From: a virus | Lineage: Duplodnaviria > Caudoviricetes | IMG/VR virus record: IMGVR_UViG_3300032216_001937 | Location: 1-40,845 of that record | DNA length: 40,845 bases | Strand: one strand, 5' to 3' | Shown: in pieces, positions 1 through 40,845 of the stretch | Layout: each line of letters starts with the position of its first letter | Numbering within the stretch: position 1 is the first letter of the stretch | Translations under genes and position numbers: made by a program | Notes under the pieces: model-generated | What the model was told of the DNA's origin: nothing | Seen by the model: the letters and a program-made list of their open reading frames with translations, nothing else | Databases searched by the model: none

Positions 1-325
1 CTTCTTCTCCCCAGTTGTCAACATGAATGTTCATGCTTGTTCCAGAGGGCCAGTACGTTAACCAGCCCGCTACAAAAAATAGAGATTCTGGGTCGGGGTC
101 ATTAAATGCAACACCGCATTTTTTTATAAAGTCGTTTGCTCGCTCTTCAATAAATTCTTGTTCTTCAATCTCTAACTCTGGGTCATCTATGACAAAACTT
201 TGTGGTGTGTCAAACCAAGAACTGAGTCTTTTATCTTTTTCATTGCGAAGTTTTTCTGTAAAATAGTCGCAAACTTTGTCAGGTATTACATTAGGAAATA
301 TTTTAATAGAATCAGGTGTTTTCAT
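1..325 (-). CDS. 2OG-Fe(II) oxygenase (prolyl-4-hydroxylase-like), 3' end outside window
   Basis: Not in ORF track. Manual translation from ATG 325: MKTPDSIKIFPNVIPDKVCDYFTEKL...WLTYWPSGTSMNIHVDNWGEE. Has the HxD iron motif and aligns by eye with the oxygenase at 2425-2973 (NAIPEEECDYFANKL...LSLWRPGLSGTLHVDN). Confidence 0.8.
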   Translation of the reverse strand, partial: MKTPDSIKIFPNVIPDKVCDYFTEKLRNEKDKRLSSWFDTPQSFVIDDPELEIEEQEFIEERANDFIKKCGVAFNDPDPESLFFVAGWLTYWPSGTSMNIHVDNWGEE

Positions 326-328
326 TTT

Positions 329-478
329 TTACTTTACTATTTTTCTAAAGTTTTCAAAAATGTGCTGCTGACGGCGAGCGTCAACAACGGTGAGGTTTAA
401 TTTCTTGTAGTTAAGATACAACTGTTCTTCCAACTCGTCAATCTTTTGATTTAACTTCTTCTTACTAATCCACATCAT
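329..478 (-). CDS. hypothetical 49-aa coiled-coil protein
   Basis: Manual translation MMWISKKKLNQKIDELEEQLYLNYKK...; GAGAGGA upstream; fills the gap in the minus-strand operon. Confidence 0.55.
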   Translation of the reverse strand: MMWISKKKLNQKIDELEEQLYLNYKKLNLTVVDARRQQHIFENFRKIVK

Positions 479-614
479 TATTCCTCTCGGGTTCGCATAT
501 GTCTGCGATTTCTTTTAGTAGTCCCCGAATTTTTTCCAGGGATTGGTCAATAGCCCAAAAGCCGACAATTGTGTCTAATGATTCTAGTTCTAATTTGTCT
601 TGTTCTTCGCTCAT
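465..614 (-). CDS. hypothetical 49-aa protein
   Basis: Manual translation MSEEQDKLELESLDTIVGFWAIDQSLEKIRGLL...; ATGA overlap with the stop of the 611-802 gene. Confidence 0.55.
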   Translation of the reverse strand: MSEEQDKLELESLDTIVGFWAIDQSLEKIRGLLKEIADICEPERNNDVD

Positions 615-802
615 TCATTCTCCTGTTCGTACTCATGCACTTCGCTCATTGGTACGTTAAATTGAATTGTAGTTGTTGTTTCAAAAGTTGTTGGTGGTTG
701 CGTTGTTACGGGGATACTCCTGGGGTAAAGAAACCAACCAATTGCACAAAGGATTATTGCTAGTAAAACCGTATTAATCCAACTACGAATATTGCTAGTC
801 AT
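611..802 (-). CDS. small single-pass membrane protein
   Basis: N-terminal hydrophobic helix (INTVLLAIILCAIGWFLY) followed by a Thr/Pro-rich tail; overlaps both neighbours. Confidence 0.65.
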   Translation of the reverse strand: MTSNIRSWINTVLLAIILCAIGWFLYPRSIPVTTQPPTTFETTTTIQFNVPMSEVHEYEQENE

Positions 803-1004
803 CTTTCCCCCAACTCAGTATTGCTCTAACATACATTGCCACGTACATGATGCTGTACGCAATAAAACCGTACTGCTTAGTAGATAGCGCGTATGCTACC
901 CATAAGCATTCGTTGAGGATAAGAATTCCCCATCCCCAAATCTTCTTTCCCCCGACAAAAAATAAACCGAGCGAACCAACAATGGCAAGAACCCAGGACC
1001 ACAT
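795..1004 (-). CDS. PnuC-like small membrane protein
   Basis: Three TM segments with the W-G-W...NECLW...QYGF pattern of the short PnuC-like proteins of actinophages. Confidence 0.65.
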   Translation of the reverse strand: MWSWVLAIVGSLGLFFVGGKKIWGWGILILNECLWVAYALSTKQYGFIAYSIMYVAMYVRAILSWGKDD

Positions 1005-1093
1005 CAGTTAACTAACATATCCCAAATAAGCATTAACAGCGCACCCGTAACAACACCAATAGCCCAGGTTAGTCCAAAAGTAATATAAAACAT
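1004..1093 (-). CDS. 29-aa single-TM microprotein
   Basis: MFYITFGLTWAIGVVTGALLMLIWDMLVN; TGATG overlap with the next gene. Confidence 0.5.
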   Translation of the reverse strand: MFYITFGLTWAIGVVTGALLMLIWDMLVN

Positions 1094-1096
1094 TAG

Positions 1097-1165
1097 TTAC
1101 CAAGTCTTCCATAATAGGTAGATGATTACAATCCACACGCACAACAAATTAGTTTGAGCACCCAT
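1097..1165 (-). CDS. 22-aa single-TM microprotein
   Basis: MGAQTNLLCVWIVIIYLLWKTW; starts in a TAATG overlap with the upstream stop. Confidence 0.45.
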   Translation of the reverse strand: MGAQTNLLCVWIVIIYLLWKTW

Positions 1166-1263
1166 TATTTCCACGCTCCAAAAATACCAAATAACACAAA
1201 CAAGAAAAATGCTATAGCGCCAACTAAGGCAATGTCTACAACCCAATGAAGCAATGTGTTCAT
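1165..1263 (-). CDS. 32-aa single-TM microprotein
   Basis: MNTLLHWVVDIALVGAIAFFLFVLFGIFGAWK; ATGA overlap upstream and TAATG overlap downstream. Confidence 0.55.
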   Translation of the reverse strand: MNTLLHWVVDIALVGAIAFFLFVLFGIFGAWK

Positions 1264-1409
1264 TTTCCATCTTCCCATTCTGGCTCTGCTTTGTGAGGAC
1301 CGTGCGGTGATAAATGAACCCAAGGGTCATCATCACCAATGTTTTCCCAATCGGTACCATCTCGTGAGTACTTAATAATCTTTAAACCACAGTGTCTGCA
1401 ATCAGTCAT
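1260..1409 (-). CDS. 49-aa putative zinc-binding protein (CxxC...WxH...HKAEP)
   Basis: MTDCRHCGLKIIKYSRDGTDWENIGDDDPWVHLSPHGPHKAEPEWEDGK; AAAGG RBS; ATGA overlaps on both sides. Confidence 0.6.
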   Translation of the reverse strand: MTDCRHCGLKIIKYSRDGTDWENIGDDDPWVHLSPHGPHKAEPEWEDGK

Positions 1410-1486
1410 AGTTTACCTTTCCAAAAGGCCCAAACAGCAAATACAGCAAGGCCAAAAATTAACAGTGAGTTAATGACCACATACAT
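1406..1486 (-). CDS. 26-aa single-TM microprotein
   Basis: MYVVINSLLIFGLAVFAVWAFWKGKL; TAATG overlap upstream, ATGA overlap downstream. Confidence 0.5.
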   Translation of the reverse strand: MYVVINSLLIFGLAVFAVWAFWKGKL

Positions 1487-1740
1487 TAGTCAATTTCTCC
1501 GCACGTTGCACAACGAATGCTAAGGTCTGACCTCCAGCGTTTACAAGTTGGGCACATACCAGGAACAAAACTAAAAGGGTCTTCTTTAAAAACAAGAATA
1601 ATGTCATCTGGGTTTTGAACAAGAACAGTTTGTTTGTCGGGCCATTCAACTATGGGCCAACCGCGGGCGTTGAAACCCACAATCTTGCCTACGTATTTTT
1701 CCCAGGTGACACTATCACCTACTTCAAATTTTTTCTTCAT
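1486..1740 (-). CDS. hypothetical protein, SH3/KOW-like N-terminus plus C-terminal zinc ribbon
   Basis: Probable start ATG 1740 (MKKKFEVGDSVTW...G.IVG); C-terminal CPTC...CATC. Confidence 0.65.
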   Translation of the reverse strand: MKKKFEVGDSVTWEKYVGKIVGFNARGWPIVEWPDKQTVLVQNPDDIILVFKEDPFSFVPGMCPTCKRWRSDLSIRCATCGEID

Positions 1741-1918
1741 TTTCCGACCTATCAATTGCGTGCTGTAAAGCATAACACAAAAACTGGGTAGGACGCATTC
1801 CCTTTTCCCTGGCCGCAAGTCTAATCTTGGAAAACTCTGCCTCAGTAAAATCCACGCTAACTTTTATAAAGGTTTTCTTTAGTTTACGGGGATAACGACG
1901 ATATGGAGTATAGGTCAT
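1724..1918 (-). CDS. ribbon-helix-helix-like DNA-binding protein
   Basis: Alternating strand IKVSVDF followed by two helices with the conserved G turn (AAREKGMRPTQFL). Confidence 0.6.
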   Translation of the reverse strand: MTYTPYRRYPRKLKKTFIKVSVDFTEAEFSKIRLAAREKGMRPTQFLCYALQHAIDRSENEEKI

Positions 1919-2220
1919 TAATAGTGTGGGGAATCAACTATGGCTAGGATTCCAAGACTAGGTACGGTTACATAATCTTCGCCGTCAAGTTCAATGCCGT
2001 AGGCCATAGACTTGTCAAAGACCACCTTGTCGCCTACCCGTACGTCCATTAGAATGTGGATTCCTGCGCTGGTGTATCTTCCAGGCCCCACTGCTACAAC
2101 TTCCCCCTGATTAGGCAGTGGTTGTGAGTCTGCAGGAATAATAAAACCAGATTCAGTAGTTTTATCACTGTGGTCAAGTTTAAGAATTACTCGGTCTTCT
2201 GTTGGAATTGCGTTGACCAT
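1918..2220 (-). CDS. groES: co-chaperonin GroES
   Basis: PTEDRVIL...TESGFIIP...GEVVAVGPG...VRVGDKVVF...ILAIV, the Cpn10 signature; 100 aa. Confidence 0.95.
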   Translation of the reverse strand: MVNAIPTEDRVILKLDHSDKTTESGFIIPADSQPLPNQGEVVAVGPGRYTSAGIHILMDVRVGDKVVFDKSMAYGIELDGEDYVTVPSLGILAIVDSPHY

Positions 2221-2423
2221 TAATCTTCTTCTCTTTCTAATAAGCCTTCTATTGCACGATACTCGTTTAGTGGAATTATATCAACCGCAAAGTCATCTGA
2301 CAAGATTAGTTGAATATCTTTCATTGCCTGAACATAGCCGCGGTGCCATGGTCGGTACCAGCGGGGTTTGTCATTGGACATTGTTTTCGCCCAAACAATT
2401 GCCTGTTCTCTACGGTCAACCAT
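2220..2423 (-). CDS. hypothetical protein
   Basis: 67-aa ORF tightly packed in the operon (TAATG overlap with groES). Confidence 0.6.
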   Translation of the reverse strand: MVDRREQAIVWAKTMSNDKPRWYRPWHRGYVQAMKDIQLILSDDFAVDIIPLNEYRAIEGLLEREED

Positions 2424-2424
2424 A

Positions 2425-2973
2425 TTAACCTAACCAAAGCGGTAGAGTGCAACGGTAATTGCCAGTAATTTTTTTAACTCGGTGAAGATGGTCAAGGTGG
2501 TCCCAATCCATACCTATGCGCATATCGCCAACTGAGTCATCAGGAAACCAAACCATGCTTCCTTTTACTGGTTTATAAATAAGTTTTAGATTAGGAAATT
2601 CAATCTCCCCGCCCTCGTAATCATCGTTTAAATATACGATTGCTGAGTACTTTGCACCATAACCCTTGATTGCTGGGTCAACATTGTCAACATGAAGCGT
2701 TCCAGAAAGACCAGGGCGCCAGAGGCTTAGGTCTCCATCCATGTACGGATATGGTCCATCGTCAAAAACTTCTTTAATTTGTTTGCACAAAATTTCGTAA
2801 CATTTTTGCTTGAACAAACGGTCTTCTTCATCAGGGTCTCTAATGATTAAAATTTGAGGTTCATCAAAGAATGGATGAAGTTTTTTTTGCTCCCACATGG
2901 TTATCAACTTATTTGCAAAGTAATCACATTCTTCTTCGGGGATTGCATTTTCAAGTAAGTAAACGTTATTCAT
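2425..2973 (-). CDS. 2OG-Fe(II) oxygenase (prolyl-4-hydroxylase-like)
   Basis: HVD motif, YLNDDYEGGE.F, distal H (HRVKKI..G.R) and 2OG-binding Arg. Start set at ATG 2973 (ATGA overlap); ORF track start is 2985. Confidence 0.9.
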   Translation of the reverse strand: MNNVYLLENAIPEEECDYFANKLITMWEQKKLHPFFDEPQILIIRDPDEEDRLFKQKCYEILCKQIKEVFDDGPYPYMDGDLSLWRPGLSGTLHVDNVDPAIKGYGAKYSAIVYLNDDYEGGEIEFPNLKLIYKPVKGSMVWFPDDSVGDMRIGMDWDHLDHLHRVKKITGNYRCTLPLWLG

Positions 2974-3302
2974 CGTTTGTACCAATCTGGTCCATAGGTA
3001 TCACGACGATAACAAATAATGGCACCAATGTTGTAAACAGGCATGTCAATAAGGCTATCTTCAACCGATTCATTTGTCATTGGCGTACCGTAACGAATGT
3101 GATTTTTAATTCGGTGAAGTTTGTCGTTCATACGAATAAGTGCACCCACCCATCCTGGTGTGCCAAACTCGGCACTAGCAAGTACGTTTGCCCAACTATC
3201 TTCTGGTGAACCATAGTCTTTAGATTTGCGGTCGTGCATTTCTTTTAACTCAATAAGAACCGCTTCAAATTCAATGCTTGGGTCAAGTTCTACTTTTTTC
3301 AT
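2970..3302 (-). CDS. nucleotide-modification-associated domain protein (DUF1599/Nmad1-like, all-helical)
   Basis: K..DYG...N....FG..G..IRMNDK..R....ES.EDSL.D...Y pattern. Confidence 0.75.
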   Translation of the reverse strand: MKKVELDPSIEFEAVLIELKEMHDRKSKDYGSPEDSWANVLASAEFGTPGWVGALIRMNDKLHRIKNHIRYGTPMTNESVEDSLIDMPVYNIGAIICYRRDTYGPDWYKR

Positions 3303-3967
3303 TTATATGACTTCTTTCTCCAGAAAACATTTTTATACCATCCATCTGATGCGTTCATTTCGTAATCTCTTCCAATTTGCGCCATTCCAGGAACACGTTC
3401 TTGCTTCCAATCTTCACGCAAAAATGGGATGACCTGAACAATAGGCGTTCCCTTTGGAATCAATCCTTCAAAACCTTCTCTAAGAAAAAACGGGTAATTG
3501 CCGCCCATCAATTTTGAATCGTTGTCAATGATTGCAGAAACCGTAATAAAAGGAAGGTCAAATCTGTTCAGTGGGTGACAGTAGACAGCGCTGTATCCTT
3601 CGGGTAACTCAATACAATGACGAGTAAGCCATGTCCAGTAATACGGTTCGTAACCATGAGGAACGGGCATTGGGTCTGTTTGGGAACTGTGACGAGCACT
3701 TGGCCCTGCATCAACGTCGGAGAAATAAAGACTTGGTGCACCCTCTTTGTTTCGTTCAACCATAATGTCGGTCATTAAACAAATTGAATACCCAGCGGTC
3801 AAAGAGTCTAAAAAGGGTATGCAATATTTTGCTGATTTTGTGTTGCTGTCACCAGGAATAATTACGTTCCTGGGAATTTTTTTGTACCACTCAGGAACAA
3901 CAGTTCTTGTTGGAACAACTTCATCTTTATAGCCCATAAGGCTATCCCATTTAAACACTTGTCTCAC
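3299..3967 (-). CDS. dUTPase-fold-like protein of the family that accompanies phage 2OG oxygenases (DUF6065-like)
   Basis: PEWYK, K.C.PFLD...GY, P.GYS...HP.NR.DLPF, I.KGTP..Q.IPF.R..W motifs; GTG start with GAAAGAGG RBS. Confidence 0.65.
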   Translation of the reverse strand: MRQVFKWDSLMGYKDEVVPTRTVVPEWYKKIPRNVIIPGDSNTKSAKYCIPFLDSLTAGYSICLMTDIMVERNKEGAPSLYFSDVDAGPSARHSSQTDPMPVPHGYEPYYWTWLTRHCIELPEGYSAVYCHPLNRFDLPFITVSAIIDNDSKLMGGNYPFFLREGFEGLIPKGTPIVQVIPFLREDWKQERVPGMAQIGRDYEMNASDGWYKNVFWRKKSYK

Positions 3968-4157
3968 AAAAACCTCTTTCTAGGTATTTAGAGATTAGCA
4001 CAAACTCTCGGTCTGAAACGTGTTGCCTGTAAGCCTCAACACAAAGGGTGCAGCGGCAATTGTGTCTACTTTGATGAACAGAAAAAGTTCCATGCACAAT
4101 TTCTTTTCGCGGATTTCTAACCATGCAACGTGAATTGCATTCACACCATTTTTTCAT
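3951..4157 (-). CDS. small Cys/His-rich protein with HGT-x-CRC-x2-C motif
   Basis: VHGTFSVHQSRHNCRCTLCVEAY; GGGGAG RBS. Confidence 0.65.
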   Translation of the reverse strand: MKKWCECNSRCMVRNPRKEIVHGTFSVHQSRHNCRCTLCVEAYRQHVSDREFVLISKYLERGFCETSV

Positions 4158-4171
4158 TTTTGCTCCCCATG

Positions 4172-4633
4172 CTACTTTGTTCCGAGACTACGGTTCGAAC
4201 GTAGAATGACAGATTCAAAGTCTGTAGTGTTGCCGGTTACACCATCTCGGATTGTTTTTTTCTTTAATTCTCTTTTACGACGTGAGTTCTGTCTCATCCA
4301 TTCCATACACTCAAAACACTTACATTTGTGTTTATTATAACCGTTATTGGTTCCATGAACAAGAGGTTTTTTAAATTCACTAATTGTTTTTTGTTTGTGG
4401 CAATAATAACACAGAACTTGACATTTTTTTAATTCTTCCTTACGGCGTTTTTCGGAAAAACTCCATATTCGATGAGTGGTTTTACCTGCTCTTTCTATGT
4501 GGTCAACTTCAAGTCTTTCAACTGAACCGCATTTAACACATTTGCCGCCTTGAGAATCAATCCATTCAAGACGGCGTTTTTGAAGCCATGTGTTCTGAAA
4601 AGCATTTTGTTTTTTTTTGTCTTTATATGACAT
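4172..4633 (-). CDS. HNH endonuclease with C-terminal HGT-CxC-x2-C module
   Basis: CVKCG...LEVDH...CQVLCYYCHKQKT. Plausible start is ATG 4633, directly after the tRNA-Asn CCA; the ORF-track start 4666 lies inside the tRNA. Confidence 0.85.
   Translation of the reverse strand: MSYKDKKKQNAFQNTWLQKRRLEWIDSQGGKCVKCGSVERLEVDHIERAGKTTHRIWSFSEKRRKEELKKCQVLCYYCHKQKTISEFKKPLVHGTNNGYNKHKCKCFECMEWMRQNSRRKRELKKKTIRDGVTGNTTDFESVILRSNRSLGTK
4180..4251 (-). tRNA. tRNA-Gln(UUG), no encoded CCA
   Basis: Cloverleaf: TCCGAGA/TCTCGGA acceptor, GTGT/ACAC D stem, ACAGA-CTTTGAA-TCTGT anticodon arm, CTACG-TTCGAAC-CGTAG T arm. Confidence 0.92.
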
Positions 4634-4709
4634 TGGCTCCGGGGGCACGACTTGAACGTGCGACATATCGATTAACAGTCGATTGTTCTGCCAACTGAAC
4701 TACCCCGGA
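4634..4709 (-). tRNA. tRNA-Asn(GUU) with encoded CCA
   Basis: Cloverleaf: TCCGGGG/CCCCGGA acceptor, GTTC/GAAC D stem, ATCGA-CTGTTAA-TCGAT anticodon arm, GCACG-TTCAAGT-CGTGC T arm, G-CCA end. Confidence 0.95.
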
Positions 4710-4716
4710 TTGCGAA

Positions 4717-4986
4717 TTAACGCAAACGCTTTTTAGGCGTAGGTGCTTCCGTAATCTTTTTTGAAGTTGACTTTGGCTTTGGCTTTGCAGGAGCAACCGC
4801 AGGCATAAGTGCTTGCAATTGTGCGTCAAGTGCTTCAAGCGAAGAAATAATTTGCTCTGCTTGTTTTTCTGCATTTGCAATATACTTCTCAGCCTTTGCT
4901 AGATACTTCTTTGCCACTGCAAGTCCACCGCCAGCAGTACCTGCCCAAGCAGTCGCAACTGAAATAATTGATGCTGTGTTTGACAT
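4717..4986 (-). CDS. hypothetical protein: hydrophobic N-terminus, coiled coil, Lys/Pro-rich tail
   Basis: Start ATG 4986 after GAAAGGA RBS; C-terminus PAKPKPKSTSKKITEAPTPKKRLR. Confidence 0.7.
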   Translation of the reverse strand: MSNTASIISVATAWAGTAGGGLAVAKKYLAKAEKYIANAEKQAEQIISSLEALDAQLQALMPAVAPAKPKPKSTSKKITEAPTPKKRLR

Positions 4987-5011
4987 TTTTTCCTTTCGGG
5001 TAACAAAGAGA

Positions 5012-5040
5012 ACAGTACACCAACGGAGCAATCATTGCAA
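5012..5040 (-). promoter_or_regulatory. sigma70-type promoter for the leftward arm
   Basis: TTGCAA-N17-TACTGT on the minus strand, upstream of the RBS of the first leftward gene. Confidence 0.55.
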
Positions 5041-5050
5041 GAATTAATAC

Positions 5051-5078
5051 TTGATTTTTTCAAAACGTGAGGTAGTTT
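5051..5078 (+). promoter_or_regulatory. sigma70-type promoter for the rightward arm (leaderless candidate)
   Basis: aatacTTGATT-N16-TAGTTT with ATG 5 nt downstream; lies at the strand-switch point. Confidence 0.5.
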
Positions 5079-5083
5079 TTGGT

Positions 5084-5230
5084 ATGAAACAATTTACAGA
5101 AGTTGAAGACATTCAACATGAACACAAAGCAGAGCCAATGCTTACGCCCAAGCACGTTCGCAATTTCTGTCAAATTTGTCAGCAGCCAATTTACTGGCTA
5201 GAACAATGGCTGCACCACGATGGCCAATAG
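5084..5230 (+). CDS. 48-aa putative zinc-binding protein (HKAEP...CxxC...WLH)
   Basis: Manual translation MKQFTEVEDIQHEHKAEPMLTPKHVRNFCQICQQPIYWLEQWLHHDGQ. Confidence 0.6.
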   Translation: MKQFTEVEDIQHEHKAEPMLTPKHVRNFCQICQQPIYWLEQWLHHDGQ

Positions 5231-5429
5231 TACCGAGATAAAAAGACTTGAAATGATAGTTGAGCGCATATCTGCCCTTTATGGGCTTAACGTGCCCGAA
5301 CAAGTTTCCAAAGAAATTGACAGCCTAACCCTTGATATCGAGTGGCTTTGTGATAGACTTACAAAAGCCTGGTCAATGGTAACCTCTTACCAAGAGGAAA
5401 TAAGGGAATTGTACAATGAAGGAAACTAG
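5220..5429 (+). CDS. hypothetical helical protein
   Basis: 69-aa ORF in operon context. Confidence 0.65.
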   Translation: MANSTEIKRLEMIVERISALYGLNVPEQVSKEIDSLTLDIEWLCDRLTKAWSMVTSYQEEIRELYNEGN

Positions 5430-5431
5430 AA

Positions 5432-5650
5432 ATGTTGATTGTTAGCATACTTGCTTTTTATGTTGCTGTTGCTTTTTTTGCTTTAGCACGTTATTATATT
5501 CTTGCTAATCGTCTTTATGGTTATTTAAAGACACAAGAAGTTGAAGTAAAAGCAATGGACTACATGAAACCTGCCATAAAAGACTCCCTTAGTTGGCCAT
5601 GGTACGTTTTTTGGTTTGGTCTTAAGCAATGGATTGAGGACCTTACATGA
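5432..5650 (+). CDS. small membrane protein
   Basis: N-terminal TM helix and SLSWPWY motif; AAGGA RBS. Confidence 0.65.
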   Translation: MLIVSILAFYVAVAFFALARYYILANRLYGYLKTQEVEVKAMDYMKPAIKDSLSWPWYVFWFGLKQWIEDLT

Positions 5651-5913
5651 GCGGAATTGAGCGCCCTGCTATCAAAATGCCTATAAGAGGTTCTGTTGTT
5701 GCAGAATGCCCAAAGTGTGGTATTGTCTGTGAAGATAGAGATATTAATGTTTCTGTTGAATTTTCTTATGATGAAAATCAAGCGTCAACAAAAGTTTCAA
5801 AAATAGTTCGTTCAACTATAAGCACTTGGTACAAAGACGGATTTCTTCACCGTTGTTGTAACGTTTGTGATGCAATTTGGACCGACCCTGCCTTGGACTC
5901 AATAAATGAGTAA
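5647..5913 (+). CDS. zinc-ribbon protein
   Basis: CPKC...CNVC pair. Confidence 0.65.
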   Translation: MSGIERPAIKMPIRGSVVAECPKCGIVCEDRDINVSVEFSYDENQASTKVSKIVRSTISTWYKDGFLHRCCNVCDAIWTDPALDSINE

Positions 5914-6238
5914 GGCACGCCAAAAAGGAACAACATTTGAATCTGCGGTAGTTCAGGTTCTTAGGGAAGATGGTTTTCCTGATGCCGAACGTTGGGGAAG
6001 TCTTGACATGGCATTGGGAGATATACGAAACCTTCCCGTTGTTTTAGAAGCAAAAAATCACAAAGCAATGGCACTTGCAGAATGGTGCAAACAAGCAGAA
6101 GAATCTGGTAAAAAGGCTAGTAAACTTTGGGCCGTTGTTCACCACCGTTCGAGAAAAGGAACACGTCAAGCGTACGTGACAATGGAACTTGAACAGTGGA
6201 TTATTTTGTTGAAAGCATATAAAGATTTAAATGGTTGA
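5906..6238 (+). CDS. Holliday junction resolvase (Hjc-like PD-(D/E)xK nuclease)
   Basis: K.KGT.FE...GDI...V.EAKN...QA..E...VVH motif set. Confidence 0.85.
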   Translation: MSKARQKGTTFESAVVQVLREDGFPDAERWGSLDMALGDIRNLPVVLEAKNHKAMALAEWCKQAEESGKKASKLWAVVHHRSRKGTRQAYVTMELEQWIILLKAYKDLNG

Positions 6239-6263
6239 CATTACCTAGTATTTTCTATATTGT
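6235..6263 (+). promoter_or_regulatory. sigma70-type promoter
   Basis: TTGACA-N17-TATTGT, followed by GGAGG RBS and GTG at 6318. Confidence 0.6.
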
Positions 6264-6317
6264 ATTGATTAAGTGAGCGCCAATGGGCGCCATTTTTATT
6301 ATACGGAGGAATACACG

Positions 6318-6899
6318 GTGGCAAAAAAACTCAGTAGACGTTCTCAGATGCGCCTTAAGAGAATGATTGAAAGTATTGAGAACATCAATAAATTTGCCAA
6401 CCGTATAAAGATGGAAGACCTTGAGGAACTAGTACGTAGAGACTCAATTGCCGTAGATTCATCTGAAGGTTCTTCTGGTTCTAGTTTTGCAATTGCCCGC
6501 TCAGGCGGGAAGCCAAACTCATCCTCCGTAGAAAGAGCAGTAATTTCAAAGGTTGAAGGAAGACCGATTAAAGACCCCGTGCGCGATGAAGTAAAAAGCA
6601 TCGAACGCTGGATTATTCAATCTGAAGAAAACCTTCGCCAAATCCACCAAAGTATTAACTTTTTAAAAGAAGGCGTTGAGAAGAAGCGCAATCGTGCTAC
6701 TTCTGAACCATGTGAAATATGCATGGTTTTGCCAGCGGTTAAAACAGCCATGTGTATAACTTGTTATGCAGAATGGGTTGATGCTGGTGCTCCTGACCGC
6801 TTTCGTTGGAAAGCATATAAGCGAGTCTTAACTTCCCCTGAAGGAATTCCGCTGGTTACCGAACAGCCACCAGGCCGCCATCAAAAGCCAAATACTTGA
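6318..6899 (+). CDS. hypothetical protein with C-terminal zinc finger (possible regulator)
   Basis: GTG 6318 follows GGAGG (ORF-track start 6273); CEIC-x10-CITC. Confidence 0.7.
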   Translation: MAKKLSRRSQMRLKRMIESIENINKFANRIKMEDLEELVRRDSIAVDSSEGSSGSSFAIARSGGKPNSSSVERAVISKVEGRPIKDPVRDEVKSIERWIIQSEENLRQIHQSINFLKEGVEKKRNRATSEPCEICMVLPAVKTAMCITCYAEWVDAGAPDRFRWKAYKRVLTSPEGIPLVTEQPPGRHQKPNT

Positions 6900-6923
6900 C
6901 AAACACTAAAAGCCGTGTAATCT
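6896..6923 (+). promoter_or_regulatory. sigma70-type promoter upstream of the packaging/structural operon
   Basis: aatacTTGACA-N16-TAATCT; same AATACTTGA context as the 5046 and 27581 sites. Confidence 0.55.
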
Positions 6924-6924
6924 T

Positions 6925-7125
6925 ATGAGTAATAATCGCCACCATTGTGCACCTAATAGGGTGTGCAATTGCATCCCTACAGATGAAGAACTTTATCACC
7001 TGGGGTTTGAAAAATGGCAAGTTTCTATGATGAGAAAACTTCCTGTTGATTTACAATGGGAAGCACATGATGAATTTATTCGCCGTTTAATGTCAGATGA
7101 CGACACGGACACATTTCGGTTCTAA
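6925..7125 (+). CDS. hypothetical protein
   Basis: 66-aa ORF; start uncertain because the ATG is only 1 nt after the -10 element. Confidence 0.6.
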   Translation: MSNNRHHCAPNRVCNCIPTDEELYHLGFEKWQVSMMRKLPVDLQWEAHDEFIRRLMSDDDTDTFRF

Positions 7126-7133
7126 AAGGAAAC

Positions 7134-7418
7134 ATGCCAATGTCAGATAATTTTGAATCTAATTTTGAAGAAATTGTTCTGGGACTAGGTTCCCTGGTGG
7201 GCGAAAACGAAATTCAAGCCCGTCGCGCTCTTGGCGACGAACGCTATGACAAAACGGTTGCTTTCTTTGAAGACGCAAATTTGCTTTTACTTAAAAAAGA
7301 AGCAGCACACGTAAAACACGTAGAATCTGTTACAAATCTATACAGTTCTATATCTATTTTTATGCTTATTAGCCTAATTATGGGCGTTGCTTGGTCTTTT
7401 TACTTTTGGTTTAGTTAA
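7134..7418 (+). CDS. hypothetical protein with C-terminal TM helix
   Basis: AAAGGA RBS; TAATG overlap with terL. Confidence 0.7.
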   Translation: MPMSDNFESNFEEIVLGLGSLVGENEIQARRALGDERYDKTVAFFEDANLLLLKKEAAHVKHVESVTNLYSSISIFMLISLIMGVAWSFYFWFS

Positions 7419-8947
7419 TGTCTAATTTTGGTAAGTTTATATCTGATTCGGTGGTTCCACCAGAGGTAGATACTTTTGCCATTCTTGGATACACACCAAC
7501 TGCTCGTCAGCAAGCATTCCATGAGGCTTCAAGAGAACGTCTTGATGCAATCCTTTATGGTGGTGCTGCTGGTGGTGGAAAATCCTGTGCATTCGTTATG
7601 GATGCAATCTGGAATGCTGCCAATTTCCCCGGAATGAAAATTGGTTGTTTCCGTCGTACATACAATGAGTTAGAAGAATCATTTCTTGCTGAACTCGCAA
7701 AAAGGCAATATGGTGCCCCCGTTGGTGCTAAGTGGAACTCAACCCAAAAGGTTTTGAAATTCCCCAACGGTTCGATTATCAACTTTTCTTATGCCGAAAA
7801 CCTTCAAGATGCTTCTCGTATCTTGGGTGGTGAATACCAGGCATTCTACATTGACGAAGCCTCGCTTATGATGCCTGCTGTTATTCAGCACATTGAAGAG
7901 CGTCTTCGTTCAGGTAACAAACTCGTTCCCGTCGTCGGACTCCGCCTGGCAACAAACCCAGGTGGAATAGGTCACAAATACCTAAAAGACCGTTTTGTAA
8001 ATCCAACTAAGCGCGGCAAAATTCGCTTCACTGAAAAGATTGAAGGAACAAAACTTTCTAGAACCGTTGCATTTATTCCTGCAAAGGCTACAGATAACCC
8101 TCACATTAACGAAGGTTATGATGCGGTTCTTAACTCAATTCCCGACCCCCAGCGTCGAGCCGCAATGCGTGACGGCGACTGGGATGCAATGGTCGGGCAG
8201 TTCTTTGAACAATGGCAGTACTCAAAACACGTTGTCCGTTCATTCCCTATTCCTAAGGAATGGCCAAGATACGCCGGAGTCGACTATGGATTCCGAGACC
8301 CATTTGCGGTTGTTTGGGTTGCTATTGATAACGATAGCCGAATGTGGGTTTATCGTGAGGTTTGCTCTAGCGGTCACAACGCAGACGAACAAGCACATAT
8401 TATTCTTGAGGCTGAAAAAGCCGCAGGTGAAAAAGAAGTAATTCGAATTGCTGACCCCTCAATGTGGGGAAGCCGTGGAACACCACTTTCTATTGCCGAT
8501 ATTTACGGTCAAGAAGGTTGTGGTCTTATGCCTGCAAATAATGACCGTATTAACGGTTGGTCAAGAGTTCACCAGTACCTAAACGATGGTCCCGCTTGCG
8601 AGATGCACCGTTTAGAAGGTAAAAAACTTTGCCCTATGCTTCATGTTTTTGATGACATGTGCCCTCAATTTATCGAACAAATTCCAGCACTTCCCCGAAG
8701 CGCAGCAAAACCAGATGACTCTGAAACAAGAAATGTTGACGACCACATTGCTGACGCATTAAGATACGTTTGTATGTATGCTGGAGTTCACGCAAGACCT
8801 ATTATCTATGATGATGGTCCAGTATTTAAAACAAGAGTTCCTGATACAATGGTTATCGTAGAGGAACAAGATGCAGAAACACCAGTACTTCAACCAAATT
8901 TTGGAGGGTTGTTCGTTGGCGACCTTGGGCTTAGTCCCTTTAACTAA
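7418..8947 (+). CDS. terL: terminase large subunit
   Basis: Walker A GGAAGGGKS, Walker B FYIDEA, TNPGG coupling motif, RNase H-like GVDYG...DDHIADALRY. Confidence 0.97.
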   Translation: MSNFGKFISDSVVPPEVDTFAILGYTPTARQQAFHEASRERLDAILYGGAAGGGKSCAFVMDAIWNAANFPGMKIGCFRRTYNELEESFLAELAKRQYGAPVGAKWNSTQKVLKFPNGSIINFSYAENLQDASRILGGEYQAFYIDEASLMMPAVIQHIEERLRSGNKLVPVVGLRLATNPGGIGHKYLKDRFVNPTKRGKIRFTEKIEGTKLSRTVAFIPAKATDNPHINEGYDAVLNSIPDPQRRAAMRDGDWDAMVGQFFEQWQYSKHVVRSFPIPKEWPRYAGVDYGFRDPFAVVWVAIDNDSRMWVYREVCSSGHNADEQAHIILEAEKAAGEKEVIRIADPSMWGSRGTPLSIADIYGQEGCGLMPANNDRINGWSRVHQYLNDGPACEMHRLEGKKLCPMLHVFDDMCPQFIEQIPALPRSAAKPDDSETRNVDDHIADALRYVCMYAGVHARPIIYDDGPVFKTRVPDTMVIVEEQDAETPVLQPNFGGLFVGDLGLSPFN

Positions 8948-8962
8948 AGAAAGATAACCGAG

Positions 8963-10495
8963 ATGGCTATATCATCTTTTAGAAAAGGGCTCGAAGAAGC
9001 GTCATCGAACTACGAGGAAATCCTTGAGGCACGTCCCAAGAGTTCTCCCAAGCGAGCAGGTTATGCAACCGGTGTTCCCATCGGTGGCGCAACTGAAATT
9101 AATCCAGGCTCAAACGTTACCGCCGGTACTCTTGACCGACCAACGTTCATGCAACAATTGTTGCAAGCATACCTGGCCTGCCCTTGGTCCTCTGCTTCAA
9201 TTGACACAATTGCCCGAACAGCAACCGCTGGTGGGCTTGAGGTAAATTATGCAGGTGGCGTAACTGGAGAAAAGAAAACTCCAGAGGCACCTGAAGAAGT
9301 AAAAAAGGTTCAACAACTTCTTAAGTACATCAACCCGCACGATGACGTTCGTCAATTAATGCGTGCAATTATTACAGACCTTCTTATCTTTGGTGACTCT
9401 TTCACTGAAGTCGTATGGGTTATGGGGGAGCCAATTGCTCTGTACCCACTTGACCCAACAACAATGACCGTCCTTTCAGACGAGCATGGTGTTATCAAGG
9501 GATACCACCAAAAGACACCAACTAACCGTGAAGCACACTTCAGACCAAATGAAGTTATCCACGTTAAGTTTGACTCACCTGGTGACACCCTTTACGGTGT
9601 TTCACCAACGCAGAAAAACATTCTGCCTATCACTTCTTGGCTGTTTACCGCTGCTCTCATCAAAGAAACGATGAAGCGCGGTGACCCACTGCGTGCTCAC
9701 GTTGACTGGCCACTTGCTCTTCCGGAATCGGAAATGAAGCGCCTTCAACAACAGTACGCAATTCGAAACCTTGGCGCACGCAATATCGGTAACCTCTTTG
9801 AAACAAAGGGTGGTGCCATTGTGCATGAAATGGGAACTAACCAGATTAATAACTGGCTTAACACCCTTCAACAGCGCCGCGACGAAATCTTGTCTGGGTA
9901 TGGTGTACCACCTTCAAAGGTTGGTGTCATCGAAGCCGGAAACCTTGGAGGAGGAACCGGCACCCAGCAAGACAAAACTTTCCGCGTCAATACCGTTGGA
10001 CCAATCCAGGAACTTATTCTTGAAAAGTTCTCATTTGCCCTTCTTTATCAGGCATATGGAATAGGTGATTGGATTCTCAAGTTTGGCGTAGTGGACTGGC
10101 GAGACGACGAAGTTATTGAAATGATTCGTGACCAACGTATTCGCAATGGTTCATGGACACTCAACAAGGCACGCGCCGACATTGGAGAACCAGCCGTTGA
10201 GGGTGGAGATGACGCAATTCTTGTTGACCGTCAGAACATGGTTCTATGGTCAGACCTTAATGCGCTTTCTAAGGCAAACCTTGCCTCAGTACAAGCAACA
10301 ACAATTGGTGTGGATGCGCAAACAAAAAACGCACCAGTTCCACCAAATACATCGCCTAACCCTAATGTTACTAAGTCTTCAAAAACCGTTCGCACTAAGC
10401 CTACAAAAAAGACTACAGCAATTCCAACAATGGGAATACCAGAAGCACCAAAGGGAACCGAATCTGTATCGGAGTCTTTAGAAGATGAGCAATAA
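8963..10495 (+). CDS. portal protein (HK97-like)
   Basis: Follows terL; DLLIFGD, LYPLDP, EVIH, YGVSP, I...YGVPP..VG, TLN.AR motifs. Confidence 0.95.
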   Translation: MAISSFRKGLEEASSNYEEILEARPKSSPKRAGYATGVPIGGATEINPGSNVTAGTLDRPTFMQQLLQAYLACPWSSASIDTIARTATAGGLEVNYAGGVTGEKKTPEAPEEVKKVQQLLKYINPHDDVRQLMRAIITDLLIFGDSFTEVVWVMGEPIALYPLDPTTMTVLSDEHGVIKGYHQKTPTNREAHFRPNEVIHVKFDSPGDTLYGVSPTQKNILPITSWLFTAALIKETMKRGDPLRAHVDWPLALPESEMKRLQQQYAIRNLGARNIGNLFETKGGAIVHEMGTNQINNWLNTLQQRRDEILSGYGVPPSKVGVIEAGNLGGGTGTQQDKTFRVNTVGPIQELILEKFSFALLYQAYGIGDWILKFGVVDWRDDEVIEMIRDQRIRNGSWTLNKARADIGEPAVEGGDDAILVDRQNMVLWSDLNALSKANLASVQATTIGVDAQTKNAPVPPNTSPNPNVTKSSKTVRTKPTKKTTAIPTMGIPEAPKGTESVSESLEDEQ

Positions 10496-10643
10496 TGAAC
10501 CAAACGCTTACAGTGAAGGTGGCATTATTGATGCAGATACCCTTCCCCAGGCAGACCAAACAAAGCCAATCTTTAAATTTATTTCTTACAAGGGAATGAC
10601 CGCAGCAAAAGCGGCTCCTCTGGTTAGTAAAGAAGTTGGCTAA
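10485..10643 (+). CDS. 52-aa hypothetical protein
   Basis: Manual translation MSNNEPNAYSEGGIIDADTLPQADQTKPIFKFISYKGMTAAKAAPLVSKEVG; GGAG upstream; TAATG overlap with the next gene. Confidence 0.6.
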   Translation: MSNNEPNAYSEGGIIDADTLPQADQTKPIFKFISYKGMTAAKAAPLVSKEVG

Positions 10644-11125
10644 TGGCTAACTATTTGGGTCGTGCGGGTGCTTATGCGCTGCACAAAAAATACCCTTCTG
10701 GTCAGCAATCATCAGCACAGTTGGCCGCTGAAAGAGCCAACCTTCAAAGAGCCCGTATGGCCAAAGGCCAGTTTCGACACACTACGGCCGCTTTGTACAG
10801 AGGACTTCGTAAGTCTTCGCTAAAAAGTCGTGAATCTGCAGCATCGGTTCGCTTGTTTAACATGCGTGATATTGCACCATCAAGAGCCCGTGCTCTTGGT
10901 GTTCGTTACATGAGGTACAAGGCTAGAGCAACACCGCCAAAGCCAACTATTCGTGGTATTCCTAAAAGATTTGTTGCCCACGTTGGTCCCGGACATTACA
11001 TGGGAAGAACACGGTGGGGTTCTGCAAGAACTCACAGATTTAGAGCGCGTTTGTTTAAGCGTTCACGTCGTGCCAGACAGGTTAAGCGATGGAAAAATCG
11101 TGGTCACCGTTACACCCCAAGATAA
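10643..11125 (+). CDS. extremely basic Arg-rich protein in the head module
   Basis: About 31 Arg + 11 Lys versus 3 acidic residues in 160 aa; translationally coupled and fills the portal-protease gap. Confidence 0.75.
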   Translation: MANYLGRAGAYALHKKYPSGQQSSAQLAAERANLQRARMAKGQFRHTTAALYRGLRKSSLKSRESAASVRLFNMRDIAPSRARALGVRYMRYKARATPPKPTIRGIPKRFVAHVGPGHYMGRTRWGSARTHRFRARLFKRSRRARQVKRWKNRGHRYTPR

Positions 11126-11133
11126 ATTAAACT

Positions 11134-13398
11134 ATGACAGACAGTTTTTCACCACCACAACAAGTTAGAGCAAATGCTGCACGTTCACTAGAACTGCGCA
11201 GAGAACACAATCGCGGCATGACTGCTGTAGGCGTTGCACGTGCGCGAGACCTTTCTAACGGTAAAAACATATCTGCCGACACCATTAAAAGAATGCACTC
11301 ATATTTTGCTCGTCACGAAGTTGACAAAAAGGGCAAAGATTGGGCAAACAAATCAAACCCCTCTGCTGGTTATATTGCGTGGCTTGGGTGGGGTGGAGAT
11401 GCTGGTCGTTCTTGGGTTAATGGAATCATTAAAAAACTAGACGCAAAAGAATCTCAGGAGACAACAATGGCCTCAACTAAGGCTGCCACTATTCGTGGTA
11501 TTTTTCTCAAACCAGGTCTTTCCAAAAACCGTCGTCTTTACACACGCGGTAACATTGCAAAGGCCGTAGAGCGCATGCAAGGCCAGATTCAATCTGGTGA
11601 AGGAATGCCATTAAACATGGCTACCAGTCACGCAGCGGCTTTTCAAGACGACGCAACTTCAACAGTTGGTCGTATTACAAACGTACGACTTCTTGCCGAT
11701 GGCTCTGCCATGTTTGAAGCAGAAATTGCAAATACCGCTCACGGGCGTGACGTTGCAAACCTTGCCGCAGGAAAGTTTATTAAGGGCGTTTCTATTCGTG
11801 GTGAATGGCGTGGCAATCCAGAAACGGTTGTACACACTGATGGTCAAGAAGCAACAACTGCTGACGACCTTGCAATTCACGGTATTGACTTCACTAACAG
11901 CCCTGGCGTTGAAGGTGCAGAAATTCAATATGCTGCTCTTGCAGAATCACACAACAAACTTGCAATTTTTGAATCAGTAGAAACTGTAGAAGTTGTTTCA
12001 CGCGATGAGGAAATGGTTGCCTACGAAGCCGCTGATGTAATTCGCGATGCTGTAGAAACAGCCGTTGAAGATGCAGTTAACTCAATCTTTGAAAAAGACG
12101 CATCTAAGCCTTACGGCAATGTTACCTACGCTGACCCTGGTTACCAAAAAGACAAGAAAAAGCGCTACCCAATTGAAACCGCCGCACACGTTCGTGCTGC
12201 GTGGTCATACATTAATGAAAGTGACAGTGCTAGTTTGTACACAACTGCTCAACTTTCTCGAGTTAAATCTCGCATTAAGTCAGCAGCAAAAAAGTTCGGT
12301 ATTAACATTGTTAGCGAGCAAGAACAACTTGCTAATGACTTTCAAGAAATTTTAGAGGCTTATGCTTCTATTTCGCTTGTTAATGACTACGACACAATTA
12401 ATGTTGTTGGTCAAACAAACGACCCTCACAAACTAAGGATTGTTGCCAATCGTATTGCTTTTGGTGCCATTGCTGCCATGCACGCAATTGACCCAGATGA
12501 CGACGGCGACATTTACCTATCTAAGCCTGACTGGTCACAGGTAGATGCAACCGGCGATGCTGGTGGCATGGGACCAGAGGATGAAGAAATGACAAACGAC
12601 AACAACATGGAATGCCACGAATGCGGTGCTACCGCTATGGAAGATGCAATTCATTGTCACATGTGTGGAGCGCTTTTGCCAACGTCAATGACGGCAAATG
12701 CGCTCGGCTGTAGCAATTGTGGAGAAACAACTCCACAAGACGCTATGTATTGCCCCACTTGTGGGGACCCCGTACCACAGGCAGAGTCAAGCGACAATGC
12801 CCCAACTGAAGAAAAGGAGACAGAAGTGTCCGACGAAAACACAACTGAAGAAACTCCGGCTGAAGAGGCAACGCTTGAAACCGCTGCTATCCGTACGCTG
12901 AGTGACGCAGACCTATCTGCCCTTGCAGCAATGATTATTTCTGCACAGGCACCTAAGGAATCTGATGAAACAGTTGCAGACACTGAAGTAGCACCAGAAG
13001 CAGAGGCTGAAGCCCCTGCCGAAGAAGTTGCTGCTGAAGAAGTTGCTACTGAAGAATCAACTATTGAAACACAGGAGAACATTGTGTCAGAAAACCTATT
13101 TACAGCCGACCAAGTTGCTGCAATGATTGCGGAGGCCGCCACTAAGGCTGCTACCGAAGCCGTTGCTGCTGCAAAGAAGAATGCTGTCGAGTCTTACCGT
13201 GGTGGAAACACCTTCCGTAAGGGACTCGTCAACACTTCTACCGGAAACGACGCCTCTGACTTGTCAGAGTCGGAGGAACTGGACCCACGCGCGCTTGCAG
13301 AGATGAACTCTTCTGCATTCCGTAAAGTACAGAATGAAGTATGGGGTTCAACTCCATTCTTCGCAAACAAGTTTGCTCAAGCCGACCGCGGCTTCTAA
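11134..13398 (+). CDS. multidomain capsid maturation protease/scaffold
   Basis: N-terminal helical phage domain (AW.GWGGD.G..W); protease-like IRGIFL..G.SKNRRLY...SH...GVSIRG...IDF...PG; DUF6582-like YADPG...RYPI...VRAAWSYI; double zinc ribbon (4 CxxC); acidic scaffold tail; lies before the MCP. Confidence 0.85.
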   Translation: MTDSFSPPQQVRANAARSLELRREHNRGMTAVGVARARDLSNGKNISADTIKRMHSYFARHEVDKKGKDWANKSNPSAGYIAWLGWGGDAGRSWVNGIIKKLDAKESQETTMASTKAATIRGIFLKPGLSKNRRLYTRGNIAKAVERMQGQIQSGEGMPLNMATSHAAAFQDDATSTVGRITNVRLLADGSAMFEAEIANTAHGRDVANLAAGKFIKGVSIRGEWRGNPETVVHTDGQEATTADDLAIHGIDFTNSPGVEGAEIQYAALAESHNKLAIFESVETVEVVSRDEEMVAYEAADVIRDAVETAVEDAVNSIFEKDASKPYGNVTYADPGYQKDKKKRYPIETAAHVRAAWSYINESDSASLYTTAQLSRVKSRIKSAAKKFGINIVSEQEQLANDFQEILEAYASISLVNDYDTINVVGQTNDPHKLRIVANRIAFGAIAAMHAIDPDDDGDIYLSKPDWSQVDATGDAGGMGPEDEEMTNDNNMECHECGATAMEDAIHCHMCGALLPTSMTANALGCSNCGETTPQDAMYCPTCGDPVPQAESSDNAPTEEKETEVSDENTTEETPAEEATLETAAIRTLSDADLSALAAMIISAQAPKESDETVADTEVAPEAEAEAPAEEVAAEEVATEESTIETQENIVSENLFTADQVAAMIAEAATKAATEAVAAAKKNAVESYRGGNTFRKGLVNTSTGNDASDLSESEELDPRALAEMNSSAFRKVQNEVWGSTPFFANKFAQADRGF

Positions 13399-13445
13399 GC
13401 AATTAAAAATAAACCCCTATCCAATATATATAAGGAGAATTAGCA

Positions 13446-14975
13446 ATGGCTAACGATTTGGAAGAGGCCTTAACTGCTGCTGGTGCTGCTGCACTAGTTC
13501 AGAAGCAGATTGACCCAGTATTGCTTGAGTACCAGCGCCGCTATGCGCCACTAGTACGCTCGCTACCTACGGTCAAGTGGGGCTCAACAGTTTACTACTT
13601 CAACAAGCGTACAACGCTTCCTCAGGGCGGATTCGTCACTGACGGCGGTGCACGTCCCGTTTCAACATCTAACTACGCACAAGAGAATTTCCAAATTCGC
13701 TTGCTACAAAGTGTCGGTGCTGTAACTGGTTACTCACAGGCTGTAACAGCAGACTTGATTGGCGACCTTCGTGCTCGCGAAATCGAGGGTGCTGCTCGTG
13801 GTCTTTACTGGGACATTGAGAACTCGCTAATTTGGGGTGCAGAAGCACCTACAATTAACGGTCCTTACCCACAATTCGATGGACTTGACGTAATTTGCTC
13901 GTCATTCTCATCTGCATCAACTGGTGGCCCTTCACAGGGTATCGGTGGCGGTGCAATTGACAACTACGGTGGTGCTTCAACATGGGGCGCTCCAGGATTC
14001 AACCCTTGGGTTGATGGTGTTGACCAAAATGCAATCGACTTCGGTGGAAACTCACTAACACTTGGTGGACTTGACCTCCTCATTGACCTTGTTGAAAGCA
14101 ATGTCGCTGAGCCAGTTGAGAACTCAGAGTGGATGTTCCTCATGTCACCTAACGCAAACAGTCGTCTTGCCCAGTTGCTTGTTAACCAACAACGCTTCAT
14201 GGACCAAGTTGAAATTGCTGCTGGTTTGATTGTACCTACATACCGTGGTGTGCCAATTGTCAAGACTTCATTCTTGTCACCACGCACAAACGTAATGTCA
14301 ACTGTATCTGGTGCTGCAACAGGAACAGGAACCCTTACAGGTTCTTACACCTACGCAGTTGCTCCTGTAATTGCTCGCTATGGAGAAATCCAGGCTGCAA
14401 AGACAGCAACACTTTCACCTTCAGGAACCGCTTGCGCACTTACGTTCAGCACACCTGTTGGACCAGAAGGTGCACAGCCAACTCACTACAAGGTATACCG
14501 CGCTTCAGTGGCAACACCTGCAAACACAGCATTCAGCCTCCTAGGTATCGTAGACGCTAACTTCCTTGACAACACTGGTGCTGCTTACGCAACTACCAAG
14601 ATTATTGACAACGGAACAACCCTTATTTGCATGAACGGAAGCAACGTACAGGCATCGCCAACCGCTACTTACTCGTACGGAAACGCAAACCTACACCCGC
14701 TAACTTCTGCTGGTGAGCAAAGCATCTTCCTAATGTCTCGTGACCCTAACTACATTGTACGTCCACACGTACGTGAAATGCAAGCGGTTAACGTTTACCC
14801 AACTACTGCATCGCCTGACAGCCTGCCATTCGCATTCGTTGCGGACACCACGCTTGCTGTTCGTGCGCCTAAGTACATTGGTCGTCTTGCCAACGTTGCA
14901 AGTGCTTTGGACAGTAAGGCTGGTAATGGTTCAACACCTACCTCGTCTTTCTCTCCTAACTTCATCGTTGACTAA
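13446..14975 (+). CDS. major capsid protein with inserted beta-sandwich domain
   Basis: Position after scaffold, strong TAAGGAG RBS, biased codon usage, HK97-fold-type motifs (E..LIWG...QFDGL, TYRGVPI). Confidence 0.9.
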   Translation: MANDLEEALTAAGAAALVQKQIDPVLLEYQRRYAPLVRSLPTVKWGSTVYYFNKRTTLPQGGFVTDGGARPVSTSNYAQENFQIRLLQSVGAVTGYSQAVTADLIGDLRAREIEGAARGLYWDIENSLIWGAEAPTINGPYPQFDGLDVICSSFSSASTGGPSQGIGGGAIDNYGGASTWGAPGFNPWVDGVDQNAIDFGGNSLTLGGLDLLIDLVESNVAEPVENSEWMFLMSPNANSRLAQLLVNQQRFMDQVEIAAGLIVPTYRGVPIVKTSFLSPRTNVMSTVSGAATGTGTLTGSYTYAVAPVIARYGEIQAAKTATLSPSGTACALTFSTPVGPEGAQPTHYKVYRASVATPANTAFSLLGIVDANFLDNTGAAYATTKIIDNGTTLICMNGSNVQASPTATYSYGNANLHPLTSAGEQSIFLMSRDPNYIVRPHVREMQAVNVYPTTASPDSLPFAFVADTTLAVRAPKYIGRLANVASALDSKAGNGSTPTSSFSPNFIVD

Positions 14976-14989
14976 TTAGGAAAACTGAT

Positions 14990-15049
14990 TTCAGTGTGGC
15001 GGGTAGGTTCCCTCGTTCCTCCCCTGCCCGCCGCACTGGATTTCTCTTT
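14990..15049 (+). terminator. long GC hairpin with imperfect U-tract after the MCP gene
   Basis: CAGTGTGGCGGGTAGG/CCTGCCCGCCGCACTG 16-bp stem, 15-nt loop, then TTTCTCTTT. Confidence 0.7.
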
Positions 15050-15062
15050 GAAAGGATTTACC

Positions 15063-15380
15063 ATGGTATTACTAGCAGCAAATGAACCAGGCGGCACAGA
15101 AGGCTTCTCTTGGGAGAAGACCGGTGACGCTGGAGCCATTGAGGTTCCACCACGCGTGGCTCACGCACTTCTTTCAATCCCTGGTGAACTTTACTACGTT
15201 GTACAAAAAGAAGTAAAAAAAATTGAAAAAGAAATAGAAGCGGAAGTTTCTAAGGTTGAAAAGGTCGTTAAAAAGACCACTCTTAAGGAATTCAAGGAAC
15301 AAAAGGAAGCATCAGTTTCCGAAGATGTATCCGAAGCACTAGACGTTGCTTCACCAACTAAGCGCAAATCCAAGGAGTAG
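15063..15380 (+). CDS. hypothetical head-associated protein
   Basis: ATG 15063 after AAAGGA (ORF-track start 14994 lies in the hairpin); Lys/Glu-rich C-terminus. Confidence 0.75.
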   Translation: MVLLAANEPGGTEGFSWEKTGDAGAIEVPPRVAHALLSIPGELYYVVQKEVKKIEKEIEAEVSKVEKVVKKTTLKEFKEQKEASVSEDVSEALDVASPTKRKSKE

Positions 15381-15386
15381 GTAATT

Positions 15387-16076
15387 ATGGCAAAAAACAA
15401 CGGTTCACAATACAAGGACCCTGTTTCACTTGCCAGCGTTGCTGACCTTTCGAAGCGCTACCCTGAGTTAGTCGTTGACATTGAACCAACTACCCTTGCG
15501 GATATTTTGGTTGAAGCAACTTCTCACTTAGAGGACCGCACAGGTCGTCGCTTGGCACCATTTCAAAATCACTTGTTCCAAGAACGACTATTCGGTATTG
15601 ACCCATCTGAGTATGGGAACAATGCAGACATGCCTATGGACATTTATGGTTCATTGGGCCTATCTCAAGCCATTGCATTGGGTGCGTCGACTCTTGTACG
15701 TCACTTTTGGCTTGACCACTTCGCTCCGGTATATCCGGAACTATGGACATATGAAATTACGTCCATGAACATTATTCGCACCTATGGTGACTATCAGCCC
15801 ATTGACTTCGCTCACGGCGGAATAATCGGGCCATCTATTACGGATGGTCACTGTTGGATACGCCTAGGAACATTTGCCCCTGAAGGCTCAAGAGTTAATG
15901 TTGTTTACAATGGTGGATATACCAAAGGTATTCCTCCATCACTTCGTCGTGCTTGCCTATTCCAGGCCGCAAAGTTTATCATCCTTGAGTTTGAACCTCA
16001 GACTCGCCGTGAGATGAACCTTGACCAAATTGACCAGCAAATTGACCTTTTGATTGCCCCCTGGGTACGAGGCTAA
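15387..16076 (+). CDS. head-to-tail adaptor
   Basis: A...LE..TGR and V.Y.GGY...IP..LR.A motifs; position after the MCP. Confidence 0.8.
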   Translation: MAKNNGSQYKDPVSLASVADLSKRYPELVVDIEPTTLADILVEATSHLEDRTGRRLAPFQNHLFQERLFGIDPSEYGNNADMPMDIYGSLGLSQAIALGASTLVRHFWLDHFAPVYPELWTYEITSMNIIRTYGDYQPIDFAHGGIIGPSITDGHCWIRLGTFAPEGSRVNVVYNGGYTKGIPPSLRRACLFQAAKFIILEFEPQTRREMNLDQIDQQIDLLIAPWVRG

Positions 16077-16078
16077 TA

Positions 16079-16849
16079 ATGGCTGACGGAAGAACGGGTG
16101 CCCGTGCTTCAATGAAAACGGTTGTTGGTCAAACTCAAATGGCCAGTGGTTCTTGGAGCAACAGTATTGAAACTAAACTTCAATTGTTTGCTTCAAGGTT
16201 AAAAAATCCTGAACCAGCACTTCAAGAAGTAGAAGTTCTTTTTTCTATGATGGAAAGAGAAATTTTTGCTAACAATGGTTCTGCTCCCACCTTTGGATAC
16301 AGTCACGACTGGCAAGGTTTTAGCGAAAACAGTAGAGGCAATAAAACGGGTAAAGTAATGATTAATTACGGTTACTTAAAAGCCTCTGCAGAAAATCCAA
16401 TTGTTAAAATAACCGGCAAAACTCTTGTTGCAGATATTGACCCTCGGCACTTTGGTGCTGGTACTGGTAAAAAAAGTTATTCTCGTGGTCACAACTATGG
16501 TGCTTTTCATCAAAAGGGAACTGACAATATGCCTGCAAGGCCTATTATCCCTGAAGTGCCGCCACCAATTTTTCTTGAAGCATGTCGCAATATTGTTTAC
16601 AGATATATGGCAGACAATATACAAGTTGTAGACCCAGAATCTAAAAACGCAACCGCACAAACACTTGCAACTAGAGCAACAAATAAAACTAAACGTTCTA
16701 AAAAAAGTGGTTATAACTATAAAACTGACCACACCAGAAAACCTATAAAAAAAAGGACCTCCATTGATGGAGACAAGCCAAAGTCTTCTGGTCGTTCCGC
16801 AGTAAAATCAACTCAATCAAGGTCTACAAAAACCACCAAAAAATCTTAA
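16079..16849 (+). CDS. virion morphogenesis/tail completion protein (Mu gpG/P2 gpS-like) with basic C-terminal extension
   Basis: YGAFHQ.GT..MPARP motif; Lys-rich tail. Confidence 0.75.
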   Translation: MADGRTGARASMKTVVGQTQMASGSWSNSIETKLQLFASRLKNPEPALQEVEVLFSMMEREIFANNGSAPTFGYSHDWQGFSENSRGNKTGKVMINYGYLKASAENPIVKITGKTLVADIDPRHFGAGTGKKSYSRGHNYGAFHQKGTDNMPARPIIPEVPPPIFLEACRNIVYRYMADNIQVVDPESKNATAQTLATRATNKTKRSKKSGYNYKTDHTRKPIKKRTSIDGDKPKSSGRSAVKSTQSRSTKTTKKS

Positions 16850-16858
16850 AGGATAAAA

Positions 16859-17527
16859 ATGGCACAAAGAGACTGGTGGGCTGATTGGAATTTAAGTTAT
16901 CTTAATGACTCTTTTGGACCCCTTTATGGTGGTCACTCAGTACAAGAAGCCGTTTACAGAACCCTTGAAAAATGGTTTCCAACTTATATTGCGGAATTTA
17001 ATAGAGTTTTAGGTAGTCGTGTTTTGGAATTGCCTTTTGAATACAGGCACCGCCCTGAATACAGAACGCTTCCAAGAAACGCTGTCGCTGCTGTATTAAT
17101 TTCTGTTCCATCTACAAGTGGTTTGCCTGAAGTTTACCAAGATGGAATCCGTACAAACTGGCAAGTGGAAGCACTTGTTTATGTTTACGGAACAAAAGAC
17201 TGGCAAGAAACAGAAGCACTTACTCAAGCATACGCTGCTTGCATTCGTGCTTGTATTATCCAGAACCGTGGCCTTGAAGGTTTTGCCGAAACCACTATGT
17301 GGGATGGCGAAGAATATCTTGAAGGTGAACACAGTAGCGGAAGAACAACTGGCATTGCTCACGTTCGTTTTGTCGTAACTGTTGGAAGTGCCATGAATAT
17401 GTATGGCGGTTTTCCAAGTCCACTATATGCACCTACAGATGCAATTACATACCCATCTACTGAAAAACCTACAGAGGTTCCAATAGTAGAAGAAGTTGTA
17501 GTTTCTGTTGAAAAGGAACCAACATGA
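16859..17527 (+). CDS. probable tail terminator
   Basis: Synteny (neck, before sheath); alpha/beta pattern. Confidence 0.55.
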   Translation: MAQRDWWADWNLSYLNDSFGPLYGGHSVQEAVYRTLEKWFPTYIAEFNRVLGSRVLELPFEYRHRPEYRTLPRNAVAAVLISVPSTSGLPEVYQDGIRTNWQVEALVYVYGTKDWQETEALTQAYAACIRACIIQNRGLEGFAETTMWDGEEYLEGEHSSGRTTGIAHVRFVVTVGSAMNMYGGFPSPLYAPTDAITYPSTEKPTEVPIVEEVVVSVEKEPT

Positions 17528-17784
17528 GCAAAATTAAAATCTTAGTACAGTCCCAAAACGTTATTTTTGACGATGAAGGACGACCTATGTCCCACGGAAA
17601 CGAATATACAGTTTCTCACGGGAAAAAAATTGAGAGTTACATCTCAAAAGGAACTGTAGTTGTTTTGAAATCTGAAGACGAAAGTCAACAGAAGGAAGAA
17701 CAAAAACAGAAACCTCTACAAATAAAGAATTCAGGGAAGCCGGAAACTGCTTCCATTAACCTCGAGGAGAACTCAAATGGCTAA
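17524..17784 (+). CDS. small hypothetical protein preceding the sheath
   Basis: 86-aa ORF overlapping both neighbours. Confidence 0.65.
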   Translation: MSKIKILVQSQNVIFDDEGRPMSHGNEYTVSHGKKIESYISKGTVVVLKSEDESQQKEEQKQKPLQIKNSGKPETASINLEENSNG

Positions 17785-19336
17785 TTCAGCCCCAGGCGTA
17801 AACATTAATGTTACTGCCAGTGCTTCAAGTCCAAGTGTAAATGCCGCAACCGGTACTTGGTTTGTTCTTGGAGTTGCCGCCGGTCCCGCAAATATTGCGG
17901 TTCCAGTCAATTCCATTTCGGACTTTAACACTTACTTTGGTCAGATTGTAAATGGTCAAATTACAGGACGCTACACCCTTAACTCACACGTTGACAGCAC
18001 GCTTCTTTACGATGCTCTTGACGTATTCTTCCGTGAAGGTGGCGTAAATGCTTACGTTTCACGCATTCAACCAACATCAACCGGAGTTACTGCAACAACA
18101 GTAGCCGGCGGTGGAAAGTTTCTTCTTACTGCAAACGGTAAAGGAACTTGGGCTAACTCAAGCAACTCTGCTGCAAATGGAGTAATCCTTACAATTAGCG
18201 GTGCAACCGTTAACTCAAACACTGTTTACACAGCAACTATTGAATACAATGGAAACACAATGGCCCGCACAGGCGGACTTGCTTCTGACGTAGACGTAGT
18301 TAACTGGATTAACGGACTTCCTGCTTACCAGTCAATGGTTACAGCAAGTTCAATTTCTGGTTCAAGTGTTTTGCCAGCATCTGGCTCAAGCGTTAGCGTT
18401 TACCTAACTGGTGGAACTGACGTTAGCGTTGCTGATGCAGACGTACCAGTAGCACTTACTGCTTTTACAGACGCATTTGGCCCTGGTCAAATTTCATACC
18501 CAGGCGCAACATCAACAACAACATACCTAAACCTTGCCAACCACGCTAAGTCCTTTAACCGTGTTGCTGTTCTTGACGCCCAAAACACCGCAACTGCATC
18601 TGACATTATGGACGACGCAGCAACAGTTCAAGGAACAGCGCTTGACCCATCATACGCTTCAATCTTTGCTCCTTGGCTAATTGTTCCAGGTCTTGTAAAC
18701 ACAAACCCTAACCAACCTGCTGGCGCAGTTATCAACCGTACAGTAGCCCCTTCTGCACTTGCTGCAGCAAAGATGGCTCAAAACGACCAAGTAACAGACG
18801 CTAATAACCCAGCAGCCGGTATTAACAACGGTAAGTCAAACTACGCCGTAAACGTTTCAGCAGCATTTGATGCTACTCAACGTGGCGAACTAAACAGCGC
18901 TGGAGTAAACGTTATCCGTAACGTTCCAGGTGCAAACATTATTGCTGTTTATGGATACCGTTCACTTGCTTTTGATGCAAACTGGCAGTTCCTTAACAAC
19001 GTACGTTTCCGTATGCAAGTTATTCGTGACTTTAACTTTATTGCTGAGTCATTTGTATTTGCTGAAATTGACGGCAAGGGACACTTGTTCGCTACCCTTA
19101 ATGGAGCGCTTGCTGGACAGTGCCAATCATACTGGACTCGTAAGAGCATTTATGGCGCCACACCTTCAGAGGCTTTCTCTGTAAACACTGGCCCACAAAT
19201 CAACACCCCAACAACTATTGCTGCGGGTCAAGTTAACGCTGCTGTAAACCTTCGCATGTCACCATTCGGAGAGTTTGTAACAGTAAACGTAACCAAGTAC
19301 TTGGTTAACGCACCACTTCCAAACTACAACGCTTAA
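17777..19336 (+). CDS. contractile tail sheath protein
   Basis: APGV.I N-terminus, FF.EGG...YV.R, R.AVLD, PW...APS, LN..GVN.IR, YG.RSL...W..LNNVR, EAF.V motifs. Confidence 0.95.
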   Translation: MANSAPGVNINVTASASSPSVNAATGTWFVLGVAAGPANIAVPVNSISDFNTYFGQIVNGQITGRYTLNSHVDSTLLYDALDVFFREGGVNAYVSRIQPTSTGVTATTVAGGGKFLLTANGKGTWANSSNSAANGVILTISGATVNSNTVYTATIEYNGNTMARTGGLASDVDVVNWINGLPAYQSMVTASSISGSSVLPASGSSVSVYLTGGTDVSVADADVPVALTAFTDAFGPGQISYPGATSTTTYLNLANHAKSFNRVAVLDAQNTATASDIMDDAATVQGTALDPSYASIFAPWLIVPGLVNTNPNQPAGAVINRTVAPSALAAAKMAQNDQVTDANNPAAGINNGKSNYAVNVSAAFDATQRGELNSAGVNVIRNVPGANIIAVYGYRSLAFDANWQFLNNVRFRMQVIRDFNFIAESFVFAEIDGKGHLFATLNGALAGQCQSYWTRKSIYGATPSEAFSVNTGPQINTPTTIAAGQVNAAVNLRMSPFGEFVTVNVTKYLVNAPLPNYNA

Positions 19337-19356
19337 TCTTTTAAGGAGAAATTAAA

Positions 19357-19794
19357 ATGGCTAATACAAATGCAGACCACTTTTATGGTTCAGAACAGCA
19401 ATGGCTTGCAACCTTAAACGTTGCAGGCACGAACTATGGTATTTTTGACAAGTTCACTGGTGGTGACGTTAGCGCTGCAGTTAACAAGCACCGTCCTGGT
19501 GGAATGGGCCCAGAAATCACCTACCTATCGCTTCCAACCTACGCAGACGTAACTCTGACTAAGGTTTACGAGACACAGAAGGACCACGCTCGAATCGCTG
19601 CTTTGCACGCTCTTGTTGGTAACTCTTTGGCTGTTGTAACCCTTCAGCCGCTTGACGACACAGGAGCCCCTTGGGGAACCGCTCGTACCTACCAAGGCCG
19701 TATTATTGCGGTTAAGGACGGCGGAACTGACTCAATGAGCAATGCTGCCCGTATGTTTGAAGTTGACATTGCGGTTGAAACTGTAACCAACTAG
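19357..19794 (+). CDS. tail tube protein
   Basis: 145 aa directly after the sheath; AAGGAG RBS; GG.V...K.RPGGM...DVTL...D..SN. Confidence 0.85.
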   Translation: MANTNADHFYGSEQQWLATLNVAGTNYGIFDKFTGGDVSAAVNKHRPGGMGPEITYLSLPTYADVTLTKVYETQKDHARIAALHALVGNSLAVVTLQPLDDTGAPWGTARTYQGRIIAVKDGGTDSMSNAARMFEVDIAVETVTN

Positions 19795-19805
19795 TATATA
19801 CTAGT
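19775..19805 (+). promoter_or_regulatory. promoter-like site with perfect 16-bp palindrome
   Basis: TTGAAA-N16-TATACT overlapped by ACTAGTATATACTAGT (19790-19805). Confidence 0.4.
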
Positions 19806-19830
19806 AACTAACTAACCACTGGAGGAACAC

Positions 19831-20373
19831 ATGGTTGATTTTAAAATTAATGATGACGGAAGTGAAACTACTGCTGTGGCGGGGGATGTAGTTGCTGAGG
19901 TGCAAACTTCAACATCTACTCCCCTTGCCTCACTGCAGGCACGACGTGAACAGATTGTCAACGACTTATACACTGACATTCAAGTTCCGCGCTGGGAGAG
20001 CCCAGAGATTTACGTACGATTTAAGCCAGTATCAACAATTAAGTTGAATGCTGCTATTGACCGCCGACGCAAACAAAAGGGTGACGACTGGTCACTTCTT
20101 GCAAATGCCGACATGCTCATTGAGTCTTGTGTTGGTATTTACGCTGTGTTTAACGGCGAAACAGAAAACAAACTTTCTCTTTCAACTACCGACCCAAATG
20201 GTAAGTGGACAAAGTTTGACCCAGAACTCGCTAAAGCATTGGGAGTTGACGCACAACGCGCCACTGATTCAGTTCAGGCTCTTTACCTAACCGAGGGAGA
20301 CCTCATTGACACCGCAAACAGATTGTTCCGTTGGAGCAATGTTGCGAACGATGAGGCAGACGAAACTTTTTAA
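19831..20373 (+). CDS. tail assembly chaperone (G-like)
   Basis: Between tube and tape measure; GGAGG RBS; ends ACT TTT TAA. Confidence 0.8.
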   Translation: MVDFKINDDGSETTAVAGDVVAEVQTSTSTPLASLQARREQIVNDLYTDIQVPRWESPEIYVRFKPVSTIKLNAAIDRRRKQKGDDWSLLANADMLIESCVGIYAVFNGETENKLSLSTTDPNGKWTKFDPELAKALGVDAQRATDSVQALYLTEGDLIDTANRLFRWSNVANDEADETF

Positions 20374-20600
20374 AAGCCCTAGCCGAAGACTCGTTTATTG
20401 AAACGGGTGCTTATGCCATTATGCTTGGCATGGACCCGTACGGTCCTCTAAGCAGACAGGGCAACACAGATTACCTAATTGACATTGCTTTAATGCAAAA
20501 GGCGATGCAATTAAGTAACGAACAAAAAGTTGAAGAAATAAAAGTTCTTGCGGAATTGACTGGCCTAGAAGTCGCGAAAACAATAGCAAAAATATTCTAG
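20370..20600 (+). CDS. tail assembly chaperone -1 frame extension (T-like, 76 codons)
   Basis: Open -1 frame LKALAEDSFIETGAYAIMLGMDPY...KTIAKIF, starting at the upstream stop; no good RBS of its own. Confidence 0.75.
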   Translation, partial: LKALAEDSFIETGAYAIMLGMDPYGPLSRQGNTDYLIDIALMQKAMQLSNEQKVEEIKVLAELTGLEVAKTIAKIF

Positions 20601-20635
20601 CCACCCGCCTAAAAATTTAACTTAGGCGGCAGACC

Positions 20636-20674
20636 AAGCCGCTACCTCTTAACGGGGTAGCGGTTTTTTCTTTT
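20636..20674 (+). terminator. intrinsic terminator immediately upstream of the tape measure gene
   Basis: GCCGCTACCTC-TTAAC-GGGGTAGCGGT stem-loop followed by TTTTTCTTTT. Confidence 0.8.
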
Positions 20675-20686
20675 AAAAGGTACCTT

Positions 20687-23600
20687 ATGGGCGAACATAT
20701 AGAATTTGTACTTAGTGTAGTCACGGCAGAAGGTCAAGTAGAACTACGTAAGTTTACAATTGAGTGGGGTAAAAACACCACTGCAGTTAGCAAAAATGCT
20801 AGTGCTAACAAGAAAAACGCCGCTGGTCAAAAAATTCTTCAAAATGAAATGAAGCAAACTGACGGCCAAGTCAGAATGCTGACTGGTGCAATTGAAGCAC
20901 TTACTGGTCAAACAGTAAAAAGCGCTTCTGCTAGTGAACAAGATGCTGCTGCTAAAAAACTAGAAGGAGCATCGTCAAGCAAGGCTGCTTCAGAAATTGA
21001 AATGTTTGCCAAGGTTCAGCAACAAGCAGCCATGGCTTCAATGCGTTCTGCCTACGCTCAAGAAGTTGCAAACAAAAGTTATTCAAAATTTTATACCACT
21101 CTTAACAGAATGGAAGCCATAGGAACACCAGCAATTCTTAAGGCTGGTGCGTGGAGTGCTCTTGCTATTGGTGGTGTTGCGTACGAAGGCATCAAGATGT
21201 ACGCGCAATTTAACAAGCACTTAACTCAGTCAATTACCCAGGCCGGACAATCTCCAAAAAACCTTCCGTTCCTTAGCCAAAATGCACTTAACATTGCTAA
21301 GGCAACCGGAGTTGGTCTTAATGACGTAGCCGACATGATGTACCGTGCCGCATCTGGTACTGCAGCGTGGAACCAAGGTCTTGGGGCAACAAAAGAACAA
21401 CTTATTGCGGTAACAAGACAAATCGCAAACCTTAACGTAATTGGAAATATTTCCGGTGGTACTGCCTCGGACCAATCAGCCCGTGTTCTTACTGCTATTG
21501 CCAACTCAGGTCTAAGAGGACTTGGGCCAGGAAGAAGCGTTAAGGCAGCAAATACTGCTGCTTACTACACCAACGCAATTGTTGGTGCTGGTGACATGCG
21601 TCAAAGCGAACTTAACTCAGCAATAGGTCGTGGTGCTCTTTCTTCTGCAAAAGCAAACGGAATGTCAATTGGTGACCTTGGTTCTTGGCTTGCTCTTATG
21701 ACCTCTATGGGTACTCCAGCGTCTGTTGCTGGTACTTATGCAAAATCAGGTATTAACCTTCTAACCAACCCATCAACCCAAGGAGCAAAAGCCTTGGGAA
21801 TGCTTGGTCTTGCGCCTGGTACGCTTCAGAGAATTATGGCCGGTAAAGAGTCATACACGCACACCGTTAATGGAATTAAGACTAAAGACACAGGTCTTCA
21901 AGGTGTTGCTTTTAAATTAAACGACGCAATGAAGCAGTTCAATCCTTTTAAGAATTACCCAACATATAAGGGTAAGGGTGGCGCTGCTGGTGCAACTGCG
22001 CTTCTTGAAAACTGGGGTATTAACCAAATTCCTGCTGGTTTTATTAAGTCTTGGACACGAGGAAAACTTAGCAAAATACAACAGATGCAAGCCACGTCAC
22101 TTATCCTGACAAAGGCATTTGGTGGTTCAAAACAATTTGCCACAATTGCTGGTCTTATGCAAGACCCAGAGGGACTTGCTGCTCTTAGATATGCCATTGA
22201 CCAAAAAGCCAACAAAAAATCATATGACAAGGCACTTGCAACTGCACTTGACACTCCGTCACGTAAGTTTTCTCGAGACCTTCGAACAATTCAAGTAGAC
22301 CTTGTTAGCATTGGTAAAACCCTTACTCCCGTTGCCCTTAAACTTGCTGGCGCTCTTACGGGTCTTATAGGTTTATTTACAAGATTTAAAATTCTTCTTG
22401 TTCCAGTTGTTGCGTTGTTTGGAAGTCTTGCTGTTGCTGCAGGTGTGGCTAAAGTTGGCGCAATTGCTAAGGGTGGCTACGGCATTCTTGGAAGCCTCTA
22501 CAAAGGCACAGACAAAATTTGGGGAGCCCTTGCTGGTAAAGATGCAAACAGCAAGCGTTACGGAATTTTTAGCAGATTTATGGGTGGCGGACAAAAATTC
22601 CGCGAAGTTGCAAATGAAAACATGCGTGCAGTTGCTGAAAGAATGGGTCAACACGCTATAAAATATGGCGAGGCTGCTGCAATTCAACTTGAAGCGTCAG
22701 AGGTTTTTGCTAGAGGTGTTACCGGTCAAGAAATTTCTGGCGTAGGCGGTGGCTTAGGTGGGGGGGCTGGACGTGGCGTTGGCAAACTTGAAGGAAGCCT
22801 TGCTACAGAATTTCACAAAGGAAAAAATCTTCAAGCATACGAAAAAACAATTCTTAAGAACGCGGAAGCAAAAGGCAAAGTAATCACCGAAGCCATGGTT
22901 CGTCAAGAAATGTATCCTAGGGTTCTTATAAGTTCTCCAACTGGTAGAACCAAAAAAGATGCTGCACTTGTTAAAGAAACGGCAACAAAACTTAAAGGAA
23001 TGCAAACTGCAACAGGGGGAATTAGTCCTATTGTAAAAGCAGGAATGCACGAGGCAGAAAAAGATGTACTTAATGTTGCTAAAAGCGGTGTTCTTACTAG
23101 GGTTGCCGGTGGTGCTTTAGGTGCCTTAGGCGGACCCATTGGAATGGTTGCCATGAGCATGCTTCCAATGGCCTTGCCTATTATTGGCAAAGCCTTTGGT
23201 GGCTTTATGAGCATGTTTGGTGGCGGAAAACCACCAAAAACACCAAATGAATACACACCACCAAAAACTCCTAAAGAAATTCAAGACAAGATTGATAAAG
23301 ACAAAGCAAAACTTGCACCACTTCTTGCTGCACAAAAAAAGGGTACCCTAACACCCTCGCAATACAAAGAATTAAACAGACTTCAAAATGAACTTGGTGG
23401 TTTAAAAGCCAAACTTCCTGGAACAAAAGCATATCAATCAGCAATTGCCTCAATATCTCTTAATGACCTTATTGGACAAAATGGAAAAGGACCAAACCTT
23501 TTAAACGCACAAAAAGTTGCCAGCAGCCTAAAAACAATAGGTGGCTGGGCAACCGTTATGGGGCCAAGAGGACCAAAGAGGGTTTATCAAAAGCATGGTT

Positions 23601-24343
23601 TTGCTGCTGCTAGTGATTACCTGTCTATTTACAACTCATTGCCTGCTGATATGCGCGCAGACTTTGCTGCTAAATATGGTCATTACGCAAAAAATGGAAA
23701 ACCATTTCCTGCTTCTGCTCTTAGTCAAATGCAAAATTGGGTTAACGGTGCTGCAAAGAATGCGTCTGGTACGCTTACAGGAAAATACGCAGGTTCTGTT
23801 CAAGGCAAAGTATGGGCTAACTATGTTGCGGCGCAAAATGCAATAAAAAATCAACCCAAGAGCGCTGCTGCAGATGCTGCATATATTAAATCTAACGGAG
23901 TATATAGCATTCCAACGGCAACGGGTGATGTTAACATTAATAAAGGTAGAAAATTATCTGATTATGAATATGGAGCAGTTAGAAGCAACCTTGAAGCACG
24001 AGCAGCGGCTGCAAACAAAACTGCTAGAGAAGACTTGTCTCTTGCTAATAAAGTTGGCATTAATTCAGATTTGGGTAAGCAATTAAAGGCTGCAGCAGAG
24101 AAGGCTGCAGCACAAGCAAAAACCGACCTTGCAGAACTTGCTAGAATTTCGAAAGAACAACACATTTCAAAATCAAGTCAAAAAGACCTTGCAAAAGAAA
24201 TTGCTGCCGCTATGAAACTTCTTTACTCTGATAAGAAACTTAGTGGTGAAGAAATTGGTCGAGCCACTGCTGCCGCACTTGGTACTGGTGGAATTACTAA
24301 AGCCGTTATTACCGAAATTGCAAACTCTATTTCTAGAAATTAA
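20687..24343 (+). CDS. tape measure protein
   Basis: 1218 aa, Ala/Gly-rich helical, TP901-like core (MY...SG, G..AS.AGT..K), hydrophobic segments; follows the chaperone. Confidence 0.92.
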   Translation: MGEHIEFVLSVVTAEGQVELRKFTIEWGKNTTAVSKNASANKKNAAGQKILQNEMKQTDGQVRMLTGAIEALTGQTVKSASASEQDAAAKKLEGASSSKAASEIEMFAKVQQQAAMASMRSAYAQEVANKSYSKFYTTLNRMEAIGTPAILKAGAWSALAIGGVAYEGIKMYAQFNKHLTQSITQAGQSPKNLPFLSQNALNIAKATGVGLNDVADMMYRAASGTAAWNQGLGATKEQLIAVTRQIANLNVIGNISGGTASDQSARVLTAIANSGLRGLGPGRSVKAANTAAYYTNAIVGAGDMRQSELNSAIGRGALSSAKANGMSIGDLGSWLALMTSMGTPASVAGTYAKSGINLLTNPSTQGAKALGMLGLAPGTLQRIMAGKESYTHTVNGIKTKDTGLQGVAFKLNDAMKQFNPFKNYPTYKGKGGAAGATALLENWGINQIPAGFIKSWTRGKLSKIQQMQATSLILTKAFGGSKQFATIAGLMQDPEGLAALRYAIDQKANKKSYDKALATALDTPSRKFSRDLRTIQVDLVSIGKTLTPVALKLAGALTGLIGLFTRFKILLVPVVALFGSLAVAAGVAKVGAIAKGGYGILGSLYKGTDKIWGALAGKDANSKRYGIFSRFMGGGQKFREVANENMRAVAERMGQHAIKYGEAAAIQLEASEVFARGVTGQEISGVGGGLGGGAGRGVGKLEGSLATEFHKGKNLQAYEKTILKNAEAKGKVITEAMVRQEMYPRVLISSPTGRTKKDAALVKETATKLKGMQTATGGISPIVKAGMHEAEKDVLNVAKSGVLTRVAGGALGALGGPIGMVAMSMLPMALPIIGKAFGGFMSMFGGGKPPKTPNEYTPPKTPKEIQDKIDKDKAKLAPLLAAQKKGTLTPSQYKELNRLQNELGGLKAKLPGTKAYQSAIASISLNDLIGQNGKGPNLLNAQKVASSLKTIGGWATVMGPRGPKRVYQKHGFAAASDYLSIYNSLPADMRADFAAKYGHYAKNGKPFPASALSQMQNWVNGAAKNASGTLTGKYAGSVQGKVWANYVAAQNAIKNQPKSAAADAAYIKSNGVYSIPTATGDVNINKGRKLSDYEYGAVRSNLEARAAAANKTAREDLSLANKVGINSDLGKQLKAAAEKAAAQAKTDLAELARISKEQHISKSSQKDLAKEIAAAMKLLYSDKKLSGEEIGRATAAALGTGGITKAVITEIANSISRN

Positions 24344-24356
24344 GTAGGATATACAA

Positions 24357-25199
24357 ATGGCTATTCCAGTAAATCAAGCACCACAACCACCACAGCAACG
24401 ACCATCACTTTCAACTTCATCAAGACTTATAACATTATCTCCAGACACTTACGGAAACGTTGCAACTGGAAAGATAGCAAATCCTCAAACTGGTGTTGGT
24501 TATTTTAATATTACCGCTGGCCTAATTGACCACACATCATATGGTCCAATTTCTTCGGGTGGATGGCAAGTTGTTGACCGACCAAAACAAACTTCAGCAA
24601 CACAGTGGTTTGACCGAGCCCCATACAAACTTGACCTAGAAATAATCTTAGACAAATCTGTTACCAATGCAAGTAGTGATGTTCCTTCAAACATTGCAAG
24701 CAATACTCACCCTAGAGTAAGTGGTGGTGAAATTTCTTCACTGCAATCCGTTGAAGCAGATTGTTCACAACTTGAACTTTGGTTAGAACCAATTCCCTCA
24801 ATTCTTGAACCCCCAACTTTAAAAATTGATGGACCGGTTCCTGGAACGGAAAGAACATGGTTTATATATGCTTTGGATTTTACTGAAGCAATTCGTGATT
24901 TTTCTAGCGGTTTAAGAGTTCAGCAACGAGTAAAGATTACTCTTTACGAATACACTTCTGCATTGGCAACATCAACTCACACCGCAGCATATTCACCAGC
25001 AAAAGCCTGGACCCAGAACACAATTGGAAGTGGTGTAAAAATTGCATCTCTTTACACAATTAAAACTGGGGACACAATTCAATCAATTGCTGGAACTAGC
25101 GGTAACAATTATGCACAATCAATTCTTGAAGCAAACGGTTTACGAGACCCATCCCTACTTTCACATATGGTTGGCGAAGTTATAGTATTGCCTGAATAA
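24357..25199 (+). CDS. tail tube initiator with C-terminal LysM domain
   Basis: YTIKTGDTIQSIA...I.EANGL.DP...GEVIVLP LysM; position after the TMP. Confidence 0.85.
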   Translation: MAIPVNQAPQPPQQRPSLSTSSRLITLSPDTYGNVATGKIANPQTGVGYFNITAGLIDHTSYGPISSGGWQVVDRPKQTSATQWFDRAPYKLDLEIILDKSVTNASSDVPSNIASNTHPRVSGGEISSLQSVEADCSQLELWLEPIPSILEPPTLKIDGPVPGTERTWFIYALDFTEAIRDFSSGLRVQQRVKITLYEYTSALATSTHTAAYSPAKAWTQNTIGSGVKIASLYTIKTGDTIQSIAGTSGNNYAQSILEANGLRDPSLLSHMVGEVIVLPE

Positions 25200-25200
25200 A

Positions 25201-26364
25201 ATGACAACAAAACCCGCTTCTAACACTAATGGACAATTAAAAGCAGTAAGTGCAACTACAAAAACAAAAAATGCTCTTTCAATTAAAAATCCAATTATTC
25301 AAAGCACAAATAGTTCAACCCCAGACAATCCTCCTGGTTTTGGTCCTTTTTCTCTTCAATTTCTTCAATTAACAAACCCAAAGACATTTAAGACAACAAC
25401 CATACCGGTAGATATTCGCAATGCAATTAACAACGTTATTTTGCAAAAAACAATTATGGGTCCTTCTACATTAACTATTCAGTTAAACGACCCAAATAGA
25501 CAACTTATGAAAAGCGTAAAAGATGGTGGAATTCTTGCTCAGGGTACAACCTGCACAATTACTGAACACGGAAAAAACATTAACTTTACCCTTGTTCAAT
25601 TTGTAAAAGCATCTGACCAAATTCAATTAGTTTTTGAATCTCAAAGCGTTTACACCTTAAGAAATCAACGCGGTAAAATTACCGGAACAACCGGAACTGG
25701 TGTTACAGAATTCATTACTGGACTTGCTACTGCCGTAAATAAGTATCTTCCTGTAAATGAAAAAATTTCAGTAATGGCAGCAAACTATAAAATTGTTTGG
25801 TCTAAATTAACTGGAAACGCAAAAACACCAATTGTTGGAGTCGGTCTTGGGCGAGCAACATCAGCCGACCCCTCTGAAGATTCTTGGACAGCAATGAGTC
25901 GTATTGCTTCTGGTGTAGGTTGGCGTCTATTTGAAGACGAAAACAAAATCTATTTTGGCCCAGACGAATATTGGCTTGGGCTTCTTACAAAGAACAAACA
26001 AGGTTTGGCAGTTCCTCCCGTAAATAAAATGTTTAACAAAAATTCTGAAATTAAAGAAATAAAAGAATTCAGTGACACCGTTCAACTTATTGACTACGAC
26101 TGGGACGTTGGAAAACCCTACGCTCAAGCAACGGTTACCTGCATGTTAAATAACTGGGATTTTCGTCTTGGTGAAATTGTTCACGTAACAAACCTTGGTC
26201 CAGGAAGTGGTTATTGGATAGTTGCAGGAATGCAGCGTGATATGTACAACCCACAGGCTACGTTGACACTTCAAGTACCAATGCCGTTTGCAGCCGTTTA
26301 CAATCCAACTTCTGCACCTCTACCAGGATTCCCACTTCAAACTGCAAAGATTGTTGGACAATGA
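25201..26364 (+). CDS. baseplate hub protein (gpD/gp27-like)
   Basis: STLTIQL.DP, EDSW....RIA...GW..F, G..SG.W.V motifs; synteny. Confidence 0.75.
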
Positions 26365-27581
26365 GAACAACAAGTTCTAATAAAAATCTACAAACGCTTT
26401 TAAGTAAAACGTTTAATATTAATACAAATGCAGAACAATACACTGGCACATATAATGCAATTGTATTGCAAACTGATGCTTCTGTAGCACATTTAAGTCC
26501 ACCGCCAATTCCAACGGGTCAAATGACTATTTTGATTCCGGAAATTAGCGCTACTTCTGTTTGGGGTCCTTTACCATATCCTGGTTCAACCGCACCACCA
26601 CTTAAGACAAACGCTACAGTAACTTTTGACCAAAATAGCAATCCAATTGTTCACTCTTTTATTAATTGGTCTTACAGTGGTGGTTCTCAAGGCGTACAGG
26701 GCCCTCAGGGCTCACAGGGCCTTCAGGGCGCTCAAGGACTTCAAGGTATACAGGGTGCGGGTCTACAGGGTGCGGTTGGAACGCAAGGCTCACAGGGCCT
26801 TACAGGTGCCACTGGAACGGGCACACAGGGGCCTCAAGGATACTCTGGAACGCAAGGACCACAAGGTTACGGTGGTATTCAAGGTGCCACTGGACCACAG
26901 GGTTCACAGGGACTTCAAGGAACAACAGGCGCACAAGGTTCAACAGGTGCTCAGGGAGCACAGGGCTCAACTGGAGCGCAAGGTTCTACTGGTTCTCAAG
27001 GCCCTCAGGGATATCAAGGTTCTTTAGGCTTAACTGGTTCTCAGGGATTTCAAGGGTATCAAGGAAACCAAGGATTTCAGGGTTTAACCGGCGCACAGGG
27101 CGCACAGGGAACTCAAGGAAACCAAGGAACCCAAGGAAATCAAGGGCCAGTAACAACCAATACAGTTCTTACTGCACCCATTGAAAAAACAACGGTTATA
27201 GCATCTGCGTTAACAGGTGCTCAAACCCTTTATTTTACCACAAACGGTGGTGGATATTTATATTCTGTTGCAGCAACAGGTAATTTTTCTTTTAACATCG
27301 CAGCAACATCTGGCTCTACTTTAGATAGTCTTTTAAGCACCGGTCAAACTGCAAACGTAACCGTTATAACAACCCAAGGTTCTACCCCCTATTACTGTAC
27401 GGACATTAAAATAGACGGCACCTCTCAGTCCGTTTGGAATGGCTCTACAGGAACTCTTTTTTGGCAGGGTGGCTCTGCTCCTTCAGCGGGCAACGCTTCT
27501 GGACTTGATGTTTATTCCATTTCTTTAACAAAAACAGCATCTGCGACATACACCGTTTTAGCAAGTATGGTCAAGTTTTAA
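26361..27581 (+). CDS. baseplate spike-like OB-fold fused to a collagen-like stalk and C-terminal fibre domain
   Basis: N-terminus G.Y.A.V...G...I.IP.I...WGP...P.....V.V.F...P.V (gp5/gpV OB-fold pattern); about 50 G-X-Q/T triplets; C-terminal beta domain. Confidence 0.75.
26682..27152 (+). repeat. collagen-like (Gly-X-Gln/Thr)n coding repeat
   Basis: 9-nt period GGN NNN CAR. Confidence 0.95.
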
Positions 27582-27585
27582 ATAC

Positions 27586-27613
27586 TTGAAATTGTTTAAA
27601 AAGGGTGTATGCT
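27586..27613 (+). promoter_or_regulatory. internal sigma70-type promoter giving a leaderless mRNA
   Basis: aatacTTGAAA-N16-TATGCT, 7 nt, then ATG 27621; no SD sequence. Confidence 0.6.
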
Positions 27614-27620
27614 TCTTACT

Positions 27621-28862
27621 ATGCTGAGCATTTTTACACCTAGTCACGACCCCAAATACCTCGACGAGGCATATGAGAGTCTAAAGTCTCAAACTAACGA
27701 AGCCTGGGAATGGATTGTCGTTTTAAACGGCAAAGCCGAATGGTCCAGACCAGAGTACGACGACCGTGTTAAAGTTGCTTATGCTAAACCACAACTAGGT
27801 GGCAATGTTGGTGCGCTTAAAAGATATGCTGCCGAACTTTGCACCGGTGACATCCTGGTTGAACTAGACCACGATGACATTCTTATGCCTACCGCATTAG
27901 AAGAAGTACAAAAAACATTTGACGAAAATCCAAATGTTGTTTTTGTTTACTCAGATTTTTCTTACATTAATGCAGATGGAACACCAAACTTTAGCAAATA
28001 CGATGCTTCGTTTGGTTGGGAGTACCACGAAGAAGATGGCTACAATGTTTGCCACGGTCTTGCGCCAAGTCCCCACAACGTTTCACTAATTTGGTACGCA
28101 CCAAACCATATTCGTTCTTTCCGTGCTGATGCTTATCGAGCAACAGAAGGATACAACAAAAACATGAAGGTTTTGGACGACCAAGACATTATGTGCAAAA
28201 TGTTTATTCAAGGTGATTTCTATCACATCAAGAAGAACCTTTACCTTCAACGCGTACACCCAGAAAACACACAGGCAAAGTCTGACATCAATCCGTTTAT
28301 TCAAACGGAAACAGTTCGCATGCGTGACAAAAACATTCAACCACTTCTTTTGGCTTGGGCAAAGCGCAACAACCTTATGGCAATTGACATGGGTGCTGCA
28401 CACAATCCAACACCAGGATATGCAACACTAGACATGCACGAACCAGCAGACCTTGTTGGTGACGTATTTGACATTCTTGAAAGCCTTGATGACAATAGCG
28501 TTGGTGTTATCCGCGCTGTTGACTTCCTAGAGCACATTCCAGACAAGGTTCGCCTTTGGAATGAAATGTACCGAGTTCTTGCTCACGGTGGAATGGTTCT
28601 AAGCCTTACACCAAGCACAGATGGTCGTGGAGCATTCCAAGACCCAACGCACAATAGTTTTTATAACGAAAATTCATTCTGGTATTTTGCAGACGAAAAC
28701 TACCGCAAGTATGTTCCAGAACTAAAAATGGATTTTCAAGCAACCGTGCTTCAGACGTATTTTCCAAGCGACTGGCACAAACAACACAACATCTCCTACG
28801 TAAACGCCAACCTTATTGCTCTTAAGGGTGGTGAGCGCCAGGGAGGCAGATTAGGAATCTAA
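27621..28862 (+). CDS. GT2 glycosyltransferase fused to a class I SAM-dependent methyltransferase
   Basis: LSIFTPSH, ELDHDD (DxD), DDQD; C-terminal IDMGA, DFLEH, EMYRVL..GG, AFQDPTH. Likely start 27621 (ORF track 27609). Confidence 0.92.
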   Translation: MLSIFTPSHDPKYLDEAYESLKSQTNEAWEWIVVLNGKAEWSRPEYDDRVKVAYAKPQLGGNVGALKRYAAELCTGDILVELDHDDILMPTALEEVQKTFDENPNVVFVYSDFSYINADGTPNFSKYDASFGWEYHEEDGYNVCHGLAPSPHNVSLIWYAPNHIRSFRADAYRATEGYNKNMKVLDDQDIMCKMFIQGDFYHIKKNLYLQRVHPENTQAKSDINPFIQTETVRMRDKNIQPLLLAWAKRNNLMAIDMGAAHNPTPGYATLDMHEPADLVGDVFDILESLDDNSVGVIRAVDFLEHIPDKVRLWNEMYRVLAHGGMVLSLTPSTDGRGAFQDPTHNSFYNENSFWYFADENYRKYVPELKMDFQATVLQTYFPSDWHKQHNISYVNANLIALKGGERQGGRLGI

Positions 28863-29555
28863 ATGGCCGAGCCAATAACAGACTTAACCGCCAACTGGGT
28901 TGACGGAACATCTATTGACCTTAAGTGGACTGCCGCTGCAGACGTTTCTACTGGCTCAACATACAACGTTTACATTCTTCAAGGCACCAAAAATATAATT
29001 CCTTTTTGGTTTCTGTTAAATAGCACCACGTCAAGCCTTGTTTACAACGCTAAGTTTTCTAATTATTCTTTAACTGCACCAGTAACTTATTACAATCTTC
29101 CGTGGGAAAAATACCAATTGTTTCTTTCTAACGGTTTAATTGCACCAAATTCTGTTGCTTTTCAAATTGTGCACGTTGACTCAACAGGGGCAGAAAGTAT
29201 ACCAACAAACATATCTGTTTACCCTGGTCAAATTACAAAAAAATATGGTCAATTACATTTTTCAAACACAATAAAGATAGACCCATTTGGTCAATTTGTT
29301 TTAAATCCTCAAAATTCGTATGAAGAAATATCTTCAAGTGTTGCCATGTTTATGGGAACCGAATTAGGACAAAGAACAGCCGTTCCATCGTACGGTCTTC
29401 AAGACCTTCCTTTTAACGACATAAGCATTAAAGAAATTCAAAGACAAATTTCTAAATGGGAACCAAGGGCCAACGTGGCAATTGACATTATTTATGACAA
29501 CAACAATCAAGCAACCTTAAACGTAAAGGTTTCTACTACTTCAGGTGGCGCGTAA
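28863..29555 (+). CDS. baseplate wedge gp25/gpW-like protein with N-terminal FN3-like domain
   Basis: T.LGQR..VP.YG...I.KWEPRA; N-terminus P.TDL.A....TSI.LKW....YNVY. Confidence 0.85.
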   Translation: MAEPITDLTANWVDGTSIDLKWTAAADVSTGSTYNVYILQGTKNIIPFWFLLNSTTSSLVYNAKFSNYSLTAPVTYYNLPWEKYQLFLSNGLIAPNSVAFQIVHVDSTGAESIPTNISVYPGQITKKYGQLHFSNTIKIDPFGQFVLNPQNSYEEISSSVAMFMGTELGQRTAVPSYGLQDLPFNDISIKEIQRQISKWEPRANVAIDIIYDNNNQATLNVKVSTTSGGA

Positions 29556-32227
29556 TGGCATATATTAATCTTCCAGTTGTTACTGACAGCGATGTTTTAG
29601 TTCAACAAGCACTGACAAACATTGCATCAAACCTGCCTGGATGGGTTCCTCGTGAAGGCAACCTTGAGGTTCTTTTGTTGGAACAATTTGCTCAAATGGC
29701 AGCAGAAGCAACCAATGTTGCCTCAAACGTGCCAGACACCATTTTTGAATACTTTGGTTCTTTGATTGGAATTACACCAAACGAAGGAACCTTTGCAACA
29801 ATTACAACAACTTGGAGTCTTGTAAGCGCTGCTTCTAGCCCTGGTTACATCATTCCAGCCGGAACCGTTGCGGGATTTTTCTACGGCGGAGCAGCATACG
29901 AATTTCAAACAATTTCAGATGCAACAATTGCTGCTGGTGATTCAACCGTAAACATAACAATGCAAGCAGTAGAAGTTGGCTCTGTTTACAACATTCAAAA
30001 CATTGCTGGATTTAACCCATTAACAACTTACCTGCAACTTGTTACTCCAAATCCAACAATTTCAAACGTTATTATTACAGGAACCTACGCAACAAACACT
30101 ACTCTTGTTCTTGGTACCGATGCAGAAACAACTGCAAACTTTTTAAGTCGACTTGCTACAGAACTTCAACTTTTGGCACCAAGGCCAATTACGCCAAGTG
30201 ATTATGCTTTGTTTGCACAAAACATTGCTGGTGTTTACCGTGCTTTTGCTTTTGATGGATTTAACCCATTTACAAATCTTCTTACAGCAAATGACGCCAA
30301 CTTTACAACATACGCAACATCAAACTCTGCGCCAGCAAACTGGTCAACCTTTGGCAACGGAACCGTAAGTCTTCCAGCAATAAAGACACCAGGAACCTCG
30401 CCTGATAACTACCTTCAATTTACTTCTTCTTCTGCTGCTGTTGTTAGCGCCGCACCTGTTCAAACAGCCGCTGCCGCACAATCAACATCGCTTATTGTCA
30501 CGGCAACAGGATTTAGCACAACAATCAGTCCTTCAAATCCAGCGCTTATTCTTATTGAAGATGACATTAATGGCGATGAAATTGTTGTGGTTACCGCCGC
30601 CACTGCTGTTTCTAGTGGAAAGCAAACACTAACAATTGCTTCTCCTGGACTTGTTTACGCGCACCCAACAACTGCTACGGTTACACAACTGCAAGGTATT
30701 GTTACTCCTAACGTTGTAAATCTTGCAGCAAACGCAAACTGGTACCAATCAGCAGCAGTTATTCAAGCCGCGGGCGCAACTCCAGAAACAAACGCAACGG
30801 CTAGACCGTACATGGTTTCTGTTGCAACATACGTTGACGGTTCTATCCGACAATTTTCTAGTCTTGACCAATACGATGTTTCAAATTACACATACACCGC
30901 AAGTCCAAAAACGGTAACTTGCAACATTCTGTCTACAAACGTAGGAACATCTTTTTCACTTACCTACGATGCTGGTGTTCCATTAACTTACGCAAACCTT
31001 GACCCATACATTGTATCGGTTCAAAGTTACATTGCTTTTGCTAATGCTACAACAAGCAAAACACACAAAGTATTTTACAACTCTTTAAATCAAATTACGC
31101 TTGACTTAAACGATGTTGACAATCAATCTCTTACAACAAGTTCTTATAATTTTATTCCAGACGCTACCTTTAGTGCTTACAACTACACAAACGGCCTTGG
31201 AAGCAGTTGGGGTTATGGAAGCATGCCGTGGTCAATGCCTTCTGGTGTTGTTTGCTATCCAAACCATGGTGTTCAATACCAGGGAACCGGAACCGCACTG
31301 GGCAGTCCTTTAAAGGTTTATTCTCAGATATTCAATCTTTCAAATCTTGTTTCAGACTCCACAGCAACAACAAGAACGTACACTCTTTTTGCCAGCATTG
31401 AAGCAACATACGCGGGAGTCACATATGGTGACATTACCGTAAATCTAGTTGATGCTTCAAACACAAGCACGGTTCTTGCAACCCTTACACCTAACTCTGC
31501 TTCGTTTAAAACCTACGTTTCTACTTTTAACATTTCATCAACAAAAGATGTTCAAGTTCAGATTGTTTTTAACACCGGACTTAATGTTCCGCTTGGCTCA
31601 AGTGTTATTGTTTCAAAACTTGGTGTTGAATCAGGAACGTATGACATTCTTACAATTCCAGAATACAAACAAGAAAATTATTTTTGGACACCAGGCGGAC
31701 TTTATTCCCCATCAACATTTAATTACGCAAGAACAGTAACAGTTGCGCCTATTGATGCAAATGGACTTGCAACAAGCGCTTCTCTTGCCAGAACGGTAAG
31801 CGACTATCTTCAAGCACGTAGAGAAATTAACTTTACCGTTCAAACCATTATTCCAAATTATGTCCCCATTGACGTTGGTTGGACCGCTTATGTTGCTGCT
31901 GGCTACACAGCCGCTGCTGTACAAGCAGAAGTAAACAGCGCTATACGTGCATTCTTAAATCCATCAACATGGGCTGGCGGAGGAAAAACACCTCCATACT
32001 GGGATGGTTCAGCAACAACAGTAAGAATTTTTGACATTGCAGGAATCATATCCTCAACCCCTGGCGTTGCCAGTGTTACAAGTGTTCAAACCAGAACATC
32101 CTACCCACTTAATGGAAGTTACTCTACATCTGACATTGTTATGGCAGGAATTGCACAACTTCCTATTGCCAACGTTGTTTCTGGAACAATGTTTACTAAT
32201 GCCCTTACTGCTTACAGTGGTCTATAA
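29555..32227 (+). CDS. baseplate J-like protein with large internal insertion
   Basis: G...G....A, IPAGT, A...G..YN, G.DAET....RL, T..DY...A...GV.RA; C-terminal I...PGV.SV. Confidence 0.9.
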   Translation: MAYINLPVVTDSDVLVQQALTNIASNLPGWVPREGNLEVLLLEQFAQMAAEATNVASNVPDTIFEYFGSLIGITPNEGTFATITTTWSLVSAASSPGYIIPAGTVAGFFYGGAAYEFQTISDATIAAGDSTVNITMQAVEVGSVYNIQNIAGFNPLTTYLQLVTPNPTISNVIITGTYATNTTLVLGTDAETTANFLSRLATELQLLAPRPITPSDYALFAQNIAGVYRAFAFDGFNPFTNLLTANDANFTTYATSNSAPANWSTFGNGTVSLPAIKTPGTSPDNYLQFTSSSAAVVSAAPVQTAAAAQSTSLIVTATGFSTTISPSNPALILIEDDINGDEIVVVTAATAVSSGKQTLTIASPGLVYAHPTTATVTQLQGIVTPNVVNLAANANWYQSAAVIQAAGATPETNATARPYMVSVATYVDGSIRQFSSLDQYDVSNYTYTASPKTVTCNILSTNVGTSFSLTYDAGVPLTYANLDPYIVSVQSYIAFANATTSKTHKVFYNSLNQITLDLNDVDNQSLTTSSYNFIPDATFSAYNYTNGLGSSWGYGSMPWSMPSGVVCYPNHGVQYQGTGTALGSPLKVYSQIFNLSNLVSDSTATTRTYTLFASIEATYAGVTYGDITVNLVDASNTSTVLATLTPNSASFKTYVSTFNISSTKDVQVQIVFNTGLNVPLGSSVIVSKLGVESGTYDILTIPEYKQENYFWTPGGLYSPSTFNYARTVTVAPIDANGLATSASLARTVSDYLQARREINFTVQTIIPNYVPIDVGWTAYVAAGYTAAAVQAEVNSAIRAFLNPSTWAGGGKTPPYWDGSATTVRIFDIAGIISSTPGVASVTSVQTRTSYPLNGSYSTSDIVMAGIAQLPIANVVSGTMFTNALTAYSGL

Positions 32228-32229
32228 AA

Positions 32230-33276
32230 ATGGCAGAGGTTCTTCCACCAAGTTACAGTACGAATTCAATCTATAGAACAATTCCACAATTTATTCAAGA
32301 CCAAGATGCAACAAATAATTATGCGCTTTGGTACTACCTTTATGGAATTTGCAAAACGGTTGACCAAATAAACGTTCTTTCTCGAGATGCAGTTGGTCCT
32401 GGAATTTACATTGAAGCAGACTTTGGTCAATACACTGGTTCCAAAACAATTGATGCAAAACTTTCAAAACCAATTAGTTCATCAGACACAACAATCGAAA
32501 TTTTTAACACAGACGACTCTTGGCTTGTAATTGATACAACAGTAAGTTTTCAACTTAAAATTGTTGACATTAATAAATCAATTTCAGAAATTATAACTGT
32601 TCCGGCAGGAAATTACGCTTGGCAATCACCACACGTAACATTGACCAATGTAACTCGCGGAACCAATGCTTCTTACTTTGACGCTTCTACTGGTGCTGAC
32701 GGAAGTATTTACTTAAAAGACTATTTAGGTGCTTCGGGTTGGTCTCAAATTGTTGACATTAACAGGTGTCCAGATTACGCACTTCCTTGGCTTGGTCAGT
32801 TTGTTGGCGCAAATATTAATTTAGACTCAGGTTTAAACAGACAACAATTAGTTCAAAAAATTAAAGAACGTTCAGGATTTACAAGGGCAACTTCAAATGC
32901 AATTGTTTCTGAAATTGTTGCACTAATTAATGCAAACATTGCTTTTGATGTTCCGCCGCTTTCAACCGACAAAGTTATTGTTTTAGAAAACACACAGTAC
33001 AATTCCTCTGGAAATGCATTTTCCTATAATCAATATGCAATGACACTTTTGTTGCCATTTCAATACTTTTCAACATACACCTACCAGTCTCTTGAAGAAG
33101 CGGCTCAAACAGGTTATGGCTCAACATACACTAACCTTAATGATTTTATTACTGGTCTAGGTGGACTTTATTTTGACCTTGCTGGAAGCACTACTCCTAG
33201 CAATAACTCACCGTATTTAAATTTTGTTTATCGCTATCGCCCCGCTGGGGTACAAATCTTCGTAGGAGGATATTAA
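32230..33276 (+). CDS. baseplate wedge/tail protein I-like
   Basis: D..RCP..ALPWLGQFVG...R..I...RAT and terminal RPAG. Confidence 0.8.
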   Translation: MAEVLPPSYSTNSIYRTIPQFIQDQDATNNYALWYYLYGICKTVDQINVLSRDAVGPGIYIEADFGQYTGSKTIDAKLSKPISSSDTTIEIFNTDDSWLVIDTTVSFQLKIVDINKSISEIITVPAGNYAWQSPHVTLTNVTRGTNASYFDASTGADGSIYLKDYLGASGWSQIVDINRCPDYALPWLGQFVGANINLDSGLNRQQLVQKIKERSGFTRATSNAIVSEIVALINANIAFDVPPLSTDKVIVLENTQYNSSGNAFSYNQYAMTLLLPFQYFSTYTYQSLEEAAQTGYGSTYTNLNDFITGLGGLYFDLAGSTTPSNNSPYLNFVYRYRPAGVQIFVGGY

Positions 33277-34220
33277 TGTCAACAAGTGGACAGACAACAA
33301 GGGCTAAAGTACCTTATCCATTAAACAGTGACAATGCTGCAGTGGCAGGAGACATTCAATCAATTGCTCAGTTCATTGACTCAAACGTAGCGCTTTTTGT
33401 TCAAGCAGCATCACAACCGGCATCTCCTATTAGAGGTCAAATTTGGTGGTGCACAAGCACAGCAGCGGTAGATGCCAATGGTAATTCTCAATATGGTTTT
33501 AATTGGTACGACGGAACTACATGGTTTAACGTCACCGAGCAAGCGTTCATGGTTGGAGCAGTGGCTCCCTCACCAACGTTTCTTGGAGTTCTTTGGTACG
33601 ACACATCAACGGCAAATGGAAACTTTAAATATTGGAATGGTACAGCCTGGGTTAACATTTTTCCAAGCACCACAACAAATGGTCAGGTTTTAACTTCAAG
33701 TTCAAGTGGAATTCAATGGGTAACACCATCATATCTTCCAACAACTTCTGGTGTTTCAAGTGGTTATGTTCTTTCAAATGCAAGTGGCACACCTACATGG
33801 TCTGCTATTTCATTTCCCGCAAACACCGCCCTAACCTCACCGCTAGAAACAACAAATATTGTCTCTGCCGCAGCGACCGGAACAATAAACATTGATGCAA
33901 TTACATCAACTTTTGTTTATTACAACACAGCAGCAACAGGAAACTTTGTTCTTAACGTTCGAGGAAACTCAGGAACAGCACTTAACTCAATTCTTTCTGT
34001 TGGTCAATCGGTAACCGTTACGTTTATGAACACAAACGGCTCAACACCATATTACTTAACCCAATTAAAAATTGATGGTACAAACGTAACGCCACAATGG
34101 CAGGGTGCTTTTGCTCCTGGTGCTGGATACGCTTCATCAACAGACACATACTCATTTATGATTCTTAAGACAGCCGCAAATACTTACAAAGTATTGGCTT
34201 CTTTGACACAATTCGCTTAA
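33276..34220 (+). CDS. tail fibre protein
   Basis: T.R..PYP attachment motif, two P..G.(I/L)W...W.GT.W repeats, GQVLTS...W repeats, C-terminal domain paralogous to that of 26361-27581. Confidence 0.8.
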   Translation: MSTSGQTTRAKVPYPLNSDNAAVAGDIQSIAQFIDSNVALFVQAASQPASPIRGQIWWCTSTAAVDANGNSQYGFNWYDGTTWFNVTEQAFMVGAVAPSPTFLGVLWYDTSTANGNFKYWNGTAWVNIFPSTTTNGQVLTSSSSGIQWVTPSYLPTTSGVSSGYVLSNASGTPTWSAISFPANTALTSPLETTNIVSAAATGTINIDAITSTFVYYNTAATGNFVLNVRGNSGTALNSILSVGQSVTVTFMNTNGSTPYYLTQLKIDGTNVTPQWQGAFAPGAGYASSTDTYSFMILKTAANTYKVLASLTQFA

Positions 34221-34228
34221 GGTAAATT

Positions 34229-35575
34229 ATGGCGCCGCTATCCTCAAGTTTTAACGGGTTTTCTACCCGTGCAGAAGGATTTATTTCATCTTTCATAGCA
34301 AAAGTCTATGACGGTTTTGCGCGCGTCACAACCGGCTCTCTTGGAACAGCAACCCTTGGACAGGTTTGGGTTCAAAACAATGGAATTTGGACTTCTAACA
34401 ATGGTGTTGCGGTAACCTTAACAGCAGCGTCTAATTACCCATACGCAACTGTTCCTTTTAAAACAAATGGAACAATTTCTGCGCAATCTGTAAGTCAAGG
34501 CGCTGGCATTGTTTTTTGGCAGTCTGGCGCAAACGACTGGTGGGCTGCAACAACAAGCGGAACTTCTAGCACCTACATTTCTAGTTACACTTGCAACGCA
34601 AATTCTTGCTGCACAGGTTCTAACAATTGCGTTTCAAATTCTTGTTGCACGGGTTCAAACAACTGCACATACAGTGCAACTTGTGGTGCTGGCGCAACAC
34701 CTGATGTTTACTATGCCGGAAAATATGATGCATGTTGCACTACGGTAAATACTTGTGCACCAAGCAATTCTTGTGGTGCAAGTTATTATTCGGGAACGCC
34801 AAACGATTGCTGCACAGGTTCAAACAATTGCATTGAAGGCTATAATTGTATTCCGGGTCAGGTTGGTGCCTCTTACTACCCTGGTATTTACAACGCTTGT
34901 TGTTACAGGCTTGGTTATTATGGTCACCCTTGCGTAGAATCTGCTAATTGTGGTCAATCATATTACGCTGGTACATACAGTTTATGCGCTATATATGAAT
35001 ATCTTCCATGTGCTCAAGGTAGTAACACTTGTCAATCAGACCCAAATTGTGGTCAATCATATTACGGTGGCACATACGACCCATGTTGCTCTGGTTCATA
35101 CGCCGCTTGTCAATCTTCAACAACATGCGGCGCAAGTTACACTAAGGGTTCTTACTATTCCGGTGCGCCAAACACTTGCTGTACTGGTTCAAACAATTGC
35201 CAATCTAGCGCCTGTTGCACAGGTTCCAATAACTGTGCATCAAACAATTGCTGCACTCAAACAGCAAATTACAGCCCTTCATGGAACTGGGTTCTTAACA
35301 TTATCAAGTCTGTTTCTGGAACAGTCAGCAATGTTGCCAATAGCGTTCTTGCAACATCATACTCAAACACAAATGGAATTAAAGGAATAAAAGTCACTAC
35401 AAGTGGCACAGGCGTATCTGCTCAAGGCTACAGCGACAATGCATTAACAACAACAGTTGGTTCGCCAGTAACAGCAACTGCACCATCAAAACCAACTGGA
35501 ACAGGCGTAGGGATAATTGTTACGCCTGGTGGAACAAATCAAGGTAACTCAGTCGGACCGTTTACGGCCCAATAA
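34229..35575 (+). CDS. putative fibre-tip adhesin with 36-Cys repeat insertion
   Basis: Follows the fibre; beta-rich flanks (D.F.R...GSLG...GQ.W ... TGVGI); central CC-TGSNN-C and CG(A/Q)SYY repeats. Confidence 0.7.
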   Translation: MAPLSSSFNGFSTRAEGFISSFIAKVYDGFARVTTGSLGTATLGQVWVQNNGIWTSNNGVAVTLTAASNYPYATVPFKTNGTISAQSVSQGAGIVFWQSGANDWWAATTSGTSSTYISSYTCNANSCCTGSNNCVSNSCCTGSNNCTYSATCGAGATPDVYYAGKYDACCTTVNTCAPSNSCGASYYSGTPNDCCTGSNNCIEGYNCIPGQVGASYYPGIYNACCYRLGYYGHPCVESANCGQSYYAGTYSLCAIYEYLPCAQGSNTCQSDPNCGQSYYGGTYDPCCSGSYAACQSSTTCGASYTKGSYYSGAPNTCCTGSNNCQSSACCTGSNNCASNNCCTQTANYSPSWNWVLNIIKSVSGTVSNVANSVLATSYSNTNGIKGIKVTTSGTGVSAQGYSDNALTTTVGSPVTATAPSKPTGTGVGIIVTPGGTNQGNSVGPFTAQ

Positions 35576-35584
35576 AGGATATAT

Positions 35585-36070
35585 ATGACAGACGTAAGAG
35601 ACAACATAGTTGCTTGGGCTAAGTGGGCTGCGGCTCACCATGAACAAATACATTACACACAAGGACCAAAGCGCATGGAAAATATTGGCAAGCCTGGAGT
35701 TTTGCCAATCAATGCCGATTGCAGTTCTTTTGTCACCCTTTGTTACAATTGGGCTGGCGCACCAGACCCTAACGGCATGGGCTACAACCACACAGGCTAC
35801 ACAGGCACACTACTTTCACACGGCAAGAAGATTGCTCTAAAAGATGTGCTACCTGGCGACGTAATTGTTTACGGTGCTGGCACAGGTGAGCACACAGCCC
35901 TTATTGTTGGCTATCACGGCGGCGATAACCCCACCACCATTTCTCACGGACAAGAATCAGACCCGTCTTATTGTCACGTAAAGCAAGACGGACGCAAGCC
36001 ACAAACATACCTTCGTTTTGACACAACCGCTATTGCTGACCGCAATATACATATACCTCCTAAAGCATAA
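35585..36070 (+). CDS. NlpC/P60-family peptidoglycan endopeptidase (endolysin candidate)
   Basis: HYTQG..R, DCSSFV, PGDVIVYG...HTA...SHG. Confidence 0.88.
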   Translation: MTDVRDNIVAWAKWAAAHHEQIHYTQGPKRMENIGKPGVLPINADCSSFVTLCYNWAGAPDPNGMGYNHTGYTGTLLSHGKKIALKDVLPGDVIVYGAGTGEHTALIVGYHGGDNPTTISHGQESDPSYCHVKQDGRKPQTYLRFDTTAIADRNIHIPPKA

Positions 36071-36074
36071 CGCC

Positions 36075-36419
36075 ATGCTTGCAGCAAACTTTTTAGCCGG
36101 AAGTAATTTCTGGTTTAACTACATTGCGGCTATTGGTTTTGCTTCAGCAACCATTTGGGCAGCCATTACCTTTGTTCACCGTAGGTGGATTAGGCAGGTT
36201 ACCGAACTTGTTGGAAAAGAATTAGACGCCGAATTTACTAACAAAATTGCAGAAGAGGTAAAAGAAATTCACTACGAAACTCAGTCAAACGGCGGTGGAA
36301 GTATGAAAGATTCACTCGCACGTATTGAGCGCAACCAAGAAGAGTTGCAACGTTACATTCAAAAAGTTGACAAAGCGCTAGAGCGCCACTTGGGCTATCA
36401 CGAAGGGGCCGATGAATAA
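36075..36419 (+). CDS. holin-like/lysis-associated membrane protein
   Basis: One TM helix then NGG.SMKD...RIE coiled coil, typical of actinophage lysis cassettes; start placed at ATG 36075. Confidence 0.65.
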   Translation: MLAANFLAGSNFWFNYIAAIGFASATIWAAITFVHRRWIRQVTELVGKELDAEFTNKIAEEVKEIHYETQSNGGGSMKDSLARIERNQEELQRYIQKVDKALERHLGYHEGADE

Positions 36420-36779
36420 ATGGCAAAGCACTGGGAGTTCCATCCATCCGTACGAACGGGTAAGGATAGAACCCTGGGGGAACGAGCCGCAGACAAAATG
36501 CGGATGGGAATGGGTACTTGGACGTTTTTAATAACGTTCCTAATTGCAATGGGGTTTTGGATTACAACAGGTGGTTTGGGTTTTGACCCAGCACCGTTTT
36601 TCAGATTGAATCTCATGCTTTCAATGCTTGCAGGACTACAAGGTTCAGTTCTTTTAGTTGCAGCCAAACGCGCCGACAAAATTTCGGCAGAATTACAAAC
36701 TTACCATCTTAAAGTAAGCCAAGAAATGGCACAAATGATGGAAGACCACCGAAAAATGTTACAGGAGTTATCTAAGTGA
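36420..36779 (+). CDS. DUF1003-like membrane protein
   Basis: TLGERAAD....G.W.F...FDP.PF..LNL.LS..A..Q. Confidence 0.8.
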   Translation: MAKHWEFHPSVRTGKDRTLGERAADKMRMGMGTWTFLITFLIAMGFWITTGGLGFDPAPFFRLNLMLSMLAGLQGSVLLVAAKRADKISAELQTYHLKVSQEMAQMMEDHRKMLQELSK

Positions 36780-37126
36780 TAGGCATTGCTTTACTTGCAG
36801 GAATCTGCATGATTATTCAAGACTCGCTTGCGGTCATTAAATATCAAGCAGCGGCAAGAAATCGAGGTGCAATTGTTGCAGGTGCAGATGTAATCATTTG
36901 GGTTTTCTCAATTACCTGCACAACTATTGCTGCTTTTGCACTTCACGGACACAGTATGTCAGCCAAAATTGCTGTTGTTGTCTGTGTTTCAATTGCAAAT
37001 GTTGTTGGAAACTTACTTGGAACTTACCTTGGAAAAAGGTTTGTTAAAGATATAGAAGAAGACGCTCAAGATGCTCGTTTAAAAGCACTTGAAGACCGTG
37101 TAATCGTTTTAGAAACTAAAGGATAA
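36776..37126 (+). CDS. multi-pass membrane protein
   Basis: Three hydrophobic helices, G...GTY.G motif, C-terminal coiled coil. Confidence 0.7.
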   Translation: MIGIALLAGICMIIQDSLAVIKYQAAARNRGAIVAGADVIIWVFSITCTTIAAFALHGHSMSAKIAVVVCVSIANVVGNLLGTYLGKRFVKDIEEDAQDARLKALEDRVIVLETKG

Positions 37127-37129
37127 TTA

Positions 37130-37864
37130 ATGGCCGAACGCATTGCAGGACTTAGGGGCAAGGCCCCAGCAGAAAAAGTAGCAATGGGTACCCTTGAACA
37201 TTACATCAAGGGTCCAATGTTTAACCCACCACGCTCTCTTGATTATTCAAACAAAGTAAAAAATTACCCAATGGCGCTTAACGACACCTATGGTGACTGT
37301 ACCATTGCTGGCGTTATTCACATGCTTCAACTTGTCTATGCAGAAATTGGTGAAGAGTTTGTTTACCCCGGCGATGAAGCCGTAAAAGAAGCATACTTTC
37401 AATTAAGCGGCGGTTCTGACTCCGGACTTGTAGAACGTTCTGTTCTTCAAACATGGATGAAAGATGGACTTTTTGGCAACAAAATTTCTGCATACGCTCC
37501 AGTAAACATTAAAAACCGCAATGAAATGATGGCGGCAATTTACCTTTTTGGTTCTGTTTATCTTGGTGTAGAAATGCCACCAAACGCTGAGACACAATTT
37601 GAACAACACGAACCATGGCACATTGTTAATTTTCCAGAAGAACCTTCTGGTGGTCATTGTGTTATTGCTACTGGATACAATCGTTTTGGAATAGACATTA
37701 TTACCTGGGGAGCAACTGAGTCTATGACTTGGGGTTGGTGGGAAGCCTATGGCTCAGAAGCCTGGGTTGTTATTCCCGAAATTTTTGTTGAAGCCGACCA
37801 CGGCCCTGTATGGAACATTGACATACTTGCACTACAAGAGGACTTAAAATATCTTGACAACTGA
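37130..37864 (+). CDS. papain-like (C1-related) cysteine peptidase
   Basis: ND.YGDCT.A catalytic Cys, GGHCV...GY catalytic His, ITWG. Confidence 0.8.
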   Translation: MAERIAGLRGKAPAEKVAMGTLEHYIKGPMFNPPRSLDYSNKVKNYPMALNDTYGDCTIAGVIHMLQLVYAEIGEEFVYPGDEAVKEAYFQLSGGSDSGLVERSVLQTWMKDGLFGNKISAYAPVNIKNRNEMMAAIYLFGSVYLGVEMPPNAETQFEQHEPWHIVNFPEEPSGGHCVIATGYNRFGIDIITWGATESMTWGWWEAYGSEAWVVIPEIFVEADHGPVWNIDILALQEDLKYLDN

Positions 37865-38375
37865 TATTCAACCACCGCAACATGGCGATGCCGTATTTGC
37901 GCACACATCAAATTTTTATGGATGGATTATTCGTTTAGGCCAAGCAATTCGTTGGTGGAAATATCGTTCATGGAACCACATGGCCTACGTTGACTCTGTT
38001 GACGAAGACGGTCAAGTATGGGTTTTGCAAATGGCTCGACGTTGTGAGCGTGTAAAAATTGAAAATGTTGCTCCAAAAGGACACGTTAAAATTATTCCCT
38101 GCCCACCAGATGTAAACCGAGAAATGGCAACAAAGTATGCCAGAAATCTTATTGGTACAAAATATGGCGTATTGACAATTTTCAGTATTGCAATAAATCT
38201 TTTTATGCCAGACAAACTTCGCCTTGACATTCGACAAGACGATACACTTATCTGCTCAGGCTTTGTTGCTCGAGCATGGGAGCACGGTGGCTGGAATTGC
38301 CCCGTTGACCCTTTTCAAATAACCCCTGCTGAGTTTGACAAACTTCTTGGCGGCGGCGGAACAAAAATCTACTAA
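37854..38375 (+). CDS. permuted NlpC/P60 (YiiX/YebB-like) enzyme
   Basis: GD.VF, WNHMA His preceding G.KY and LICSGFVA Cys, terminal TP. Confidence 0.8.
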   Translation: MTTDIQPPQHGDAVFAHTSNFYGWIIRLGQAIRWWKYRSWNHMAYVDSVDEDGQVWVLQMARRCERVKIENVAPKGHVKIIPCPPDVNREMATKYARNLIGTKYGVLTIFSIAINLFMPDKLRLDIRQDDTLICSGFVARAWEHGGWNCPVDPFQITPAEFDKLLGGGGTKIY

Positions 38376-38383
38376 GGAATAAC

Positions 38384-40845
38384 ATGGCCTATCCAGACAA
38401 GACAACGCCCCGCTCCTATGGTGGTTCAGTACCACCGGCATATATAACATCAGACATTCCGGCCTATTACACAACAGGTCAAACAATCACCATTTCTAAT
38501 GCCGCTGGTTGGTATGAAATTGATGACACGGGACATGAAACTATTGACCCACTGGGTACAAGTGGTCCCTTTATTGTTGCTGTTAACATGGGGCAAATTA
38601 ACGAAGAAAAGATTCTTTGTTCAGATATAAACATTGCCGATTCGGTTATTACGGTCTGGACAGATGGTACTTTAAATGGTCGTGGTTACGACGGAACTAT
38701 TATTTCCACCCACAACCACCAAAAAACACAAACAAAAACTGCTGACATTTTTCACGTTTTTGGAGCCATTGAATTTCTTCAGTTTAACGAAGGTATTATT
38801 GCCGCTCTTCAAGGTGGTCAAGGTGGACAGGGCGCACAGGGTTACCAAGGTGCGCAGGGTTCTGCTGGTACACAAGGACCTCAAGGAGTTCCCGGAACGG
38901 GCACACAGGGGCCTCAGGGAGCCGCTGGAACAGGCTCACAAGGTGCACAGGGCGCACAGGGTGAACCAGGTACCGGTGGCGGTGCTCAAGGTTTGCAAGG
39001 TTATCAAGGTGCTGACGGTGCGCAGGGTCCTCAAGGAGACTTGGGGCCACAAGGTAACGACGGTGCTCAGGGTACGCAGGGTAATGATGGTCCACAGGGC
39101 ACACAAGGTATCGTTGGTGCCTCATTCCCAACTTACTTAGCAGTAATTAATTCACCAGATGGAATTGCAACAGATGGAAGTTTTGTAAATCAAACTGCAA
39201 CATTTACTGTTACTGATGGGCCAGACGCATATGTGTCTCCAAATCGTGTAACCCTTATTGTTAGTGGTGGGTCATGTTCTTACACGGGTTACATCTCAGA
39301 TGTAATTCTTGGTGTTGGAACAACTACATTTCAAGTTTATATTGATGGCTACACAGGTACAAATAGTGGAGACCAAATTAATTGGTACATGTCTCTATCT
39401 GGTATTCAAGGTATTCAGGGCGCTCAAGGAAATGATGGCGCTCAAGGTTCACAGGGCAACGATGGAAATCAAGGACCACAAGGCGACCTTGGACCACAAG
39501 GAAACGATGGCTCTCAGGGTTCACAAGGTTCTGATGGAGCACAAGGTGCTCAAGGAGACTTTGGCCCTCAAGGAAATGATGGAGCACAAGGCTCTACTGG
39601 ACCAGGATTCTATTACTTAAGCGATTATGTATCAGGACATGGATACGTTCCGGGCGCTGTTGTAAAAGGTTCAAATGACAATCTTTACATTGCAACTGGA
39701 AGTGGTGAACTAGGCGACCCCGCTACAGGAGCACCTGGATGGGAAATTTATTTACCCAAAGGTGTTCAAGGACCACAAGGCGATTCTGGAACTGGTGGTG
39801 GTTCACAAGGGCCACAAGGAAATGATGGCGCTCAAGGTGCTCAGGGTAATGACGGTGCTCAAGGCGTTCAGGGCGACTTTGGCCCTCAAGGAAATGATGG
39901 GTCACAGGGCGCACAGGGTAACGATGGTAACCAAGGTGCGCAAGGTAACGACGGAGCACAGGGTGCCCAAGGTTATCAAGGACAGGCTGACAAATACGCG
40001 ACTTACAGTGCTGCTTATACAAGCATTCCAACAACTTTCCCATTCACAGACGACATTAGCGTCAATGGCGGACTTGCTTATTCGGCAGGACAGGGAATTG
40101 TTATTGCAATCAGTGGTACTGACTACGCAGTTGCAGTTGTAAACACCTACGACGCTGTTACTGGAATTCTTAACTTTACCATTTCCGCTTCAACAGATGT
40201 TCACGGAAATCCTTTTCAGGGTTTTTCATGGGGCTACGCAGTCAACCTAGATGGCGCTGTTGGTGCTCAAGGAACTCAGGGATATCAAGGTGACCAAGGA
40301 CCGCAGGGTAACGATGGCTCACAAGGCTCACAAGGCTCACAAGGAAATGATGGAGCCCAGGGTTCTCAAGGACCGCAAGGCACAGACGCACTATGGAACT
40401 TTAGTGGACCATACCACCCTGGTCTTATTTACACCACAGGCGACGTTGTTACGTACGAAGGTCAAACTTGGTATCGTTTAATTTACGGCGCATCGGGAAG
40501 AACACCGGGCGACAATATTTGGTGGACACTTGTTGCTGCCGAAGGAAATCAAGGCGCACAAGGTGCTACTGGTGACCCAGGAATTTACGAATCAGCAGAC
40601 GGTGTTCCACCGGTCAACGAAGATATTCTTTGGCTTGATGAAACTGTTCCTGGTTATGCTGGTCCACAAGGTTACCAGGGAACACAAGGTATTCAAGGAG
40701 CGCGCGGTTACCAAGGTTCTGTTGGTGCACAAGGTGCTAATGGAACAAACGGTACGAATGGCGCACAAGGTTCTCAAGGGACTCAAGGACTTCAAGGTTC
40801 AACTGGTTCACAGGGTTCACAAGGAAATGCGGGAACACAAGGAGC
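38384..40845 (+). CDS. large collagen-like fibre protein, runs off the window
   Basis: Not in ORF track because no stop falls in the window. TAAGGA RBS; MAYPDKTTPRSYGG...EEKILC...RGYDGT...H, then G-X-Q blocks alternating with globular domains; same frame checked at several points up to 40845. Confidence 0.9.
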   Translation, partial: MAYPDKTTPRSYGGSVPPAYITSDIPAYYTTGQTITISNAAGWYEIDDTGHETIDPLGTSGPFIVAVNMGQINEEKILCSDINIADSVITVWTDGTLNGRGYDGTIISTHNHQKTQTKTADIFHVFGAIEFLQFNEGIIAALQGGQGGQGAQGYQGAQGSAGTQGPQGVPGTGTQGPQGAAGTGSQGAQGAQGEPGTGGGAQGLQGYQGADGAQGPQGDLGPQGNDGAQGTQGNDGPQGTQGIVGASFPTYLAVINSPDGIATDGSFVNQTATFTVTDGPDAYVSPNRVTLIVSGGSCSYTGYISDVILGVGTTTFQVYIDGYTGTNSGDQINWYMSLSGIQGIQGAQGNDGAQGSQGNDGNQGPQGDLGPQGNDGSQGSQGSDGAQGAQGDFGPQGNDGAQGSTGPGFYYLSDYVSGHGYVPGAVVKGSNDNLYIATGSGELGDPATGAPGWEIYLPKGVQGPQGDSGTGGGSQGPQGNDGAQGAQGNDGAQGVQGDFGPQGNDGSQGAQGNDGNQGAQGNDGAQGAQGYQGQADKYATYSAAYTSIPTTFPFTDDISVNGGLAYSAGQGIVIAISGTDYAVAVVNTYDAVTGILNFTISASTDVHGNPFQGFSWGYAVNLDGAVGAQGTQGYQGDQGPQGNDGSQGSQGSQGNDGAQGSQGPQGTDALWNFSGPYHPGLIYTTGDVVTYEGQTWYRLIYGASGRTPGDNIWWTLVAAEGNQGAQGATGDPGIYESADGVPPVNEDILWLDETVPGYAGPQGYQGTQGIQGARGYQGSVGAQGANGTNGTNGAQGSQGTQGLQGSTGSQGSQGNAGTQG

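What the first reader, a model, noticed from the sequence alone, without database searches (positions are those of the whole stretch)
4172..4709. tRNA-punctuated HNH gene: ATG abuts the tRNA-Asn CCA and the reading frame runs through the whole tRNA-Gln
Seen: tRNA-Asn ends ...GCCA at 4634 and the next three bases are the ATG (4633), leaving no room for an SD. The last ~25 codons (IRDGVTGNTTDFESVILRSNRSLG) are the tRNA-Gln itself, with the stop 6 nt beyond it. Known: homing endonucleases occur in phage tRNA clusters, actinobacteria translate leaderless mRNAs, and RNase P cuts at tRNA 5' ends. Inference: endonucleolytic 3' processing of tRNA-Asn would create a leaderless HNH mRNA, whereas RNase P maturation of tRNA-Gln would remove the stop codon (non-stop mRNA, tmRNA tagging). 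tRNA processing would then both switch on and limit a toxic nuclease, resembling mitochondrial tRNA punctuation.
Basis: partly seen in the sequence, partly recalled or inferred. Interest (0 to 1): 0.8.

Follow-up and report, generated by a model that had tools for sequence, protein, structure and literature searches.

The report
Phage nuclease gene wedged between tRNAs
A small DNA-cutting enzyme gene in an uncultured phage starts right at the end of one tRNA gene and reads through the next; it likely moves between phages together with those tRNAs and is likely translated only after the first tRNA is cut out, but the read-through looks like a by-product, not a built-in off switch.

Summary
The layout is real: tRNA-Asn (4709-4634, with CCA), ATG at 4633, a 153-codon HNH gene reading through tRNA-Gln. 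The gene belongs to phrog_4234; 101 of 122 sampled lineages lie within 150 nt of a tRNA or tmRNA. Related phages show empty, deleted and methylase-filled versions of this site. Shared tRNA alleles suggest tRNA-HNH-tRNA moved as one block, SegB-like. HNH-bearing tRNA-Asn alleles have a flipped T-stem pair (3 of 3, against 0 of 5 HNH-free), a possible self-immunity mark.

The 5' idea holds up partly. 4633 is the family start, it has no usable SD or promoter, and 10 of 75 lineages start 1-4 nt after a tRNA. But the CCA-ATG junction is not conserved, and other genes may abut tRNAs as often.

The 3' switch is not supported as selected. A same-site relative stops before tRNA-Gln. Whole-tRNA read-through is rarer than chance (4 of 34, 10.3 expected). 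The tail shows little protein-level constraint. Overlap also occurs with antisense tRNAs. Stop loss by tRNA processing was already proposed for SegB. No RNA data were available and the host is unknown.

The parts
4634..4709 (-). tRNA-Asn(gtt) with encoded CCA; T-stem pair 52-62 is C-G (4658/4648) instead of the usual G-C
   Evidence: ARAGORN; Rfam 67.1 bits; T-arm table
4172..4633 (-). HNH endonuclease gene, 153 aa, ATG directly after the CCA
   Evidence: phrog_4234 E 2e-36; alignment A2
4253..4633 (-). Conserved core, codons 1-127: D44-H45, H79, cysteine pairs C32/C35 and C75/C78, second predicted zinc site H93/C104/C106/C109; Lys70 where many HNH proteins have Asn
   Evidence: model pLDDT above 90 for blocks 1-130; dN/dS 0.18 against L001
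4172..4252 (-). Non-conserved tail, codons 128-153, almost all encoded by tRNA-Gln
   Evidence: dN/dS 0.81 over codons 128-151; pLDDT 51-59; absent from most homologues
4180..4251 (-). tRNA-Gln(ttg), no encoded CCA, T-stem 52-62 also C-G
4607..4616 (-). Left copy of a 10-nt A-rich direct repeat; likely left end of the deletion in six related contigs
4252..4261 (-). Right copy of the 10-nt A-rich direct repeat, directly before tRNA-Gln
4664..4666 (-). In-frame ATG inside tRNA-Asn used by gene callers (164-aa form); rejected as the start
   Evidence: (P0002 164 aa; 79%-identical P0003 is 153 aa)
4717..4986 (-). Upstream 89-aa ORF with an SD-like AAAGGA, ending 7 nt before tRNA-Asn; likely co-transcribed; flank marker
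3951..4157 (-). Downstream 68-aa Cys/His-rich ORF, weakly like the HNH's C-terminal zinc module; present in empty-site phages too; flank marker

Best explanation
This is an HNH nuclease gene of a family that sits against phage tRNA genes; it likely acts as a free-standing homing endonuclease that spreads together with its two flanking tRNA genes, and it is likely translated as a near-leaderless message released when tRNA-Asn is cut at its 3' end, while the read-through of tRNA-Gln is likely a tolerated by-product of being packed flush against that tRNA. Shown: gene layout, family identity, purifying selection on the core, filled/empty/deleted alleles, and mosaic tRNA alleles. Inferred: DNA cleavage, with the canonical T-arm of tRNA-Asn in HNH-free phages as the likely target and the C52-G62 T-stem as likely self-protection; homing with co-conversion; co-transcription from upstream; initiation on a processed end with a 0-3 nt leader. 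RNase P cleavage at 4252/4251 would leave a stop-less 127-codon message and could lower output, but nothing shows that this was selected.
For: Family and mobility:
- 101 of 122 lineages lie within 150 nt of a tRNA or tmRNA.
- The same Asn-Gln site is filled (window, L001, L022), empty (L202, 10-nt spacer; L204 and L013, 1-nt spacer), filled by a methyltransferase-like gene with its own SD (L203), or reduced to a 26-28 nt scar that keeps the first HNH codons (6 contigs).
- L202 is 92% identical to the window over 1,493 nt up to the first base of tRNA-Asn but has different tRNA alleles. The scar phages have the window's tRNA alleles but 74-80% identical upstream DNA.

T-stem signal:
- tRNA-Asn 52-62 is C-G in 3 of 3 filled alleles and in 0 of 5 HNH-free, scar-free alleles.
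- The L001 and L203 tRNA-Asn genes differ only in the T-stem.
- Family-wide, flanking tRNAs lack GGTTCRANYCC in 59 of 110, against 182 of 446 others (within-locus permutation p 0.004, within-isotype p 0.018).
- SegB recognises this motif (PMC2330249, passages).

Expression:
- Core dN/dS is 0.18.
- The start stays 2-4 nt from the discriminator in all 3 members of the window's clade (support 100), across three different junctions.
- The abutting class has its own start signal in 1 of 10 lineages, against 71 of 111 others.
- Streptomyces cuts CCA-encoding tRNAs between the Cs (PMC4681348, passages).
- A 5' ATG suffices in mycobacteria (PMC4633059, passages).

By-product reading of the 3' end.
Against: - No nuclease assay and no RNA data.
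- The host is unknown: the terminase's best cultured matches are Arthrobacter phages at only about 35%, the capsid has no match, and many genes in the window have ordinary SD sites.
- Short leaders cut leaderless initiation about 2-fold per base in Caulobacter (PMC8459731, passages), so a 2-3 nt leader would be translated poorly.
- Abutting starts are not enriched over a mechanical control (10 of 68 against 7 of 59, p 0.8; 2 of those 7 proved to be HNH genes).
- The lack of own start signals in abutting genes is partly built in, since the upstream bases are tRNA.
- The T-stem idea is post hoc. The family-wide effect is modest, with nine correlated tests. Abutting homologues L097 and L219 follow a canonical tRNA-Asn T-arm. 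C52-G62 tRNA-Gln alleles also occur without an adjacent HNH (L009, L011, L013).
- The loop Asn is Lys here.
- Six contigs have lost the gene.
- Ordinary recombination could also give mosaic tRNA alleles.
Confidence: 0.5

Rival explanations
1. One reading: a selected two-sided switch. tRNA-Asn processing turns the gene on, and RNase P at tRNA-Gln removes the stop so that tmRNA tagging turns it off; only the half-processed intermediate makes stable nuclease.
For: Layout kept between the window and L001 although both tRNA alleles differ. 34 of 59 lineages with a nearby downstream sense tRNA have their stop inside or beyond it. 4 of 10 abutting lineages also overlap. A similar stop-removing cut was proposed for segB (PMC2330249).
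Against: L022 stops before tRNA-Gln. Full read-through is 4 of 34 against 10.3 expected (p 0.01). The latest-stopping frame is used in 2 of 34. Antisense overlap is 5 of 11 (p 0.52 against sense), and ends within 7 nt occur in 9 of 11 against 46 of 59. Abutting and overlap are not coupled: 4 of 10 against 28 of 105, p 0.46. The whole conserved core lies before the cut.
Confidence: 0.15
2. Same mobile gene, but translated weakly from the unprocessed precursor (GGAG in the acceptor stem, SD-independent initiation, or re-initiation from upstream). Processing only destroys the message, and the abutting start is plain compaction or insertion at a short microhomology.
For: GGAG lies 3 nt before the ATG. 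The empty sites L204 and L013 read CCA-A-T into tRNA-Gln, and the same four bases flank the window's insert on both sides, which could place the ATG there mechanically. Several T4 homing endonuclease genes have no discernible or badly spaced initiation sites (PMC2988022, passages). No enrichment over the control.
Against: The GGAG is paired in the predicted acceptor stem and absent from L001 and L022. There is a gap at 5-8 nt in the spacing distribution (10 against 1, p 0.012; 8 against 1 without the two hand-added cases). A different passenger gene at this site carries its own SD (L203).
Confidence: 0.25
3. The gene is a silent or dying remnant that lost its expression signals on insertion.
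For: No promoter or usable SD. Deleted in 6 contigs. 3 of 6 changed codons in the X3 contig alter the amino acid.
Against: Core dN/dS is 0.18 against L001, which also abuts. All invariant residues are intact. Abutting is kept across a clade reaching about 61% identity.
Confidence: 0.1

Closest known systems
Phage T4 SegB (free-standing GIY-YIG homing endonuclease in the tRNA cluster; PMC2330249, passages; PMC13096335, abstract and section 10)
   Same: Free-standing nuclease gene among tRNA genes, absent from relatives. SegB cuts at the T-arm motif, best in tRNA-Asn, and drives inheritance of the tRNA region. The authors propose that tRNA maturation cuts between its last codon and its stop.
   Different: HNH fold, not GIY-YIG. 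segB has an SD hidden in a hairpin; here there is no leader. The frame here runs through the tRNA. Cleavage and homing are untested here.
HNH genes in tRNA arrays of mycobacteriophage clusters C and M and of mycobacterial arrays (PMC5966550, PMC6409571, PMC6582537, passages; Pope et al. 2014 seen only as cited there)
   Same: Same protein family: 120 of 154 phage records hit are Mycobacterium phages. Bricole starts 4 nt after a tRNA; LilhomieP starts 1 nt after tRNA-Asp and stops inside tRNA-Glu.
   Different: The passages read note only the association and a guessed role in spreading tRNA genes. They say nothing on flush starts, overlap, leaderless promoters or T-stem changes.
Mitochondrial tRNA punctuation (recalled; seen only in search listings)
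   Same: A coding sequence begins at a tRNA 3' end, and tRNA excision would define the message's ends.
   Different: One gene here, not the rule of the genome. The stop lies beyond the downstream tRNA and would be lost rather than completed by polyadenylation. No processed end is shown.
Phage GVE2 HNH endonuclease (PDB 5h0o) and related McrA/Endo VII-type HNH folds
   Same: Best structural match, Z 5.1, rmsd 3.8, 69 residues aligned, model 10-89. Most top Foldseek rows are HNH proteins.
   Different: All matches are weak (no Foldseek E at or below 0.001). The C-terminal zinc module has no clear match.

Membership tests
phrog_4234 HNH family | Full-length profile match | tested here: met
   Residues 1-127 of 130 positions, E 2.3e-36
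HNH (His-Me finger) nuclease | Catalytic His after an acidic residue on strand 1 and metal-binding His/Asn on the helix | tested here: met
   D44-H45 and H79 invariant in 65 sequences; definition from PMC5714182 passages. Pfam HNH 20.5 bits is just under its cut-off of 21.4.
HNH (His-Me finger) nuclease | Loop asparagine | tested here: inconclusive
   Lys70 stands at the likely position; the family pattern has K or N. The effect on activity is unknown.
Free-standing homing endonuclease (SegB-like) | Optional gene with cognate empty alleles in related phages | tested here: met
   L202 and L204 are empty, L203 has another insert, 6 scar contigs
Free-standing homing endonuclease (SegB-like) | Co-conversion of flanking sequence | tested here: inconclusive
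   Mosaic tRNA alleles fit it, but ordinary recombination is not excluded
Free-standing homing endonuclease (SegB-like) | Site-specific cleavage of the empty allele | not testable with these tools
   The T-stem pattern is only a hint
Free-standing homing endonuclease (SegB-like) | Biased inheritance in co-infection | not testable with these tools
   Uncultured phage
tRNA punctuation (mitochondrial type) | Coding start flush with the upstream tRNA 3' end | tested here: met
tRNA punctuation (mitochondrial type) | tRNA excision leaves a complete message | tested here: not met
   The stop lies 78-80 nt past the predicted RNase P site
tRNA punctuation (mitochondrial type) | General rule of the transcription unit | tested here: not met
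   Only 2 tRNAs in the window, which is about 47% of the genome; neighbouring genes have SD-like sites
tRNA punctuation (mitochondrial type) | Processed 5' end is translated | not testable with these tools
   Needs RNA end mapping and reporters

The most novel reading that the evidence does not exclude
A widespread family of tRNA-targeting HNH homing endonucleases has, about ten times, dropped its own promoter or SD and uses the cut that matures the upstream tRNA or tmRNA as its start signal. It borrows its stop from the next tRNA so that RNase P throttles it, and it carries T-stem-flipped tRNAs that protect its own genome. tRNA processing would thus gate a selfish nuclease that in turn reshapes phage tRNA sequences.
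Probability: 0.2. Interest if true: 0.75.

Novelty: new variant of a known kind. Interest (0 to 1): 0.45.

Why it matters
Homing endonucleases in phage tRNA clusters are known, and the stop-removal idea is in print for SegB. Two things here were not found in eight literature searches and are directly testable. First, translation from an end made by tRNA 3' processing in a bacterial system: cultured mycobacteriophages such as Bricole and LilhomieP have the same geometry, so it can be tested in M. smegmatis. Second, a named candidate target (the tRNA-Asn T-arm) and a candidate self-immunity change for an HNH family found beside tRNAs in over 100 lineages, which could help explain unusual T-stems in phage tRNAs. 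Annotators also misplace these starts (4666 here; 21 nt too late in LilhomieP).

Tried and rejected
- RNA evidence: no RNA holder was listed among 20 runs; this says nothing about expression. Four DNA runs laid as contigs showed no joint that skips the HNH gene; contigs show presence, not absence.
- Start at 4666: rejected (the 79%-identical relative has 153 aa).
- L003-L008 as pristine empty sites: rejected, since they keep the first HNH codons. The scar is 26, 27 or 28 nt, so no frame is conserved.
- Read-through as a conserved protein tail: rejected.
- Internal promoter: the scan found 2 sites in 3800-5300 against 2.9 expected, none before 4633.
- Host assignment: capsid, terminase and GroES searches did not settle it.
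- Structure: no solved relative at E 0.001 by sequence or Foldseek.
- Tree: only the quick tree finished, and 83 of 122 inner branches are open. The abutting label needs 10 changes, but starred branches force only 2, so 'about ten origins' rests mainly on the different RNA genes abutted.
- A first T-arm count registered fewer tRNAs (345) and gave a stronger effect; it was replaced (556 of 582).
- Pope et al. 2014 is not held. PMC6448022 and PMC4324244 passages gave nothing of use.
- Earlier scan findings by sequence, by place and by the first word search: none.

Full report
Observation. The window is a linear virus record, about 47% complete, with terminase, portal and capsid genes. It has two tRNA genes, both on the minus strand: tRNA-Asn 4709-4634 with encoded CCA and tRNA-Gln 4251-4180. 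ATG 4633 follows the CCA directly and opens 153 codons ending at TAG 4174-4172. A contig from another run of the same study covers 4179-4713 with 7 substitutions and no gaps.

The protein. Residues 1-127 match phrog_4234 over 1-127 of 130 positions. In 65 aligned homologues chosen from 146 hits, M1 is at least 90% conserved, so 4633 is the start and the in-frame ATG at 4666 is not. D44, H45, H79 and six of the seven cysteines named here are invariant, C78 and H93 nearly so; Lys70 stands where many HNH proteins have Asn. The model is confident to about residue 130 and poor beyond. Its best structural matches are weak HNH folds (GVE2 HNH, Z 5.1). Against L001 the core has dN/dS 0.18 and the tRNA-encoded tail 0.81; the tail's changes fall mainly in the paired stems of the tRNA.

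Alleles of this site. Filled: the window, L001 (78%) and L022 (61%). Deleted: six contigs keep the window's tRNAs and a 26-28 nt scar that begins with the first HNH codons and ends at a 10-nt A-rich repeat present at both ends of the gene. Empty: L202 (10-nt spacer), L204 and L013 (1 nt). L203 holds a methyltransferase-like ORF with its own SD (that label is my reading of the sequence). L202 is 92% identical to the window over 1,493 nt up to the first base of tRNA-Asn yet has different tRNA alleles, whereas the scar phages have the window's tRNAs and only 74-80% identical upstream DNA. I infer that tRNA-HNH-tRNA moved as a block. The tRNA-Asn T-stem has C52-G62 in 3 of 3 filled alleles and in the scars, and G52-C62 in 5 of 5 HNH-free, scar-free alleles; the L001 and L203 genes differ only in that stem. 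SegB recognises the canonical T-arm motif and cuts best in tRNA-Asn (PMC2330249, passages). This idea was formed after seeing the data. Family-wide, with the window left out, flanking tRNAs lack the canonical motif in 59 of 110 cases against 182 of 446 (permutation p 0.004 within loci, 0.018 within isotypes; the other eight tests gave 0.02-0.25). Counter-examples exist (L097, L219; C52 tRNA-Gln without an adjacent HNH in L009, L011, L013).

Family survey. 184 loci had a hit, 19 partial or ambiguous ones were dropped, and 165 fell into 122 clusters at 70% identity, one representative each. The window, L001 and L022 form one cluster. RNA genes were called by ARAGORN. Five calls were added by hand after an Rfam scan of 20 hand-picked loci, and 2 of the 10 abutting cases come from these. 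101 of 122 clusters lie within 150 nt of a tRNA or tmRNA.

The 5' end. A TAnnnT box 5-8 nt before the start occurs in 47 of 122 clusters (3% background) and an SD in 26, so the family leans to leaderless expression. Of 75 clusters with a sense tRNA or tmRNA within 150 nt upstream, 10 start 1-4 nt after the discriminator and 1 at 5-8 nt (p 0.012). They abut tRNA-Asn, Gln, Asp, Met, Leu, Ala, Arg, one tRNA of unassigned type and two tmRNAs. A pattern search found one more CCA-ATG case (L219). In the window's clade the spacing is 3, 4 and 2 nt with three different junctions: closeness is kept, CCA is not. A mechanical control of other ORFs after tRNAs gave 7 of 59 against 10 of 68 (p 0.8); two of the seven are HNH genes and the other five have unverified starts. 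Abutting may thus be a general habit of phage tRNA arrays. Earlier AI notes of this scan say so for other phages; they are unchecked and not independent support. On feasibility: S. coelicolor cuts most CCA-encoding tRNAs between the Cs (PMC4681348, passages), which here would leave a 2-nt leader. A 5' ATG is sufficient in mycobacteria (PMC4633059, passages) and a 5' phosphate is needed (PMC9031893, passages). Each added base roughly halves initiation in Caulobacter (PMC8459731, passages). Low output would suit a nuclease (inference). The host is unknown.

The 3' end. 46 of 59 clusters with a sense tRNA within 150 nt downstream end within 7 nt of it or inside it, and 34 overlap it. With antisense tRNAs, which RNase P cannot cut out of the HNH message, the counts are 9 of 11 and 5 of 11 (p 1.0 and 0.52); the antisense sample is small. 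Among the 34, reading through the whole tRNA occurs 4 times against 10.3 expected from the three frames of the same tRNAs (p 0.01), and the latest-stopping frame is used twice. Abutting and overlap are not coupled (4 of 10 against 28 of 105). L022 stops 4 nt before tRNA-Gln. The window is therefore an unusual, apparently tolerated extreme of a packing habit. An RNase P cut at 4252/4251 would still remove the stop and leave the whole core, so tmRNA tagging could follow (established knowledge, untested here). The SegB paper already proposes loss of the stop through tRNA maturation.

Comparison and novelty. It works like SegB and belongs to the HNH family already noted in mycobacteriophage tRNA arrays (PMC5966550, PMC6409571, PMC6582537, passages). 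It is not a member of mitochondrial-type punctuation, since excision leaves an incomplete message and the arrangement is local. Eight searches of the held library (listings, plus passages of the papers named) showed no report of flush starts or T-stem changes for this family. Subscription papers, including Pope et al. 2014, could not be seen, and no supplements were read.

Verdict. A real feature and a new variant of a known kind. Homing together with the tRNAs plus a processing-made start: 0.5. Selected on/off switch: 0.15. Precursor translation and plain compaction: 0.25. Dead remnant: 0.1. Interest 0.45.

Noticed in passing
L019:1403-1965 (Mycobacterium phage Rabinovish): The HNH homologue with its own promoter-like box appears to split an unannotated tRNA-Ser-like gene: a 5' part before the gene and a matching 3' part after it.
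   Followed up: no
window 3951-4157: A 68-aa Cys/His-rich ORF weakly resembles the HNH's C-terminal zinc module (tblastn E 4e-4 to 0.4). It has 10 relatives in viral contigs and no Pfam or PHROG match.
   Followed up: partly
L203:118-1109: A DNA methyltransferase-like gene with its own SD occupies the same Asn-Gln spacer, which marks the site as an insertion hot spot.
   Followed up: partly
L045 and L168: Sister HNH genes after a tmRNA: one uses the A of CCA as the A of ATG, the other has a 12-nt spacer with an SD. A natural pair for testing.
   Followed up: partly
L018:1501-1522 (phage LilhomieP): The family-aligned start is a GTG 1 nt after tRNA-Asp; the record's annotation starts 21 nt later.
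   Followed up: partly
L022:1616-1690 against L011:1445-1522: L022's tRNA-Gln resembles a tRNA-Tyr of L011 in its 5' part, suggesting an isotype switch or chimera beside the HNH.
   Followed up: no
L219:362-1076: Two HNH-like genes in tandem, each reading into the next tRNA; the second starts at a tRNA-Asn CCA and lacks the C-terminal zinc module.
   Followed up: partly
L016:1876-1955 (Streptomyces phage Navo): An unannotated tRNA-like sequence with an odd D-arm follows the HNH stop directly.
   Followed up: no
L175, L182 (twice), L078, L128: Non-HNH ORFs of 72-185 aa also have a possible start 1-2 nt after a tRNA discriminator.
   Followed up: partly
window 6925: A gene with a near-consensus promoter directly before its ATG (TTGACA, then a TAATCT box 1 nt before the start), a hint that this phage uses leaderless transcripts.
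   Followed up: no
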